A DNA stretch of 64,000 bases from Devosia sp. (GTDB lineage Bacteria; Pseudomonadota; Alphaproteobacteria; Rhizobiales; Devosiaceae): NCBI RefSeq assembly GCF_040509215.1, contig NZ_JBEVLL010000324.1:5857-69856 (forward strand). The letters are read 5' to 3'. The translations under genes and the position numbers were made by a program. The notes beneath the pieces were generated by a model, which was given only the letters and a program-made list of their open reading frames with translations, searched no databases and was not told the DNA's origin. Position 1 is the stretch's first letter; each line of letters starts with the position of its first letter. This document shows positions 1 to 64,000 of this stretch, piece by piece.

Positions 1-2339
1 ATGAGGTCGACCTTGTAGTCGAGGTCTTCGAGCACTTCGAGGGCCTCTTCGCCGCCATCGGCCTCGAAGACTTCATAGCCGGTGGTGCGGAGGGCACGGG
101 CGGAGAAAGCGCGGACGCTTTCCTCGTCTTCGACGAGCAGGATGCGTTCGTGGCCGGTCAGGTCCTTGGCGGGAGCGGCGGCGGCGATGGTCTTGGCTGC
201 AGTCTCTTCGGCCGTCGGCACGTAGCGCGGCAGGAAGATCTTGAAGGTGGTGCCGACGCCGACAGTCGAGACCGGATAGATGAAGCCTTCGGTCTGCTTG
301 ACGATGCCGTAGACGGTGGAAAGACCGAGACCGGTGCCCTTGCCCAATTCCTTGGTGGTGAAGAAGGGCTCGAAAATCTTGGCCATGATCTCGGGCGACA
401 TGCCGGTGCCGGTATCCTGTACGTCGATCAGCACATAATCGGCCGGAACCATGCCTTCGAACTTCAGCTCGCGCGTCTCGTCTTCAGTGACATTGCTGGT
501 GCGCACGGTGATCGAACCGCCATCGGGCATGGCGTCGCGAGCGTTGACGACGAGATTGATGACCACCTGTTCGAGCTGAACGACGTCGGCGCGGATCGGC
601 CAGATATTGCGGCCATGTTCGACCGATAGCTGGTTCTTTTCGCCGATCATGCGCTTCAAAAGCACCGTAAGGTCATCGACGATCAGCGGCAGCTCAAGCA
701 CCTGCGGGCGCAGCGTCTGGCGACGGGAGAAGGCCAGGAGCTGGCGGGTGAGGCCGGCAGCGCGATTGGCGTTCTGCTTGATCTGCATGAGTTCGCTGAA
801 GGACGGATCGCCGGGTTTGTGCTTTAGCAGCAGAAGGTCTGAGAAGCCGATGATGGCGGTCAGCAGATTGTTGAAATCGTGCGCTACGCCGCCAGCGAGC
901 TGGCCGACGGCCTGCATCTTCTGGCTCTGGGCGAACTGGGCTTCGAGCTTGCGCTGATCAGTCATGTCGAGAGCATAGACATTGATCTGCTCGGGCGACC
1001 CGGCGCTGACTTCGGAGGCGGAAATGTAGAGGCGAACGGCGCTGTCGCCTTCGACGCTCAGCTGCGCGTCGACCGGCTCGACTTCGGTACGCTGGGCCGT
1101 GGCGTCGGAGAGCGCCTTGGCGAGCTTGTCGCGGCTGCCTTCGCCGATGAGATCGTGCAGCGGCTGCAATTCCAGGCTCTTTTCCTCGCCGGACCAGCGG
1201 AAGATGCGGCCGAAGGGAGCATTGGTGCGCACGATGCGGCCTTCGCCGTCGAGAGTGGCAATAGCAAAGGGCGTATCGTTGAAGAAGCGCGAGAAGCGGA
1301 CTTCGGCGGCGCGCAACTCTTCCTCATTCTCGGGTGCGCTGGAGCGGTTGAGCACGAGCGTGCGCGTTTCGCCCAATTCGCCATCGGCGAGACGGGCAGC
1401 GCGGTGCAGCAGGCGGACTGGCAGAGCCGTGCCATTGCGGCGCACGAGGTCGATGTCGATGATTTCGGTGGTGATCTCGCCATCGCGACGGCCGCGCATG
1501 AGCAGGGTCGCGCCATCGCCACGGACAACATCGCCGAGGCGCAGGTGGCCGGCGTTGAACTCGGCAAGGTCGTAGCCCAGCCAATCGGCCAGGGTCGAGT
1601 TGAGATACTGGATATGGCCCTGCGCATCGGCGGAGAAGAAGCCGGCCGGGGAGTGATCGAGATAATCGATGGCGCGCTGCAGATCGAGGAAAGCGGTCTC
1701 GTTGTTTTCCCGGTCGCGCGTGATGTCTTCGACGGTCCAGCCGACAACCGGCTTGCTGGTTTCATCGTTCTGCGGCAGCGGCCGCACCGAAACGCGATAC
1801 CAGAACGCGCGATTGGTTTCGGTCTGCGAGCCTCCTAGGCCGCCGACGATACGCATATCCTCGATGGCATTGCGGCCATCCTTGGCCGCACGGGTCAGCC
1901 GATACATGGCCTCGCCGGCATCGGCCTGGCCGGAAAAGAGCCGCGGCACACTGACGGGCACGCCATTGTTGAGCGCGCCGGCGAATGTGCCATAATGGGC
2001 ATTGGCATAGGCGATCTTGCCATCGCGATCGGCAACGACGATGCCGCGGCCGACCGTATCGACCAAGGCCCGCGCAATGGTGCGGCGCTCTTCGGAGGCG
2101 GCGAAGCGGAACAGCCCGGCGGCAAGACCAAAGAGGAAAAAGACCCCGGCCACGGCCAGGAGGCCAACAAAGACCATCACCACTTCAGGCGGCAGGCGAT
2201 CGCCAAACAGCGCAAAAGTGGCGGCAGCGCCGATGATGACAAGACCGAGCGCAGCGACGCGCCACAGCCCGGCTCCACCTCGAGCCGAGGCAACCAGCGG
2301 ATCGGGATAATTGTCCTCGCCGAGCGGGCTTGTTGCCAT
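1..2339 (-). CDS. cckA: Hybrid sensor histidine kinase/response regulator, CckA-like (N-terminus at 2339; C-terminal receiver domain runs off the left edge)
   Basis: This frame is not in the ORF track because it has no stop inside the window. My translation from ATG 2339 gives [15 protein letters not shown], then two TM segments and PAS-like regions. HisKA follows ([44 protein letters not shown]), then HATPase ([19 protein letters not shown]), then the start of a receiver domain ([15 protein letters not shown]...LDYKVDL). Confidence 0.8.
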
Positions 2340-2451
2340 GGGTCGAAAAACTCCAGCGCTGGGACCAATCCGCATTCAGTTGAATACCGGCCAGTCCCCA
2401 ACCTGCCCCGATTCGGGACACTCCCACTGGTCTATCAAATGGGTCGCCGCC

Positions 2452-3078
2452 ATGGGAGAGCGAAGGCGGCTTTTCACACGAGGAGACCGGACCGAAGGCG
2501 ACTTGCACACCCAAACTTACGCGAGGAGACGAAAAATAGATCGCTTCATCATCATTTCAGGCTGTTCGGGCGGCGGGAAATCAACCCTGCTTGAAGATCT
2601 GGCGGGTCGAGGCTTTTCGGTGATTGAGGAGCCGGGACGGCGCATCGTCGCGTCCGAGCTGGCCAGAGAGGGCAAAGCCGTGCCCTGGATCGACGCCGAG
2701 GCCTTCCTGCGCAGGGCCATTGCGCTTTCGCTTGAGGACCTTGAGCGGGCGAGCGCCCTGCCCGGCCGGGTATTTTTTGACCGTGGCCTGCTCGATGCGG
2801 CGTCCGGTCTGGCGGAAATGTCAGGCGAGCCAGTGTTGCAGCGCTTTGCGGAGCAATGGCGGTTCAACGCGAAGGTGTTTTTGACGCCGCCATGGCCGGA
2901 AATCTACCGGCAGGATGCCGAGCGGCAGCATGGGCTCGATGCGGCCGTTGTTGAATACGAGCGGTTACTGCGGGACTATCCCGCGCTCGGCTATGAAATC
3001 GTGGAGCTGCCGAAGGTGCCGGTTGGCGAGCGGGCAGATTTCGTTCTGGCGGCGCTGGGAGAAAACACGCAAGACTAA
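2452..3078 (+). CDS. AAA/P-loop ATPase (AAA_28-like small NTPase)
   Basis: Walker A motif IIISGCSGGGKSTLLEDL in ORF 2311..3078. The start is uncertain: ATG 2452, or TTG 2503 preceded by GAAGG. The upstream part of the track ORF overlaps the cckA start region. Confidence 0.7.
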   Translation: MGERRRLFTRGDRTEGDLHTQTYARRRKIDRFIIISGCSGGGKSTLLEDLAGRGFSVIEEPGRRIVASELAREGKAVPWIDAEAFLRRAIALSLEDLERASALPGRVFFDRGLLDAASGLAEMSGEPVLQRFAEQWRFNAKVFLTPPWPEIYRQDAERQHGLDAAVVEYERLLRDYPALGYEIVELPKVPVGERADFVLAALGENTQD

Positions 3079-3143
3079 GGGCATATGGCGCTTGCGCATT
3101 TTCTCGTCAGGCCGCTAGATCATTGCGGCTTGGGGTAGAGAAA

Positions 3144-3875
3144 ATGAGCGCGAAGGTCGATCTTCCGTATTATTCGGGCCAGCCGGTGGCGATTTCCCCT
3201 GCTGGATGGTCACTCGTTGTGGCCGCCGTCGTGGCCGCATTCCTGCTGCTTGTTCTCCTGCCGTTTCCCTCGCCGCCGCTCGACTTTATCCCTGCCATTC
3301 TGTTCACCGGCCTGCCGCTTGTGGCCCTGATGGCTGTGACCGGCTGGCGAGCGCCGGCCATTTTCGGGCGGCTTGGCATCAAGGAAGTTGGCCTTGGGCT
3401 TGGTTTTGGCGTGTTGACGATAATCGTCTCGGGGATCATCGGCTTTGCGGTCGCAAATCTGATTGGCGCATCTGCGAACCCTGCCGTCGAAGGGTTGCAG
3501 GCGATCGGCACCGTGGACCTGGTGCTGTTCCTGGCGCGCACGCTTGTTCAGCTTATCGGCGAAGAAGTCGTGTCCATCCTGCCGCTGCTCGCGGTGCTGT
3601 GGTTTTGTGTTAGCCGGCTCGGTCTATCCCGGCGCTTGGGGCTGATTATCGGCGTCGTGGTTTCGACGCTGTGGTTCGCTGCCATGCATCTGCCGACCTA
3701 TAACTGGAATTTTCTCCAGTGCCTCGGCATCATCGGATCGGCGCGGGTGGTGTTGACGCTCGCCTATCTCTTCACCCGGAACATCTGGGTCTCGTCCATT
3801 GCCCATATCTTCAATGATTGGGCATTGTTCCTGACGAGCTTCGCCCTCGGACACTTACCGATCGGCGAGGGTTAG
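3144..3875 (+). CDS. CPBP family intramembrane metalloprotease (CAAX/Abi-type)
   Basis: Multi-pass membrane protein with CPBP-like motifs: GEEVVS, FAAMHL and IAHIFNDW. ATG 3144 is preferred over TTG 3123. Confidence 0.75.
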   Translation: MSAKVDLPYYSGQPVAISPAGWSLVVAAVVAAFLLLVLLPFPSPPLDFIPAILFTGLPLVALMAVTGWRAPAIFGRLGIKEVGLGLGFGVLTIIVSGIIGFAVANLIGASANPAVEGLQAIGTVDLVLFLARTLVQLIGEEVVSILPLLAVLWFCVSRLGLSRRLGLIIGVVVSTLWFAAMHLPTYNWNFLQCLGIIGSARVVLTLAYLFTRNIWVSSIAHIFNDWALFLTSFALGHLPIGEG

Positions 3876-3882
3876 GCGGGCG

Positions 3883-4578
3883 CTACAGCGTCTCCGGCAG
3901 TGTAATCGAGCCGCTGGCCAGCCCTACGACGAGGGCGAGGAAGAGAAAAAGCGGCACGGCAATGACGAGCGTTGTGACCACGATGGTCGCCGATATGACC
4001 GGACGCAGCTTGGCGCTTTGGGACAGCCACAGCGTTTCGACCGCGACATACCAGACAAGACCAGCCACGAAAACGAGGCTGCCGGCCACGAGGATCGGCG
4101 TCGACAACTCGGCTTCGGACACGCACTGCAGGCCAAGGGTGACCGCAACCACAAAGGGCACGGCGGCGTAGCACTGGCTGTAGAAGATCGGCTTGAACGT
4201 GGTGCGCGTGAGCCGCGCGCGATTGGCCCTGAGCTGGATGATGCCGAAAACCAGCGGAAAGAGGCTGAAGGCCACAGCCCGGAAGATCAGGAGGTTCCAG
4301 TCATCGGCGAGAAGGCCCGTGAGGATGTGATCGCCGGCGGGGTCTGAGAGCTGGCCTACGCTGTGGAGGACAATGAGCGAAATGAGCAGCAGAACGGGTG
4401 GGCTCAGGCCGTCGTCGAACTGGCGATCTTCTTCTTCGAGCAATTGCCGCTCGGCATAAGAGAGCATGTGGAGCGGGCGGCGGACAATGCGCCACAGGGT
4501 CAGGGGATAGAAGACGAACCAACTGATGAGTTCGTAGAGCAATTCCTCAAGCGATTTGAGGAGCTTCATGAAATCCAT
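3883..4578 (-). CDS. Uncharacterised multi-pass membrane protein, last gene of the fliQ-fliR-flhB transcription unit
   Basis: 231-aa ORF starting 9 nt after the flhB stop. It has an N-terminal amphipathic segment followed by 4-5 hydrophobic helices. I recognise no family. Confidence 0.6.
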   Translation of the reverse strand: MDFMKLLKSLEELLYELISWFVFYPLTLWRIVRRPLHMLSYAERQLLEEEDRQFDDGLSPPVLLLISLIVLHSVGQLSDPAGDHILTGLLADDWNLLIFRAVAFSLFPLVFGIIQLRANRARLTRTTFKPIFYSQCYAAVPFVVAVTLGLQCVSEAELSTPILVAGSLVFVAGLVWYVAVETLWLSQSAKLRPVISATIVVTTLVIAVPLFLFLALVVGLASGSITLPETL

Positions 4579-4587
4579 TGAAGTGCC

Positions 4588-5673
4588 CTACCCCCGTGCC
4601 TTCCAGCTCTGGCCGTGCTTGAGGCGCATGACGAAGCCGATGATTTCGGCGACGGCCTTGTAGTGATCGGCCGGGATATCCTCGTCGACATCGACAGCGG
4701 CAAAGAGCGCGCGGGCCAGCGGCGGGTTCTCGATGATCGGCACCTCGTTTTCCTTGGCGACGGCACGGATACGCAGGGCTACGGCATCGGCACCCTTGGC
4801 GACGCATCGAGGCGCGCCCATGCCCTTGTCGTATTTGAGGGCGACAGCGTAGTGGGTCGGGTTGGTGACGACCACGGTGGCGTCGGGCACGGCCTGCATC
4901 ATGCGCTTGCGGGCGCGCTCCTGACGCAACTGCCGGATGCGACCCTTCACATGCGGGTCGCCTTCCATCTGCTTGTATTCTTCGCGGGTTTCCTGAACCG
5001 TCATCATCTGCCGCTTCCACCATTTCTGGCGGGTGTAGAAATAGTCGGCGCCGGCAATGACGGTCACCACGATGAGCACGGCGGTGAGGATTTTCACCCC
5101 CAGCTCCTGGAAATCCATCAGGATGATGATGGGATCGGCCGTCATCATGGTGTCGAGGCGGTCGCGCTCGGGCCAGACCACCATGACGACGACGATGCCG
5201 ACCACGGCGATTTTCAGGAGGCCCTTGCCGAAATTCACCAGCGCCTCGCTCGAAAACAGGCGCTTGGCCCCGGCGAGAGGTGAGATTTTCGAGAATTTCG
5301 GGGTGATCGGCTCGGTCGAGAACAGCGGCCGGTGCTGCACGAGATTGGCGAGGATGCCGCAGATATAGAGGACGGCCAGCGGCGCCAGCACCGCGCCGAT
5401 CAGGGAGAAAGCTAGGCCATTGAAGAAGGCCGAGAACCCTGCGCCGTCGACGTCGAAACGGTCGGCATTCATCATGATGATCTGCAAGGGATTGCTGATC
5501 TGCAGGGATACCCACGGCGCCATCGAGGCGAAGACGATGGTCGTGCCGACGAGCATGAACCAGGTGGTGACCTCCTGGCTCTTGGCGACGTCGCCTTTCT
5601 TGTGGGCTTCCTCAAGCTTCTTTTGGGAAGGATCTTCTGTTTTGCTGTCTTGCTCCGGGGCTTCGTCGGCCAT
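4588..5673 (-). CDS. flhB: Flagellar type III export switch protein FlhB
   Basis: 361 aa. Contains the NPTH autocleavage motif (VVVTNPTHYAVALKY) and a typical FlhB N-terminus (EDPSQKKLEEAHKKGDVAKSQEV). Confidence 0.95.
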   Translation of the reverse strand: MADEAPEQDSKTEDPSQKKLEEAHKKGDVAKSQEVTTWFMLVGTTIVFASMAPWVSLQISNPLQIIMMNADRFDVDGAGFSAFFNGLAFSLIGAVLAPLAVLYICGILANLVQHRPLFSTEPITPKFSKISPLAGAKRLFSSEALVNFGKGLLKIAVVGIVVVMVVWPERDRLDTMMTADPIIILMDFQELGVKILTAVLIVVTVIAGADYFYTRQKWWKRQMMTVQETREEYKQMEGDPHVKGRIRQLRQERARKRMMQAVPDATVVVTNPTHYAVALKYDKGMGAPRCVAKGADAVALRIRAVAKENEVPIIENPPLARALFAAVDVDEDIPADHYKAVAEIIGFVMRLKHGQSWKARG

Positions 5674-5676
5674 GGA

Positions 5677-6447
5677 CTACCCCCGCCACATGGCCAGATG
5701 ATTTTCGAAGGCGGAGAGATACCACCCCATCATCATCATGAGCAAAAGTGCAAACAGAACCAGGCCGGCCAGGATATTGGCGGGCATGAGGATGAAATAG
5801 ACCTGCAGAGCAGGCATGAGGCGCGACAGGATGCCGGCGCCGAGGTTGAAGACGAGGCCGAAGACGATGAAGGGCGCCGACATCTGCACGCCCACCGAGA
5901 AAGCCGAGGCCACGGTCTTCAGCGCCAACTGCATGGCGTCTTCCGACATGATCGGCATGGTCGGCGAAAAGACGTCGTAGCTGTCATAGATTGCCGCCAG
6001 CGCCATATGGTGCAGGTCGGTTGCAAAGATCAGTGTGATGCCGAGGAATGAGAGGAAGCTGGTGAAAACGGCGCTCTGCTGGCCCTGCTGGGTCGGATCC
6101 GCCGACATGGCGCCCGAAAGGCCGATCTGGAAGGCGATGACAGCGCCGGCCACCTGCGTCGCCATGGTGGTGATGCGCACGATGCTGCCGATGATGAGGC
6201 CAACGGCGAGCTCATGGAACAGCAGCGCCACCATGCCCGGAATATCGGGTGGCATGGGGGGCATGATGCTCGAAAGCAGCGGATAGAGCACGAAGGTGAA
6301 GGCGAGCCCGAATGCGAGGCGCAGCCGCATCGGGATAGTGTCTTCGCCAAGCGCCGGCAGCAGCATCAGCATGGCGCCGATACGCGCGAAGAGAATGAGA
6401 TAGGTGAAGGCCGCGCCGGGCGCCCAGTCGAGGTTGAGCGTAAACAT
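5677..6447 (-). CDS. fliR: Flagellar export apparatus protein FliR
   Basis: Hydrophobic FliR-like protein starting MFTLNLDW. Its ATG overlaps the fliQ stop by 1 nt (TGATG). The track ORF 5677..6720 is over-extended into fliQ. Confidence 0.9.
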   Translation of the reverse strand: MFTLNLDWAPGAAFTYLILFARIGAMLMLLPALGEDTIPMRLRLAFGLAFTFVLYPLLSSIMPPMPPDIPGMVALLFHELAVGLIIGSIVRITTMATQVAGAVIAFQIGLSGAMSADPTQQGQQSAVFTSFLSFLGITLIFATDLHHMALAAIYDSYDVFSPTMPIMSEDAMQLALKTVASAFSVGVQMSAPFIVFGLVFNLGAGILSRLMPALQVYFILMPANILAGLVLFALLLMMMMGWYLSAFENHLAMWRG

Positions 6448-6713
6448 CAGCCGCCGACGATGATCATGTCGACAACCCGCGTCATATAGGCCGACATGGT
6501 CGCGCCGAGAAACGGCAGCGTCAGCAGCATGGTGACGAAGATGGCGATGATCTTGGGAACGAAGACCAGGGTTTGTTCCTGGATTTGCGTCAGGGCCTGG
6601 AACAGCGCGATGACGACGCCCACGACAAGGCCGACAAGCATCATCGGCAAGGACACGATGATCAGCGTCCAGATACCTTGATTGGCGATGTCGAGCACTT
6701 CGGCGCCGGTCAC
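6447..6713 (-). CDS. fliQ: Flagellar export apparatus protein FliQ
   Basis: 88 aa with two TM helices and the typical FliQ sequence (LVVGVVIALFQALTQIQEQTL). GTG start preceded by GAGGGAA. Confidence 0.95.
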   Translation of the reverse strand: MTGAEVLDIANQGIWTLIIVSLPMMLVGLVVGVVIALFQALTQIQEQTLVFVPKIIAIFVTMLLTLPFLGATMSAYMTRVVDMIIVGG

Positions 6714-6866
6714 GACTCAATTCCCTCTGCGGTCACGCGCAAATGGTAACTGATTCCTGAATGGGCAGCGAATTCTAAGCCAGAGTGCCGCACAACTAAC
6801 CGATGTCCCCCGGCCTTGGCCGGGGTGACAATCAAGAGGGGGACGGCGTCAGATCTAGTCCGACGC

Positions 6867-7361
6867 TTAGATCGGCATGCTCATGATCGATTCATACGAC
6901 TGGATCACGCGGTCACGGATCGTCACGATGCTTTCGATCGCAAATTCGGTCTGCGACATGGCGGTGACCATATCGACCACGTTGGCCTTGCCATTGACCA
7001 TGTCGATGGCCATCTGGTCCGAATTCCGGCCCTGATCGACGACACCCTGGACCGACTGGGCCAGCATGGCGGCGAAGTCATTGCCACCATTGCCCGGATT
7101 GGTACCGAGCTGCGCACCGGGCATCGAAGCCTGGGTGAGCATGCGGGTGGCCGCGTCGCTGAGTGTCGCGATGGCGGTGGGGTCGGCAGCGCGACTGCTT
7201 TCAGTCACGGACTGGACCGACTGGGCCAGCATCTGCGCGAAGTTGGGACCGCCGGCAACGCCGGCGATGGCTGCTTCCGCCTCAGGGCGGCTGAGCTGCG
7301 ATGCAAGGCGGCTGGCATTGCCATAGGCCGCGGCTGCGATATTGAATGGTGTTGACGCCAC
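6867..7361 (-). CDS. fliE: Flagellar hook-basal body protein FliE (elongated, with internal partial duplication)
   Basis: The C-terminal ~70 aa match FliE (DFAAMLAQSVQGV...VVDMVTAMSQTEFAIESIVTIRDRVIQSYESIMSMPI). It lies in flgB-flgC-fliE order. GTG start. Confidence 0.85.
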   Translation of the reverse strand: MASTPFNIAAAAYGNASRLASQLSRPEAEAAIAGVAGGPNFAQMLAQSVQSVTESSRAADPTAIATLSDAATRMLTQASMPGAQLGTNPGNGGNDFAAMLAQSVQGVVDQGRNSDQMAIDMVNGKANVVDMVTAMSQTEFAIESIVTIRDRVIQSYESIMSMPI

Positions 7362-7381
7362 GATGATAGCCCCCAGAACCG

Positions 7382-7792
7382 TTAGCCGCGCAGGATGTCG
7401 AGCGTTTGCCCGAGCATCTGGCGAGTGACGGAAACCACGTTGAGATTGGCCTCATAGCTGCGCTGGGCCTCGCGCATGTCCATCGTCTCGATCAGTGTGT
7501 TGACGTTGGGGTATTGAACATAACCATTCGCATCGGCGGCCGGGTGGCCGGGCTCGTAGCGATTGTTGAAGTCGCTCTGGTCATAGGCAAGCTTGCCCAT
7601 GCTCACGACGCGACCGCCGAGCTCGTTGTTCATCACCGTTTCAAAGGTGGGAACGCGACGGCGATAAGGCTCGCCGCCCGGCGTCGACGCCGTGGAGTCG
7701 GCGTTGGCAATATTTTCGGCGATGACGCGCATGCGGGCCGACTGTGCGTGCAGACCCGTGGCGGCGATGCCGATAGAAGTGTTGAAATCCAT
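7382..7792 (-). CDS. flgC: Flagellar basal-body rod protein FlgC
   Basis: 136 aa with the conserved rod N-terminus (RMRVIAENIANADST) and C-terminus (YEANLNV). Confidence 0.95.
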   Translation of the reverse strand: MDFNTSIGIAATGLHAQSARMRVIAENIANADSTASTPGGEPYRRRVPTFETVMNNELGGRVVSMGKLAYDQSDFNNRYEPGHPAADANGYVQYPNVNTLIETMDMREAQRSYEANLNVVSVTRQMLGQTLDILRG

Positions 7793-7807
7793 GCTTCAAG
7801 CCCTTTC

Positions 7808-8215
7808 TTATGCGGTCTTGCCGAGTGCGGTCTTCAAGATTTTGACCGATTTCTGGTAGAGGGAGGTCGCGGCCTGATAGTCCATCATATTGGTCGTGAC
7901 CTTCATCATCTCGTCTTCGAGGGTGATGCCGTTCCCCTTCGGCGTGATCTCGAAATTGACCATCTTGTCGTCGGTAAAGCTTGTGCCGCCGCCGATAGAG
8001 GTCGAAAAGTGCCTGGGCTGCGTCGTCGCAGTGTTGACGACCGGCGCCTGAACGACGCTGAAACGGTCTTCGAAATTATACTGCTTCAGGTCGCGCCCCT
8101 TGAAGCCAGGATTGTCAGCGTTGGCGACGTTCTCGGCCAACAGACCCTGACGGGCCTGATGCCAACGCATCTTGTCCGTCAGCGCCGAAAAGACCGGCAT
8201 GTCCAGCAACCCCAT
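7808..8215 (-). CDS. flgB: Flagellar basal-body rod protein FlgB
   Basis: Rod-protein motif LLAENVANADNPGFKGRDL. ATG 8215 has a GGAG 8 nt upstream and is preferred over the TTG at 8236 used by the track. Confidence 0.9.
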   Translation of the reverse strand: MGLLDMPVFSALTDKMRWHQARQGLLAENVANADNPGFKGRDLKQYNFEDRFSVVQAPVVNTATTQPRHFSTSIGGGTSFTDDKMVNFEITPKGNGITLEDEMMKVTTNMMDYQAATSLYQKSVKILKTALGKTA

Positions 8216-8266
8216 CGCGACTACTCCTGAGTCCAAGTCAGATGGGCAAAACCTGCCTAATCAGGG

Positions 8267-8281
8267 TTAAAGAAGAGTTAA
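8267..8281. promoter_or_regulatory. Candidate CtrA binding site (TTAA-N7-TTAA)
   Basis: Exact TTAAagaagagTTAA in the AT-richer divergent flgB / fliO-fliP intergenic region, 52 nt upstream of the flgB ATG. Confidence 0.5.
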
Positions 8282-8491
8282 TAGTGACCCCATGCTGTCC
8301 TAAAATGCCTCGCATTCTGCATGATTGCCTGATTTGACTGGGCAGAAAATGCCCGACAGAGTCGGGAAGGCCACTCTAAAGCGCGTCGCGATCTTTCAGA
8401 TTCGCTCTCCACGCTTTAGTCTTTTGTTGTTACGCATGCCTCGCCCGAGACCGGCGACCACCTTCGGGCACATGCTTAGGAGTTAGAATCA

Positions 8492-9145
8492 GTGCAGTTC
8501 ATCACCAGCCTCTTCGGCGGAAGCGGCAATACCTACCTGACCGCACTCTTCGCCCTTGGCGTCGTCATCGTCCTCATCCTTCTGGGCGTGTGGCTGCTCA
8601 AGCTGCTGTTCAGCGTATCGAGCAATGGCGTGCGCGGCCGCAACAAGCGACTCGCCATCGTTGACAGCCTCGTCGTCGACCAGAAGCGGCAATTGCTGAT
8701 CATTCGGCGCGACAATGTCGAACATTTGATCCTGACCGGCGGCAATCAGGACCTGGTGGTGGAATCCGGCATCGTGCCGCCCGAGCCGCCGGCGGCGCAG
8801 ACGACCCGCCGCCCGGTGCCGATGATCGGCCGGAAAGCCAGCAATGACGCCAAGCCCGTCGAAACCAAGCCCGCAGCCGCCGTCGTGACCACCGTCGCCG
8901 GCCCCGGCGCTGCCATTGACCGTGCCCGCGAAGCCAACAAGGCACGCGAACAGGCGCCGGGCCGCTCGCTGCGCCACACGGGCCTGCTGCGCCCCGTCTC
9001 CACGCAAGACACGCTGCCAGCCGGGTATAAGCCGGACATTTCACCCGCGACCGCGACCGACTCAGCTACAGAGGACGCAGGACGAGCGGTTAACGAAAGC
9101 GTAACGCGTGATCACGAAGCGCAGGGCGAAAACAACCGAAACTAG
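8492..9145 (+). CDS. fliO: Flagellar biosynthesis protein FliO (with long Pro/Ala/Thr-rich C-terminal tail)
   Basis: Single N-terminal TM helix followed by the alpha-type FliO core (RLAIVDSLVVDQKRQLLIIRRDNVEHLILTGG). Sits immediately upstream of and overlaps fliP. GTG start. Confidence 0.75.
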   Translation: MQFITSLFGGSGNTYLTALFALGVVIVLILLGVWLLKLLFSVSSNGVRGRNKRLAIVDSLVVDQKRQLLIIRRDNVEHLILTGGNQDLVVESGIVPPEPPAAQTTRRPVPMIGRKASNDAKPVETKPAAAVVTTVAGPGAAIDRAREANKAREQAPGRSLRHTGLLRPVSTQDTLPAGYKPDISPATATDSATEDAGRAVNESVTRDHEAQGENNRN

Positions 9146-9902
9146 TGCTGCGCGGGCGCGCCTCAAGAAGCGCGCCCTGATCGGACTCATCGTAGCGGCG
9201 GGGCTTTCGCTCGCTGCCGTGGGCGTTGCCCAGGCGCAGGAACTCTCTATCGGCTTTGGCGACGACACCGCTCTCGCCGAACGCGCCATCCAGCTCATCG
9301 GCCTTCTCACCATCCTGTCGCTGGCCCCGTCCATCCTTGTGATGGTGACGAGCTTTACGCGCATCGTCGTCGTGCTGTCGCTGCTGCGTACGGCTATCGG
9401 CCTGCAGACCGCGCCGCCGAACTCGGTGATGATCTCGCTGGCGCTGTTCCTCACCTTCTTCATCATGCAGCCGACGCTGGAAGAGAGCTACAACAACGGC
9501 ATCGCGCCGCTGCTGGCCGGCGAAATCGAGATTTCGGAAGCCTTTGAGCCCACGGTTGCGCCGCTCCATGCCTTCATGCGCGCCAATGTGCGCGAGCAGG
9601 ACCTGTCGCTGTTCTATGACCTGACGGAAGCCGAAGTTCCGGCCGAGCCGGAAGCCATTCCGCTGCAACTGCTGATCCCGGCATTCCTGATTTCAGAACT
9701 GCGACGCGCCTTCGAAATCGGATTCTTGCTCTTCCTGCCCTTTGTCATCATCGACATGGTCGTCGCCTCGGTGCTGATGAGCATGGGTATGATGATGCTG
9801 CCGCCCGTGGTGATCTCCCTGCCCTTCAAGCTGATCTTCTTCGTGCTTGTGGATGGGTGGTATCTGGTGGTCGGCTCACTGGTGCGAAGTTTTACCAGCT
9901 AG
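9108..9902 (+). CDS. fliP: Flagellar export apparatus protein FliP
   Basis: Signal-like N-terminus and conserved FliP sequence (LTILSLAPSILVMVTSFTRIVVVLSLLRTAIG; FLLFLPFVIIDMVVASVLMSMGMMMLPP). Confidence 0.95.
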   Translation: MITKRRAKTTETSAARARLKKRALIGLIVAAGLSLAAVGVAQAQELSIGFGDDTALAERAIQLIGLLTILSLAPSILVMVTSFTRIVVVLSLLRTAIGLQTAPPNSVMISLALFLTFFIMQPTLEESYNNGIAPLLAGEIEISEAFEPTVAPLHAFMRANVREQDLSLFYDLTEAEVPAEPEAIPLQLLIPAFLISELRRAFEIGFLLFLPFVIIDMVVASVLMSMGMMMLPPVVISLPFKLIFFVLVDGWYLVVGSLVRSFTS

Positions 9903-9912
9903 CTCGCGAGAG

Positions 9913-10308
9913 TCAGGCGCCGTATTCGGCGTCCGTGACCTGTTCCATCCAGTCGACGACCTTGCCATCCTTGACCTCCTGGAGCGCGATGTGGGTCATG
10001 GCGTTGCCCGGAGCGGCGCCATGCCAGTGCTTTTCGCCGGGAGCGAACCAGACGACATCGCCGGGACGGATTTCTTCCACCGGTCCGCCAAGCCGCTGAA
10101 CGCGGCCAATGCCGGAAGTGACGATCAGTGTCTGTCCGAGCGGGTGGGTGTGCCAGGCTGTGCGCGCGCCGGGCTCGAAGGTGACATGCGCGCCCTGAAC
10201 ACGCTCGGGCGCGAAGGGATTGAACAGCGTGTCGATGCGGACGGTGCCGGTGAACCAGTCTGCCGGACCCTTTGCCGACGCATTGGTGCCTACGCGAATG
10301 ATTTCCAT
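9913..10308 (-). CDS. Cupin domain protein (small conserved WHTHP-type cupin)
   Basis: 131 aa with cupin motifs [16 protein letters not shown] and PGEKHWHGA. Confidence 0.85.
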
Positions 10309-10398
10309 GATGCTTTCCTTCTTGATGCCGCCTCGACCTCGGGAGCCCGGGATCTCCGTCGGCCCTTAGCGGTCGTTAGGTCAACATCCGATTTTGGT

Positions 10399-10426
10399 GT
10401 GCATTCGCGCAAGAGCGCGAATGCAC
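10399..10426 (-). terminator. Perfect 12-bp stem-loop directly after the poly-Asp protein gene
   Basis: GTGCATTCGCGC-aaga-GCGCGAATGCAC, 8 nt downstream of the stop at 10434. There is no clear U-tract. Confidence 0.4.
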
Positions 10427-10433
10427 GAGATGA

Positions 10434-10694
10434 TCAGTCGTCGTCGTCATCGTCGTCATCATCGTCCCAACGATCGTCATCGTCGTCGTCCCAATCGTCG
10501 TCGTCACCCTGCCAGGTCGGCTTGCCATGGCGCCACCAGAATGGGCGGTCGTCGTCATCTGCAACGAGGATGATGCTGGCGTCGGGTTTCGAAACGACAG
10601 GCTGCAATGTTTCGATCCCGAGGCCAAAGCTGACGCTTGGGGCCACAAGCAACATCGCCAGAGCAAAGCCGATCGGCTTGAAAATCGTCTTCAT
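10434..10694 (-). CDS. Small secreted poly-Asp/Trp protein (86 aa)
   Basis: Start MKTIFKPIGFALAMLLVAPSVSFG is a signal peptide, with a strong RBS GAGAGGAG 8 nt upstream. The C-terminus is DDDDRPFWWRHGKPTWQGDDDDWDDDDDDRWDDDDDDDDDD*. The track ORF 10434..10949 is an over-extension through the upstream gene. Confidence 0.65.
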   Translation of the reverse strand: MKTIFKPIGFALAMLLVAPSVSFGLGIETLQPVVSKPDASIILVADDDDRPFWWRHGKPTWQGDDDDWDDDDDDRWDDDDDDDDDD

Positions 10695-10710
10695 TGGTGG
10701 GGCTCCTCTC

Positions 10711-11103
10711 TCAGTCGTCGTCGTCAGACGAATTGGACGAGGAATTCGAGCTCGAATTCGATGAGGAATTGTTGCTCGAATTGGAAGACGAGTTGCTCGA
10801 CGAGTTCGAGGAGCTGTTGCTGTTCGAGTTCGACGAACTGTTGGAGTTCGAGTTGGAAGAGCTGTTCGAGTTCGAATTCGACGATGAATTGCTGCTCGAA
10901 TTGGAGCTCGACCCCCAAGGGTTCTTCCAGGTGCCGTTGTTGAGGTCATAGAGCAGCCCGCCGCGCTTGGAGTCGGCGACCTGCAGGTGTTGGGCCGGGG
11001 CTAGCCCTGGCGCGGGATCGGCGACGCCATAGGCTTGGGCCGGCGCATTTGCAGCCATGAGGCCGGCAACGGCGAGGGTAGTGATGGTAATGGTCTTGCC
11101 CAT
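10711..11103 (-). CDS. Secreted Ser/Asn-repeat protein with C-terminal DDDD (130 aa)
   Basis: Start MGKTITITTLAVAGLMAANAPAQA is a signal peptide with an AQA cleavage site, and AAAGGA is upstream. A 62-residue (SSSN/SNSN)n tract is followed by DDDD*. The next gene starts 16 nt downstream. Confidence 0.65.
   Translation of the reverse strand: MGKTITITTLAVAGLMAANAPAQAYGVADPAPGLAPAQHLQVADSKRGGLLYDLNNGTWKNPWGSSSNSSSNSSSNSNSNSSSNSNSNSSSNSNSNSSSNSSSNSSSNSSNNSSSNSSSNSSSNSSDDDD
10726..10911 (-). repeat. Coding low-complexity tract (SSSN/SNSN)x~15
   Basis: 12-nt periodic Ser/Asn codons that use mixed synonymous Ser codons (TCG, AGC, TCC, TCA, TCT, AGT). All six frames are open here. Confidence 0.9.
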
Positions 11104-11149
11104 TGGACATGTCCTTTTTCTGCTCGGAGCCTTGTCGCTCCACAGGGAA

Positions 11150-11176
11150 AGACGCAGGACATCGCCATCTATTCCC
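11150..11176 (-). promoter_or_regulatory. Candidate ECF-type promoter upstream of the Ser/Asn-repeat and poly-Asp gene pair
   Basis: The minus strand reads GGGAATAG-N14-CGTCT. The -10-like element ends 46 nt before ATG 11103. Confidence 0.45.
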
Positions 11177-11198
11177 GAAAAATTTCGTTTCTCCAGAA

Positions 11199-11225
11199 GG
11201 GAATAAGCGGAGGGCCGATCCGTCA
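11199..11225 (+). promoter_or_regulatory. Candidate ECF-type promoter upstream of the uncharacterised gene 11254..11958
   Basis: GGGAATAA-N14-CGTCA, 28 nt before the ATG. It lies back-to-back with the 11150..11176 site. Confidence 0.45.
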
Positions 11226-11253
11226 TGCCTTCATAGAACGAAGGAGCATCGAC

Positions 11254-11958
11254 ATGTTCGCCAGCCCAAAAGCCAAGATCCGCTTTCTCTGCACGCCGGA
11301 AGACGAGGGCGTCATCGCTCCGCCAATACCGTCAAAAGGCCACCTGCCCGACTGGTTTCGCAAACTGCCGGCCGTCGACCAGAGCAAGCTGGCGCCCAAC
11401 GATACCGGCCTCACGGTCAAGCGCTGCATGCCTTTCCTCGATGCGATGATGACCGGCTACATCATTCCGCTGGCCGCAACCGTGCGTCTCGAAATCCGCG
11501 ATGGCGGCAAGACGGTGACGGCCGGCTGGGATTTTGACAGGACCATGGTCAGCAATCACGGGAGCCATCAGGTCGCCGGTCATCCGCAAGGCGACATGCC
11601 GCCCTGCAAGTTCCACAATTATTGGTCCATTCGCACGCCCAAGGGTTGGAGCTGCCTGTTCGTACCGCTGCTGAACCGGCCCAATCCGGTCTTCGAGCCG
11701 GTGGCCGGGATCGTCGACACCGACACTTATGTCGCCCCGATCCATTTTCCGTTCTTCGCGCGTGGCGCCGATGGCCTGCACGAAATCGAAAAGGGCACGC
11801 CGCTGATCCAGGTGATCCCCTTCAAGCGCGACAGCACCATGCTCGAAGCCGAGATCGGCAGCGAATCCCGCAGCGAGGCTGCCGAGCGCCATAAAGTGTC
11901 CCGCAATACGATCGCGAGCACCGGTTGGTACCGGCGCTTTGCACGCGCTGCCCGCTGA
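11254..11958 (+). CDS. Conserved uncharacterised protein (no signal peptide; possibly DUF6065-like)
   Basis: 234 aa starting MFASPKAKIRFLCTPEDEG, with RBS AAGGAG upstream. Contains KRCMPFLDAMMTGYIIPL and His-rich HGSHQVAGHP. The family assignment is from memory only. Confidence 0.7.
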   Translation: MFASPKAKIRFLCTPEDEGVIAPPIPSKGHLPDWFRKLPAVDQSKLAPNDTGLTVKRCMPFLDAMMTGYIIPLAATVRLEIRDGGKTVTAGWDFDRTMVSNHGSHQVAGHPQGDMPPCKFHNYWSIRTPKGWSCLFVPLLNRPNPVFEPVAGIVDTDTYVAPIHFPFFARGADGLHEIEKGTPLIQVIPFKRDSTMLEAEIGSESRSEAAERHKVSRNTIASTGWYRRFARAAR

Positions 11959-11960
11959 AA

Positions 11961-13250
11961 TCAGCAGGGCGACGGGATGCGCACCAGCCCCCAGCCGAAG
12001 ATCGCATCCCGGCCGGGCTCACCGAGATCGAGGCTGGCCTCGATAAGTGCATCCATGGCGGCTGGCGGCTCGACACCCTTGGCCAGGGCTGCCGCCAGCG
12101 CCGTGGTGACGAAAGGTACGGCGAAGGACGTGCCGGTCTGGGGGCGGATGCCGGAGATCGAGGCGGCCGTGGAGATATCGACGCCGGGCGCGGCAAAACT
12201 CACATGTTCGCCCTGCACTGCCCGGCGATAGATGTTTTGCCGGCGGTCGACGGCAGTCACCGCGACGACATCGGGATATGCGGCGGGAAACATGGCTTCG
12301 GCCCGCGGCCCCGCATTGCCGACTGCCGCGACGACCGGGATGCCGGCAGTCTGGATTCGAGAGATGGCGTCGGCGAGAATGGCATTGTCGGGCCCGGCAA
12401 GGCTGAGGCTGGCAACATCGACCTGAGCCGTGGCCAGACGATCGAGTGCTTCGACCAAGGCGAATACATCGCTTCGCTCGTCCTGACCAACGCGGCCGAA
12501 GGGATCGACGACGAGCACCTCGGCAGCGGGCGCCAGGCCAGGGACCCGACCGCTGCCAACGAACATGGCGACGACGGCGGTGCCGTGTTTCAGCTCCGAC
12601 GGCTCCGCATCCACATTGCCGATCGTTTCGAGCGTCAGGCGCGCTTCGCTCAGCATCGGATGGTCGAGATTGACGCCTGTATCAATGACGCCGATATGAG
12701 GCGCGAAAACGCAGGTAGCGCCGACGGAAACCGGCGGCCAATCGACGGCCTCCCAATGTTCGCACATGGCGCCTTCGCATCCGATGGGAACCGCCTGGCT
12801 TCGATAGTAGGAATTGGGCGCGACGAGCGCTTCGGGCGAGGCTTTGCGCACGGCAGCCAGGGCTGCTTCGACATCGAGATCGTCGGGTAATTCCAGCAGC
12901 AGCCGGCCACTGCTTTCCGAGACGATCAGAAAACCCGCGGCGAGCAGGACGTCCCTGCCCGCAGCATCGAGGCTCGCGACCACCACTTGATCGTCGGCCT
13001 GTTCGGGCAATGGCACAGCGACCGGCGCAGGACGGCGGACGATCCGGCCGCCCATCCATGGTTCGTCGTCATCATCGTCATCGTCGCTCGAACCGGAGTC
13101 CCAATCGTCGTCATCGTCACCGCCATCATCGTCGTCATCGTCCTGCGCATAAGCCGGGGCAACGAGAAGGGGCGAGGCGAGGAGCCCGGGGACTGCAACG
13201 AGACCGAGCGCGACGAGCAAGGCGCGGAGCGAAGTGGTGGGGCTGGACAA
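11961..13250 (-). CDS. Secreted S8 family serine peptidase (subtilase) with poly-Asp N-terminal extension
   Basis: Catalytic triad contexts IGVIDTGVNLDHP (Asp), KHGTAVVAMF (His) and TGTSFAVPFV (Ser). The signal peptide ends APAYA, followed by QDDDDDDGGDDDDDWDSGSSDDDDDDDEPW. TTG start with AAGGAAG upstream. Confidence 0.9.
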   Translation of the reverse strand: MSSPTTSLRALLVALGLVAVPGLLASPLLVAPAYAQDDDDDDGGDDDDDWDSGSSDDDDDDDEPWMGGRIVRRPAPVAVPLPEQADDQVVVASLDAAGRDVLLAAGFLIVSESSGRLLLELPDDLDVEAALAAVRKASPEALVAPNSYYRSQAVPIGCEGAMCEHWEAVDWPPVSVGATCVFAPHIGVIDTGVNLDHPMLSEARLTLETIGNVDAEPSELKHGTAVVAMFVGSGRVPGLAPAAEVLVVDPFGRVGQDERSDVFALVEALDRLATAQVDVASLSLAGPDNAILADAISRIQTAGIPVVAAVGNAGPRAEAMFPAAYPDVVAVTAVDRRQNIYRRAVQGEHVSFAAPGVDISTAASISGIRPQTGTSFAVPFVTTALAAALAKGVEPPAAMDALIEASLDLGEPGRDAIFGWGLVRIPSPC

Positions 13251-13285
13251 TATGCGCTTCCTTCGACAATCGGTCTTGCAAGGCT

Positions 13286-13312
13286 AGACGTCTGAGACAT
13301 CAGAATATTCTA
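13286..13312 (-). promoter_or_regulatory. Candidate ECF-type promoter upstream of the S8 peptidase
   Basis: The minus strand reads TAGAATAT-N14-CGTCT, 35 nt before TTG 13250. Confidence 0.4.
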
Positions 13313-13339
13313 TGCAGCACACAAAAAAGCGACAGGCGC

Positions 13340-13367
13340 GGGAATAAACCCCATCACCCATCCGTCT
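13340..13367 (+). promoter_or_regulatory. Candidate autoregulatory ECF-type promoter upstream of the sigma factor
   Basis: GGGAATAA-N15-CGTCT ending 8 nt before ATG 13376. It lies back-to-back with the 13286..13312 site. Confidence 0.45.
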
Positions 13368-13375
13368 TCCAGCGT

Positions 13376-13876
13376 ATGAGCACCATAGCTTCCAGTCTCG
13401 TTCCCATGCTGCCACGCCTCCGGCGCTATGCGCTCGCCCTTTGCAAGGTGGGCGACATCGCAGACGATCTCGTGCAGACCGCCTGCGAAAAGGCGCTGGC
13501 CAGCCAGCGTCAAACGCTCGACCTCTCCTTTGACGCCTGGATGTTTCGCATCCTGCGCAATAGCTGGATCGACCGGCTGCGCCGCCAGAAGACGCGCGGC
13601 GAGGAGATCGACATCGTCGAGCACAGCGATATTGGCGCGTTCGATGGCTCCTCCATTCCGGAAAACCGCCTGGTGCTGAAAAAGACCATGGAGGCCATCG
13701 GCCGCCTGCCGCAGGACCAGCGCGAGTTGCTGCTGCTGGTGTGCGTGGAAGAGCTGAGCTATCGCGACGCGGCCGAGGTGCTCGACCTGCCTATCGGTAC
13801 AGTCATGAGCCGGCTTGCGCGGGCCCGTCGAAAACTCGCCGAGGATGTCGGCATAGAAGCGGGGCAATTGCTGTGA
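13376..13876 (+). CDS. ECF (sigma-70 family group IV) RNA polymerase sigma factor
   Basis: 166 aa with region 2 (DLVQTACEKAL...WMFRILRNSWIDRLRRQK) and region 4 (LPQDQRELLLLVCVEELSYRDAAEVLDLPIGTVMSRLARARRKL). The track ORF 13010..13876 is over-extended. Confidence 0.9.
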   Translation: MSTIASSLVPMLPRLRRYALALCKVGDIADDLVQTACEKALASQRQTLDLSFDAWMFRILRNSWIDRLRRQKTRGEEIDIVEHSDIGAFDGSSIPENRLVLKKTMEAIGRLPQDQRELLLLVCVEELSYRDAAEVLDLPIGTVMSRLARARRKLAEDVGIEAGQLL

Positions 13877-14604
13877 AGGACCAAAGCATGCAGCGCGATT
13901 TTTCCGACGAAACCCTCATGGCCTTCGCCGATGGCGTTCTGGATGAACCTCAGTTTTCGCAGGTCGCCGAAGCCATTGAAAGCGATGAGGCCCTGGCGAC
14001 GCGGCTCGAAACCCTTGTCACCGGCTCGACGCTTGCTCGACGTGGGTTTGACGAACTCCTTGCGCCGGTCTCGCCGGAGTTGGAGGCGGCCGTGCGGCAG
14101 ACGATCAAGGCGGCTGAGCGCAAGCCCTTCTGGAAATTCTCCTGGGGCAACTGGCTTTATCCTGCGGGCGCATTTGCTGCCGCAGCCGTGGCCGTCGTCG
14201 TCGCTATTCCGTCCCTGGGCCTGTGGCAGGCGTCTTCAGCGCCGTCATCCATGGCCGAGCTTGGTGGTGAGGAGGTTGCTGCTGTGCTCGACACCCTGCC
14301 CTCTGGCGGTACAACCACCTTGGCGAGCGGCACCGTCATCAATCCAATCGCCACCTTCACCAATGGCGACCAGCAGGTCTGCCGAGAGTTCGAGACCGAG
14401 GGCAGCGCCAGTTATCTCGTGGTTTCCTGTCGGGCTGGTTCGTCCTGGTCTGTTCAGCTTGCACTTGCGACCGCAAACGAAGATGGCAACTACCGGCCGG
14501 CGTCAGGTTTTGAAGTGTTGGACGCCTATCTGCAAACGGCTGGTGCAGGAGAACCGCTTGTCGGCGATGACGAGTTGGCGGTTCTTCGCAGCCCCTCACG
14601 CTGA
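13873..14604 (+). CDS. Anti-sigma factor (single-pass membrane protein with periplasmic domain)
   Basis: The GTG start overlaps the sigma stop (GTGA); the alternative is ATG 13888. It has an N-terminal anti-sigma-like helix region (FSDETLMAFADGVLDEP), one TM helix (AGAFAAAAVAVVVAIPSLGLW) and a ~130-aa C-terminal domain. Confidence 0.75.
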   Translation: MKDQSMQRDFSDETLMAFADGVLDEPQFSQVAEAIESDEALATRLETLVTGSTLARRGFDELLAPVSPELEAAVRQTIKAAERKPFWKFSWGNWLYPAGAFAAAAVAVVVAIPSLGLWQASSAPSSMAELGGEEVAAVLDTLPSGGTTTLASGTVINPIATFTNGDQQVCREFETEGSASYLVVSCRAGSSWSVQLALATANEDGNYRPASGFEVLDAYLQTAGAGEPLVGDDELAVLRSPSR

Positions 14605-14615
14605 CCGAGGACGTC

Positions 14616-14635
14616 GCGCCCTGCTGCTAGGGCGC
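14616..14635. terminator. Short stem-loop between convergent anti-sigma and GT4 genes
   Basis: GCGCCCT-gctgct-AGGGCGC overlapping the GT4 stop codon. No U-tract. Confidence 0.3.
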
Positions 14636-15706
14636 GATGCGGGTCCGATGGGCGACGCGCCCCAGGACCTCACCAACGGTCTTTTCGGTTTTGTCCCAAC
14701 TGTCGAGCTTTCGTCCGGCTTCGGTAGACAGCTCAGCCATGGTCTGTCTTGCGGCTTCATCGGTCAGGACCGAACGGAGGGCACTGGCAAAAGCGTCGAC
14801 ATCGTCCACCGGCACCAGAATGCCGGCCCCCGGCGCTACCGTGTCGGGCACTGCTCCCGTTCGGCATGTCACGATGGGGAGGCCATGCAGCATGGCTTCG
14901 CCGAGGACGATGCCATAGCCCTCGTAACGCGTGGCCAGAGCGAACAGCGTCGCCTGACGATAGCGCTCGATAACCTGGTCATCGGCGAGGAGGCCGGTGA
15001 GAGTCACACGATCGCCGAGGCCCAGTTCAGCGACTTGTCGGAGAAGCGCCTGCTCGACTGCTGGGTCGTGGGTCTTCCCGACAATCTGCGCCTGCCAGTC
15101 GAGATCGCCGATCTGACCGAGCGCAGCAACGAGAACATCGTGGCCCTTGCGCTCTGCCAGGAGACCCACCGACAGGATCAGCGGCGGCGACAAAGGCTTG
15201 TGGATGGGGTCGGCGGGGCGGAAGCCCGGAGGCGCAATGGTGACCTTTTGCTCGGGAACGTCGAACTGCTGCATCAAGATGCGGGCGGTGTGCGGGCTGG
15301 GGACCAGCACGGCGTCCGCCAGCTCTAGGTTGTCGGCCTCCCGTTGGAGCAGGAACCGGGATTGCGCGGGCGCCAACCCAGTTTCGAGGCCGAGGGGGTG
15401 ATGGATCATGGCGACAATGGGCGCCTTGATGGTTCGCAATCCGGCGGTGTCGATGGAGCCGAAGACGAGCCCGTCGATAATCAAAGGCATATCGGGCGGG
15501 AGGGCGGCCATGGCGGCGATTGCGGCGGCCGTTTCGTCGGCGCTGGGGTTCGGAAAGCCGGCACCCAGTTCGATGTGTTTTACCGCGCGGCCGTTCCGAC
15601 GCAGCGCCTGCAGCAGTTCATATTCGTAGATGTAGCCGCCGGTCTTTTGTGTGGCATCGCCGGGAATGGCAAAGGCGGCCGGGCGCTTTGGTGCTTGTTC
15701 GGTCAT
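14627..15706 (-). CDS. Glycosyltransferase family 4 (GT-B, RfaG-like)
   Basis: 359 aa from MTEQAPKRPAAF, with a GT4 C-terminal core (LFALATRYEGYGIVLGEAMLHGLPIVTCRTGAVPD). The ATG overlaps the upstream permease stop (ATGA). The track ORF 14627..16426 is over-extended. Confidence 0.85.
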   Translation of the reverse strand: MTEQAPKRPAAFAIPGDATQKTGGYIYEYELLQALRRNGRAVKHIELGAGFPNPSADETAAAIAAMAALPPDMPLIIDGLVFGSIDTAGLRTIKAPIVAMIHHPLGLETGLAPAQSRFLLQREADNLELADAVLVPSPHTARILMQQFDVPEQKVTIAPPGFRPADPIHKPLSPPLILSVGLLAERKGHDVLVAALGQIGDLDWQAQIVGKTHDPAVEQALLRQVAELGLGDRVTLTGLLADDQVIERYRQATLFALATRYEGYGIVLGEAMLHGLPIVTCRTGAVPDTVAPGAGILVPVDDVDAFASALRSVLTDEAARQTMAELSTEAGRKLDSWDKTEKTVGEVLGRVAHRTRIAP

Positions 15707-17277
15707 AGGGCGAGTTGCTCGCTGGCAAAGGTTTTGAGAATTCGGCGCTCCAGCCAATGGACCGCGGCATAGAGCAGGCTTGCCGCCAGCGCGAGGAGGA
15801 CGATGGCACTCCAGAGCATGGCGTAGTTCGAGGTCGAGGCGGTGAGGGCCATCAGGCTTCCGATGCCCGTGCCCGTCGCCAGCCATTCCGCAGTTGTTGC
15901 GGACAGAAAGGCGGCGGGCACCGCCATGCGCGCCGAAGCGAAGAAGGCCGGCAGCATGGCGGGAATCTGCGCGTGGATCAGCCTCTGCCACGGAGAGGTG
16001 GCATAGCTTGCAAAGAGATCGAGCACTGGTTGGGGTGTCCGCCGCATGCCTTCGAGACAAGCGGCGAGCGTTGGAAAGAAGATCATGACGGCAACGATCA
16101 CTATGGTTCCGACCGCCCCGCGACCGAGCGCCAGAACGAGGAGAGGCGCTGTCGTCACGATGGGCACGGAGCGCAGGGCAATGGCGATCGGCAACGTGCC
16201 TGCGGCAAGCCGGGGGCGGAGCACCAGCAAAATAGCAAGCCCGGCACCTAACCCGAGGCCAACGAGGTAGCCGGGCAAAGTCAGCGACAAAGTCTGCCAG
16301 AAAGCATCCGTGAGTACGGCGCGATTGGCTGAGGCTGGCGGGTCCGTGAAGAGGAAGGCAAAGACATCCTGCGGGCGTTTTGCGAAGAAGGGTGAAAGGT
16401 TGAGGACGTTCATCAGGCCGAGCCAAAGCGCCAGGATGATCACGGTGAGGAGCGCGAAGGTCCCGAGGCTACGCGCCAGGCTCGCGGCCTTTGATCGTGG
16501 CAGATCTTGTCGGCCGGGAGAGAGCAGCAGCGGCGGTGGACCGGCGCCGAGGCGGCGGCCGAGCCAGCCAAACAGCCAGAACGCCAGAGCCGAAATGGTG
16601 GCGGCCAGAGCGGCAATTGCCCAGGTCATATCCACATCGAGCCCGCGCATGGCGCGAATGCTGAGAACACCGAGGCCACGCTCGGCGCCGGTGAATTCGC
16701 CCACCATGGCGCCCAGAAATGCCGCAGGCGCGCCGATCTGCAGGCCCGCGGTAAAATACGGAAGAGATGCCATGGCGCGAACGTGCATGATTTCGCTCAC
16801 CCGTCCGCGACCATAGCTGCGCACGAGATCGAGCCAACTGGCGGGCATGGACCGAAGGCCGACCAGCAGGCAGAGATAGGTCGTGTAATATGTGGCAAGC
16901 GCTGCCAGGACGACCTGCGGGCCATCGCCGACGCCGTAGATGACGCGCAGGATCGGACCCGTAGCGACGAAGGGCAGGCAGAAGAACACCAGCGCTACGC
17001 CCGATACCAACCGCTCGATACGCGGCATGGCCAGCGCGATCGTTGCCAGCACGACGGCCGCAGCATTGCCGAGAACGAAGCCGATAGCGGCGGATTTCAG
17101 CGTTATGGCGGCCGATCCGACCAGCAATGGTGCCTCGGCGATTATGGCACGGAGGACTTCTGCCGGGCCGGCAAAGACGAACAGGCCCTGCGTGAGGCTC
17201 GCCAGTGTCTGCCACGCGGCCAACACGACAAGGGCGGTGAGAAAGGTCGGAACGGCTGCAGCGATACGATCCGTCAC
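15703..17277 (-). CDS. ABC transporter permease, fused double TauC/SsuC-type (NitT/TauT family)
   Basis: 524 aa with ~12 TM helices and two tandem binding-protein-dependent permease units. The GTG overlaps the ATPase stop (GTGA). Confidence 0.85.
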   Translation of the reverse strand: MTDRIAAAVPTFLTALVVLAAWQTLASLTQGLFVFAGPAEVLRAIIAEAPLLVGSAAITLKSAAIGFVLGNAAAVVLATIALAMPRIERLVSGVALVFFCLPFVATGPILRVIYGVGDGPQVVLAALATYYTTYLCLLVGLRSMPASWLDLVRSYGRGRVSEIMHVRAMASLPYFTAGLQIGAPAAFLGAMVGEFTGAERGLGVLSIRAMRGLDVDMTWAIAALAATISALAFWLFGWLGRRLGAGPPPLLLSPGRQDLPRSKAASLARSLGTFALLTVIILALWLGLMNVLNLSPFFAKRPQDVFAFLFTDPPASANRAVLTDAFWQTLSLTLPGYLVGLGLGAGLAILLVLRPRLAAGTLPIAIALRSVPIVTTAPLLVLALGRGAVGTIVIVAVMIFFPTLAACLEGMRRTPQPVLDLFASYATSPWQRLIHAQIPAMLPAFFASARMAVPAAFLSATTAEWLATGTGIGSLMALTASTSNYAMLWSAIVLLALAASLLYAAVHWLERRILKTFASEQLAL

Positions 17278-18047
17278 GACGTCGGCAATCCTTCACTGGC
17301 GGCCAAAGTGCTCGATATTTCCGCCATCGCGCCGCGTTTGGTGCTCTCGTTGCCGCGCATGCCGGTGAAATCACCGACGATCCGAGCCGGGCGTGGCGAG
17401 AAGACAATCACGCGGTCGCTGACATTGACGGCCTCGGAAATGGAATGGGTGACCAAAAGCGTGGTGGTGCCCGGCTTTTGCCAGAGCGCCGGCAAATCCT
17501 GGTTGAGGCGGGCGCGGGTCAGTTCGTCGACGGCGCCGAATGGCTCATCCAGCAAAAGCAGGCTCGGCTCGGTCACGAGACACCGGGCGATGGCAGCGCG
17601 CTGGCGCATGCCGCCCGACAGTTCGGCGGGTCTGGTATCGGCAAACTGGCTGAGCCCGACGAGATCGATGAGGTGGGAAACCCTGGCCTCGTCCTTGTCC
17701 CTGCGAGCCAGTTTCAGCGCGAGGGCGACGTTCTGGCGCACGGTAAGCCAGGGCAAGAGCGCGGCATCCTGAAAGGCGAAGGCGAGACCTGCTCTTTTCG
17801 TGACCTCGACCGGGGTTTCGCCACCGATCTGCACCGAGCCGGCCGTGGGTTTTTCGAGCCCGGCGATCAGGCGCAGAAGGGTTGACTTGCCGCAGCCGGA
17901 GGGCCCGACCAGGGCGGTCGTCTCTCCGGCATTGAAGCGAATATCGAGCGGGCCCACGGCGCTGATCGCCTTGCCGCCACTGTGGAAGGTCTTTTCAAGC
18001 TGCCTGCAGACTATTTCAGGCGATCGCGATGCCTCAGCCCTGGGCAT
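17274..18047 (-). CDS. ABC transporter ATP-binding protein (NitT/TauT family)
   Basis: Walker A GPSGCGKSTLL, signature LSGGMRQRAAIARCL, Walker B LLLLDEPFGAVD. Confidence 0.9.
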   Translation of the reverse strand: MPRAEASRSPEIVCRQLEKTFHSGGKAISAVGPLDIRFNAGETTALVGPSGCGKSTLLRLIAGLEKPTAGSVQIGGETPVEVTKRAGLAFAFQDAALLPWLTVRQNVALALKLARRDKDEARVSHLIDLVGLSQFADTRPAELSGGMRQRAAIARCLVTEPSLLLLDEPFGAVDELTRARLNQDLPALWQKPGTTTLLVTHSISEAVNVSDRVIVFSPRPARIVGDFTGMRGNESTKRGAMAEISSTLAASEGLPTS

Positions 18048-19032
18048 GCACTTCCTCGAGAATGGATCGGTCCCATAGATCGGCGGTGACGTTGCGGCCG
18101 AGGAGGCCGAGCGTTTCGACGTTCTGAGCGACGGTTTCGTCGGTGAACCAGCCGAAGCCGAATTCGTCGGTGAGCGCGGAGAACATCAGCGGGACCTGGC
18201 GCTCGGCCTGCAATTCCTGGGTCGGCAGGTCGAGGCCCTGATCGGGGTACATTTCGAGGGTCAGCGCCGCGGCGGCTTTCGGATCGGCCTTGTAGTCATC
18301 CCATCCGCGCACTTCGCCCCGCATGAGGGCGACAAGGTCGCTCCGGCGGTTGGCTATGCTGTCGTCGGTCGCGATATAGGTCTGCGAATGCACGGCATAG
18401 CCATGATCGGCCATCAGCATGGTGACGCTTTCGACGCCCTTGATCGCCATGGCCACGGGGAGATCGGTTTCCCAGCAGAGGAGGCAATCGACCTGATTGG
18501 CGATCAGCGGCGCCGCGTCATACTGTGTCGGCACGATCTCGATCTGAGTGATGTCGACATTGTTGATGGTGCAGAGCGCCTGCAGCACCGGGGTATTGGC
18601 CAGCGCCATGCCGATGCGCTTGCCGACAAGATCCGCTGGGGTGTTGACGGGATTGGCGGGAAGCGAAGCGATGACGAACGGGTTTTTCTGCATGGCAACG
18701 CCGATGATCTTGAACGGCGCGCCCTGCTCGACCGAAGCCGAGGCATAGTCGGCGGCCGAAATGCCGATCAGGGCTTGGCCCGTAACGACGGCCGGATCGA
18801 CGGGGGCATTGGGACCGCCGGGGTTCAGCGCCACATTGAGCCCCGCTTCGGACCAGTAGCCCTTGGACTTGGCAATGTAGCTGCCACCGAACTGCACCGA
18901 ATGCAGCCAACTCAGTTGCAGGGCGACGTCCTTGGTCTCCTGCGCAAAAAGACGCTGCGGCATGGCGGCCAGACCAATGGTTCCGAGGCCGGCATAGACG
19001 AACCGGCGGCGAGAAAGCTTGAGATGGGTCAC
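18034..19032 (-). CDS. ABC substrate-binding protein, NMT1/THI5 (SsuA/TauA)-like, Tat signal
   Basis: GTG 19032 is preceded by GGAG. The N-terminus THLKLSRRRFVYAGLGTIGLAAMPQRLFAQ is a twin-arginine signal. The track ORF 18034..19497 is over-extended. Confidence 0.8.
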   Translation of the reverse strand: MTHLKLSRRRFVYAGLGTIGLAAMPQRLFAQETKDVALQLSWLHSVQFGGSYIAKSKGYWSEAGLNVALNPGGPNAPVDPAVVTGQALIGISAADYASASVEQGAPFKIIGVAMQKNPFVIASLPANPVNTPADLVGKRIGMALANTPVLQALCTINNVDITQIEIVPTQYDAAPLIANQVDCLLCWETDLPVAMAIKGVESVTMLMADHGYAVHSQTYIATDDSIANRRSDLVALMRGEVRGWDDYKADPKAAAALTLEMYPDQGLDLPTQELQAERQVPLMFSALTDEFGFGWFTDETVAQNVETLGLLGRNVTADLWDRSILEEVHAQG

Positions 19033-19049
19033 GACGATCTCCAAGGTTT

Positions 19050-20000
19050 TCAAACGGGATTTGGACGGTGTCGAAGAAGAACGAAAAGCCCGGGCAGGCT
19101 TGCGGCAAGGATAACGAGGCCAAAGGCGAGGCTCGCCGCAAAGCCGGCCGCGGCGGTCGCGCCGGCTAGTGGGAACAGTGCGGCGGCAGCGCCCTCGCGA
19201 AAACCCCAACCGGCCACGGTTGTCGGGATGAGCATGGCGCAAAGGATCAGCGGCACGAGAACGAGAATGCCCTCGGCGGAGAGCGTGGTGCCCGTGGCGA
19301 GGGCGCAGAGGGTGAAACTCGACAGGTTCAACGCCACGATGACTACTGCAAGCGGCACTTGTTCGACCCAGGCGCCTTTGGCAAAAAGCGCCGTCACGAT
19401 CGACCGACCCAGATGATGGCGCCAATGCCGGCGCGCCAAGTGCGCCGCCAATAGGCAGAGGGCGACGACAGCGAGGAGCACCAGCACTCCCACCCAAAGC
19501 TCATGCGTCCCGATCGAAAACTCCAGTCCGCCCGGATTGAGCAACGCCCAGACGACTGCGATTGCCAGCAGGCTGAACATGGCGATCTGGCCAGCGAGGC
19601 GCTCGATGATCACGGCCTTGGCCGCAATGCCGAGCCCGGCCTGGTGGCGGGCTCGAACGGCTCGCGCTGCGTCACCCAGGACACCACCTGGAAGCGACTG
19701 ATTGACGAGTTGGGACAGGTAATATTCGGCCACGGCATGGCCCGGTGGAATGTCCTGACCAAGGCGGCAGGCTACGCGATGCCAGCGCCAAGCCGACGCT
19801 ATGGTCTGCAGGTTCACTGCGACGAAGGCCAGGAACAGATAGAGCCAATCGGCCTCGGCCAGAAGCGCCAAGGCGGCGGGCCCATCGGCAAGGTTCCACA
19901 AGAGCCCGATGATGACGACGGGCGGCAAAAGGCGAAGCAACAGCTTGAGGGGCGCCCTGCCCCGCTCGCGCTTTTCAAGCTTGAGCGCCGACGTGGTCAT
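19050..20000 (-). CDS. Flippase-like membrane protein (LPG-synthase TM domain / UPF0104 family)
   Basis: 316 aa from MTTSALKLEKRERG, polytopic, with an RWHRV-type motif (ASAWRWHRVACRLG). The ATG overlaps the upstream stop (ATGA). Confidence 0.75.
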   Translation of the reverse strand: MTTSALKLEKRERGRAPLKLLLRLLPPVVIIGLLWNLADGPAALALLAEADWLYLFLAFVAVNLQTIASAWRWHRVACRLGQDIPPGHAVAEYYLSQLVNQSLPGGVLGDAARAVRARHQAGLGIAAKAVIIERLAGQIAMFSLLAIAVVWALLNPGGLEFSIGTHELWVGVLVLLAVVALCLLAAHLARRHWRHHLGRSIVTALFAKGAWVEQVPLAVVIVALNLSSFTLCALATGTTLSAEGILVLVPLILCAMLIPTTVAGWGFREGAAAALFPLAGATAAAGFAASLAFGLVILAASLPGLFVLLRHRPNPV

Positions 20001-21622
20001 GGCTGTCCTCCGCTTGAGGATGAGGCGTCTATGAAGCGATCGCGAAACTCGCTCATGGGCCATATGGGAGCCGAAGCGTCGGGAATGAGCCCGTCGGTAA
20101 AGTCCCACTCGTCGAACAGCGAGAGGGCTGCCTCGGTACCAACGAGATGGACAGGCACGTCTTGCCCCTCGATCTGCGACACGCTCTGGGCCGGCGGATG
20201 GTCGCCAAGGATGACGAGCAGCCAATCGCGTCCGGCGTGGCGTGCGGCAAAGTCGAAGACGACTTCGAGGGAATAGTCGAGGGCCAGACGATACTGCTCG
20301 CGCATCAGGTCGCGGTTTGCCCATACGTCGGCACCCGGGGGACCGACATGCTGACTGGCGTTGAAGATCGAGCCGTCGGCCACGGCATCCCAATCGACGA
20401 CGCGCGGCACGGGTGTCCACGGCGCATGTGAAGAGAGCAGCGCGGTCATGGCGAAATCTGGCGTGCCGTCTTGCGGCAGGATGCGATCGACGGTGCTCAA
20501 GGTGTACTGGTCCGGCATCGTGGTCCAGTTGAACGCTTCGCCGTGATAATCGAGATCGGCAGCTTCATAGATGGCGTCGAACCCCATGAAGCGCGCTTCG
20601 GGCCAAGGCAGGGTGATGGCTGGCATGATGGTCGTGGTGCGGTAACCCGACGCCTGGGCCAGATGGTAGAGCGAGGGGCGAGAGCTTGCGAGCATCGCCC
20701 GGTATCGCGCCTGATTGTCTATCGAGAGGCCCGATGCCAGCGTCGCATGCGCCAACCAGCTCTGTCCGCCTGCAACGGGCGAGGTCAGCCAGGCCGAGCG
20801 CATGGCCAGTCCCGCGGCGGCCAGTTTGCTCTCGGCCGCTTCGAGACGCGCCAAATGGGTGGGGGCATAGAGGGGATTTCGATAGGCCGTCTGCCCATAG
20901 CTTTCGACGAAAATGACGAAAACATCGCGCCCCGCGAGACGATCGAAGAGGTTTTCACGCCCCGCAAAAGGATCTGTCTGCGCCTCGGTTTCGAAGGCGG
21001 CGAGATCGGCGTAGAGGGTGCGGAACGTCGTAGTTCGGTCGAAGGCGAGTTGGGTGGAAAAACTGCTGCCCGGCACGTCCACCGGCAAGGTCCAGGCCTG
21101 TCGTGCGGCGCCGACGTCGGCAATGACGAAGAACAGTGCCACCAGCCCGGCGGCCGCGGCGCCGATCCGCATGCCTTTGCTCGGCTCGTAGCGACTGATC
21201 AGGCCTGTGCTCCACCAGAGGATGCCCGCCAGGGCAAAGGGGATGAGGCCGATACCCACCGCCAAGGCGATCGCTAGCGGCCAGCCCACGGAGCCCCCAG
21301 CCAGCCGCAGTCCGGCTTCTGCCAATGGCAGGTCCATGAGCGGATTGAACGGGCGATTGAATGCGGTGAAGGTCGCGATATCGGCCAGTTTCAGGACCGA
21401 TACGCCGGTAAGAAGCAGGACAATTCCGGCCCGCACGGCATAGGTGATCGCGTTGCCGGCGGGTACCACGAGCAAAAGCCCCACGATGACGAACCATTCG
21501 AGGGGCAGTTGCAGGAGCATGCCCGGCGTCAGGGCATCGGGGTGGTTTGGCTGCGCCAAAACGGCATAGATCGCGAGGCCGGCGAAGAGGGGGCTGGTTA
21601 TGCCGGCCGGTTTTCGGGTCAA
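19997..21622 (-). CDS. Membrane-anchored alkaline-phosphatase-superfamily (sulfatase/LtaS-like) transferase
   Basis: N-terminal ~5 TM helices plus a C-terminal sulfatase-like domain (VFVIFVESYG..., LLSSHAPW, LVILGDHPP). The proposed TTG start at 21622 overlaps the upstream TGA (TTGA), but the start is uncertain. Confidence 0.7.
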   Translation of the reverse strand: MTRKPAGITSPLFAGLAIYAVLAQPNHPDALTPGMLLQLPLEWFVIVGLLLVVPAGNAITYAVRAGIVLLLTGVSVLKLADIATFTAFNRPFNPLMDLPLAEAGLRLAGGSVGWPLAIALAVGIGLIPFALAGILWWSTGLISRYEPSKGMRIGAAAAGLVALFFVIADVGAARQAWTLPVDVPGSSFSTQLAFDRTTTFRTLYADLAAFETEAQTDPFAGRENLFDRLAGRDVFVIFVESYGQTAYRNPLYAPTHLARLEAAESKLAAAGLAMRSAWLTSPVAGGQSWLAHATLASGLSIDNQARYRAMLASSRPSLYHLAQASGYRTTTIMPAITLPWPEARFMGFDAIYEAADLDYHGEAFNWTTMPDQYTLSTVDRILPQDGTPDFAMTALLSSHAPWTPVPRVVDWDAVADGSIFNASQHVGPPGADVWANRDLMREQYRLALDYSLEVVFDFAARHAGRDWLLVILGDHPPAQSVSQIEGQDVPVHLVGTEAALSLFDEWDFTDGLIPDASAPIWPMSEFRDRFIDASSSSGGQP

Positions 21623-22377
21623 GAGCGATGCCTTGCCAGCCAGATCACGTCGCGGCCGAAGGAATAGCCGAGCAGCAGCGTACCGATCGCGGCCAGGCTC
21701 CATGACAAAGGGCCACTGATGATGGGCGCGAGAAGCGCAATCAACACCGCTATTTGCACCACACAGATCGCCTTGCGGGTGAAGCGCTCCGGAAGCGGCG
21801 CCAGAAGCCTTGGCCACGCCAGCGCTGCCCCAAGGAACAGATAGCGCATGCTCCCAAGGGCCAGCACCCATGCTCCGGCCTTGCCTGACTGCCAGCAAAG
21901 CAGCGCGAGGAGCAGCGCAAAGACGGAGTCGATCTCCATATCGAAGCGGGCGCCAAAGTCCGAGGTCAGCCCCTGCCGGCGCGCAAAGTACCCGTCGACC
22001 CCATCAAGGCAGAGCGAGAAAATGGCAATGGCGAGAACGGACCATGCGAGTTGATCGCTTTGGGCCAGAAGTCCGGGCGCGGCCAACAGCGCGCAGAGCG
22101 CCGCGATGATCGCGGCTCTCGATAGCGTGACGATATTGGCAATGCCCAATCGATCATGCGGATAGTGGCGTCGCAGGGCTGCCCCGGCGAGACCAGCAAA
22201 AATGGCGAAGACCAGAGCCGCCGTGGTGGCACCGGCTACCGATTGCGTGAGGATATAGCCAAGCGCGAGGGCGGCCGGCGCAAGCAAAAGGCAAGCAATG
22301 ACGTATCGAGCGGCAACAGACAGACCGCGCCTGTCGAGGGTCGAGGGCAAGCGTCGCGCTGTTTCAGCTTCAATCAT
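21619..22377 (-). CDS. CDP-alcohol phosphatidyltransferase family protein
   Basis: Signature DGVDGYFARRQGLTSDFGARFDMEIDSVFALL fits DG-x2-AR-x8-G-x3-D-x3-D. Polytopic membrane protein. Confidence 0.85.
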   Translation of the reverse strand: MIEAETARRLPSTLDRRGLSVAARYVIACLLLAPAALALGYILTQSVAGATTAALVFAIFAGLAGAALRRHYPHDRLGIANIVTLSRAAIIAALCALLAAPGLLAQSDQLAWSVLAIAIFSLCLDGVDGYFARRQGLTSDFGARFDMEIDSVFALLLALLCWQSGKAGAWVLALGSMRYLFLGAALAWPRLLAPLPERFTRKAICVVQIAVLIALLAPIISGPLSWSLAAIGTLLLGYSFGRDVIWLARHRS

Positions 22378-22472
22378 GATTGCCCTTGCCAGAGCTGCTG
22401 CCGAACTACGACAATTATGTCATGTTACGGCATCTCTGTAAGAGTGGTTCACCGAAAGCACGGAAAAAGGCG

Positions 22473-23006
22473 ATGAGCACCGCGGATGGCTACAAACCTC
22501 TTGCCAAGATCTTCCATTGGTTGACTGCACTGCTCGTGCTGCTGACCATTCCTGCAGCGCTAACCATGCTGACGCCGGGGATTGGGCGCTGGCTGCAAGA
22601 TCCCCTGTTCATGTTTCATAAAAACGTCGGCGTGGTGCTTCTGGTTCTGGTTGCGGCGCGGTTGGCTTATCGCCTGCTCAATCCGCCGCCGCCCCTGCCC
22701 CAGAGCATGCCGCGGTTTCAACGATACATCGCCGAGACCACGCACTGGCTGCTCTACGGCTTGCTCCTCGCCATGGCCATTTCCGGGTTCATCCGCGTCA
22801 CGGCCGGCGGCTTCCCGCTGGAGGTCTTCGACCGGTTTGGCATTCAAAACCTGGTTCCACGATCGGACAGCCTGGCGGAAACGGCCAAGCGAATTCACGC
22901 CTTCCTGCGATTTCCACTGATCACATTGATCGTGCTGCATATCGGCGCGGCGCTCTACCATGGTTTCATCAAGCGAGACGGTATCGTCAACCGCATGCTG
23001 CCCTAG
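22473..23006 (+). CDS. Cytochrome b561 family protein (CybB-like)
   Basis: Starts MSTADGYKPLAKIFHWLTALLVL. Four TM helices with conserved His residues (FHW, FHKNVG, THWLLY, VLHIGAALYH). Confidence 0.85.
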   Translation: MSTADGYKPLAKIFHWLTALLVLLTIPAALTMLTPGIGRWLQDPLFMFHKNVGVVLLVLVAARLAYRLLNPPPPLPQSMPRFQRYIAETTHWLLYGLLLAMAISGFIRVTAGGFPLEVFDRFGIQNLVPRSDSLAETAKRIHAFLRFPLITLIVLHIGAALYHGFIKRDGIVNRMLP

Positions 23007-23129
23007 CGGCGCACCCTTTGCGCGAGAGCGCCGACGGTCCGGATCGTTAAAATTGCGTGTTTCTCATCAGGCTCCCGCTAACGGACTCCTGTCAGCTTGC
23101 CCGCAACGGCATAGGGACTAGAGCGAAGT

Positions 23130-24032
23130 ATGAGTGGAATGGTACGGGCGATCAAAGGGTCGCTCACGTTGAAGGTTTTCGCTGTCTGTTTTATCGCCGT
23201 ACACCTGCCGCTGATCGGACTTCTGTTTTATCTCGGACTCGGCCATCCCTCTGATCCGATTGCAACTTTGCTTGTGGCCCTGCTTTCCACGGTGCTCGGC
23301 TGCGCCCTGTCCTATATGGCCGTGCATCGCTTCGTCAGCCCTATCGACCGGCTGATTCAGGCCGTGGACCGGTACCAGAGCGAGGGCAAGGAACCGGACC
23401 TCGAGCTCAAGGGCTCGGACGGGATAAGCCGGCTCGCCCACAAGCTTGTGTCGCTGATACGCGCGCAGGAACTCAGGCTCAAAACGCTGAAGCGGCAGGC
23501 CAATAGTGATGCACTCACCGGGCTTGGCAACCGGCGTTGGCTTCAGAACGCGGTGTCTCTCGAGCTGAACCGGGCGACGAGAAGCGATCAATGGGTGTGG
23601 GTGATTGCCTTCGACCTCGATCACTTCAAGCAGGTGAATGATACGCATGGTCACGCCGCGGGCGATGAAGTGCTGATGCTCGTGGCCGAGATAGCGCAAA
23701 GCCAGCTCCGCCCTTACGATCTGATCGCGCGAATTGGCGGCGAGGAGTTTTGCGTGGTGAGCGCCGATAGCAGCCCCTCATTCGGCTTCATCGCCGCAGA
23801 GCGCATCCGCGCTGCTCTGGAAGCCCACAAGCCAAGCCTTGGCGGGCACCCCACGACGATCACTGCGAGCTTTGGCGTGCACAAGGGAGACCCCCACAAG
23901 GAGGGCTTTGCCGAAATGCTGAGGCTGGCGGACGCGGGTCTCTACGGCGCGAAAGCAAAGGGACGAAATCTCGTCGTAGGCAGCAACGACACCTCTGCTG
24001 CGTCGGAGACTTTCCTGAAAGAGAGGACCTGA
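23130..24032 (+). CDS. Membrane-anchored diguanylate cyclase (GGDEF)
   Basis: Two N-terminal TM helices, then DALTGLGNRR and the active site RIGGEEF. Confidence 0.85.
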   Translation: MSGMVRAIKGSLTLKVFAVCFIAVHLPLIGLLFYLGLGHPSDPIATLLVALLSTVLGCALSYMAVHRFVSPIDRLIQAVDRYQSEGKEPDLELKGSDGISRLAHKLVSLIRAQELRLKTLKRQANSDALTGLGNRRWLQNAVSLELNRATRSDQWVWVIAFDLDHFKQVNDTHGHAAGDEVLMLVAEIAQSQLRPYDLIARIGGEEFCVVSADSSPSFGFIAAERIRAALEAHKPSLGGHPTTITASFGVHKGDPHKEGFAEMLRLADAGLYGAKAKGRNLVVGSNDTSAASETFLKERT

Positions 24033-24076
24033 GGGCGGGGTTTGGGAAGACGGAGCCGCTAGCGGAATGAGGACGG

Positions 24077-24095
24077 TGCTGGCGAAGAGCCAGCA
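24077..24095. terminator. Short stem-loop between convergent GGDEF and MFS genes
   Basis: TGCTGGC-gaaga-GCCAGCA. No U-tract. Confidence 0.25.
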
Positions 24096-24103
24096 TCAAG
24101 CGC

Positions 24104-25324
24104 TCAGGCGGCTTGAGATGCTGTTGCGGCAACGTCTCCAGGCTTGGTCCGTCGCCAAATCTCGCTGAATACGGCGACGCAGCAGAGACCGGCAGCCGCC
24201 AAAATCCAGATCGAGGGTTTTGGCCCGATGGCGCCCAGACCCAGCGAAAGCGCAAAGGGTGCGATGGCGGAGACGCCGAGGCGGCCGAGGCTGATCCGGC
24301 CCAGGCGCTTTCCAAACCCGGCTTTGCCGAAGAGGGCCAGTGGCAAGGTGCCGGAAACGATGCTGAAGAGACCGCTGCCAAGGCCGAAGATGATGGCGAA
24401 GGCGATTGCGCCTGTGATCGCAGGTGCAGTCAGAGCGAGAACCACGAGCGCGGCCGGCATCAGGAGTGCCGAAATCACCGACAGGGTTGGGGCTGACAGA
24501 TCCTTGCCGAACGCCATGTTGATCAACCGGCTGGCGACCTGTGCCGGCCCGAAGAGCGTGGCAACCAGCACGCCGGTTTCGCCAAGGCCCAGCAGACCGA
24601 GCATGGGCACGATGTGGAACAGCGTCGCCGCCGAAACAAAGCCGGCGAGCGAAAAGCCGAGCACGACGAGAATGAAGGTGAAGCTGTTGGCTCCTCTCGC
24701 CTCTATGAGTTGGAGGGTATTTTCAACGACTGGTCGCTGGGCGGCAATTCGCGCAAATCGGGTGAGCCAGAGGTGGAGCGGCAGGCAGACGAGGACGTGC
24801 ATGCCGGCGAAGACGAAATAGACTTGGTGCCAGTTCAAGGCCTGAAGCATCCAAGTGGTCAGCGGCCAGAAGATCGTCGAGGCGAAGCCGGCGATCAGCG
24901 TGAGATACGTAATGCTGCGCTGCGCCTGCGGTCCCGTCGCCTGGGCGAGGAGCGCGAAGGCGGTGGAATAGAGCACGAAGGCCGAGGCCAGTTCGACAAT
25001 GACCAGCCCCGCCAGGAAAATGGAGAGATTGTCCGAAAGGCCGCAGACGATCAGCGACACGGCTGCCGCGGCGGAACCAATGGACAGGACCCGGGCGGCG
25101 CCATGCTTGTCCGCAAGGGCACCTGCATAGGGTGAAATCAACCCGCCTGCGAGAAGTGCCAGGGAGATCGACCCGTAGATCCATTCGACGGCCACGCCGA
25201 ATGTTTCGGCAATGCCGGGCGCGAGGATGGAAAAGCTATAGTAGAGCGTTCCGTAGCCGATGATCTGGGTGACGCCGAGCGCCCAGATGGCGCCGGCGTT
25301 CGAATGGGTCGCAGATTTGGTCAT
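24104..25324 (-). CDS. MFS transporter, distal gene of the ars operon (ArsK/ArsJ-like candidate)
   Basis: 406 aa with ~12 TM helices. It starts 9 nt after the arsC stop on the same strand. Confidence 0.8.
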   Translation of the reverse strand: MTKSATHSNAGAIWALGVTQIIGYGTLYYSFSILAPGIAETFGVAVEWIYGSISLALLAGGLISPYAGALADKHGAARVLSIGSAAAAVSLIVCGLSDNLSIFLAGLVIVELASAFVLYSTAFALLAQATGPQAQRSITYLTLIAGFASTIFWPLTTWMLQALNWHQVYFVFAGMHVLVCLPLHLWLTRFARIAAQRPVVENTLQLIEARGANSFTFILVVLGFSLAGFVSAATLFHIVPMLGLLGLGETGVLVATLFGPAQVASRLINMAFGKDLSAPTLSVISALLMPAALVVLALTAPAITGAIAFAIIFGLGSGLFSIVSGTLPLALFGKAGFGKRLGRISLGRLGVSAIAPFALSLGLGAIGPKPSIWILAAAGLCCVAVFSEIWRRTKPGDVAATASQAA

Positions 25325-25333
25325 GTGCTGAGA

Positions 25334-25756
25334 TCAGACAATGCGATTGCCTGCGGCGTCGATAATGACTTCGCCGTCTTCCTTGATAAAATGCCCGATA
25401 TCGGGGTTCTCGAGTATGTCGAGCACCACCTCCGAAGGCCGGCACAGGCGCGTGCCGCTCGGCGTTTCGACGAAGGGCCGGTTGAGCAGCACCGGATGCG
25501 CGGCGATCGCATCGAGCAACGCGTCGTCGGAGAGGCTGGTATCGCCAAGGCCAAGCGCTTCGTAGGGCGTGTCCTTCTGCCGGATGGCTTCACGCAGCGT
25601 GATGCCGGCGGCCAAGACCAGTTCGACCACGCGTTCGCGGCTCGGCGGGATTTTGAGGTATTCAATGACGATGGGCTCGACGCCGCTTTGCCGGATCATG
25701 GCGAGGGTATTGCGGGACGTGCCGCATTCCGGGTTGTGATAGATCGTGACGGTCAT
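25334..25756 (-). CDS. arsC: Arsenate reductase, glutaredoxin-coupled ArsC type
   Basis: Starts MTVTIYHNPECGTSRNTLAMIR (catalytic Cys context). 140 aa. The ATG overlaps the aqpS stop (ATGA). Confidence 0.9.
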   Translation of the reverse strand: MTVTIYHNPECGTSRNTLAMIRQSGVEPIVIEYLKIPPSRERVVELVLAAGITLREAIRQKDTPYEALGLGDTSLSDDALLDAIAAHPVLLNRPFVETPSGTRLCRPSEVVLDILENPDIGHFIKEDGEVIIDAAGNRIV

Positions 25757-26448
25757 GATGGGTCTTCCGGATTGATGGGGAGATCGCCGCCAGAGGGCAC
25801 GCGAAGCAGCCAGGACATCAGCGCCAGTGCAACGACCGCGCCGGCAGACTGGGCCAGGATGAAGCCCGGCAAATCGACCGGCCGGATGCCGGAGAATGTG
25901 TCGGTGAAAGAACGGGCAATCGCGACGGCAGGGTTGGCGAATGAGGTGGACGCGGTGAACCAATAGGCCGCGGTGATGTAGAGGCCGACGAGCATCGGCA
26001 CGGCTTTCCGCTCGAAACGGATGCCGGCAAGGATGACGGCGACAAGACCGAAGGCAGCGACGCCCTCCGAGAACCATTGCGCGCCGCCGGTCCTGACCCT
26101 GGTCGAGGCCTGCAGCAAAGGCAGCGAGAACATCGCATGGGCGGCGATGGCCCCCAGCACGCCGCCGATGAGCTGCGCCAGCGTGTAGAGCCCGGCCTCC
26201 CGCGCCGGCAGCTCGCGGCGCAGCGCAAAGACCAGCGAAACGACTGGGTTGAAATGGGCGCCCGAGATTGGCCCGAACGTGCTGATCAGCACGACGAGGA
26301 TAGCGCCGGTGGCAAGGGTGTTGGCGAGCAATGTCAGCGCGACATCGGTGGTCAGGGTTTCAGCCATGATGCCGGAACCCACGACCGTCGCGACCAGGAG
26401 CCCCGTGCCGAGAGCTTCGGCGGTCAGCCGGCGCGAGAGATCGATCAT
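25753..26448 (-). CDS. aqpS: Aquaglyceroporin (MIP family) AqpS-type arsenite channel
   Basis: MIP motifs GAHFNPVVS and FANPAVAIAR. Sits in arsR-aqpS-arsC order, as described for Sinorhizobium. Confidence 0.9.
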   Translation of the reverse strand: MIDLSRRLTAEALGTGLLVATVVGSGIMAETLTTDVALTLLANTLATGAILVVLISTFGPISGAHFNPVVSLVFALRRELPAREAGLYTLAQLIGGVLGAIAAHAMFSLPLLQASTRVRTGGAQWFSEGVAAFGLVAVILAGIRFERKAVPMLVGLYITAAYWFTASTSFANPAVAIARSFTDTFSGIRPVDLPGFILAQSAGAVVALALMSWLLRVPSGGDLPINPEDPS

Positions 26449-26496
26449 ACTGCCCCAGCAGGGTTCGAGGTGCCTGCGCTCTTGGGCATGACCAGA

Positions 26497-26871
26497 TCAG
26501 CGGGCACAGGCGTTCTCCTTGGCACCGGCGGGCATGCAGCATTCCACGGCGACTGCGGCCGCGGGGATGCACACTTCGGGATGGCCGGAGCAGCAATCGC
26601 GCATGAGGAACTCGACGAGCCCCGACAGGCCCTCAAAATTGGCGCTGTAGATGATCGAGCGGCTCTCGCGTCGGGACTGGATCAGACCGGCCCGCTCAAG
26701 GTGCGCAAGGTGGAAAGAGGCGCTCGACGACGAGGCGTCGACGGCGTCCCCGATTGCGCCCGCTGCCATTCCCTCAGGGCCGGCCTGCACCAGGATCCGC
26801 ACCATTCTCAGCCGGGTTTCCTGGCTGAGGGCGCCGAAAGCATTGAGGGCTTGCGGTTCTTCAAGTTTCAT
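26497..26871 (-). CDS. arsR: ArsR/SmtB family metalloregulator with C-terminal Cys cluster
   Basis: HTH region ETRLRMVRILV...SSSSASFHLAHLERAGLI. Cys-rich C-terminus DCCSGHPEVCIPAAAVAVECCMPAG. Confidence 0.9.
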   Translation of the reverse strand: MKLEEPQALNAFGALSQETRLRMVRILVQAGPEGMAAGAIGDAVDASSSSASFHLAHLERAGLIQSRRESRSIIYSANFEGLSGLVEFLMRDCCSGHPEVCIPAAAVAVECCMPAGAKENACAR

Positions 26872-26877
26872 CTCAAT

Positions 26878-26897
26878 ATCTCAACAATTATTGAAAT
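26878..26897. promoter_or_regulatory. Candidate ArsR operator (imperfect 20-bp palindrome)
   Basis: ATCTCAACAATTATTGAAAT matches its reverse complement at 16 of 20 positions. It lies in the 41-nt arsR / DUF6428 divergent intergenic region. Confidence 0.3.
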
Positions 26898-26912
26898 TAT
26901 GGATAGCCCAAC

Positions 26913-27431
26913 ATGAGCACACACGCAACTCCTCGCTACATCGAAGTGGAATCCTCGTTGGGCGCGGTGCTTGCGCGACTGGCGGGAAGCGACGACCTGC
27001 CGCTATCGATCGAGTACGGGGAGCGCGTCGTGCAGCCGGGCTATCACATCACCGAAGTGAAAGCCGGCTCATTCGTCACCCTGGACTGCGGCGGCAATCC
27101 CGACGCCTGGCAGGAGACGGTGCTGCAGGTGGAAGACATTCCGGCCAAGGACGATCGCGCGATGATGACGGCCGGAAAATTCCGGTCGACCCTCGCGCAG
27201 GTCGACCGGAAGGTGCCACTCGACCACGGCGCTCGGCTCACCATCGAAATCGGGCGCCCTGGCGAGGCAATGCAGGTCTTCGACATTGCCGATCTGGCAA
27301 TTCGGGAAAATCGAGCGGTGCTGTCGCTTGGGCTTCGGGCTGCCATCTGCAAACCGCGCCATCGCGCTGAGCGGATCACCGCCGCGGCCTCATGCTGCAC
27401 ACCTTCTGCCAAGGCCCGTGGGTGCTGCTAG
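26913..27431 (+). CDS. DUF6428-like protein divergent from arsR, with C-terminal vicinal cysteine pairs
   Basis: 172 aa. Contains PGYHITEVK and AAICKPRH, and ends AAASCCTPSAKARGCC. The family name is from memory. Confidence 0.7.
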   Translation: MSTHATPRYIEVESSLGAVLARLAGSDDLPLSIEYGERVVQPGYHITEVKAGSFVTLDCGGNPDAWQETVLQVEDIPAKDDRAMMTAGKFRSTLAQVDRKVPLDHGARLTIEIGRPGEAMQVFDIADLAIRENRAVLSLGLRAAICKPRHRAERITAAASCCTPSAKARGCC

Positions 27432-27495
27432 ACCGCTTGAGTGTGGTCGAGCCTGACGATGATCTCCGACGAACCCCGTAAGCCGTGGCCGCGCC

Positions 27496-27804
27496 TTAGC
27501 GGCGCGAACCGAACACTCGATCAGCGATGCGGCTATTGCGATTGGCGGCGATCCCCGGGATCAGCAACGCATCGATGAACCACCAGATGGCGACGATCAC
27601 CCAAAGGAAGCTCAGGAAGCCGAACGACATGAAGGTGAGAAGCAGGACGACGCCTGACAGCGCCAGCATGATAAAACCGCTCAGCGGCCGACCAAGGTAA
27701 AACCTGTGCGCGCCGACATAGCCGAGGAAGCCCCAAAGCAGATAGGCCACCAGCAACGATTTCTTCTCGATATCATACTGAGCCGAAGCCCGATCCATCA
27801 CCAT
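27496..27804 (-). CDS. TM2 domain-containing membrane protein
   Basis: LLWGFLGYVGAHRFYLGR and WWFIDALLIP motifs. Confidence 0.8.
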   Translation of the reverse strand: MVMDRASAQYDIEKKSLLVAYLLWGFLGYVGAHRFYLGRPLSGFIMLALSGVVLLLTFMSFGFLSFLWVIVAIWWFIDALLIPGIAANRNSRIADRVFGSRR

Positions 27805-28018
27805 GTGGCACTCCCAATGTTCGACAATTGAAATGGTGAATTGCAGCGGGTTTTCAAGATACTTGATGCGAGGAAGCGGTCAGCGTCCGTCCAATACGGC
27901 ACGGGCGCATCTGGGGTGATGAAATCAAGCGAGACAGCTTTTCTTTCGCGCAAAGCGCTAGGGAAACAATGTCTTAAGAGCCAGTCGCGTAGATTTCCCC
28001 ATACTCGAGAGATCGCAA

Positions 28019-29269
28019 TTGGTTCAGCCATCGCCCATCGTCGCTGCTACCGACACGGCGTTGCCGGAGCAATTTCTCGGCCGTCTGCGCCATCTGGCCC
28101 AGTGCGCCGGTGCTGGCCTGGTCGAAATAGACCGATGGATTGCCCACGAGGGCGTCTTGCCGCCCTCCGACCTTCCCATGTCGCTTTTTCGGGATTTCGC
28201 CCAGGTCTTCCCCCACCCTACGCGTTCCCACGCCTTCCTTCTGATTGCACCAATTCCCACCATTGATGAAGAACGCCCGCTTTGGCTGGTGCTCTGGGAC
28301 ACGCGACCGCGCAGTGAAATCTCCAGCCACATCCTGCTCGCCCGTGTCACCGAGCTGGTGGGCCAATCTGCGATGGCCGGCCGGCGAGCGGCAGAGCGCC
28401 ACCGCCAATGTCTGGTCGAGCGCGCCTCGGCGACCGCTCGCATCGGCATCTGGTCATGCACCCTGCCCGACCAGCGTTTGACCTGGACCAATGGCGTCTA
28501 TGATCTTTTCGAGCTGCCGCGCGGTTCAGTCATCGATCGCAGCACCTCGCTCAAGATGTATGAGCCTGAGTCGGCCAGGCAAATGCAGGCGCTTCGAGCC
28601 GAGGCCATCGCCACCTGTGGCGATTTCAACTTCGATGCTCAGATCATAACCGCAAAGGGCAATCCGCGCTGGATGCGCATCACGGCAACCGTCGATGGCA
28701 TCGATGGAAAGGCCCGGCGGATCTTTGGGATGAAGCAGAACATCACCGAAGAAAAGCACATGGCCGAACGGACGCGGATTCTTTCCCAGACCGACGTTTT
28801 GACCGGCCTTGCCAATCGCAGCCTGTTCAACGCGCGTTTGGAGGACCTCCACGGTCAGCGGAACGGCGTTCCAGTCGGTGGGCTGATCCTCATCGATCTC
28901 GATAACTTCAAGGCGATCAACGATACGCTCGGCCACGCCCATGGCGACACCTGCCTCGTTAAGGCCGGCGAGCGGCTGCGCCAATGCGTCCCGGCCGGAG
29001 CGCTAGTCGCGCGTATCGGCGGCGACGAATTCGCCATACTCACCGACGGCCGCGACCACGTTGATATGGAACGCCTTTCGAGGGACATCATCAGTGCCTT
29101 CGAACACCCAATCCAACTCGGAATGCAACAGCATCGCGTGGGCGCATCGCTCGGGATCGCGGTCCGCGGCACCCAGGATGCTGATACTCTCTACCGCGAT
29201 GCCGACGCCGCACTTTATTCGGCCAAGTCGGCGGGCCGTGGCACCTGGCGCGTCTTCAACGCCGCCTGA
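28019..29269 (+). CDS. PAS-domain diguanylate cyclase (GGDEF)
   Basis: PAS_3-like region (IGIWSCTLPDQRLTWTNGVYDLFELP...RWMRITAT), then DVLTGLANR and RIGGDEF. The start is uncertain (TTG 28019). Confidence 0.8.
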   Translation: MVQPSPIVAATDTALPEQFLGRLRHLAQCAGAGLVEIDRWIAHEGVLPPSDLPMSLFRDFAQVFPHPTRSHAFLLIAPIPTIDEERPLWLVLWDTRPRSEISSHILLARVTELVGQSAMAGRRAAERHRQCLVERASATARIGIWSCTLPDQRLTWTNGVYDLFELPRGSVIDRSTSLKMYEPESARQMQALRAEAIATCGDFNFDAQIITAKGNPRWMRITATVDGIDGKARRIFGMKQNITEEKHMAERTRILSQTDVLTGLANRSLFNARLEDLHGQRNGVPVGGLILIDLDNFKAINDTLGHAHGDTCLVKAGERLRQCVPAGALVARIGGDEFAILTDGRDHVDMERLSRDIISAFEHPIQLGMQQHRVGASLGIAVRGTQDADTLYRDADAALYSAKSAGRGTWRVFNAA

Positions 29270-29298
29270 ATTATCGCCGAGTGAGCCATCAGTCGGTG

Positions 29299-30441
29299 TC
29301 ACCAAACTGGTAGCTTGAGCGACGAGGCCAGGGCAACAAGTTCGGCCTGGCGGTGGCAACCTGTTTTGGCGAATACCTGCAGCAAGTGTGTCTTGATCGT
29401 GCTCTGGGCCGCGCCGGTCTCGGCTGCGATCTGGCCGGGTGAGGCCCCAGCGGAGATTTTCTCAAAAACCCTGGCTTCAGCCGGGGTCAGATCGAACAGG
29501 GACGCGATCTCCAGTTCGGGCCAGAGCGGTGACTTCCGGGATGGCGCTATGAAGATCGCCGCGTCGGCCGACACGCTGACCGTGGGGCGGATTTGCCCCG
29601 AGCGCAGCGGCAGAATGTGGAAAACATGGGTTTCGTCGCCCAACCGTAGCGGAACCCCGAAGCCGTTCGGTCCGAGGGCCGTCTCATCCGTGGCCGCCCT
29701 CACCACGGCCCGCGAGAGCGCCGCTGTGGCGCCGGGAGACGACACCGACAGCCTGCCATTGACGGAGCTTACTGGCGCGCCTGTGGATAGCATGTGCCGC
29801 GCAACTTGATTGGCATGGATGACCTTGAGGCTGGCGTCTGTCATGATCACGCCAACGGACAGCGCATCGACGACGCTTTGGAACATGTCCGACTTGATGG
29901 AGCCGATATCGAGCAGGCGCGATATCGCGACGGATCGCTGCAGGTGGGGAATCAGCAGTCGGGCAAGCCCAAGCTCGGTCTCGGTGACGGGGCCAGCATC
30001 GCGGTGCCGGCCGAAGGCTATCGTGCCCATGGCAGCACCATCGCGGGCGAGCCCGACCCCCATGACATCGATCATTCCACGGGGCCTGGTCCATTCGACA
30101 TAGATGCGGTTTGCCTCGGTCAGCCCTTCCTGGTGCTTTTCCGACATCAGCGCCGGCTCGTTGGGGTCATAGGTCAGGAGCTTGCCAATCCCGCCCCACT
30201 GCTCAACCGCCTCGGCGCCGTAGCCATGCAGCTTCTCAAGCCAATGCGGCTCGATGCCGGTGGTGTAAAGCAGCAGAATGTCGCCTGACGGATAGCTGCG
30301 CAGATTGAGCGCCGCACTCTTGAAGTTCATTGCGGCGCAGAGCGCTGCTAGTGTCCGCGGCCACTCGTTCGGATCGATGGCGCTATCATAGATGGCCGCC
30401 ACCAGATCCGACATTTCGTCCAAGCCAATCGCTTGCTCCAT
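29299..30441 (-). CDS. LuxR family transcriptional regulator (solo, large N-terminal sensor-like domain)
   Basis: C-terminal HTH LTPAEARVFEKISAGASPGQIAAETGAAQSTIKTHLLQVFAKTG. Confidence 0.8.
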   Translation of the reverse strand: MEQAIGLDEMSDLVAAIYDSAIDPNEWPRTLAALCAAMNFKSAALNLRSYPSGDILLLYTTGIEPHWLEKLHGYGAEAVEQWGGIGKLLTYDPNEPALMSEKHQEGLTEANRIYVEWTRPRGMIDVMGVGLARDGAAMGTIAFGRHRDAGPVTETELGLARLLIPHLQRSVAISRLLDIGSIKSDMFQSVVDALSVGVIMTDASLKVIHANQVARHMLSTGAPVSSVNGRLSVSSPGATAALSRAVVRAATDETALGPNGFGVPLRLGDETHVFHILPLRSGQIRPTVSVSADAAIFIAPSRKSPLWPELEIASLFDLTPAEARVFEKISAGASPGQIAAETGAAQSTIKTHLLQVFAKTGCHRQAELVALASSLKLPVW

Positions 30442-30602
30442 TCCGCCCTCCGGTGCTCACCGAAATTGAAGGCATATAAAGAGCTCCACCAAACGGTGGA
30501 GGTATCAACGCGTGCAGGCTGATCCACTAGAGACCGCCAACCAGTGATCCGGCAACACCGCTGGTCGCCCAGAGGTTGGCGCTTCCAAATGGAGAGGGTA
30601 TC

Positions 30603-30854
30603 ATGAACTACCCTATGCTTCTAGATTACGGCCTCGTCGGCGATCTGCACTTCTCGAGCGGCAGCGGCGAACTCGACGATCTCAGTGACCATATGCTCCA
30701 GGACATCGGCTACAAACGTGTTGGCGGTCACGTCATCAAGGACCAAGGCCCACTTGAGGAGCCTGTCGTCCAGCGCAGTAGCTGGTCCTGGTCGCTCTGG
30801 GGACGAAATCGCGTCACTCCAAAGGTTTCGCACCATTCCGCGACGCTTGCCTGA
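30603..30854 (+). CDS. Small protein with DUF1127-like motif
   Basis: LDDLSDHMLQDIGYKR resembles the DUF1127 core (L..LSD..L.DIG..R). The start (ATG 30603 versus TTG 30576) and the C-terminal extent are uncertain. Confidence 0.4.
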   Translation: MNYPMLLDYGLVGDLHFSSGSGELDDLSDHMLQDIGYKRVGGHVIKDQGPLEEPVVQRSSWSWSLWGRNRVTPKVSHHSATLA

Positions 30855-31255
30855 TTGAAGGCCGGCCTCTCTGCGGACACCGTGGGCCCTCGACTTCGTC
30901 GAATCTTCAATCGACGGGAGGGCCCTCGTGTCCCGCGGCAAGGTTGGCGCAAATTGACGGATCAACCAATTGCCTTGTCACCGGCACGAACCGGCTGCAT
31001 CCTGAGTGCCTCCATCGCACCAGCTCCGCACAAGTCGCCCATGGGGCTGGCAGTATTCGTGAGTTGTGAACGACCTGGCGTTTTCAGGCTGATTGACTGG
31101 CCTTGCCTGCCGGAACCACCCCGCGCACCCATCGGCCGCCGATAGCCTTTGCGCCCAAGCCAGAACCATCATGCCTACGCACGCCGGCAAGCCCAGCGCC
31201 GTTTGCGCAATGGGTTGAAGACAGCCGGCTCCGCTTCAACCGGAGGACGACTGAC

Positions 31256-33436
31256 ATGACCGCTTCCTTTACGGCAGACTTTCCCAACGGGGTTTCCGCA
31301 GGTGACGTCACGCAGCACTCGGCGCTGCTCTGGACCAGGGCAGCCGATGTGGGGCGCCTTCGCCTGCAGGTCGCGATAGACCCGCTCTTTAACAAGGTAA
31401 TCGAGACGCAAAGGGTTCAGGTGAACGATAGCGCCGTGCCGGTGAAGATCGAGGTCGATCACCTCAAGGCTGGCACCGATTACTATTATCGCTTCATCGA
31501 CGCGTCCGGCGATGTCATTGGCGGCAGTTTCCGTACGGCCGCCGCAACCGGCACCTCGGACGGCTTTCACTTTGGTGTCGTCAGCGACATGCACGGCGCC
31601 GATTTCGCGCCGTTCGTCGCCATCAGGAATGCGCCCGCAGCCGACCTCGACCTGCTGGTCAAGCTGGGCGATCAGGTCTTCGCCGACCAACCACCTCCCG
31701 GCGCGGCGACGCTTGCCGAGTTCCGCGCGGAACATGAAGCCATCTACAGCGAGAAATTCGGCTTCAATTTCCTCGCTGACCTGCAGGCCAATACGCCGAT
31801 CCTCTCCATGCCCGACGATGCGGAACTGGTAAACAACTGGGCGGGTGGCGCGAGCCCCGCCTCCGATCCGCGTTTTTCGGGTCAAGGCGGCGACTTCATC
31901 AACGAGACGCCGCTTTACGGGAACGCCATGCGGGCGTTTCAGAACTACAATGCGATAGAGAACCGCAGCTATCACCATACGGGCGACGACCGTTTTGATG
32001 GTGCCCCGGACTTGTACCGCTACCAGACCTATGGCTCGGACGCCGCGGTCTTCATGTTGGACGCGCGTTCGTTTCGCGACGCAGAGGTAGCCTCGCCCCT
32101 CAATCCGCTCGATCCATCCGAGGTGGCCCCATTTCTCGCCAATGCTTTCGAGGCTGGTCGAACCATGCTCGGCGAGGTCCAGTTCGAGAAGCTGAAACAG
32201 GACCTGCTCGATGCGCGCGATCAAGGCGTTGTGTGGAAGTTCGTGATGTTGCCCGAACCGATCCAGAACTACGGGCCTCTTGTGGACGCCGGGGATCGAT
32301 ATGCAGGCTATGCGGCCGAACGTACTGCCCTCCTCGCCTTCATCGATGACAACCACATAGAGAACGTGGTGTTCGTAAGCGGCGACACCCATTGGTATTC
32401 CGTCAACAACCTCACCTACCAGGCGTTCGCAGGCGGGCCACAGATTGCAAGCAGTGCCTTCGAGGTGGTGGTGCCATCGGTGGGAGGCGATCTGATCGGG
32501 CCGCTGGTGGCGCCAACCGCTGCGGCTCTGGGACTGATCTCCCCGGCGGAGCTGGCTTACTACGAGAGCCTTCCCAATGCGCCTGACGCCGACAGCGTCC
32601 TCAACGACAAGGACGACTTCAACGAGTTCGTCCTCGATACCGTGCTGGCAGGATTTGGCTACGACCCGCTTGGGCTCGATAACAACCTTACCGCCGCGGC
32701 CGGCAAGATCAATGCCACCCTGCTGCAGGGTGCCTACTTCGTCAGTCATGATTTCGGCTGGTCGGACTTCAGCATCGATGGAGCTGCGGGCAAGCTGACG
32801 GTGACCACCTGGGGCATGCCGGGTTACACACCGGTGGATCTGGCAGCTGATCCGGCAGCGATCCTCGAACGCAGCCCGGCCATCGTCAGCCAGTTTGAAG
32901 TGACGCCACAATCGAACTCGATCCTCGGCACGAGCCGCAGCGATCGCATCGTGGGCACCAGCACTGACGATGTCATCCTTGGCGCAGCCGGCGACGACAG
33001 GCTGCGCGGCAACGGTGGCGCCGATCACCTCGATGGCGGCGTCGGCAACGACAGCCTGGAAGCTGGCGGCGGCGATGACCAGATACATGGCCGGGCCGGG
33101 AATGATCGGCTGTACGGCAACGCTGGTGCCGACACGCTTTCGGGCGGCCAGGGCCGGGACGCGCTCCATGGCGGCGAAGGAGACGACCTCTTCGTATTTG
33201 CGCCTGACTTCGGCCGGGACACGATCTACGATTTCGATGCCAACCCCGCCGGCGGGCAGGATATGATCGACATCTCCGATCTCGGGATCACTCCCGAGGA
33301 GTTTGCCGCGAGGGTGAAGATCTACGACATCGGCGCCCACGTGCAGATCGTGATCGATGCGGACCTCGACCAGTCGATCCAACTTTTCGGGGTCGGCAAT
33401 GTACAGACCGTGACGCAGGCCGATTTCATCATCTGA
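31256..33436 (+). CDS. phoD: PhoD-like alkaline phosphatase fused to C-terminal RTX (hemolysin-type Ca-binding) repeats
   Basis: ATG 31256 follows GGAGGA. The PhoD N-domain (GVSAGDVTQHSALLWTRA...YYYRF) and metallophosphatase core are followed by ~7 GGxGxD nonapeptides (GAAGDDRLRGNGGADHLDGGVGNDSLEAGGGDDQIHGRAGNDRLYGNAGADTLSGGQGRDALHGGEGDD). No N-terminal Tat or Sec signal. Confidence 0.85.
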   Translation: MTASFTADFPNGVSAGDVTQHSALLWTRAADVGRLRLQVAIDPLFNKVIETQRVQVNDSAVPVKIEVDHLKAGTDYYYRFIDASGDVIGGSFRTAAATGTSDGFHFGVVSDMHGADFAPFVAIRNAPAADLDLLVKLGDQVFADQPPPGAATLAEFRAEHEAIYSEKFGFNFLADLQANTPILSMPDDAELVNNWAGGASPASDPRFSGQGGDFINETPLYGNAMRAFQNYNAIENRSYHHTGDDRFDGAPDLYRYQTYGSDAAVFMLDARSFRDAEVASPLNPLDPSEVAPFLANAFEAGRTMLGEVQFEKLKQDLLDARDQGVVWKFVMLPEPIQNYGPLVDAGDRYAGYAAERTALLAFIDDNHIENVVFVSGDTHWYSVNNLTYQAFAGGPQIASSAFEVVVPSVGGDLIGPLVAPTAAALGLISPAELAYYESLPNAPDADSVLNDKDDFNEFVLDTVLAGFGYDPLGLDNNLTAAAGKINATLLQGAYFVSHDFGWSDFSIDGAAGKLTVTTWGMPGYTPVDLAADPAAILERSPAIVSQFEVTPQSNSILGTSRSDRIVGTSTDDVILGAAGDDRLRGNGGADHLDGGVGNDSLEAGGGDDQIHGRAGNDRLYGNAGADTLSGGQGRDALHGGEGDDLFVFAPDFGRDTIYDFDANPAGGQDMIDISDLGITPEEFAARVKIYDIGAHVQIVIDADLDQSIQLFGVGNVQTVTQADFII

Positions 33437-33490
33437 AATGGCCCCGACCGGCAAGGAGCGAGCGTGACCTCTCAGGGCCACGCTTGCTTG

Positions 33491-35587
33491 TTATTCAGTT
33501 GCTGATGAGACTTCTGGCGAGTTCTTGAGGTGTCGCTCGAAGAAGGCAGCAAGTTTGCCATAGGCGAAACGGGTGAGCGTGCGGCTCTGCTTGGCCCAAG
33601 CGTGGCCTGTTCCTGGCAGCGTGACCAATTCAAAGGTCTTGCCCTGCCCGATCATCTTTTCAACGAGCGCCATCGTGTCGGCATAGAGTACAACCTCGTC
33701 CTTGGTGCCGTGGATGATGGTCAATGCGTCCTCAAGGCCCGCGCTGTGAAACAGCGCCGATTGCGCATGGTAGCGCTCGATATAGTCCTCACCTTCGGTG
33801 AGACCCATGATCCAGCCCTGTTCGGGATAGGCGTGCCAGACATTGGTCGCCGGAGCCCCCGCGAAGCCGGCGGCGTAGAAGCCCGGTTTTTTGAACAAGG
33901 ACATCAGCGTCATCAGGCCACCATAGCTGGAGCCCCAGAGGCCGACGCGCTTGGGATCAGCATAGCCGAGGCCGGTCAGCGTGGTGACGCAGTTGGCGAT
34001 ATCTTCGATATCCTGAGTGCCATAGCTGTTGAGCATGACGCGGTTCCACTCGCGTCCGCGACCGAAGCTGCCGCGAATTTCGGGACTGACGACGACGAAA
34101 CCGCGCGAGGCGAGATACTGGTCGATGCCCCAGCTCGGATGCGCCGCACGGCCGCCCCATTGGTTGAGGAGACCATCGGAATAGACCGACCCAACCACCA
34201 TTGGATGGGTGCCATCGGGTTTGAAATCTGGAGGCAGCATGACACGCGCCATAAGCTCGGCGCCATCGACATGGCTTTTGAATGAGACATAACGCACTTC
34301 GGCCCAGCGCCTTTCAGCAAAGGCGGGCAATGGCGAATGCGTCACCTCTGCCGGCTTGCTCGTACCCCCGATGGGCTGCACCAATAGTTCTGGCGGCGTC
34401 ATGTCGTCGCTGAAGAGATCGGCGAAGGCGCTGAAGTCGGGGGCATAGGTCGGGACGTGAATACCGGCGGGGCCGGTCAGGCGCGTTACGGCGCCACCGG
34501 TCAATGCCACCGAGTATACGTGACGCTCGGCCGGGTGCGCCTCGTTGGCGATGAGGTAGATCTTGCCATTGGAGGCATCGAGGACGAACTCCGCGATCTC
34601 CCAGGACCCCGATGTAATCGGCTCGAGTGCTGCGCCCTGTTCGGGCAGACGATGGAGATGATTGTAGCCGTCGCGATCGGTCAGGACGATCAGGCCCTTG
34701 TCGTCGGGCGCGAAGGATACCTGCCAGTCGGGCCGGATTTTTACAGGGTCATTTGCCGCATAAAAGACATTGCGGACGCCGCTGCGGGTGTCGAACATGA
34801 AGATGGTGTGGTTCTTTATCGACAGGTCGCTGCTGCTGATGAAGAGCGACTTGCCATCCTTGGAGAGGCCATAGCCCCAGATTGCATCTTCGGCGTCGGG
34901 GCGATCGAACCAGGTGACTTCGCCACCCTCGGGCTTGACGAGGCCGACGCGCCGGCGCGTGAGCAGGTCGCCGGGGAAAGAACGCACGAAGCGGTCCTTG
35001 CGCGCCTCGCCGCGGGAGTCGTAGGCAATCTCGATTTTGCGGGTATTGGTATCATCGGCTTCGACGAAGACGAGATTTCCATTGGGTGAGCACTGGAAGG
35101 ATTCGACGCCGACGAAGGTGGACCCCGCCACCAAGGTCTTGGGTTGGGCCGCGACGTCCGCAGCGACGATCATGAGTGCGTTGCCCGACAGAAAAGCCAA
35201 CGCAGTGCCCTCCGAAGCTGCCGCAATGGAGCTGACACCCTGCGTGCCGATGGCGAGCGGTTGGACCGTGCCATCGCCGAGGGCGAGATAAAGCTGCCCC
35301 TGGAGAACGAACGCCACGCGACCTTCGCTTAGCCAGGCCAGTTCCGAAATCCCGACGGGCTCGCCACTGGTGCGACCGGTACCGAGTTGAGTGAGGCGCC
35401 GCCGGGTTTTCGTTTCGCGTTCCCAGATCCAGATATCGCGAAAAGTATGGCCGGCGTCATTCCAGAGAAAGGCCAGGCTTCTGCCATCTGCCGACCACGA
35501 CGCAGCGGTCGGCAGCGTGCCGATAATGCTGGGCTCGCTATAGAGCGTTTCGAAGGTCAACGGCTTGGCAGAAGGCTCGATGGTCAT
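33491..35587 (-). CDS. S9 family serine peptidase (prolyl oligopeptidase / DPP-IV-like, beta-propeller + alpha/beta hydrolase)
   Basis: Nucleophile motif GLWGSSYGGLM. C-terminal hydrolase domain with IIHGTKDEVV and GTGHAW. Confidence 0.9.
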   Translation of the reverse strand: MTIEPSAKPLTFETLYSEPSIIGTLPTAASWSADGRSLAFLWNDAGHTFRDIWIWERETKTRRRLTQLGTGRTSGEPVGISELAWLSEGRVAFVLQGQLYLALGDGTVQPLAIGTQGVSSIAAASEGTALAFLSGNALMIVAADVAAQPKTLVAGSTFVGVESFQCSPNGNLVFVEADDTNTRKIEIAYDSRGEARKDRFVRSFPGDLLTRRRVGLVKPEGGEVTWFDRPDAEDAIWGYGLSKDGKSLFISSSDLSIKNHTIFMFDTRSGVRNVFYAANDPVKIRPDWQVSFAPDDKGLIVLTDRDGYNHLHRLPEQGAALEPITSGSWEIAEFVLDASNGKIYLIANEAHPAERHVYSVALTGGAVTRLTGPAGIHVPTYAPDFSAFADLFSDDMTPPELLVQPIGGTSKPAEVTHSPLPAFAERRWAEVRYVSFKSHVDGAELMARVMLPPDFKPDGTHPMVVGSVYSDGLLNQWGGRAAHPSWGIDQYLASRGFVVVSPEIRGSFGRGREWNRVMLNSYGTQDIEDIANCVTTLTGLGYADPKRVGLWGSSYGGLMTLMSLFKKPGFYAAGFAGAPATNVWHAYPEQGWIMGLTEGEDYIERYHAQSALFHSAGLEDALTIIHGTKDEVVLYADTMALVEKMIGQGKTFELVTLPGTGHAWAKQSRTLTRFAYGKLAAFFERHLKNSPEVSSATE

Positions 35588-35620
35588 GGCATTTCTCGAG
35601 GAATTGGACGGAGTGGAAGC

Positions 35621-36871
35621 TCAGGCCGACTTGGGGCTGAGATCGGTCTTGTAGATTTCGCCGTCCTTCATGATCAGGCGCAGGTTCTTTTCTGGCTCGG
35701 TGAGCACCGAGATATCCTTGAGCGGGTTGCCGTCGACAATGAGAATATCGGCAATGGCGCCCGCTGCGATGACGCCAAGGTCACCGGAGCGCTGTACGAT
35801 CTCGGCATTGATGGAGGTTGCCGACCTGAGCACGTCCACCGGCCGCTGCACGCGGGCACGGATGGTCAGCTCCTGCAACTGGGCGAATTCCATGTCGCCC
35901 ATGAGATCGGTTCCGAAGCCGAGCTTTACGCCGGCATCTTCACAAAGGCCCAGCATGACGATGCCGGCATCGTTGACCATGTTGAGCTTCTGCATGACGT
36001 AGGGCGAGAGGCCCAGACGTTCGCCATGCTGGGCGGTGACTTCGTAGGCGACCAGGGTCGGCACGACGAAGGCGTCGGCAGCAGCGACCATGGCAGCGGT
36101 TTCGGCATTGATCAGGTTGCCGTGCTCGATGGTGCGCACGCCGGCGCGGATCGAGTGGGCGATGGCGGCGCTTTCATAGGCGTGGGCGCAGACATATTTG
36201 CCGCGCACGGCTGCCTCCCGCACAACGGTGCGGATTTCCTCTTCGCTGTACTGCGGAACGTCGATGGCGTCGTTGGGCGACCCCACGCCGCCAGAGGCGA
36301 GCACCTTGATATGGTCCGCGCCCTTGCGCAGCTCGTTGCGAACGACGCTGCGGAGGTTTTCGGTACCCTCGACAATGCGGCAGGTGAAATAGAAGGCGCT
36401 CGAATTGAGGTCGATATCGAGGCTTTCGTCTGTCGTGCTGCGGTGGTCGCCGTGCCCGCCGATCTGGCTCAGTGCGGGACCGCCGACGAAAAGCCGCGGA
36501 CCCGGGATATAACCCTGGGCAATGGCGTTGCGGATGCCGACATCGCCGCCAGCAACGTCGCGCACGCTGGTGAAGCCGCGATCGAGCATCTTGCGAATGC
36601 GCGGAACGGCGCGGGCCGTCATTTCGGTCAGCGGAATATTGCGGTCGTGCTCGGCAACAAGGTTGATGGCAAACACATGAGCATGGGCATCGATGAGACC
36701 CGGCATCAAAGTGCGTCCGCCGACATCATACTCGGTGACACCCTTGCCCGAAATCGACTGGTCGGTGACGGCCTCGATACGACCATCGACGACCAGAACG
36801 TTCATGCCCGGAATGGCCTCGTCGCTGCGCCCGTCAAAGAGCGTAGCATTGGTGAAAGCGATGGCTGCCAT
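35621..36871 (-). CDS. Amidohydrolase family metal-dependent hydrolase
   Basis: Starts MAAIAFTNATLFDG, followed by LMPGLIDAHAHV (HxH metal site). RBS GGAGGA. The track ORF is over-extended to 36991. Confidence 0.85.
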   Translation of the reverse strand: MAAIAFTNATLFDGRSDEAIPGMNVLVVDGRIEAVTDQSISGKGVTEYDVGGRTLMPGLIDAHAHVFAINLVAEHDRNIPLTEMTARAVPRIRKMLDRGFTSVRDVAGGDVGIRNAIAQGYIPGPRLFVGGPALSQIGGHGDHRSTTDESLDIDLNSSAFYFTCRIVEGTENLRSVVRNELRKGADHIKVLASGGVGSPNDAIDVPQYSEEEIRTVVREAAVRGKYVCAHAYESAAIAHSIRAGVRTIEHGNLINAETAAMVAAADAFVVPTLVAYEVTAQHGERLGLSPYVMQKLNMVNDAGIVMLGLCEDAGVKLGFGTDLMGDMEFAQLQELTIRARVQRPVDVLRSATSINAEIVQRSGDLGVIAAGAIADILIVDGNPLKDISVLTEPEKNLRLIMKDGEIYKTDLSPKSA

Positions 36872-37179
36872 GTATTTTTCCTCCGGCCGAGCACGTGCAT
36901 ACCGGCTGCGACCAGCCAGTGTTCGGGCGCTAATGTGTCGGCATCGACGATGGCTGTAAAGCCGTTTGATCAAAAAATCACAAGTCTGCAATTCTGAGGT
37001 TCTACCGGCACTTCTCCGACTGTTTTCACATTTGGGGTCGTTGACATCGTCCCAAACCGCCTTCTAGTATCCCGGCGTTTGATCAAATGCTCAGACAGCG
37101 ATTTTCGGGCTTTAGGGGAAGCATTGCCGGGGAATCGTCGAGGGTGATGGGAACTGCCGCATTGGCAGAAAGGGAAAAA

Positions 37180-38919
37180 ATGACACATCGGACATCTGCC
37201 AGGATGGCCTTGGCCGGGCTGACGCTCGCCTTGATGAGTTCTGCAGGCGCTTTTGCGCAGGAGGCCCAAACCGGTGGCACGCTGCGTGTCCTGGGCACGG
37301 CCGAAGTCGACCGGTTCGACACGGTGCCGCCTGCGACCGCCGACACCGGCAGCTTCTTTCGCGCTACAACGCGGCAGCTGATCAATTTCGCCGCTTCTAC
37401 CGACACTGATGAGCAGATCGCGCCGCAGGCCGATCTGGCCGACAGCGTTCCCGTGCCCACCGACGAAGGCCTGACCTATACGTTCAAGCTACGCCAGGGC
37501 GCCAATTGGGATGCTCCGGATGGCCCGCGCCAGATCGTTGCGGGCGATGTTGAGCGCGGCTTCATGCGCCTCTGCAATCCCTTCATTCCCGCACCGGCCG
37601 TATCCTACTTTGAAGACCTGATCGTCGGCTTTGCCGATTTCTGCGCCGGTTTTGCGGGCGTGGAACCGACGGCCGAAGCCATGAAGGCCTATATCGAGGC
37701 TGGCGACGTTGCCGGCATCGAGACGCCATCGGACAATACTGTCGTTTTCCGTCTCAAGTACGCGGCCAATGACTTTATCTATCTGCTGACACTGCCGGTC
37801 ACGACGCCCGCTCCGGTGGAAGTGCTCGACTACCTGCCCGACAGCCCGGAATATCGTGAGAACTATATTTCGAACGGCCCCTACACGATCGAAGCCTATG
37901 TGCCGGACACACAGGTCACCCTGACCCGCAACCCCGCATGGCAGGCCGAGAGCGATCCGTTGCGCAAGGCCTATGTCGACAAGATCGAAGTGATTGCCGG
38001 CGTGCAGCCTGATGCCGCGATGCAGCAGTTGCAGTCCGGCGACGGCGATATGCTCTATGACATCAACGTCCCGCCGGTCACGGTGCAGATGCTGACCATG
38101 CAGGGCGACGACAAGATCTCGACGCTGGCCGAGGGTGCCTCGCGCATGATCTGGATCAACACCGTTTCGGAAAACAATGACGGGGCCCTTCGCAATCCGC
38201 GGGTGCGCCAGGCCCTGAACTATGCCGTCAACAAAGCCGCTATCGTGCAGCAGCTTGGTGGGCCGGAATTCGCGACCCCGCTCAACGGGATCTTCCCGCT
38301 CGGCATTCTGGGTCACCACGACTTCGCGCCCTACCCGACCCCCGATAGCCAGGGCGATGTGGCAAAGGCCCGCGAACTTCTGGCTGAAGCCGGTTATCCC
38401 GATGGGCTGTCGCTGAAGATGCCGTTCCGCAATGCCGGCAACGGCGCTGCCGAAGCTCAGGTGCTGCAGGCCAGCCTTGAAGAAGCCGGTTTCAAGATCG
38501 AGCTGGTGCCGACGCCGCCATCCGACTTCTACCCGCGCCTGATCACCAATTTCGACAATGCGTTGAATGGTGTCTGGGACCTGGTTCCCTCAGGCTGGTC
38601 GCCGGATTGGCCGGGCGGCGCTGCCCGTTCGATCTTCCAGCCACAATACACCTATGACGGCACCCACGGGACGTTCAACTTCTCGGACTATAACAATGAG
38701 GCGGCTAACGAAGTCGGCGCGAAGGCACTGGCAACGTCTGACCTAGCCGAGGCAGCAAAGCTCTGGAACGAGGTCGACGAAATCGTCATGGCCGATCCTC
38801 CGACCGTGCCGCTGATCTCCCAGACCACCGTTCTCTATCACGGTGCCGGCGTCCAGAACTTCCTGCCCTATGCAGCAGGCGGCAATGGCGACTGGACCAA
38901 TGTCTGGCTGAGCCGCTAG
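37180..38919 (+). CDS. ABC peptide/opine-type substrate-binding protein (family 5)
   Basis: Signal peptide MTHRTSARMALAGLTLALMSSAGAFAQ. Length and sequence are typical of SBP_bac_5 proteins. Confidence 0.9.
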   Translation: MTHRTSARMALAGLTLALMSSAGAFAQEAQTGGTLRVLGTAEVDRFDTVPPATADTGSFFRATTRQLINFAASTDTDEQIAPQADLADSVPVPTDEGLTYTFKLRQGANWDAPDGPRQIVAGDVERGFMRLCNPFIPAPAVSYFEDLIVGFADFCAGFAGVEPTAEAMKAYIEAGDVAGIETPSDNTVVFRLKYAANDFIYLLTLPVTTPAPVEVLDYLPDSPEYRENYISNGPYTIEAYVPDTQVTLTRNPAWQAESDPLRKAYVDKIEVIAGVQPDAAMQQLQSGDGDMLYDINVPPVTVQMLTMQGDDKISTLAEGASRMIWINTVSENNDGALRNPRVRQALNYAVNKAAIVQQLGGPEFATPLNGIFPLGILGHHDFAPYPTPDSQGDVAKARELLAEAGYPDGLSLKMPFRNAGNGAAEAQVLQASLEEAGFKIELVPTPPSDFYPRLITNFDNALNGVWDLVPSGWSPDWPGGAARSIFQPQYTYDGTHGTFNFSDYNNEAANEVGAKALATSDLAEAAKLWNEVDEIVMADPPTVPLISQTTVLYHGAGVQNFLPYAAGGNGDWTNVWLSR

Positions 38920-39003
38920 TCGCGACCAGCACGCAAGTCACATGGAGGCCGGCATCCAGATTGCCGGCCTCCTGAATTCGGCTCCTTGGCGACCCATCCA
39001 CTT

Positions 39004-40851
39004 ATGACCGTTCTTTCCGTTCGCAACCTGAACATCGACATCCCGACCGGGGATGGGCATGTGCACGCCGCCCGCGACGTTTCGTTCGATGTGGAGGCCG
39101 GGGAACTCTTCGGCATTGCCGGGGAATCGGGATCGGGCAAGAGCGTGTTGTCCCAGGCCATCATGGGGTTGCTGCCGGGCGCCATCGTCTCGGGCGAAAT
39201 CCTCTTCGAAGGTCGCAACCTGCTGACGCTTTCCGCCAGGGAACTGCAACGATTGCGCGGCAATCGCATCGCCATGATCTCGCAGGATCCGCTCTCGAGC
39301 CTGCACCCATTCTACACGATCGGCGCCCAGATCACCGAGGCCATCCATACGCACCGCAAGGTCGGCAAGGCCGAGGCGCTGAAGGAAGCGATCGAAATTC
39401 TCGGACGCGTCGGCATTCACGACCCCGAAAAACGCGTCCACGATTACCCACACCAATTCTCGGGCGGCATGCGCCAGCGCGTCATGATCGCGATGGCCAT
39501 CGTGCTTCGCCCGGCCCTGCTGATCGCCGACGAACCGACTACCGCGCTCGACGTGACGGTGCAGGCCCAGATCATCAATCTGCTCAATGAGATGCGGCTT
39601 GAACTGGGCACGGCCATCATCATGGTCACGCACGATCTCGAACTGCTCTCATCCATCGCCGATCACGCCATGGTCATGTATGCCGGCAATCGCATGGAAA
39701 TGGGGCCCGGAGAGGCGGTGCTCACGACCCCCGCCCACCCTTATACTTTGGGGCTGCTGCGTTCCTCGCCCAGCCATGAAACCCGCGGCGCCCTACCCTC
39801 CATTCCCGGCCAGCCGCCCAGCCTGCTGATCGAGCAGAAGGCCTGCGCCTTCGCGCCGCGCTGCGCGGCTGTCATGGACATCTGCCGCAAGGAACGCCCG
39901 CCGCTGCGTGATTTTGTCGATGGCACGCGCTCGCTTTGCTGGCTCGAGGAGAAGGCGGCGAACACCGCCGCTGCCCTGCCTGCCGCGCCGGAGGAGCCAA
40001 AGGCCGTCGAGCAGAACTCTGACATTGTCGTCAGCGTCTCCGACGTTCGCCTGACCTATGGCGGCCGATCGCTGTTCGGCAAGACCGTCAATCTCGAAGT
40101 TCTCAAGGGCGTCAGCCTGGAATTGCCCCGCGGCAAGACGCTGGGCATCGTGGGAGAGAGCGGCTGCGGCAAGTCGACCCTGGCGCGCATCATCGCAGGC
40201 CTCCTGCCGCCCACATCGGGCGACGTCACCATCGAAGGCCAAAGCGTTATTGGCCTTGATCGACGCGACTGGATCGAGATGCGCAAGCGGGTGCAGATGG
40301 TGTTCCAGGACCCGTTCGGGTCGCTCAATCCGCGGCGCCGCGTCGGATCGATCATCGGCGATCCCTTCCGCATCCAGAACGTTGCTCACGGCGCCGAGCG
40401 CAAGAACAAGGTGCGCGACCTCATGGAGATCGTCGGGCTCAATCCCGAGCACTACAATCGCTTCCCCTCGGAATTTTCCGGCGGCCAGCGGCAGCGCATC
40501 GGCATTGCCCGCGCCCTCGCGCTCAATCCCTCCATCATCATTTTCGACGAACCGGTCTCAGCCCTCGACGTGTCCATCCAGGCGCAAATTCTCAACCTGA
40601 TCGGCCGGCTGCAACGCGAGCTAGGGCTGTCCTATCTGTTCATTTCCCACGATCTGGCCGTCGTCAGGCACGTCAGCTCCGAGATCATCGTGATGAAAGC
40701 CGGCCAGGTGGTCGAGCGCGGGGACACCGAGACCCTCTACCACCAGCCGCAACACCCCTATACGCGCGAACTGCTGGCCGCAGCCGATCCCAATTACCGA
40801 AAGAGTGGCGGAGGGTTCGCAACACCCGCCTCGCCGGGAGCAGCATCATGA
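39004..40851 (+). CDS. Fused double ABC ATP-binding protein (DppD/DppF-like)
   Basis: Two Walker A sites (GESGSGKS; GESGCGKST) and two signatures (FSGGMRQR; FSGGQRQR). Confidence 0.9.
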   Translation: MTVLSVRNLNIDIPTGDGHVHAARDVSFDVEAGELFGIAGESGSGKSVLSQAIMGLLPGAIVSGEILFEGRNLLTLSARELQRLRGNRIAMISQDPLSSLHPFYTIGAQITEAIHTHRKVGKAEALKEAIEILGRVGIHDPEKRVHDYPHQFSGGMRQRVMIAMAIVLRPALLIADEPTTALDVTVQAQIINLLNEMRLELGTAIIMVTHDLELLSSIADHAMVMYAGNRMEMGPGEAVLTTPAHPYTLGLLRSSPSHETRGALPSIPGQPPSLLIEQKACAFAPRCAAVMDICRKERPPLRDFVDGTRSLCWLEEKAANTAAALPAAPEEPKAVEQNSDIVVSVSDVRLTYGGRSLFGKTVNLEVLKGVSLELPRGKTLGIVGESGCGKSTLARIIAGLLPPTSGDVTIEGQSVIGLDRRDWIEMRKRVQMVFQDPFGSLNPRRRVGSIIGDPFRIQNVAHGAERKNKVRDLMEIVGLNPEHYNRFPSEFSGGQRQRIGIARALALNPSIIIFDEPVSALDVSIQAQILNLIGRLQRELGLSYLFISHDLAVVRHVSSEIIVMKAGQVVERGDTETLYHQPQHPYTRELLAAADPNYRKSGGGFATPASPGAAS

Positions 40852-41786
40852 GCTCCGAAATCAAGCAGCGCAGTTCGCTGGAACTGACCATGCGCCGGCT
40901 CCTGTCGGATCGTGCCGGGATGGTGTCGATGCTCTTCATCATCGCGCTTGTGGGCGCAGCCGTTGGCGCTGACGGGATCGCGGCGCTGACCGGTCATTCG
41001 GCCACTGCCCAATTCCTCGACACCGGCCTTACCCCCACGGGCCTGCCCGTCCCGCCCAGCGGAGAATTTCTGTTCGGCACCGATCAACTAGGACGTGACG
41101 TGCTTGTCCGGCTCGCCCATGGCGCGCGTATCTCGCTGGCCATAGGTGTCGTTGCCTCGCTCCTGGCCGCCATCATCGGCGTGACCGTCGGACTGGTGGC
41201 AGGCTACTTCGGCGGCTGGGTCGATGTGGTGCTGGGGCGCCTCATGGATCTGGTCATGAGCATCCCCGTGCTGCTCTGCATGCTCTCGCTGGTGGCCGTG
41301 TTTGGGCCGAGCGTCGCCCTGAGCCTCACCGTCATCGTGTTCTTTTCCTGGACCACGATGGGCCGCGTCATCCGCGGACAGGTCTTGTCCCTCAAAGAGC
41401 GCGAATTCGTGCTCGCATCACGTTCGATGGGCGCGGGGCATCTGTCGATCATGTTCACCGATATCCTGCCCAATCTCGGCGCGCCGATCATCATCTACAC
41501 CACCATGATGGTGCCCACCTCAATCATCTTCGAAGCAACGCTCTCCTTCCTTGGCCTCGGCATCATCCCCCCGGCACCAAGCTGGGGCGGCATGCTGGCG
41601 GAGGCCGCCAACAACTCCATCTACATGTTCGCCTGGTGGCTGGTGCTTTTCCCCGGCCTGGCGCTGCTCTTCACCACGCTGTCGTTCAACATTCTGGGCG
41701 ATGCCCTGCGCGACGCGCTCGACCCCGCCAGCATGCGGCACAAGGTTCAGAAGAAGAAAAAGAAGTCCGTGGGGACCGCGTCATGA
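40848..41786 (+). CDS. ABC peptide transporter permease (DppC-like)
   Basis: Polytopic BPD_transp_1-type protein. The start overlaps the ATPase stop (ATGA). Confidence 0.9.
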   Translation: MSSEIKQRSSLELTMRRLLSDRAGMVSMLFIIALVGAAVGADGIAALTGHSATAQFLDTGLTPTGLPVPPSGEFLFGTDQLGRDVLVRLAHGARISLAIGVVASLLAAIIGVTVGLVAGYFGGWVDVVLGRLMDLVMSIPVLLCMLSLVAVFGPSVALSLTVIVFFSWTTMGRVIRGQVLSLKEREFVLASRSMGAGHLSIMFTDILPNLGAPIIIYTTMMVPTSIIFEATLSFLGLGIIPPAPSWGGMLAEAANNSIYMFAWWLVLFPGLALLFTTLSFNILGDALRDALDPASMRHKVQKKKKKSVGTAS

Positions 41787-42739
41787 TCTCCTTTATCGCC
41801 AGCCGCGTTGGCTTTGCTGCGCTTGTCCTCGTCATGCTCAGCGGCTTCGTCTTCACCCTCTTCTTCGTCGCGCCGGGCGATCCGGCACGCATCGTCGCCG
41901 GTGAGCGCGCCACCGAAGCCCAAGTTGCCATGGTGCGGGAGAACCTCGGCCTCGACCGCCCGATCATCGAGCAGTATGTCAGTTTCGTCGGCCGCAGCGT
42001 TAGCGGCGACCTCGGCTATTCCTATCGCAACCAGCAGCCCGTGCTGGAGCTGATCAAGAACCGCATGCCGGCGACCATTTCGCTGTGCGTCGGCGCCGTC
42101 GTTCTCTGGCTTCTGATGGGCATTCCCATCGGCATTATGTCAGCGCGGCGGCCCGGAAGCCTCGCCGACCGTATCGGTCAGGGTTTCGTGCTCATCGGCG
42201 TCAGCTTCCCATCCTTCGTGCTGGGCATGGCGGCGCTGTATTTTCTCTACTTCGTGCCGCGCCAGGCAGGATTCACCCTGTTCCCGCCCGGCGGCTATCG
42301 GCCGTTCCTCGACAATCCCGGCCTTTGGGCTTGGCACCTGATGCTCCCCTGGTTCACGCTGGCGCTCACCTCGGCCGCCATCTACGCACGACTGACACGC
42401 GGGCAACTGCTTGAAGTGCTGGGCGAGGACTATATCCGCACGGCGCGGGCCAAGGGCCTCTCCGAGCGCAAGGTCATCTACAAGCACGGCGTGCGGTCGA
42501 TCTTCTCGCCCCTTACGACGCAGTTGGGCGCCGACATTGCCGCTCTTCTCGGCGGCGCGCTTGTCACCGAGCAGGTCTTCGGCCTCCAGGGTATCGGCTC
42601 GCTGGCCGTCCAATCGGTACAGACCCAGGACCGGCCCGTGATCATCGGCGTCGTCATGCTGGCCGGCTTCTTCATCGTCATCGCCAACCTGATCGTGGAT
42701 TTTCTCTACATCCTGCTCGATCCGCGTATTCGGACCTGA
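41783..42739 (+). CDS. ABC peptide transporter permease (DppB-like)
   Basis: Starts MISFIASRVGFAALVLV. The ATG overlaps the upstream stop (ATGA). The track ORF 41636.. is over-extended. Confidence 0.9.
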   Translation: MISFIASRVGFAALVLVMLSGFVFTLFFVAPGDPARIVAGERATEAQVAMVRENLGLDRPIIEQYVSFVGRSVSGDLGYSYRNQQPVLELIKNRMPATISLCVGAVVLWLLMGIPIGIMSARRPGSLADRIGQGFVLIGVSFPSFVLGMAALYFLYFVPRQAGFTLFPPGGYRPFLDNPGLWAWHLMLPWFTLALTSAAIYARLTRGQLLEVLGEDYIRTARAKGLSERKVIYKHGVRSIFSPLTTQLGADIAALLGGALVTEQVFGLQGIGSLAVQSVQTQDRPVIIGVVMLAGFFIVIANLIVDFLYILLDPRIRT

Positions 42740-42741
42740 CC

Positions 42742-44025
42742 ATGACCAGCCAAACCCAGCAAACTCTTTGGACACGCACCGCGCGGCTGCCGGCGGAATC
42801 TGACGCTGTGCTTCCGCAGGCGGTCGACGTCGCCATCATCGGCGGCGGCTTCACCGGTATGACGGCCGCGCGCGAGCTGCTGATCGCCGATCGCTCCGTC
42901 GCGGTATTGGAAGCGGGCCAGATCGGCGCGGGCGCCAGCGGCATGAATGCCGGTTTCGTCGTTCCCAACTTCGCCAAGGCCGACCCTAACGCCGTTCGCT
43001 CAAAACTGGGAACCGAGCGTGGCAATGCGCTGCTCCGGCTGGTCGGCGATGGCGCCAATGCCGTGTTCCGGACTATCGAGGAAGACGGCATCGCCTGCGA
43101 CGCCAGCCAGACAGGCTGGCTCAATCCCGCCTATGGCGCAGCAAGCGCCGAAATGCTCAAGGCGCGTGCCGCCCTTTGGCGCGAGCTTGGGCGACCTGTC
43201 TCGTTTCTCGATGCCGAGCAGGTCCGCGAACAGACCGGCATGGGTATCTATGCCGGTGCGCTGCTCGACGACGAAGGCGGCACGATCCACCCGCTCGACT
43301 ATCTGCGCGGACTTGCGCAGGGCGTCCGGCGCCGGGGTGGCACCGTGCATGAGGGGCAATGCGTCGACAAGGTCACGCGGGACGGAGCGGGCTGGCGCCT
43401 GACCATACGCTCGGGCGCGACGCTCACTGCCGCCAAAATCCTTCTCTGCACCAATGCATTTACCACGGGCGTTGCCTCACCCATGGGGCGCTCGGCCGTT
43501 CCACTGCGGGTCTATCAGATTGCGACAACGCCGGCTGATCCCACCACTGTCAAACGCATTGCCCCCGATGGCCGGCCCGTCGGCGATACGAGGCAAAACC
43601 TCTTCACTTATCGACTCGATCGGGACAATCGCCTGATCAGCGGCGGCATGGCGGCAATTCCGTTTGGCGCCTTTGATCGGCTCGGCCGCACCGTTTCCGA
43701 GCGCCTCAGCGAAGAGCTCCATCTGCCACAGGCGGTGACGCCGGAAGTGGTCTGGACGGGCGTTGCCGCGATGACGCCAGATTTTCTGCCACGGCTCTAC
43801 CAGTTGGGCGAAGGGTGGTTTGGCGGCATCGGCTGCAATGGACGCGGCATCGCCATGACGGCACAACTCGGCCGCGTTCTGGCCCGTGCCGCCCTGGGCG
43901 AGAGCCTCGAGCATCTGCCTATCCCGGTTCGGCCGCTCCGCCCCCTGCCCTTCCACCAATTCACGCCAATCGTCGCTTCGGCAGCCCTCATTCAGGCCCG
44001 CCTAAAGGACAAGCTGGCCCGATGA
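42742..44025 (+). CDS. FAD-dependent oxidoreductase (DAO family)
   Basis: Rossmann motif VDVAIIGGGFTGMTAAREL. Confidence 0.85.
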   Translation: MTSQTQQTLWTRTARLPAESDAVLPQAVDVAIIGGGFTGMTAARELLIADRSVAVLEAGQIGAGASGMNAGFVVPNFAKADPNAVRSKLGTERGNALLRLVGDGANAVFRTIEEDGIACDASQTGWLNPAYGAASAEMLKARAALWRELGRPVSFLDAEQVREQTGMGIYAGALLDDEGGTIHPLDYLRGLAQGVRRRGGTVHEGQCVDKVTRDGAGWRLTIRSGATLTAAKILLCTNAFTTGVASPMGRSAVPLRVYQIATTPADPTTVKRIAPDGRPVGDTRQNLFTYRLDRDNRLISGGMAAIPFGAFDRLGRTVSERLSEELHLPQAVTPEVVWTGVAAMTPDFLPRLYQLGEGWFGGIGCNGRGIAMTAQLGRVLARAALGESLEHLPIPVRPLRPLPFHQFTPIVASAALIQARLKDKLAR

Positions 44026-44067
44026 CCGAACAGCATACCGGCCACGCATGCCGTCAGGATTTATAGT

Positions 44068-45231
44068 ATGAAGCAACTCGCCCGCCGCATCACTGGCACG
44101 TCCAAGAAATCCTTCGGCATGTATGCTCGCGCCGCCGCCAGCGGCCGCGATGACCTGATCCATATGGAACTGGGCAAGCCCTTTGCGGATACGCCCCAGC
44201 ATATCAAGGACGCGACCATTGCCGCGATCCAGGCCGGCAAGGTCCACTATTCGGACCTGCCCGGTATTCTGACGCTGCGCGAGGCGATTGCGGCCAAGCT
44301 CGCGCGCCAGAACGCCATGGAGGTCACGCCCGACCAGGTTGTGGTCACCAATGGCCTGACTCATGGCTCCTATGCCGCCCTCATGGCCTTCATTGACGAG
44401 GGCGACGAGGTCATCCTACTCGAACCCTATTATCCCCAGCACATCGGCAAGATCGAGCTGGCGGGCGGCGTTCCCGTGCCCGTGCCGCTCGACGCAGCGA
44501 ACGACTACGCCATCGATCTGGCTGCGATCGAGGCCAGTATCACGGACCGGACGAAGATGATCGTCCTGATCAACCCGTGCAATCCAACCGGTCGCGTCTA
44601 TAGCAACGAAGAACTGACGGCGCTGGCCGACATCGCCATCCGCCACGACCTGATCGTGGTGTCAGACGAAGTCTATGAAGAGATCGTCTATGACGAGGCG
44701 AGACACATTTCGATCGCCTCCCTGCCCGGCATGGCCGAGCGCACGGTGACCCTTTTCGCCTTCACCAAGAGCTACGCCATGGATGGTTGGCGCATCGGCT
44801 ATCTGGCGGCTCCAAAGGCGGCTATCGGCGCGATACTCAAGATCACCGCCAATGACGTGACCCATGTGAATACCTTCATTCAGGAAGGTGCGCTCGCCGC
44901 GCTCAACGGCAACCCGGCCGTGCTGGCCGAACTGATCGCCGATGATCGCGCCAAGCGAGATCGCGTCGTCACCCGCCTCAACCAGATTTCGGGGGTTACC
45001 TGCCCCTGGCCGAAGGGCACTATCTACGCCTTCCCCGACATTTCCGCGCTCGGCCTCACGGCCCAGAATATGGCCGAACGCCTGATGGACGAAGCAGGCG
45101 TCGTCGTCGAGGCCGGCAGCTTCTATGGAGCCGCCGGCGAAGGACGCCTGCGGCTATGCTTTGGAGCATTGTCGCTCGAAGAGATCGATCAGGCTCTCGA
45201 TCGCTTGGCAGCTTTCGTCAGGACGCTTTGA
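44068..45231 (+). CDS. Pyridoxal-phosphate-dependent aminotransferase (class I/II)
   Basis: PLP-lysine context FAFTKSYAMDGWRIGY. Length 387 aa. Confidence 0.9.
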   Translation: MKQLARRITGTSKKSFGMYARAAASGRDDLIHMELGKPFADTPQHIKDATIAAIQAGKVHYSDLPGILTLREAIAAKLARQNAMEVTPDQVVVTNGLTHGSYAALMAFIDEGDEVILLEPYYPQHIGKIELAGGVPVPVPLDAANDYAIDLAAIEASITDRTKMIVLINPCNPTGRVYSNEELTALADIAIRHDLIVVSDEVYEEIVYDEARHISIASLPGMAERTVTLFAFTKSYAMDGWRIGYLAAPKAAIGAILKITANDVTHVNTFIQEGALAALNGNPAVLAELIADDRAKRDRVVTRLNQISGVTCPWPKGTIYAFPDISALGLTAQNMAERLMDEAGVVVEAGSFYGAAGEGRLRLCFGALSLEEIDQALDRLAAFVRTL

Positions 45232-45300
45232 GCGAGCCATTTCCGAGTTGCGGTTAGTGTCCGTTGCTCATACTAGCAAAGAACAAAAGGTCGGCAGCAT

Positions 45301-46044
45301 ATGGGGAAGGGTATTCGATTGCTCGAAAGCAAATTCTCAACCGGCGAGCTGAAACCAGTCTCCTCTCGAAAGACTGTACACGACCTGGTCTATGAGCAAT
45401 TGCGCGATGCCTTGATGTCGGGCGCGTTCGAGGCCCGGAAATCCTTCACGATCGCTTCCCTCTCGGAGCGATTTCATACCTCGCACATGCCGGTCCGTGA
45501 GGCGCTGCGGCGCCTTGCCTCGGAGAATGCCCTGAGCATTTCCGCCTCGGGCACGGCCTATGTTCCAGCCATTACCGCGCCGGAGCTGCGCGATATTACC
45601 CTTGCGCGCATGATCGTTGAAGGCGCGACCGCGCGCATCGCCGGCCCCCTGCTCACGCCGGACGACGTGGTCGCCCTCGAGCAGATCCTCAATCATCACC
45701 GGGCCAGCGCCAGCGCCGGAAACAACATCGAAATGACGGCGGCAAACCGCGCCTTCCATTTCCATATCTACCGCGCCTCCGGCAGCGTCGTGCTGATGAG
45801 CCAGATCGAGAACCTGTGGCTCCGCTCGGGGCCCTATGTTCGCTTTCTCTCCGACAGGATGAGCGAACTGCTCAAGACCGAGCATCGCGCTGGCTTTACC
45901 GACCAGCATGCCGCCATGATCGACGCCATCAAGAATAGCGACTGGAATGCCCTGGGCCACGCCTGCGAAGCCGACATTCGCGCCTCGCAGGATCTGCTTC
46001 TCGACATCCTCGCCGACGAAGACGGCACGACCAGCGCGCCATAA
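45301..46044 (+). CDS. GntR family transcriptional regulator (FCD domain)
   Basis: wHTH region VYEQLRDALMSGAFEARKSFTIASLSERFHTSHMPVREALRRLASE. Confidence 0.85.
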   Translation: MGKGIRLLESKFSTGELKPVSSRKTVHDLVYEQLRDALMSGAFEARKSFTIASLSERFHTSHMPVREALRRLASENALSISASGTAYVPAITAPELRDITLARMIVEGATARIAGPLLTPDDVVALEQILNHHRASASAGNNIEMTAANRAFHFHIYRASGSVVLMSQIENLWLRSGPYVRFLSDRMSELLKTEHRAGFTDQHAAMIDAIKNSDWNALGHACEADIRASQDLLLDILADEDGTTSAP

Positions 46045-46149
46045 GCCACTCACTTTTGCCGATTTGCGTTCCGGGTCGCGGAGCGAACTCTCACAGACCA
46101 AAACACTCCGTGATCATACGATCACACGCTGAAAACTGAGGTTTAGAAA

Positions 46150-46539
46150 ATGTCGACCGACCGCTGGGCAATTTCCTCTGGATCGAAATTCGAAAAGCTG
46201 GCGGGCTATTCCCGGGCGATCGTCGATGGCGAATGGGTTTTCGTGTCGGGCACTGCCGGCCACGATGCAACCGGCTCGATCTCGCCCGATCCGGAAGAAC
46301 AGACGCGCCAGTCGCTTCGCACCATCGCCAACGCCCTCGCCCAGGCAGGCGCCAGCCTTGCCGACATCGTCCGCCTCAATGTCTATGTCGCAGAGCGGCA
46401 CGACGTCATGACGGTCTCGAAAGTTCTCGGCGAAACATTCTCAGACCCGCGCCCCACCAACACAACAATCATCTGCGGCTTTCCCGTCGAAGAGATCAAA
46501 GTCGAGATCGAGGTAACCGCTCGCAAACGCGGCGCCTGA
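46150..46539 (+). CDS. RidA/YjgF family reactive-intermediate deaminase
   Basis: 129 aa. YSRAIVDGEWVFVSGT...VEIEVTA is typical of the family. Confidence 0.9.
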   Translation: MSTDRWAISSGSKFEKLAGYSRAIVDGEWVFVSGTAGHDATGSISPDPEEQTRQSLRTIANALAQAGASLADIVRLNVYVAERHDVMTVSKVLGETFSDPRPTNTTIICGFPVEEIKVEIEVTARKRGA

Positions 46540-46586
46540 CGACGATGATTGAAGACGGCTAGGGCATGTTGGGTGCTAGGAACGGA

Positions 46587-47447
46587 TTAGTTCAAGTCTC
46601 CCCTGATGCGCTCCAGGCGTGCCAAGGCTTCAGAGGTGTCCTTCTTGGACGCGACAGCGAGAGCGACGACGAGCGTCTCCAGCCATGCGAGTGTAGTTCC
46701 GTGTGTGGCCATGCCGCCAGTCTCTCCGCGTGGTAGCACGACCAACTGGTCGCATTTCTGTGCCAGTTCGTTTCGGGCATCACCGGTCACCAGGACAATC
46801 GGTATGCCAAGACGCAGGGCCTCATTGGCCGCTGCGCGAACTTCCGCGTAGACGCGATCATAGGAGAGGACCAACAGACCATCGTCGGGGTGGAGCTGAA
46901 GCAATTCGTCGGCAAGAGCCTTGCCGGAGGCGCGCAGCAACATGACTTCACGGCCATGGCGTCGCATCAGGTGGCCGATGTAGCTGACGATATGGGCAGT
47001 TTGGCCCTGGCCGAAGAGGACGATGCGGCGGCGGGCACCCAATATCTGGGCGACAGGAGCAATGGTACGTCCCGCCTCGCCATCGCGCAGATGAAAAAGA
47101 GCTTTCGCTTGCATATCGAGCGATCTCTCGATCGCTTTGCGCATGTCCGCTTGCGTTTCGCCGACCACCTTGCTGAAGGCCTTGCTGGGTGTTGATGCAC
47201 TAAGCGATTCAGCCAGGAGCTGCTTGAGTTCGGCGAGACCGCCGAAGCCGAGCGCCTGCGCGGTTCGCACGACGGTGGCGTCCGACGTTTCCAATATGAG
47301 GGCGAGATCGTGCGCGGATTTCGCCACGACGTCGAGCGGATTGCTGACGAAGTACAATGCGACGCGACGCATGGCCTTGGGCAGATCGGGCAGTTTGCGC
47401 TTGATGTCGTCGTAAAGCGTCTCGCTCAAACCGAGCCTCCGTAGCAA
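46587..47447 (-). CDS. MurR/RpiR family transcriptional regulator (HTH_6 + SIS)
   Basis: N-terminal HTH (AMRRVALYFVSNP...SDATVVRTAQALGFGG) and a SIS-like C-terminal domain. Confidence 0.85.
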   Translation of the reverse strand: MLRRLGLSETLYDDIKRKLPDLPKAMRRVALYFVSNPLDVVAKSAHDLALILETSDATVVRTAQALGFGGLAELKQLLAESLSASTPSKAFSKVVGETQADMRKAIERSLDMQAKALFHLRDGEAGRTIAPVAQILGARRRIVLFGQGQTAHIVSYIGHLMRRHGREVMLLRASGKALADELLQLHPDDGLLVLSYDRVYAEVRAAANEALRLGIPIVLVTGDARNELAQKCDQLVVLPRGETGGMATHGTTLAWLETLVVALAVASKKDTSEALARLERIRGDLN

Positions 47448-47493
47448 ACGCTACTTATTGCTACGAAGCCGGGCGACTGGCAACGGGTTTGTC

Positions 47494-48075
47494 ATGGCAA
47501 AACTCCTTAAAGCTCAGGCACTGCAATGGAACCACATCGGCCCGTGGAGTTTCCGGGTTGAGGCCGGGCATTGCCTTGGCATCACCGGACCATCGGGCGT
47601 CGGAAAAAGCGTTCTGCTCAGAATCCTCGCGGATCTGTTGCCCCACCAGGGCGAGGCTGAGGTGGATGGGGTCGCCTGCTCCGCTATGCCGGCGCCGACA
47701 TGGCGCCGGACGGTGCGCTATTGTGCGGCTGCTTCGGGCTGGTGGGCAGATACGGTCGCGGAGCACTACACCGATATCGGTGCGGCAAAGCTAAACGCCG
47801 GTCAAATCAGCCTGACGCCGGATCTGTTTGACAAAAATCCGGCTCAACTCTCGACCGGTGAACGCCAGAGGATGGCGCTGCTCCGGTCCCTGGAAAACGA
47901 TCCGGGCTTTTTGCTCCTCGACGAACCAACGTCAGCACTCGACGCGACGACGACAGCAGAGGTCGAAGCGTTGATCGCCGGAAAAATGCGAAACGGCATG
48001 GGCGTGGTGCTGGTCTCGCACGATGGCGGGCAGTTGGAACGGCTATCCAGTTCCATCCTCGAGATGCGCAAATGA
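47494..48075 (+). CDS. fetA: FetA/YbbL-like ABC ATP-binding protein
   Basis: Walker A GPSGVGKSVLL, signature LSTGERQRMALLRSL. Coupled to the fetB-like gene. Confidence 0.8.
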   Translation: MAKLLKAQALQWNHIGPWSFRVEAGHCLGITGPSGVGKSVLLRILADLLPHQGEAEVDGVACSAMPAPTWRRTVRYCAAASGWWADTVAEHYTDIGAAKLNAGQISLTPDLFDKNPAQLSTGERQRMALLRSLENDPGFLLLDEPTSALDATTTAEVEALIAGKMRNGMGVVLVSHDGGQLERLSSSILEMRK

Positions 48076-48872
48076 GCACGGGTTTCAGCACGCTTGAACT
48101 GATCGTGGCGGCTATTCTGGTTGTAGCGAGCGCCGGCCTGTCGCTGGCGCTAAAGCTGGGTATTCATCGCTCCATGCTGATATCAGCCGCGCGCATGGTG
48201 GTGCAGTTGCTGATCGTCGGGCTCCTCCTGCGCAGCATTTTTGCGATGACCAATCCATGGATCACGGCCGGGCTTGTGGCACTGATGATTCTCGCGGCCA
48301 GCTATGAGGTCTCCGCACGCCAGCAGCGCAAGCTTGCTGGTGCTTGGAATTTCATCGTCAGCGGCGCTGCGGTCAGCGCTTCGACTTTGTTCGTCTCGCT
48401 TTTTGCCCTGACCAGTGTTGCAATGACGCAGGATTGGACAGCGCCGCAGGTTGCCATTCCAATTGCCGGCATCGTGCTCGGAACATCGATGAATGCGGCC
48501 AGTGTGGGACTGACCGCGCTGATGGACGGCCTTGTCGCAGACCGAGACGCCATTGAGGCGCGGCTGGCGTTGGGTCATAGCAAGCGACAGGCCGTGCAGA
48601 AACTGATGCAGCGCGCGGCACACACCGGCACGATCAATGTCATCAACCAGATGGCCGGGGCCGGGATCATCACGCTACCCGGGATCATGAGCGGGCAGGT
48701 CTTGGCGGGACAAGATCCGCTGATTGCAGCGCAATCGCAGATTTTCCTGATGCTTTTGCTCGGTGCGGTATCAACGGCCAGCATCGTCATTGCCATCACA
48801 CTGGCGCTCGGACGATTGACCGACGAGCGGCACCGGCTGCGTCTCGACCATTTGCAGGGAGCCGTCGGATGA
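48072..48872 (+). CDS. fetB: FetB/YbbM-like (UPF0014) ABC permease, putative iron exporter
   Basis: Strong similarity by eye to E. coli FetB blocks (IPIAGIVLGTSMNA..; LPGIMSGQVLAGQDP). Confidence 0.85.
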   Translation: MSTGFSTLELIVAAILVVASAGLSLALKLGIHRSMLISAARMVVQLLIVGLLLRSIFAMTNPWITAGLVALMILAASYEVSARQQRKLAGAWNFIVSGAAVSASTLFVSLFALTSVAMTQDWTAPQVAIPIAGIVLGTSMNAASVGLTALMDGLVADRDAIEARLALGHSKRQAVQKLMQRAAHTGTINVINQMAGAGIITLPGIMSGQVLAGQDPLIAAQSQIFLMLLLGAVSTASIVIAITLALGRLTDERHRLRLDHLQGAVG

Positions 48873-50743
48873 GCGACAGACGAAATCCGATGCAGGCGGT
48901 CAATGGCTGGTTCGCAGGCCTGCTCGATCCGTTCCGCCAGCGGCAGGACCATGAGCCGCCGCCCGAGATACTGGGCTTTTTCTGGCACTATCTGCGCCAG
49001 GCCAAGGTGCCATTCGGTGCGCTGCTCGTCGCCAGCGGCGTGGTCGCACTGATCGATGCCGCGGTGTTCTACTTCGTCGGTCGCCTGGTAGACCTCCTGT
49101 CCGCAGCAAACCCGGCGAGCGGCTGGCAAGGGCTGATTGCCGGTCACGGTTGGGAATTGTTCGCCATGGCCGCGGTAGTCCTGGGCGGTCGAACACTGTT
49201 TTCGTGGCTGCTGATCGCGCTTGAAAGCATCACCATTTCGCTCGGCTTCCACAGCATGGTGCGCTGGCAGGCCTGGCTGCACGTGTCACGCCAGAGCATG
49301 ACCTACTTCAACAATGACTTTGCCGGTTCGATCGCTCAAAAGGTCTGGCAGAGCGGCCCGTCTGTTGGCGATTTTTCGATCAACCTGATCCAGACCGGCT
49401 GGTACATTGTGGTCTATACGGCGACGACGCTGGTGATGGTGGCAACACTCGACTATCGACTGGCGCTGATCGTGGCCTTGTGGCTTGGGCTCTTTGGGGT
49501 GATCGCGTGGCGATCCCTGCCCCGCATCCGCCGCTACACGGCAGAGACCGCCGAGGCCAATTCCGCGCTCCATGGCACGGTCGTCGATGCCTTTTCCAAC
49601 ATCACGACGCTCAAGCTCTTTGGGACGGACACGCACAATGACGGGCATATCCGTCGCGGTTTTGACCGGTTTCTGGAGGCCAGCCGGCGCGGGGCCAGTA
49701 CGGTTACCAATGCCTCGGTGACAGCTATTCTGCTTTCAGGGCTCGCCATCATTGCGGCGGCAGCGCAATCGATCGATCTCTGGGCCAACGGGCTGATGAC
49801 GACGGGAGCCGTGGCGTTTACGCTCGGACTGCTGCTGCGGCTTAACCAGATGCTGCTGGGCCTGCTCAATCAGTTCAACGTCATGATGCGCAATTTTGGG
49901 GTGGCGCAGAACTCGGCGACAGGCGTGGCGCGGCCGCACGGGGTGATCGATGCTCCGAACGCCAAACCGCTGCAGATCAGCAAGGGCGAAATCCGCTTCG
50001 AGCAGGTTCGCTTCTGCTATCATCCGGGGCGTCCAATCATTGAAGGCTTTGATCTGACGATTGCACCAGGCGAGCGCGTCGGCGTTGTCGGGCGTTCTGG
50101 CGCCGGCAAGTCCACGCTGATGAACCTGCTGCTGCGCTTCTATGATCTCGATGCCGGACGCATCCTCATTGATGGGCAGGACATCGCCCAGGTCATGCAG
50201 GAAAGCCTCAGGACGAGCATTGGCGTTGTCACCCAGGATACATCCCTGCTGCATCGCAGCGTGCGAGAAAACCTGGCCTATGGGCGCCCTGACGCGACGG
50301 AGGCCGAGGTCGTCGAGGCTGCGCGCGTTGCACAGGCGCATGACTTCATCGGCAATCTCACCGACTTCAAGAAGCGCGGCGGCTATGAGGCCTATGTGGG
50401 AGAGCGGGGCATAAAGCTCTCGGGTGGGCAGCGGCAGCGGGTTGCTATTGCACGGGTTCTGCTGAAGGACGCGCCGATCCTGTTGTTGGACGAAGCGACT
50501 TCGGCTCTCGACAGCGAGGTCGAGGCTGCCATTCAGGCACAGTTTGAAATGCTGATGCGCGGCAAGACGGTGGTCGCCATCGCCCATCGGCTTTCCACCA
50601 TCGCGGCGATGGATCGGCTGGTGGTGATGGAGGAAGGACGCATTATTGAACAGGGCAGCCACCAGCAATTGCTGGCGGCCGGCGGGCGCTATGCGAGCCT
50701 TTGGAGCCGGCAGTCCGGCGGATTTCTGGCCGAGGAAGACTAG
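48869..50743 (+). CDS. ABC exporter, fused TMD-NBD half-transporter (MsbA/multidrug-like)
   Basis: Six N-terminal TM helices, then GRSGAGKSTLMNLL, LSGGQRQRVAIARVL and ILLLDEATSALD. The ATG overlaps the fetB stop (ATGA). Confidence 0.9.
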   Translation: MSDRRNPMQAVNGWFAGLLDPFRQRQDHEPPPEILGFFWHYLRQAKVPFGALLVASGVVALIDAAVFYFVGRLVDLLSAANPASGWQGLIAGHGWELFAMAAVVLGGRTLFSWLLIALESITISLGFHSMVRWQAWLHVSRQSMTYFNNDFAGSIAQKVWQSGPSVGDFSINLIQTGWYIVVYTATTLVMVATLDYRLALIVALWLGLFGVIAWRSLPRIRRYTAETAEANSALHGTVVDAFSNITTLKLFGTDTHNDGHIRRGFDRFLEASRRGASTVTNASVTAILLSGLAIIAAAAQSIDLWANGLMTTGAVAFTLGLLLRLNQMLLGLLNQFNVMMRNFGVAQNSATGVARPHGVIDAPNAKPLQISKGEIRFEQVRFCYHPGRPIIEGFDLTIAPGERVGVVGRSGAGKSTLMNLLLRFYDLDAGRILIDGQDIAQVMQESLRTSIGVVTQDTSLLHRSVRENLAYGRPDATEAEVVEAARVAQAHDFIGNLTDFKKRGGYEAYVGERGIKLSGGQRQRVAIARVLLKDAPILLLDEATSALDSEVEAAIQAQFEMLMRGKTVVAIAHRLSTIAAMDRLVVMEEGRIIEQGSHQQLLAAGGRYASLWSRQSGGFLAEED

Positions 50744-51663
50744 CCGAGGAGCGCGGACTCGATGCCATCGAGCACGATGTCGGCCGCCGTCGGGGCAACC
50801 ATGGTGTACCAAGGCTCGATGACAACCTCGCGCGCATTTCCAGTGCGGACGGCTTTGAGCTTGGGCCAGGTTTCGGCGATCGCTGCCCGCGCCTCTCGTG
50901 CAATCGGGTAATCGATTTCGGCGAAAAATAGCCAATCGCCATCCATGTCAGCGACTTCATTCGGCGTGAGCTTGCGGATGATGGCATCGAAGCGCTGGGA
51001 CGCCGGACGCAGGAGGCCCAAATCTTTTGCGATGGTGCCGACAAACGCCCTCTCGCCGTAAACTTCCAGCCCCTTGGGCCCGATGCGGGCGAAGGAGATT
51101 TCGTCGCCACTGCGTCCGGCTGCGGCGAGACGCTGGCGCAGGGCGCTGGCACGGGAATGATAGCCGGCCATGATGCGGGTCGCCTTTTCGCGCTCGCCCA
51201 AAAGCTCGGCGAACAGCCGAAAATCCTGCTTCCAGTTGTAGCCGTAGCCTTCTGTGAGAAAGGTTGGCGCAATGGCATTGAGCTCGTTGAAGGCGCGGCC
51301 ATGGGCGCCGGCCGCGGTTCCGACGATGACGTCTGGTCTGAGAGCCGCAATCGCTTCGAAATCAAGTTGGGTGCGGGCGCCGACAGGCTTGATCGCCGCT
51401 ATGGCCTCTGCATGTTCGGGAAAAGCCTCGGCGAGATAGGCCGGCACGGGCGCGGGGAAGCCGTTGATGGTCGTGCCAACCGGCACCGTACCGAGATTGA
51501 TGGCCTGATCCAATTGACCTGTTGCCAACGTGACAACGCGCTTCGGACGCGTAGGCACGGACATCGTGCCGAAAAAATGGGTGACCTCGCGCGGAAAGAC
51601 ACCGTCCGCGGCAGTGCTGCCCTTGCCCTCTGGCACTTCGGTCGGAGCGGTAAAATCGGACAT
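50740..51663 (-). CDS. Siderophore-type binding protein paralog 3 (Peripla_BP_2-like), no signal peptide
   Basis: Starts MSDFTAPTEVPEGKGSTAADGVFPREV, with AAGGAA upstream. It is homologous over its full length to the two upstream paralogs. Confidence 0.75.
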   Translation of the reverse strand: MSDFTAPTEVPEGKGSTAADGVFPREVTHFFGTMSVPTRPKRVVTLATGQLDQAINLGTVPVGTTINGFPAPVPAYLAEAFPEHAEAIAAIKPVGARTQLDFEAIAALRPDVIVGTAAGAHGRAFNELNAIAPTFLTEGYGYNWKQDFRLFAELLGEREKATRIMAGYHSRASALRQRLAAAGRSGDEISFARIGPKGLEVYGERAFVGTIAKDLGLLRPASQRFDAIIRKLTPNEVADMDGDWLFFAEIDYPIAREARAAIAETWPKLKAVRTGNAREVVIEPWYTMVAPTAADIVLDGIESALLG

Positions 51664-51665
51664 GT

Positions 51666-52553
51666 CTATTCCTTGAGGAGGCCGATTAGCTGATCGAGTA
51701 CGATCCGCGCTGCAGCTGCGCCGGCATTGTTGAAGAAGGGTTGGTAGTCGACTTCGACGGCGCGGCCCTCCCGCACGGCCTGCAGGTCTGACCACCCCGG
51801 CATGGACCTGATCATGTCGAGCCCATCACCCTGGCCCGCATAGACAATCCAGTCGGCAGTAACGGCCTCTATTTCGTGGGGCTCGATGTTGCGCGAAGTT
51901 GCCTCAAAGCTTTGCGCCTCCGGACGCCGGAGGCCGAGACCATCGGCAATCGTGCCGACGAAAGACTGGCGCCCCATGATTGTCAGGCGTTTGCCATTGG
52001 ACTGGATAAAGGACACAGTTTCCTGGCGGGGATTGGCGGCCGCACTATCGGCATGGAAGCGATCGAGAAATGCCTGAGCTTTTTCGATGCGCCCCAGAGC
52101 ATGGGCCATCAGCAGGAAATCCACCTGCCAGTTGAAACCCTTGCCGCGCGTGACGACGACGGGAGCAATTTGCAAGAGGGCGGCGTAATTCTCCTGCCGG
52201 TCGCCGGCGAGATTCATGAAGATCAGGTCGGGTTTGAGGGCGCGGAAGACGTCGAGATGCGGCGCCTTGCGATCGCCGAGATCGGTCAGGCTGCCGAGCT
52301 CTCGCGCCAGATGGGGATGGATATGGGTCAGGTAGGGCTCGAAAACACCCGTTCCATGCCCCTGTGTCGCTGCCACCGGCACCACGCCAAGCGTGGTGGC
52401 GCAATCGAGTTGGCCGGTAGAAATCACCGCGATACGGCGCGGCTCGTTTGCGATCAGCAGTTCTCCGGCCTCATGTCGGAGCTGGCGTGGAAAAACGCCG
52501 TCTGCGGCGTCGCTGCCGGTGTTGGAGAGACTCGTAGGAGCGAGTGAAATCAT
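51666..52553 (-). CDS. Siderophore-type binding protein paralog 2 (Peripla_BP_2-like), no signal peptide
   Basis: Starts MISLAPTSLSNTGSDAADGVFPRQL. The in-frame upstream sequence is Arg-rich and not hydrophobic. Confidence 0.75.
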   Translation of the reverse strand: MISLAPTSLSNTGSDAADGVFPRQLRHEAGELLIANEPRRIAVISTGQLDCATTLGVVPVAATQGHGTGVFEPYLTHIHPHLARELGSLTDLGDRKAPHLDVFRALKPDLIFMNLAGDRQENYAALLQIAPVVVTRGKGFNWQVDFLLMAHALGRIEKAQAFLDRFHADSAAANPRQETVSFIQSNGKRLTIMGRQSFVGTIADGLGLRRPEAQSFEATSRNIEPHEIEAVTADWIVYAGQGDGLDMIRSMPGWSDLQAVREGRAVEVDYQPFFNNAGAAAARIVLDQLIGLLKE

Positions 52554-52568
52554 CGATGCTGATCCGGG

Positions 52569-52603
52569 AAAATAGAAAGAGGCGGGACCGCGAAAGCCCC
52601 GCC
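52569..52603 (-). terminator. Rho-independent-like terminator between binding-protein paralogs 1 and 2
   Basis: The minus strand reads GGCGGGGC-tttcgcg-GTCCCGCC followed by TCTTTCTATTTT. Confidence 0.5.
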
Positions 52604-52626
52604 CCGATGGGTCATGACGACGACGA

Positions 52627-53613
52627 TCAGTTGATCGTTGCCGAGATCTTGTCGAGCACGATGCGGGCGGCGGTCGGGCCGGCATTGAAGAAGAAGGGGT
52701 CGAAATCGACCTCTACCGCATGACCGGCGGCAACGCCTTCAAGCGTGCTCCAAAGCGGAGCTTCGGTGATCACCTTGATGCCATCGCCGCGGCCTGCGTA
52801 GAAGATCCAGTCGCCATCGGCCTGGTCCAGCAGTTCGGTGCTGATGTCCTCAGAGGTCTTGGCAAAGGTCTGGCTGTCCGGACGAGCTAGGCCCATGTCC
52901 TCGGCAATGCTACCGGCGAAGGACGGCACGCCGAAGATGCGCGTGCGGTCGCCAGTCGACTGGATGAACGACACCGTCGGCGGATTGGCAGCAACCGACG
53001 CGGAAAAGGCGTCCGCATCGGCATGATACTGGTCGAGGAAGGCCTGGGCCTGCTCGCGACGGCCGAGCGCGTCGGCCGTGAGCAGGTAGATGACCTTCCA
53101 GTTGACGCCAGTCGCATTGGTCACGACGGTCGGCGCAATCTTGGACAGGATTTCATACTGGGCTCGCTCTTCCGGCGTGTCCTCGGCGGCATTGACGAGG
53201 ATCAGGTCAGGGCGAGCTTCGGCAAGGGCTTCAAGGTCGATCTCGAGGCGAAGGCCGAGATCGAGAACCTCATCAAACTGCGCAGACAGATCCGGGTAGG
53301 CCGTAACGAGATAGGGATCGACGAGACCCGACTGCCCATTGCCACGTGTGGTCGCGACCGGCACGACGCCCGCAGCCAGGGCGCTGTCGAACTGGCCAGT
53401 CGAAATGATCGCCACCCGCTTGGGCTCGCTGGCGAGCGTCGTTTCGCCCAACACATGCTTGATCGTGCGCGGGAAGACGCCATCGGCGGCGCCGCTACCC
53501 AGATCAACCAGGGCGCGCGGCGCAGTGTGGATCACATCCTGCGCTAAGGCAGGCAGGCCGAGCGCCAGGATGGCGAGGGGGATGGCGGCAAGGCCGCGGA
53601 GAGAAATCTGCAT
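52627..53613 (-). CDS. Periplasmic siderophore-type ABC substrate-binding protein (paralog 1, with Sec signal)
   Basis: Signal peptide MQISLRGLAAIPLAILALGLPALAQ. Alternative TTG start at 53637. Peripla_BP_2-like body. Confidence 0.85.
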   Translation of the reverse strand: MQISLRGLAAIPLAILALGLPALAQDVIHTAPRALVDLGSGAADGVFPRTIKHVLGETTLASEPKRVAIISTGQFDSALAAGVVPVATTRGNGQSGLVDPYLVTAYPDLSAQFDEVLDLGLRLEIDLEALAEARPDLILVNAAEDTPEERAQYEILSKIAPTVVTNATGVNWKVIYLLTADALGRREQAQAFLDQYHADADAFSASVAANPPTVSFIQSTGDRTRIFGVPSFAGSIAEDMGLARPDSQTFAKTSEDISTELLDQADGDWIFYAGRGDGIKVITEAPLWSTLEGVAAGHAVEVDFDPFFFNAGPTAARIVLDKISATIN

Positions 53614-53692
53614 GATTGTCCGCCCGGAATGTAGCAAGCGCTACAGTGTTATGATAAGGCGATTGTAATAGTCAAATTAAACATCGCTCTCC

Positions 53693-54730
53693 ATGACCGC
53701 ACCTTCCACCAGCTCGTCGCATGGACCATCCTCCCGTCTTCGGCGGTCAGCGGGGCTGTTCGCGCTGGTTGCGCTCCTGGCACTTCTGGTCCTTTGCAGC
53801 ATCGGTGTTGGCGCGAGACCCATCTCGATTGATATCGTGTGGCGCGCGCTGGTTGCACCGGATGGTGGGCGCGACGCCATCATTGTCTGGCAATTGCGCA
53901 TGCCGCGCACTTTGCTCGGCATTCTGGTCGGCGTTGGCCTCGGCCTTAGCGGCGCGATGATGCAGGCACTGACCCGCAATCCGCTTGCCGCACCGGGGCT
54001 CCTCGGCATCAATGCGGGCGCGGCCTTTTTCGTCGTCATCGCCATTTCTGTTTTCGGGATCACCAATTTTTCCGGCTATGTCTGGTTCTCCATGGCCGGC
54101 TGCGCGGCGACAGCGGCACTTGTCTACCGCCTCAGCGGCAATACCGGCTCTTCGGTGCAACAGGTGCGGTTGATCCTTGCAGGTGCGGCCATCTCGGCCT
54201 GCCTCGGCGCCGCGACCGGCATCATCACGCTCTACAATTCGCAGACGTTTGACTCCTATCGCTTCTGGGTTGTCGGCTCCCTGCAGAACCGCGTGCCGGA
54301 AGTTGCCTTCCAGGTTCTACCCATCATCCTCCTGGGTGCGGGGATGGTCGTTGCCTTGGGTGGCAGGCTCAATGCTTTGGCGCTGGGCGATGATGTCGGA
54401 CGAGCTCTGGGCGTGCGGATTACCCAGGTGCGGGCGCTGAGCATGGTGGCCATTACGCTTCTTTGCGGCGGCTCGACCGCCGCGGCCGGCCCAGTCGGCT
54501 TTGTCGGCCTCATGGTGCCTCATGCCGTGCGGATGATCGTCGGACCGGACTGGCGCTGGATCTTGCCTTATAGCGTCCTTGCCGGACCGATCGTGGTGCT
54601 CGCCAGCGACATTGTCGGACGGATCATCGCGCCTCCGGGCGAACTCGAAGTCGGCATCGTCACGGCGTTTGTCGGCGCGCCAGTTTTGCTCTTCCTTGTG
54701 CTCCGCAAGACTCAGGCGTCGCAGCGATGA
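53693..54730 (+). CDS. FecCD-family iron-siderophore ABC permease
   Basis: 345 aa, polytopic. RMPRTLLGILVGVGLGLSGAMMQ is typical of FecCD. Confidence 0.9.
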   Translation: MTAPSTSSSHGPSSRLRRSAGLFALVALLALLVLCSIGVGARPISIDIVWRALVAPDGGRDAIIVWQLRMPRTLLGILVGVGLGLSGAMMQALTRNPLAAPGLLGINAGAAFFVVIAISVFGITNFSGYVWFSMAGCAATAALVYRLSGNTGSSVQQVRLILAGAAISACLGAATGIITLYNSQTFDSYRFWVVGSLQNRVPEVAFQVLPIILLGAGMVVALGGRLNALALGDDVGRALGVRITQVRALSMVAITLLCGGSTAAAGPVGFVGLMVPHAVRMIVGPDWRWILPYSVLAGPIVVLASDIVGRIIAPPGELEVGIVTAFVGAPVLLFLVLRKTQASQR

Positions 54731-55785
54731 CCGAAGCATCCCCCAAGCTCAATCGTACGACATGGCGCCCCCTGCCCGGCGTTGCCCTACCTTACCAACC
54801 GCGCTCATTGTGGCTTCTGGCGATCTCGCTGATCGCCATAACTGCACTTGTTATTGCGACGCTATTGACCGGGGAATTCACGCTTTCACCGTCCGGCGTC
54901 TGGCAGACGCTGACCGGTCAGCAGGACGACAGCCTTGCCAATCTCGTTGTGCTGGAACTGCGCCTCCCTCGCATTCTGGCTTGCCTTCTCGTCGGCTTGG
55001 CCCTGGGCCTTTCCGGCGCGATTTTTCAGGGCATGGCCCGCAATCCACTGGCCAGCCCCGATGTCGTCGGCTTCACCACCGGCGCCGCGACCGGCGTCCT
55101 GGTTCTGTTGCTGGTCGAAGGGTTTGCCGTCACCGCAAGCCTGTCGGTCGGCGCCATGGTTGGCGGCTTTGGCACGGCCCTGATCGTCTACCTGCTGGCC
55201 ATGCGGCGCGGAGTTCATGGCCAACGGCTGATCCTCGTTGGCATCGCTATTGGCGCCATGCTGGCGGCGATCAATTCCTACCTCATCACCCGGGCCGAGC
55301 TGGAATCGGCGCAGGCCGCCCGCATCTGGATGCACGGAAGCCTCAATGGGGTGAGCTGGCCACAGGTTCTGCCACTGCTGCTCTGGTCATTGATCCTCGT
55401 GCCGGCGGCAATGGCTCTGTCGCGCCGGCTTGGCCTGCTCGAATTTGGCGACGATATCGCCGCCGGTCTCGGACTGCCGGTCAATCGCTCAAAGACGCAG
55501 CTCATTGTGGTTTCGATAACGCTTGCCGCCGCCGCCATCTCGGTTGGCGGACCGATCGGTTTTGTGGCACTCGCAGCGCCCCAGCTGGCGCGAAAACTGG
55601 CCGGAACCGGTGGCATCGCGCTGCTCCCATCCGCCGCCGTCGGTGCGACGCTCTTGCTTGCCGCCGATCTTCTGGCGCAACGCCTCCTGGCGCCTTTTCA
55701 GATACCCGTCGGCCTGCTGACCGGCGCGCTGGGGGGCGCCTACCTGCTCTTCCTCCTGTCGCGCGAGTGGCGCCGAGTGGACTAA
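54727..55785 (+). CDS. FecCD-family iron-siderophore ABC permease
   Basis: 352 aa, with RLPRILACLLVGLALGLSGAIFQ. The ATG overlaps the upstream stop. Confidence 0.9.
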   Translation: MTEASPKLNRTTWRPLPGVALPYQPRSLWLLAISLIAITALVIATLLTGEFTLSPSGVWQTLTGQQDDSLANLVVLELRLPRILACLLVGLALGLSGAIFQGMARNPLASPDVVGFTTGAATGVLVLLLVEGFAVTASLSVGAMVGGFGTALIVYLLAMRRGVHGQRLILVGIAIGAMLAAINSYLITRAELESAQAARIWMHGSLNGVSWPQVLPLLLWSLILVPAAMALSRRLGLLEFGDDIAAGLGLPVNRSKTQLIVVSITLAAAAISVGGPIGFVALAAPQLARKLAGTGGIALLPSAAVGATLLLAADLLAQRLLAPFQIPVGLLTGALGGAYLLFLLSREWRRVD

Positions 55786-55975
55786 ACTGCCAAGTGTAGT
55801 CATTCGATGACGCTATCCAGCGTCATGGCGAGGTTCAGATCAGTCCGTTCAACTGCAAGTTCAAAGCCGCATCCTGTGAGTGGGGCATCGCCCGCTTACT
55901 GTCCGACCACGACCGCTGGACCAATGCGCAGGATATCCAAGTTGCCGGCGGCCATATCACGTAAAGGGAGACGAA

Positions 55976-56377
55976 ATGCTCGATCATATTTTTCTGACCG
56001 TTGGCGATCTCGACCGCGCCATCGGATTTTACGAGGCGGTTTTACCCATACTGGGGATCAGTCGGCGCCTCGATTACGATGGCAATCAGGGCCCTGCCGG
56101 CCATCCGGACCTCAAGGGCTTTGGGGCCAATGGCCGGATATTTTTCTGGTTGCGGGTAGGTCAGCCGGCACCCAGCGCGGTGCATGTTGGCTTCGTGGCA
56201 GAGTCGGAAGAGATGGTCGACGCCGCCTATGCGGCCGCTCTGGCTGCCGGCGCAAAGCCAATCCACGCGCCGGGACCGCAGCTGCACTACGACCCGCGCT
56301 ACTATGCAGCGCAGGTCACTGACCTCGACGGCTATTCGCTCGAGTTCGTCTACAAAAGCTGGCAGCACAAGGATTGA
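55976..56377 (+). CDS. VOC (glyoxalase/bleomycin-resistance/dioxygenase) family protein
   Basis: Starts MLDHIFLTVGDLDRAIGFYEAVL, with RBS AAGGGAG upstream. The track ORF is over-extended from 55880. Confidence 0.85.
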   Translation: MLDHIFLTVGDLDRAIGFYEAVLPILGISRRLDYDGNQGPAGHPDLKGFGANGRIFFWLRVGQPAPSAVHVGFVAESEEMVDAAYAAALAAGAKPIHAPGPQLHYDPRYYAAQVTDLDGYSLEFVYKSWQHKD

Positions 56378-56541
56378 TGCCAATGACCGCATCGCACCAT
56401 TTCACGCGCCGGTCGCCTCCCTGTGTCTTCCTCGGGTGAACGGCGTCTGCCAGACAATCCTCCAGGGACCGGGGGTCTAAATGCGCCATGCGGGTGAGCG
56501 ACTGAACGGTCCATACGACTGCCACAGCGCGATTTGCACAT

Positions 56542-56964
56542 TCACCTTGTGATCGAGGCGCCGGCGAAATCGGCGTTTGCGATGGCTGTGCAAAGGTCGT
56601 TCCAATCGCAGCCCGCGCAGGCGGAGCGCGTTTTTGTTGACCGGAAAGCGGCCCGCCATGCGGCTAGGGTTTCGGCTCCGATTTCGATTATGGCGTCTGG
56701 TGCTACCGTGAGGTTGAACAGGTGCGCCATGTCGTCAGCCGCATGCCTGTCTCGTTCGCGCACACTGTCGCGCAGACAGTGCGCTGAATCGCCGGCCAGG
56801 AGCGGGGCGCAGATGTCGTCCGGGCCTTCGACAATCAGGATGTTTTCTCCTGCCGACAGCCGCTCTGCGATGGCGTCAAAGTTTTTCGTGAAATCGGCGG
56901 AGTATCCTTTGCCTACATAGGTCAGTAGGCAAAGGAGATGATGCGGGCGCAGACGGACGGTCAT
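56542..56964 (-). CDS. DUF1284 domain protein, translationally coupled to bioY
   Basis: N-terminal RLRPHHLLCLLTYVGKGYS signature. The ATG overlaps the bioY stop (ATGA). Confidence 0.8.
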   Translation of the reverse strand: MTVRLRPHHLLCLLTYVGKGYSADFTKNFDAIAERLSAGENILIVEGPDDICAPLLAGDSAHCLRDSVRERDRHAADDMAHLFNLTVAPDAIIEIGAETLAAWRAAFRSTKTRSACAGCDWNDLCTAIANADFAGASITR

Positions 56965-57539
56965 TGTGACTTTTGGGTCTTCCGACGGAAAAGGGCGTAG
57001 AGAAGAGCCGCGCCAAGGGCCGATTTGAAAAGGCCACCGACGAGGAAGGGGAAGACGCCAAACGTGAAGGCGTCATTGGGGCCGATGGACACGGCTAGCC
57101 ACATTGCCCCAAGCGCGAGACACACCGCGTTTCCCAGGATCATGCTCACAAAGGCCAGTACCGGACGCTGACCGCTCCAGCCTTGCTCGGCGAGCCATCC
57201 GGTCAATGCCGCTGCCAGCGGAAAGGCGAAAAGATATCCGGCCGTCGGGCCAACGAAGTGATGTGCGCCAGCGGCGCCGCCAGAAAGAACGGGCATGCCC
57301 ATGGCCGCTTCGGCCAACCACGCAAGGACCGTCAGGGCGCCGAGGCGCCAGCCATAGAGCGCACCGACCAAGGTCACCGCCAAAGTCTGCAGGTTTACCG
57401 GAACAGGGACCAGCGGCACCTCGACGTAGGACGCCGCGGCGAGGAAGATTGTTCCCGCAAAAACGGCGGCGGCCTGCCACAGAAGCGGCTTGTCCCGGAG
57501 ATGGATCAAGGTGGAAGCGGCGGATTTGTCAGTGACCAT
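56961..57539 (-). CDS. bioY: Biotin transporter BioY
   Basis: PVPVNLQTLAVTLVGALYG...GPTAGYLFAFPLAA is typical BioY. ATG 57539 has a GGAG 6 nt upstream and is preferred over 57551. Confidence 0.9.
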   Translation of the reverse strand: MVTDKSAASTLIHLRDKPLLWQAAAVFAGTIFLAAASYVEVPLVPVPVNLQTLAVTLVGALYGWRLGALTVLAWLAEAAMGMPVLSGGAAGAHHFVGPTAGYLFAFPLAAALTGWLAEQGWSGQRPVLAFVSMILGNAVCLALGAMWLAVSIGPNDAFTFGVFPFLVGGLFKSALGAALLYALFRRKTQKSQ

Positions 57540-57556
57540 TTGTGGCTCCATCTAAA

Positions 57557-57566
57557 TTATAGATAA
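57557..57566. promoter_or_regulatory. BioR operator candidate TTATAGATAA
   Basis: Exact match to the published alphaproteobacterial BioR palindrome TTATMKATAA. It lies in the AT-rich stretch 18 nt upstream of the bioY ATG, with a degenerate second copy (ATATCTATCG) 9 nt further upstream. Confidence 0.6.
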
Positions 57567-57649
57567 TTTCTAATATCTATCGCTAAATGAATCCACGGCA
57601 CGATCGCGCTGGCAAGAGCGAAGTCTTGGAAGCGAACAAAAAGATGGGA

Positions 57650-58267
57650 TCAGCGGGGGGCGCGACCGCCCAACAGCACATGACGCTTGAGAATTGATCC
57701 TGCCTGCTCGACCTGCCCTGCTCGCAACGCAACCAGAATCGCGCTGTGATCCCTATCGGTTGGAGCCTCCCATTCTGCGCTCCAGCCGGAGAACAGGAAC
57801 CGGGCGCTTGCCGTCTGCAGATCGTCGATCGCCTTGAGCAGCCTTGGCATTCCGCAGGGCGCAAGAAGAGTGCGATGGAAATTCCGATTGGCCTGCTCCC
57901 AGGCCTGGACGTCGGGAGCGCTATCGCCCTCGTCGTTTATTTCTTCCGCGTGGTCCAGGATTGCACGGGTGAGGTGGGGGGCAGCGTTTTGCAGGGCCAG
58001 CACTTCGAGTGCAGCGCGCATCTCGGCCACTTCCTTCACCTCGGCGCGGGAGAAGCCGGCCACGCGGACGCCCCGACGCGGCTCACTGACCGCCAGTCCT
58101 TGTGCCTCAAGGCGCCGAAAGGCCTCTCGCACCGGCACGTGGCTGGCGCCGAACTCCTCGGCGACATGGTCCTGACGCAACGGCGTGCCGGGCTCGAGCG
58201 CCCCGGAGATGATCCGACCGGCGAGTGTCTTTGCAATCTGGTTGGCGAGCGTGTCGTCTTTGGCCAT
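57650..58267 (-). CDS. bioR: GntR/FCD family regulator, probable biotin repressor BioR
   Basis: GntR wHTH (LRQDHVAEEFGASHVPVREAFRRLEAQGL). Sits immediately upstream of bioY with a BioR box between the two genes. Confidence 0.65.
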   Translation of the reverse strand: MAKDDTLANQIAKTLAGRIISGALEPGTPLRQDHVAEEFGASHVPVREAFRRLEAQGLAVSEPRRGVRVAGFSRAEVKEVAEMRAALEVLALQNAAPHLTRAILDHAEEINDEGDSAPDVQAWEQANRNFHRTLLAPCGMPRLLKAIDDLQTASARFLFSGWSAEWEAPTDRDHSAILVALRAGQVEQAGSILKRHVLLGGRAPR

Positions 58268-58444
58268 GTATCTGAAAAGGTGAAATGAGATCGTTTGGAC
58301 GAGTGCAAATTTCTCATACACCGGCAAGGATTAGCTTGCACGCCGTGATAGCGACGTCGTCGGCTTCTCGTGCGGGGGCCACGGCGGCACCCTGCCCCAT
58401 GGCGTGAAACCAAGTGCTTGCATGACTGCAGATAACTCGCCTAT

Positions 58445-58552
58445 GGTCGCGCCATTCCACAGGGGTGCTCCGTAGAGTCGGGGCTGAGATGGAGGCAGCA
58501 AGCCTTCGGACCCTACAGCTGATCTGGGTAATACCAGCGGAGCGAGGCGGGC
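58445..58552 (+). promoter_or_regulatory. TPP (THI-box) riboswitch
   Basis: Conserved cores cAGGGGTGCtc...GCTGAGAt...ACCCtacaGCTGATCTGGGTAATACCAGCGgAGcGAGG. The 3' end overlaps the SD (GAGG) of ykoF. Confidence 0.85.
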
Positions 58553-58553
58553 T

Positions 58554-59162
58554 ATGTTTTCTGGCGCACAGATTTCCCTTTATCCGATGGCTGACGATTT
58601 CGTCGGCATCATCATGAACGCTCTTTCCGCGCTCGATCCCTATCGTGATCGCCTGCGGATCGAGACGGACGATATTTCGACACTCCTGGTCGGACCGCCG
58701 GAAGTCTTGTTCCCGGCAATGCGCGACCTCTTCAGCGCAGCCGCGCGAACGGGTGTCCATTGTACCCTTTCGGCGGCAATTTCGCGCGGTTGCCCCGGCG
58801 AACCAGATGAGGCCATCTGCCAGTCCGGACATTTAGCCGGTCCAATGGCCTCCCTTGCCGAACGACAGAAGACTGCGCTGGCGGCGGTTGCGGATGCACC
58901 GACGATGGGCGTGTTCTCGGTCGCCCAGTTCTCGCTCTACGTCATGGGGCAAGGGAACCATATGGACGAGATCTATGGCTGCATCGACTTCCTGAAGAGC
59001 TCGGGCACCTTCGAGACGTCCAAACATTTCTGCACCAAGCTCAATGGCGATACCGGCGCCCTGTTCGCAACGCTGGAACAAGCCTTTTGCGGCTTTGGCC
59101 CACCCGAAGGGCACGTCACGATCGATCTCACGGTTTCGGCCAACAGCCCCAGCACACGCTAA
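58554..59162 (+). CDS. ykoF: YkoF-like thiamine/HMP-binding protein
   Basis: Tandem ACT-like halves beginning MFSGAQISLYPMADDF and VAQFSLYVMGQGNHMDE. Confidence 0.8.
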   Translation: MFSGAQISLYPMADDFVGIIMNALSALDPYRDRLRIETDDISTLLVGPPEVLFPAMRDLFSAAARTGVHCTLSAAISRGCPGEPDEAICQSGHLAGPMASLAERQKTALAAVADAPTMGVFSVAQFSLYVMGQGNHMDEIYGCIDFLKSSGTFETSKHFCTKLNGDTGALFATLEQAFCGFGPPEGHVTIDLTVSANSPSTR

Positions 59163-59173
59163 GCGCGGAAGCC

Positions 59174-59974
59174 ATGATGTCGATTGCATACGCACCATTG
59201 CGCGCTTTCGCGCGCCTTTCGCTCCATGCCGGTCCGGCCGTGTTGTCGGTCGCCACACTTTTCCTGGGCTGGGAAGCCTATGTGCACTTCTCGGACATCT
59301 CGCCGACAACATTGCCGGCGCCTTCCCGAATTCTGCTTCAGGCCTATGAGCAGCGGGAGGCGCTTGCGAGCCATAGCCTCGCGACACTCCAGGCCACGAC
59401 TTTCGGGTTCACTTGCTCGCTGATTGCCGCGTTCCTGTTCTCGCTTCTGGTGGACTTCTTTCCGCTACTGCGACGCGCCCTGTTTCCAGTCTTCATCATC
59501 ACCCAAACCCTGCCATTGGTCGCCATCGCTCCGCTGATCGTGCTGTGGTTCGGCTTTGGGCTCACGCCCAAGATCGTCTTGGTCGCCCTGGTGACGTTCT
59601 TTCCCATGCTGGTGGCACTGGTGCAGGGATACGCGGCCACTGACCGCGATTTGGAGGCGCTGCTCGCCTCAATGGGCGCCTCGCGGTGGCGCATCTTCGC
59701 CATGGCGCGGCTACCATCGGCCCTGCCCTATTTTTTCGCTGGGCTCCGGATCTCCATCACCTATGCGGTCGTCGGGGCGATCTTCTCCGAATATGCCGGC
59801 GCGGCCAGGGGACTTGGGATCTACATCCTCAACGCCAAGAACAATTTTCGCCCAGACCTTGTGCTGGCGGCGGTCTTTGTCAGCGCCACGCTGACCCTCG
59901 TGCTTTTCGGCGCCACCGTCTTGCTCCAGCGCGCCGCCATGCCATGGGCCCGGCTCGGGGAGAAGAACCCATGA
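59174..59974 (+). CDS. thiX: ABC permease ThiX (NitT/TauT family; pyrimidine-precursor uptake)
   Basis: Six-TM permease within the riboswitch-controlled operon. Confidence 0.8.
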   Translation: MMSIAYAPLRAFARLSLHAGPAVLSVATLFLGWEAYVHFSDISPTTLPAPSRILLQAYEQREALASHSLATLQATTFGFTCSLIAAFLFSLLVDFFPLLRRALFPVFIITQTLPLVAIAPLIVLWFGFGLTPKIVLVALVTFFPMLVALVQGYAATDRDLEALLASMGASRWRIFAMARLPSALPYFFAGLRISITYAVVGAIFSEYAGAARGLGIYILNAKNNFRPDLVLAAVFVSATLTLVLFGATVLLQRAAMPWARLGEKNP

Positions 59975-60720
59975 CCGCGCCCGGCCTGGAAATGCGGGGT
60001 GTGAGCAAGGCCTTTGATGGCCGAAGCGTGCTGGATCGGATCAGCCTCGTCGTACGGCCGGCCGAGTTCGTTTCCATCGTGGGACCGTCAGGGGCCGGAA
60101 AATCCACCATTCTCAATCTTCTGACGGGGGCTTTGGCTCCCGATGGCGGTGAGATCTTGTTCGACGGAATTCACCTCACACCCAGCCGTCAGCGCTTCGC
60201 GTTCATGCCGCAGCGCGATGCGCTGATGCCCTGGCGTCGCGTCATCGACAATACGACGCTTGGTCTCGAGGTGGCAGGAATGGCCCGAAGCGCCGCACGC
60301 GCCAAAGTCCGGCCCTTGCTTGCCGAGTTCGGACTCGATGGCTTCGAACGCCACTACCCAGCGCAATTGTCCGGCGGAATGCGCCAACGCGCCGCGCTCC
60401 TGCGGACCGTGGTGCAGGGCAAGCCCGTGCTGCTGCTCGACGAACCGTTCGGCGCCCTTGATGCACTCACCCGAACCCGAATGCAGCGCTGGCTGGCCGA
60501 GATGTGGACCCGTCATCGCTGGACAGTGCTCCTCATCACCCATGATGTGCGGGAGGCCGCGCTGCTCTCCGACCGAGTCTATGTGCTTTCCGCCCGGCCG
60601 GCTCGCATCGACCGCGTGATCGAGGTGCCACTGCCTCATCCCCGACCACCGGCTGGCTCGGCCACCCTAGCCGCCATCGAGTCCGAAATCCTGCAAACGC
60701 TCTTCAACAGCGAGGTTTAG
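59971..60720 (+). CDS. thiZ: ABC ATP-binding protein ThiZ
   Basis: GPSGAGKSTILNLL, LSGGMRQRAALLRTV, LLLLDEPFGALD. The ATG overlaps the upstream stop. Confidence 0.85.
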   Translation: MTAPGLEMRGVSKAFDGRSVLDRISLVVRPAEFVSIVGPSGAGKSTILNLLTGALAPDGGEILFDGIHLTPSRQRFAFMPQRDALMPWRRVIDNTTLGLEVAGMARSAARAKVRPLLAEFGLDGFERHYPAQLSGGMRQRAALLRTVVQGKPVLLLDEPFGALDALTRTRMQRWLAEMWTRHRWTVLLITHDVREAALLSDRVYVLSARPARIDRVIEVPLPHPRPPAGSATLAAIESEILQTLFNSEV

Positions 60721-60722
60721 TC

Positions 60723-61730
60723 ATGCCGCTCTTTCGCAGTGCCGCCGCCCTACTCATTGCCGGCTTGGCCACAACTGGCCCTGTCATGGCGGAATCCGTT
60801 CCGGTGACCGTGGCGCTCGACTGGACGCCCAATACCAATCACATCGGTCTCTACGTGGCCGAGGCGAAGGGCTTTTACGAAGACGCGGGCCTCGATGTGC
60901 AAATCCTGCCCTATTCGGACACATCGGCTTCAACCCTCGTCGCCAACCGCGTGGCCGATTTCGGCGTCATCGGGTCCATTGGCCTCTTCATCCAACGCGC
61001 CGCTGGCGCCGATCTGGTTGCGACCTACGCGCTCGTTCAGACCGAAACAGGGCGCCTGGTGTTCAACGGCGACCGTCAGGATATCCAAAGCCCCAAAGAC
61101 CTCGATGGCAAGACCTATGCAGGCTTCGGTGGCGCCTGGGAGGACGTCCTGCTGGGCACGATGATCCGCAACGATGGCGGCAAAGGCGAATATGAAACAG
61201 TCACCCTGGGCACTTCGGCCTACGAGGCGCTCTACAATGGTGCTGTAGATTTCACGCTCGAGGTTTACACCTGGGAGGGCGCGAAGGCAGAGCGCGATGG
61301 TCGCAAACAAGGCGCGTTTCGCTATGCAGATTTCGGCGTGCCGGATCAGCACACCAACTTCATAGGAACCAGCGGAGCCTATCTCGCAGAACATCCCGAC
61401 AGGGCGAAGGCCTTCATCGGCGCCACGCAAGAGGGATATGCCTACGCGGTCGACAACCCGGACGAGGCCGCCGACATTCTCGTCGCGGCGAATCCCGATG
61501 CTGCCCTCGACCGTGATTTTGTCCGTGCATCACTCCAGGCTCTTATCGACGGCCACTATCTCAAAGCGGAAACTGGCGAGGTCGGAGTTATCAATCCGGC
61601 CAAAATGGACGCCGTGGGCAATTTCATTTTCCAGTCGGGCATCCTGAGGGATGGCGAGGGCAAGCCGCTGACGGATGCCCCTGATGTGTCGGCCTATTAT
61701 TCCAACGATTACCTCAATACTCGGCCTTGA
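60723..61730 (+). CDS. thiY: NMT1/THI5-like substrate-binding protein ThiY
   Basis: Signal peptide MPLFRSAAALLIAGLATTGPVMA, then VALDWTPNTNHIGLYVA, typical of THI5/ThiY. Confidence 0.85.
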   Translation: MPLFRSAAALLIAGLATTGPVMAESVPVTVALDWTPNTNHIGLYVAEAKGFYEDAGLDVQILPYSDTSASTLVANRVADFGVIGSIGLFIQRAAGADLVATYALVQTETGRLVFNGDRQDIQSPKDLDGKTYAGFGGAWEDVLLGTMIRNDGGKGEYETVTLGTSAYEALYNGAVDFTLEVYTWEGAKAERDGRKQGAFRYADFGVPDQHTNFIGTSGAYLAEHPDRAKAFIGATQEGYAYAVDNPDEAADILVAANPDAALDRDFVRASLQALIDGHYLKAETGEVGVINPAKMDAVGNFIFQSGILRDGEGKPLTDAPDVSAYYSNDYLNTRP

Positions 61731-61857
61731 GCGCCTCGAGAACGGCAACGAATAGTTCGATGCCGTTCTGACGCCGCGGGCCGATTCAACCTGCCTTTTT
61801 GGGCGGATCATCAACAGAGCCAAGGATGGGATTGACTAAGAAATCATCAAATGCATA

Positions 61858-61889
61858 AATGACACCGATGTCATGACATCGGTGTCATT
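61858..61889. repeat. Perfect 32-bp palindrome (16+16, no spacer)
   Basis: AATGACACCGATGTCA|TGACATCGGTGTCATT. Each arm itself contains TGACA-N4-TGTCA. It lies 87 nt upstream of the LacI-family gene. Confidence 0.9.
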
Positions 61890-61975
61890 GTCGCCGGGGA
61901 GACATCGCGGCGGATCTGATTGCACGAACGCGGGAGGCGCGTTGTGTAAGAAAGGTTCGACCGAAGGAGGATCGC

Positions 61976-63052
61976 ATGGCCACAATTTATGACGTAGCGA
62001 AAGCTGCGGGGGTATCGCCCAAGACCGTCAGCCGCGTGATGAACGGGGATGCGCCCGTCAACGAAAAGACGCGCGAAGCCGTCGAGGCTGCGATGGCCTC
62101 GCTCAATTATGTGCCGTCGAGCGCCGCGCGCACCATGCGCTCGCAGCGTTCCGGCCTGATTGGCATGATCACCGGCGCCATCAGCACCACCCACCAATTC
62201 GAAGATACCGGCCTGCCGGAAATCTACCTCGTGCAGGGCGCACAGCGTGTCATTGCGCAAAGCAATCGTACGCTGCTGATCGCTGACAGCGGCGGCCAGG
62301 CCGATCGCATACCCGCCCTCCTCCAGACGTTCCGCGAGCACCGCGTCGAGGGCGTGCTTTACGTCGCCGAATATCATCGCGAGGTGAGCCTGCCGGCCAA
62401 TCTCCGCGATCGCCCCATCGTCTTGGTCAACTGCTTCGACGCCGAGGACACACCTGCCATTCTGCCTGATGACGAGGCCGGGCAGTTTGCGCTCGTGGAC
62501 GGGCTGATCAAGCGCGGGCATCGCCGCATCGGCTATCTCACCCTGCCCGAGCAACAGATCGCCTCCGGCTTGCGCGTCGATGGCTATGTCCGCGCCCTCA
62601 AGAGCAATGGCATCGAATTTGACGAGCAGCTCGTGCAGGTCGGCGCGCTGCCGATCGCGGTCAATGAATTCGACCTGCTTTGGGATGCTCTCGATCGCGT
62701 CTTGCGCGCCGAACCGACGGTGATCTGCTGCGCCAACGACAAGATGGCGATGCGGGTCTATGGCCTGCTGCGCGAGCGCGGCCTCGCAATCCCGCGCGAC
62801 ATCTCGGTCGCCGGTTATGACAATTACCGCATGATTGCCGAGCACCTGCACCCCGGCCTCACCAGCGCCCAACTGCCCTACGCGGCGATGGGTGCGCTGG
62901 CGGCCGACAAGCTGCTGCGCATCATCAGCGGCACACAACGCCCGGCGGAACCCGCCCGTGAGCTCGTTTCCGGCCCCGTCGTCTGGCGCGACAGCGTCCA
63001 GCCGCGCGACGCCGCCATCACCCATCTATCTACCAGGAGGAAAGACACGTGA
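61976..63052 (+). CDS. LacI family transcriptional regulator
   Basis: N-terminal HTH MATIYDVAKAAGVSPKTVSRVMNG plus a periplasmic-binding-like effector domain. Confidence 0.9.
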   Translation: MATIYDVAKAAGVSPKTVSRVMNGDAPVNEKTREAVEAAMASLNYVPSSAARTMRSQRSGLIGMITGAISTTHQFEDTGLPEIYLVQGAQRVIAQSNRTLLIADSGGQADRIPALLQTFREHRVEGVLYVAEYHREVSLPANLRDRPIVLVNCFDAEDTPAILPDDEAGQFALVDGLIKRGHRRIGYLTLPEQQIASGLRVDGYVRALKSNGIEFDEQLVQVGALPIAVNEFDLLWDALDRVLRAEPTVICCANDKMAMRVYGLLRERGLAIPRDISVAGYDNYRMIAEHLHPGLTSAQLPYAAMGALAADKLLRIISGTQRPAEPARELVSGPVVWRDSVQPRDAAITHLSTRRKDT

Positions 63053-64000
63053 AATCCCTAAGCATTCTCGCCGCCACGCTGGCCTTCAGCACGGCCCTCA
63101 GCGGCGCCGCCTTTGCGCAGACGAGCCTGACCATGTGGTATCATGGCGCGGGCAGCACCGTGGAACGTGACCTGATCAACGGCATCATCACCGACTTCAA
63201 CGGCTCGCAGGCCGACTGGAAAGTCTCGCTGCAGGAATTCCCGCAGGCTGCCTATAACGACTCCGTCGTGGCCGCCGCCGTTGCCGGCAATCTTCCCGAT
63301 ATCATCGACGTCGATGGCCCCGTGATGCCGAACTGGGCTTGGGCCGGCTATATGCAGCCGCTGCAGCTCTCCGAAGGCGCGCTCGACGGCTTCCTGCCCG
63401 GCGCCATCGGCGAATATAATGGCGAAGTCTATTCAGTCGGCCTCTGGGACGCTGCGGTCGCCATGTATGCCCGCAAGTCGACCCTCGAAAAGTTCGACAT
63501 CCGCGTTCCGACGCTCGAAGAGCCTTGGACGCGCGAAGAGTTCGACGGCATCCTTGAAACCCTCAAGGCCTCGGGCGAGTTCGACTATCCGCTCAACCTC
63601 GGCATGGCCGACCAGGGCGAATGGTACCCCTATGCCTTCGCGCCCTTCCTCTGGAGCTTTGGCGGCGATCTCGTTGATCGCACTTCCTATGAAACCGCCG
63701 AAGGCGCGCTCAATGGCGACGCTGCGGTCGAATTCGGCGAGTGGTGGCAGAGCCTTTTCACCAATGACTATGTGCCGGGCACTAGCCAGGACATGGCGAG
63801 CCACGAAACCGGCTTCATCGATGGCGACTACGCGCTGCAGTGGAACGGCAATTGGGTGGCGGTGAATACCCTCGCAGCTCTTGGCGACGATGTCGTGTTC
63901 CTGCCCGCGCCTGATTTCGGCAACGGTCCGAAGATCGGCGGCGCATCCTGGCAGTTCGGCGTCTCCTCGACCTCGGCTCATCCCGATGGCGCCAGCGCCT
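63049..64000 (+). CDS. ABC sugar substrate-binding protein (family 1), 3' end beyond window
   Basis: GTG 63049 overlaps the lacI-family stop (GTGA), with AGGAGGA upstream. Signal peptide KSLSILAATLAFSTALSGAAFAQ. This frame is not in the ORF track because it has no stop in the window. Confidence 0.85.
   Translation, partial: MKSLSILAATLAFSTALSGAAFAQTSLTMWYHGAGSTVERDLINGIITDFNGSQADWKVSLQEFPQAAYNDSVVAAAVAGNLPDIIDVDGPVMPNWAWAGYMQPLQLSEGALDGFLPGAIGEYNGEVYSVGLWDAAVAMYARKSTLEKFDIRVPTLEEPWTREEFDGILETLKASGEFDYPLNLGMADQGEWYPYAFAPFLWSFGGDLVDRTSYETAEGALNGDAAVEFGEWWQSLFTNDYVPGTSQDMASHETGFIDGDYALQWNGNWVAVNTLAALGDDVVFLPAPDFGNGPKIGGASWQFGVSSTSAHPDGASA

Follow-up and report, generated by a model that had tools for sequence, protein, structure and literature searches.

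Two of three tandem genes for siderophore-type binding proteins in the Devosia sp. window (the whole stretch of 64,000 nucleotides analyzed here) encode full-length proteins that lack an export signal. With a probability of roughly 0.6, we favor the interpretation that these two proteins, denoted c2 and c3, are neofunctionalized binding proteins of the cytoplasm that are linked to the importer and would bind its ligand inside the cell and take part in its hand-off. The new observations, as read from alignments and the phylogenetic tree, are the loss of the docking glutamates and of the ligand-contacting arginine in both clades and two separate losses of the signal. The c2 and c3 proteins probably serve a novel, previously undescribed intracellular function.

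Organization of the tandem locus

The c1, c2, and c3 genes are three full-length Peripla_BP_2 ORFs arranged in tandem on the minus strand, divergently from two FecCD permease genes. The tandem paralogy claimed in the original prediction is borne out by Pfam hits of 73.1 (c1), 60.0 (c2), and 63.8 (c3) bits against a cutoff of 27.5, by the identity of c1 to c2 (51%) and c3 (38%), and by an N-terminal block and C-terminal motifs common to all three. The promoter-proximal gene, c1 (52627 to 53613, minus strand), encodes an exported class III siderophore-type substrate-binding protein (SBP) of 328 aa, assigned through Pfam Peripla_BP_2; c2 (51666 to 52553, minus strand) and c3 (50740 to 51663, minus strand) encode signal-less paralogs of 295 and 307 aa. 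The start of c3 lies 2 nt past the c2 stop, with an AAGGAA ribosome-binding site within the end of c2, and c3 is putatively translationally coupled to c2. The two FecCD-family permease genes, FepD/FepG-like by Pfam (298 and 284 bits) and NCBIfam, occupy positions 53693 to 54730 and 54727 to 55785 on the plus strand, and no ATPase gene follows the pair within the window. An alignment of five loci delineates a conserved block (53630 to 53675, minus strand) in the 79-bp divergent intergenic region upstream of c1. This block contains a TTGAC box and, just upstream of c1, a 16-bp palindrome, TGTAGC-N4-GCTACA (53645 to 53630), which are a candidate promoter and operator.

The predicted hairpin with a U-tract that separates c1 from c2 and c3 was also found (52569 to 52605, minus strand). 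This GC-rich structure is a candidate intrinsic terminator, attenuator, or 3'-end stabilizer, with a stem (52605 to 52579) of 11 pairs, 8 of them G-C, followed by a T-rich tail; these are followed by a GGA motif resembling a Shine-Dalgarno sequence and by the ATG of c2. At the matching position between c1 and c2, the Devosia loci L013 and L015 likewise have a GC-rich hairpin trailed by a U-tract, the stem of L015 differing in sequence. The z-scores for folding are modest (-1.8, -2.6, and -1.8), and the count of terminator-like sites in the whole scan (3 observed versus 3.4 expected from shuffles) is not above chance. The hairpin could block the expression of c2 and c3.

On the other side, c3 is convergent, with a 4-nt overlap, with the gene for ABC624 (48869 to 50743, plus strand), an ABCB-type (exporter-fold) half transporter of 624 aa. 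This ABC gene shows synteny in L013 and L016; in Devosia sp. YR412, a deletion removed it along with most of c3. A siderophore-specific role for ABC624 was rejected given that it matches only generic ABCB, Sav1866, and Atm1-type proteins, all below the NCBIfam cutoffs. Upstream of this gene is a FetA/FetB-like iron-efflux ABC pair (47458 to 48872, plus strand) that is syntenic in the Devosia loci. A Pfam scan of c2, c3, and 30 window ORFs between 28 and 64 kb detected no FAD-binding or 2Fe-2S domain of the kind present in siderophore-interacting reductases (SIP/ViuB, FhuF). Plasmid carriage of the locus was rejected as well, the best plasmid matches being actinobacterial and just 34 to 37% identical.

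Export signal, docking glutamates, and ligand arginine

The signal peptide of c1 (53539 to 53613, minus strand) comprises about 24 to 25 residues from the ATG at 53613, with a single Arg, a typical hydrophobic segment (maximum 12-residue hydropathy of 2.45), and an Ala-x-Ala end, and appears to be Sec-type by eye; the c1 orthologs P0154 and P0155 begin at the same Met. As originally described, c2 (ATG at 52553) and c3 (ATG at 51663) begin close to the mature N terminus of c1, about 3 residues past it. Signals were judged with a hydropathy window and by eye, and start sites were taken from gene-caller calls and the manual reading of four loci. By this hydropathy heuristic, only c1 carries an export signal, in line with the original prediction, whereas c2, c3, and 27 clade relatives lack a Sec, Tat, or lipoprotein signal. 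Proteins of the c2 and c3 clades have 17 to 27 residues before the shared motif and a maximum hydropathy of at most 1.15, compared with 25 to 119 residues and at least 1.62 for 87 signal-bearing homologs. Another six homologs begin at a Met within the shared motif; they retain both docking Glu residues and were left out of the signal-less set as start site miscalls; P0144 is a 5'-truncated c1-type protein. Among the 20 assessable Peripla_BP_2 ORFs of this genome, 18 have a signal, c2 and c3 being the only ones without; two more ORFs run off contig ends.

Orthologs display the same signal-less pattern, with no upstream start that encodes a signal. In the window and in loci L013, L014, and L015, no hydrophobic in-frame sequence precedes c2 or c3; the sequence is Arg/Pro-rich instead, in agreement with the Arg-rich, non-hydrophobic character noted originally. 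Alternative upstream starts were rejected because, although the frames stay open for 44 to 130 codons, these extensions are rich in Arg and Pro and do not share the frame of the upstream gene. A c1-c2 or c2-c3 fusion, by frameshift or read-through, that would borrow the c1 signal was rejected too: the c2 frame of L015 opens only past the c1 stop. No fused c1-c2 or c2-c3 forms were found among homologs in a search of near-length proteins.

According to two papers (PMC2966073, PMC3741162), one conserved Glu per lobe engages Arg patches on the permease in docking (Glu74/Glu202 in BtuF, Glu109/Glu245 in SirA). The SirA positions were mapped through HMMER alignments, with the numbering offset checked on Trp81, Glu103, and Arg125. 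Both positions are Glu in 87/87 signal-bearing homologs, including E128 and E260 of c1. Among the 29 true signal-less rows, Glu is present in the N-lobe position in 6 (the window c3 and five close relatives), in the C-lobe position in 2 (distant c3 rows), and in both in none; c2 has Asp and His, and c3 combines the retained N-lobe Glu with a C-lobe Asn. Excerpts of the literature further describe a C-lobe Arg that contacts the ferric siderophore (SirA Arg206, YfiY Arg169, FecB Arg240). This column is Arg in 94/94 exported-type rows (R225 in c1), Thr in 14/14 c2 rows, and Glu in 15/15 c3 rows, and a neighboring Arg column is Arg in 93/94 exported-type rows and Gly in 15/15 c3 rows; all such counts, those for the docking residues included, overstate the statistical weight given that the two clades represent only two independent events. 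In the window, c2 has Thr191 instead of the ligand Arg, and c3 has G198/E200 instead of the Arg pair. The invariance of the replacement residues within each clade points to a new constraint, not to decay. Additional clade-specific invariant residues are Q64, H66, T68, E72, K96, Q271, and N275 in c2 and T116, H121, and K197 in c3. The loss of the docking Glu residues and the ligand Arg in both clades is consistent with proteins that function elsewhere than at the periplasmic side of the permease; loss of the Arg could equally signify a complete loss of ligand binding.

The fold itself appears complete. AlphaFold models of c3 (pLDDT, 96.2) and c2 (pLDDT, 95.6), with a pTM of 0.93 for both, contain two alpha/beta lobes joined by one long helix (residues 158 to 181 in c3 and 156 to 172 in c2 of the AF2 models). 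In a Foldseek search with the c3 model only, the best match was YfiY-Fe-schizokinen (3tny; TM, 0.80/0.87), and the top matches were all siderophore SBPs; phmmer E values to 3tny were 3e-34 for c3, 2e-15 for c2, and 8.5e-21 for c1. The c1, c2, and c3 proteins share fold and family with YfiY, a schizokinen-binding class III lipoprotein of Bacillus cereus (PDB 3tny), with SirA and HtsA of Staphylococcus aureus, and with FecB of Mycobacterium tuberculosis. Compared with YfiY and SirA, c1 retains the docking Glu pair and the equivalent of Arg169. In contrast, neither a signal nor a lipobox is present in c2 and c3, Thr or Glu takes the place of Arg169/Arg206, and no row of either clade keeps both docking Glu residues.

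Selection and distribution of the signal-less paralogs

Between the window and L013, the dN/dS ratio is 0.073 for c2 and 0.118 for c3, compared with 0.077 for c1, 0.082 for FecCD_B, 0.091 for ABC624, and 0.085 for FetB, all values being approximate because dS, at 0.7 to 1.4, is near saturation; against L015, c2 yields 0.243 and its neighbors 0.13 to 0.23. These ratios, within or near the range of c1 and the neighboring genes for the L013 comparison, substantiate the original argument that the intact ORFs do not reflect simple decay, and by this codon-based measure, c2 and c3 are not decaying and are kept under purifying selection. The signal-less orthologs (14 rows in the c2 clade and 15 in the c3 clade) come from Devosia, Ketogulonicigenium, and one Comamonadaceae genome, and their frames are intact and their lengths constant down to about 50% identity. 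Pseudogenization in relatives was looked for, and the sole broken copy is a c3 deletion remnant in Devosia sp. YR412, a loss that implies that the function is dispensable. The original reading of c2 and c3 as intact, signal-less paralogs that would act in the cytoplasm or be exported unconventionally is supported, and none of the outcomes that it listed as refuting was encountered.

Related loci were retrieved from genomes (three) and metagenomes (one). A c3-type gene occurs in 1 of 108 other Devosia genomes, besides one remnant. Of 400 further genomes of the class, none has one at an E value of ≤1e-60. The two paralogs can occur separately: YR412 has c2 without c3, and the Comamonadaceae locus has the c3-type without c2. 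In the latter, the c3-type gene follows a signal-bearing paralog within an operon that encodes FecR, a TonB-dependent transducer, two FecCD permeases, and an ATPase. In Ketogulonicigenium vulgare, c2- and c3-type genes are adjacent and have consecutive accessions (ADO41602.1 and ADO41603.1). Other annotated orthologs are WP_449395416.1 of Devosia riboflavina (c3-type; 95%) and WP_170848324.1 of Devosia sp. YR412 (c2-type). The N termini of the D. riboflavina, K. vulgare, and YR412 proteins are signal-less like those of c2 and c3, and these proteins are on file merely as "ABC transporter substrate-binding protein"; a literature search found no study of them. In the tree, the c2 clade (14 rows; SH-aLRT, 100; stem, 0.46) is nested among proteobacterial exported proteins, and the c3 clade (15 rows; SH-aLRT, 100; stem, 0.67) lies beside actinobacterial lipoproteins; this separation implies that the signal was lost twice.

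Possible roles of c2 and c3

An importer with an exported paralog is constantly linked to c2 and c3. In the favored interpretation, c1 would serve a FecCD-type siderophore importer as its conventional periplasmic binding protein, and c2 and c3 would be independently derived paralogs that stay in the cytoplasm because they are made without an export signal. They would have given up docking on the periplasmic side of the permease and would retain the complete two-lobe fold with a retooled pocket, most likely acting as soluble intracellular binders of the importer cargo, which could be the siderophore in a different state (e.g., without iron or after partial processing) or the metal once released. 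Their role would be that of a sink, a chaperone, or a hand-off step, and their level would probably be below that of c1, through read-through of the hairpin.

A precedent for a cytoplasmic SBP-like domain that binds siderophores is Btr (YbbB) of Bacillus subtilis, an AraC-type regulator with a FeuA-like siderophore-binding domain (PMC3333878). Like c2 and c3, Btr contains an SBP-like module of class III that lacks an export signal and is encoded beside the cognate importer genes, and it demonstrates that an SBP-like domain can sense siderophores in the cytoplasm. It is conceivable, albeit unlikely, that c2, c3, or both are such sensors split into two polypeptides, binding the imported siderophore and modulating a separate transcription factor or the importer; low expression behind the hairpin would suit a regulator, and RpiR- and GntR-type regulator genes are close by. 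However, Btr is fused to a DNA-binding domain, whereas c2 and c3 are stand-alone proteins of mature SBP length in which Pfam detects only Peripla_BP_2; moreover, no regulator shows constant linkage, surface signaling in the Comamonadaceae locus is of the FecR type, and the ligand Arg of the family is replaced. Conversion of the binding fold into an enzyme that hydrolyzes or modifies siderophores, or into a protein that binds iron directly via the new His and Glu residues, appears rather unlikely. The new clade-invariant polar residues in putative pocket loops (H66 and E72 in c2; H121 and E200 in c3), the long stem branches of both clades, and the SBP-to-enzyme transitions known in other SBP classes, according to the abstract of PMC7683729, are compatible with this conversion, but neither a catalytic motif nor a partner enzyme was identified.

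It is quite improbable that c2 and c3 are still periplasmic, exported by hitchhiking with a partner or via the ABCB-type transporter, so that they widen the substrate range of the importer. Several binding proteins per permease are common, an exporter-fold ABC gene abuts c3, and an RR pair in the signal of two c1 orthologs indicates that Tat export occurs in the family; however, the c1 signal has a single Arg in the window and in most orthologs, and the signal-less clades never keep both docking Glu residues, contrary to delivery to FecCD. Furthermore, no membrane-fusion or outer-membrane partner gene was found nearby, the Comamonadaceae locus has the c3-type without an ABCB gene, and ABC624 matches only generic exporters. 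Least probable, in our assessment, is that c2 and c3 are slowly decaying, non-functional leftovers of tandem duplication. Although they are rare and patchily distributed and YR412 has lost c3 by deletion, this explanation is contradicted by the dN/dS ratios of 0.07 to 0.12, by ortholog frames that stay intact at constant length to about 50% identity, and by the invariant replacement residues and high-confidence AlphaFold models.

The one case of cytoplasmic siderophore binding that emerged from the literature searches concerns a Corynebacterium gene (PMC13118786). These searches yielded no report of signal-less class III SBP paralogs that exist as stand-alone proteins. The Corynebacterium gene presumably encodes a SIP-type reductase. 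The fate of ferric siderophores between the inner-membrane importer and iron release is poorly understood, the known players being reductases and esterases, and we know of no dedicated binding protein for the cytoplasmic iron-release step. Tentatively, a periplasmic siderophore-binding protein may have become, twice independently, a cytoplasmic receptor that takes over the cargo, be it siderophore freed of iron, processed siderophore, or iron itself, at the inner side of a type II ABC importer, through loss of the signal and docking Glu residues, replacement of Arg by Thr or Glu, and acquisition of new invariant His and Glu residues in putative pocket loops. If true, a conserved cytoplasmic derivative of an importer's own binding protein would be a new type of component and a clean natural case of SBP neofunctionalization, in which the signal, the docking residues, and the pocket all changed, twice. 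"Substrate-binding protein" annotations would then hide non-transport paralogs, recognizable by three sequence marks: a missing signal, a missing docking Glu pair, and a change at the ligand Arg.

A tandem array in which only one gene encodes a signal peptide

Three tandem Peripla_BP_2 genes are located on the minus strand of the window, namely, c1 (52627-53613, 328 aa), c2 (51666-52553, 295 aa) and c3 (50740-51663, 307 aa); c1 shares 51% identity with c2 and 38% with c3. As stated in the original prediction, only c1 has a signal peptide: its N-terminus is hydrophobic, and no such signal is present on c2 or c3, which start ~3 residues past the mature start of c1, in agreement with their predicted position near the mature N-terminus. 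The in-frame sequence upstream of both genes, described as non-hydrophobic, is Arg/Pro-rich in related loci as well. Of the 22 Peripla_BP_2 regions detected genome-wide, 18 have an obvious signal and 2 are cut off by contig ends, leaving c2 and c3 as the only signal-less ones. Other tandem Peripla_BP_2 arrays in the same genome (G000; contigs C147, 3906-9454, C254, C70, and C65) all encode signal peptides, with up to five genes in a row in the longest one, on C147; arrays of ~30% identity recur across the genus Devosia.

The start codon of c3 lies 2 nt past the c2 stop, with an AAGGAA ribosome-binding site inside the end of c2. Within the 73 nt separating c1 from c2 lies the hairpin with a U-tract (52579-52605) that was proposed to separate c1 from the other two genes; it comprises 11 pairs (8 G-C) and is followed by a T-rich tail. 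Although a terminator scan performed overall at chance (3 sites found versus 3.4 expected), a GC-rich hairpin with a U-tract occupies the equivalent place in two other Devosia loci, with a different stem sequence in Devosia sp. YR412, and GGA or GAGGA stands ahead of the c2 ATG in each of the three loci. In classical ABC operons, a hairpin behind the binding-protein gene sets stoichiometry. By analogy, the hairpin between c1 and c2 suggests that c2 and c3 would be produced in smaller amounts than c1.

Two FecCD permease genes (53693-55785) are divergent from c1, across a 79-bp intergenic region. This region contains, just upstream of c1 (53630-53675, minus strand), a TTGAC box and a perfect 16-bp palindrome, TGTAGC-N4-GCTACA, both conserved in five Devosia loci, which may be a candidate promoter and the operator of a regulator, perhaps an iron-responsive one. 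A scan of 30 ORFs between 28 and 64 kb of the window turned up no siderophore synthetase, TonB-dependent receptor or importer ATPase. The stretch 53693-56377 comprises the FecCD pair and, next to it, a glyoxalase-family gene, with no adjoining ATPase gene; the Devosia importer must borrow an ATPase encoded elsewhere, in contrast to a Comamonadaceae locus (L014) that has its own ATPase gene (13063-13869).

Downstream of c3, and convergent with it, is a gene for a 624-aa ABCB-type half transporter. At the stop codons, 4 nt (50740-50743) are common to both genes, so that their transcripts would run into each other or use one terminator region. Beyond the ABCB-type gene lie a FetA/FetB-like iron-efflux pair (47458-48872) and, divergent from it, a gene for an RpiR-type regulator (46587-47447). 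This pair and the regulator travel with the c2-c3-ABCB block in Devosia loci and are not next to c1 in G014, a related locus with the FecCD genes and c1 only. The stretch from RpiR/FetA/FetB through c2-c3-ABCB looks like an accessory iron-homeostasis island.

Residue changes and two origins of the signal-less proteins

Of 211 collected sequences, 123 were aligned, all of at least 280 aa and with a locatable N-terminal motif; the 88 left out had no such motif or were shorter, and two rows duplicating c1 and c2 of the window were also removed. Grouped by the N-terminus alone, 87 rows have a signal, 30 do not, and 6 begin with a Met that lies inside the motif. According to PMC2966073 and PMC3741162, two glutamates dock class III binding proteins onto the permease. 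These positions were placed via HMMER alignments to SirA, with the numbering offset verified on three other published residues. Glu occupies both positions in each of the 87 signal-bearing rows and each of the six Met-start rows. The latter (P0163, P0167, P0172, P0173, P0175, and P0177, some from jgi or ena sources) are probably exported proteins whose start codon was miscalled. One of the 30 rows without a signal, P0144, is a truncated c1-type protein that also keeps both glutamates. The remaining 29 have the N-lobe Glu in 6 cases, the C-lobe Glu in 2, and both in none; in the window, the two positions are D and H in c2, and E and N in c3.

The ligand pocket differs as well. SirA Arg206, YfiY Arg169, and FecB Arg240 contact the ferric siderophore in published descriptions of these proteins. 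All 94 exported-type rows have Arg at the equivalent position; every one of the 14 c2 rows carries Thr (T191 in the window) and every one of the 15 c3 rows Glu (E200 in the window). Two residues before this position, an Arg found in 93 of 94 exported-type rows gives way to Gly in all 15 c3 rows, and a conserved Asn (92 of 94) is replaced by Thr, again in all 15. Each clade has invariant residues that are rare elsewhere: Q64, H66, T68, E72, K96, Q271, and N275 in c2, and T116, H121, and K197 in c3.

A quick IQ-TREE phylogeny (LG+G4, SH-aLRT support only) was built on the mature part alone, which leaves the signal out of the input. It nests the 14-row c2 clade (support 100, stem 0.46) within proteobacterial exported proteins and places the 15-row c3 clade (support 100, stem 0.67) beside actinobacterial lipoproteins. 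The tree thus gives the signal-less proteins two origins, and the residue counts represent two evolutionary events rather than 29 independent ones.

Conservation and distribution

The c3 query retrieved 220 proteins at an E value of ≤1e-3. In each of the best 14 (49-95% identity, 307-316 aa), the start lies only a few residues from the shared motif; among named sources, Devosia riboflavina provides the nearest orthologs (95% identity). Among the 97 proteins retrieved with c2, 13 are full-length relatives (64-90% identity, 295-310 aa) with equally short N-termini. The signal-less pattern holds in the orthologs of both genes, which public records label merely “ABC transporter substrate-binding protein.” The named sources are Devosia spp. 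and Ketogulonicigenium vulgare, where the accession numbers of the c2- and c3-type proteins follow one another directly, and, for the c3 type only, a Comamonadaceae genome. This last locus (L014) contains, in one row, FecR, a TonB-dependent transducer, a signal-bearing c1-like protein, a signal-less c3-like protein, two FecCD permeases, and an ATPase. Among 108 other Devosia species genomes, the c1 type was found in 3 and the c3 type in 1, plus one remnant. A sample of 400 other genomes of the class yielded no c3-type protein at an E value of ≤1e-60, and a plasmid search recovered no close relative carried on any plasmid.

Two Devosia loci (L013 and L016) show full synteny with the window. In YR412 (L015), c1 and c2 are kept, c3 is a 75-codon remnant (11684-11908; also G507:C2:273144-273374), and there is no ABCB gene. 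A single deletion seems to have taken most of c3 and the whole 624-aa ABCB gene, leaving c2 intact. This hints at a link between c3 and the ABCB gene, although it is one event only.

The expectation that c2 and c3 are not simply decaying is borne out by low dN/dS values, indicative of purifying selection, and by near-constant ortholog lengths. Between the window and L013, dN/dS (Nei-Gojobori) is 0.077 for c1, 0.073 for c2, and 0.118 for c3 (neighboring genes, 0.082-0.091), and between the window and YR412, it is 0.243 for c2 (neighboring genes, 0.13-0.23), these values being approximate given a dS of 0.7-1.4. AlphaFold models have pLDDT values of 95.6 (c2) and 96.2 (c3), from input alignments of 67 and 68 rows, respectively; the best structural match of the c3 model is YfiY with ferric schizokinen (TM 0.80/0.87).

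Possible roles of c2 and c3

Sequence and fold place c2 and c3 in the YfiY/SirA/FecB branch of class III binding proteins, but they lack three functional hallmarks of this family, namely, the export signal, the docking Glu pair, and the ligand Arg. A search of the open-access literature yielded no account of class III paralogs that are both stand-alone and signal-less. Functionally, the closest precedent is the FeuA-like domain of Btr (PMC3333878), which is fused to a DNA-binding domain, unlike the stand-alone c2 and c3.

Several features converge on c2 and c3 being non-transport binding proteins, for which we infer a cytoplasmic location: the signal and the docking pair are lost, the pocket is re-tooled but strictly conserved, the fold is intact, selection is purifying, and the genes are constantly linked to an importer that has an exported paralog. 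Three other readings were considered: a sensing role, catalysis, and unconventional export, the last of which would place both proteins outside the cytoplasm. The replacement of Arg by Glu or Thr argues against an unchanged mode of binding to the same anionic ferric complex. Among the possible roles of c2 and c3 as cytoplasmic, non-transport proteins, we favor that of a sink, chaperone, or hand-off factor, which would act on the imported siderophore in another state or on the released iron.
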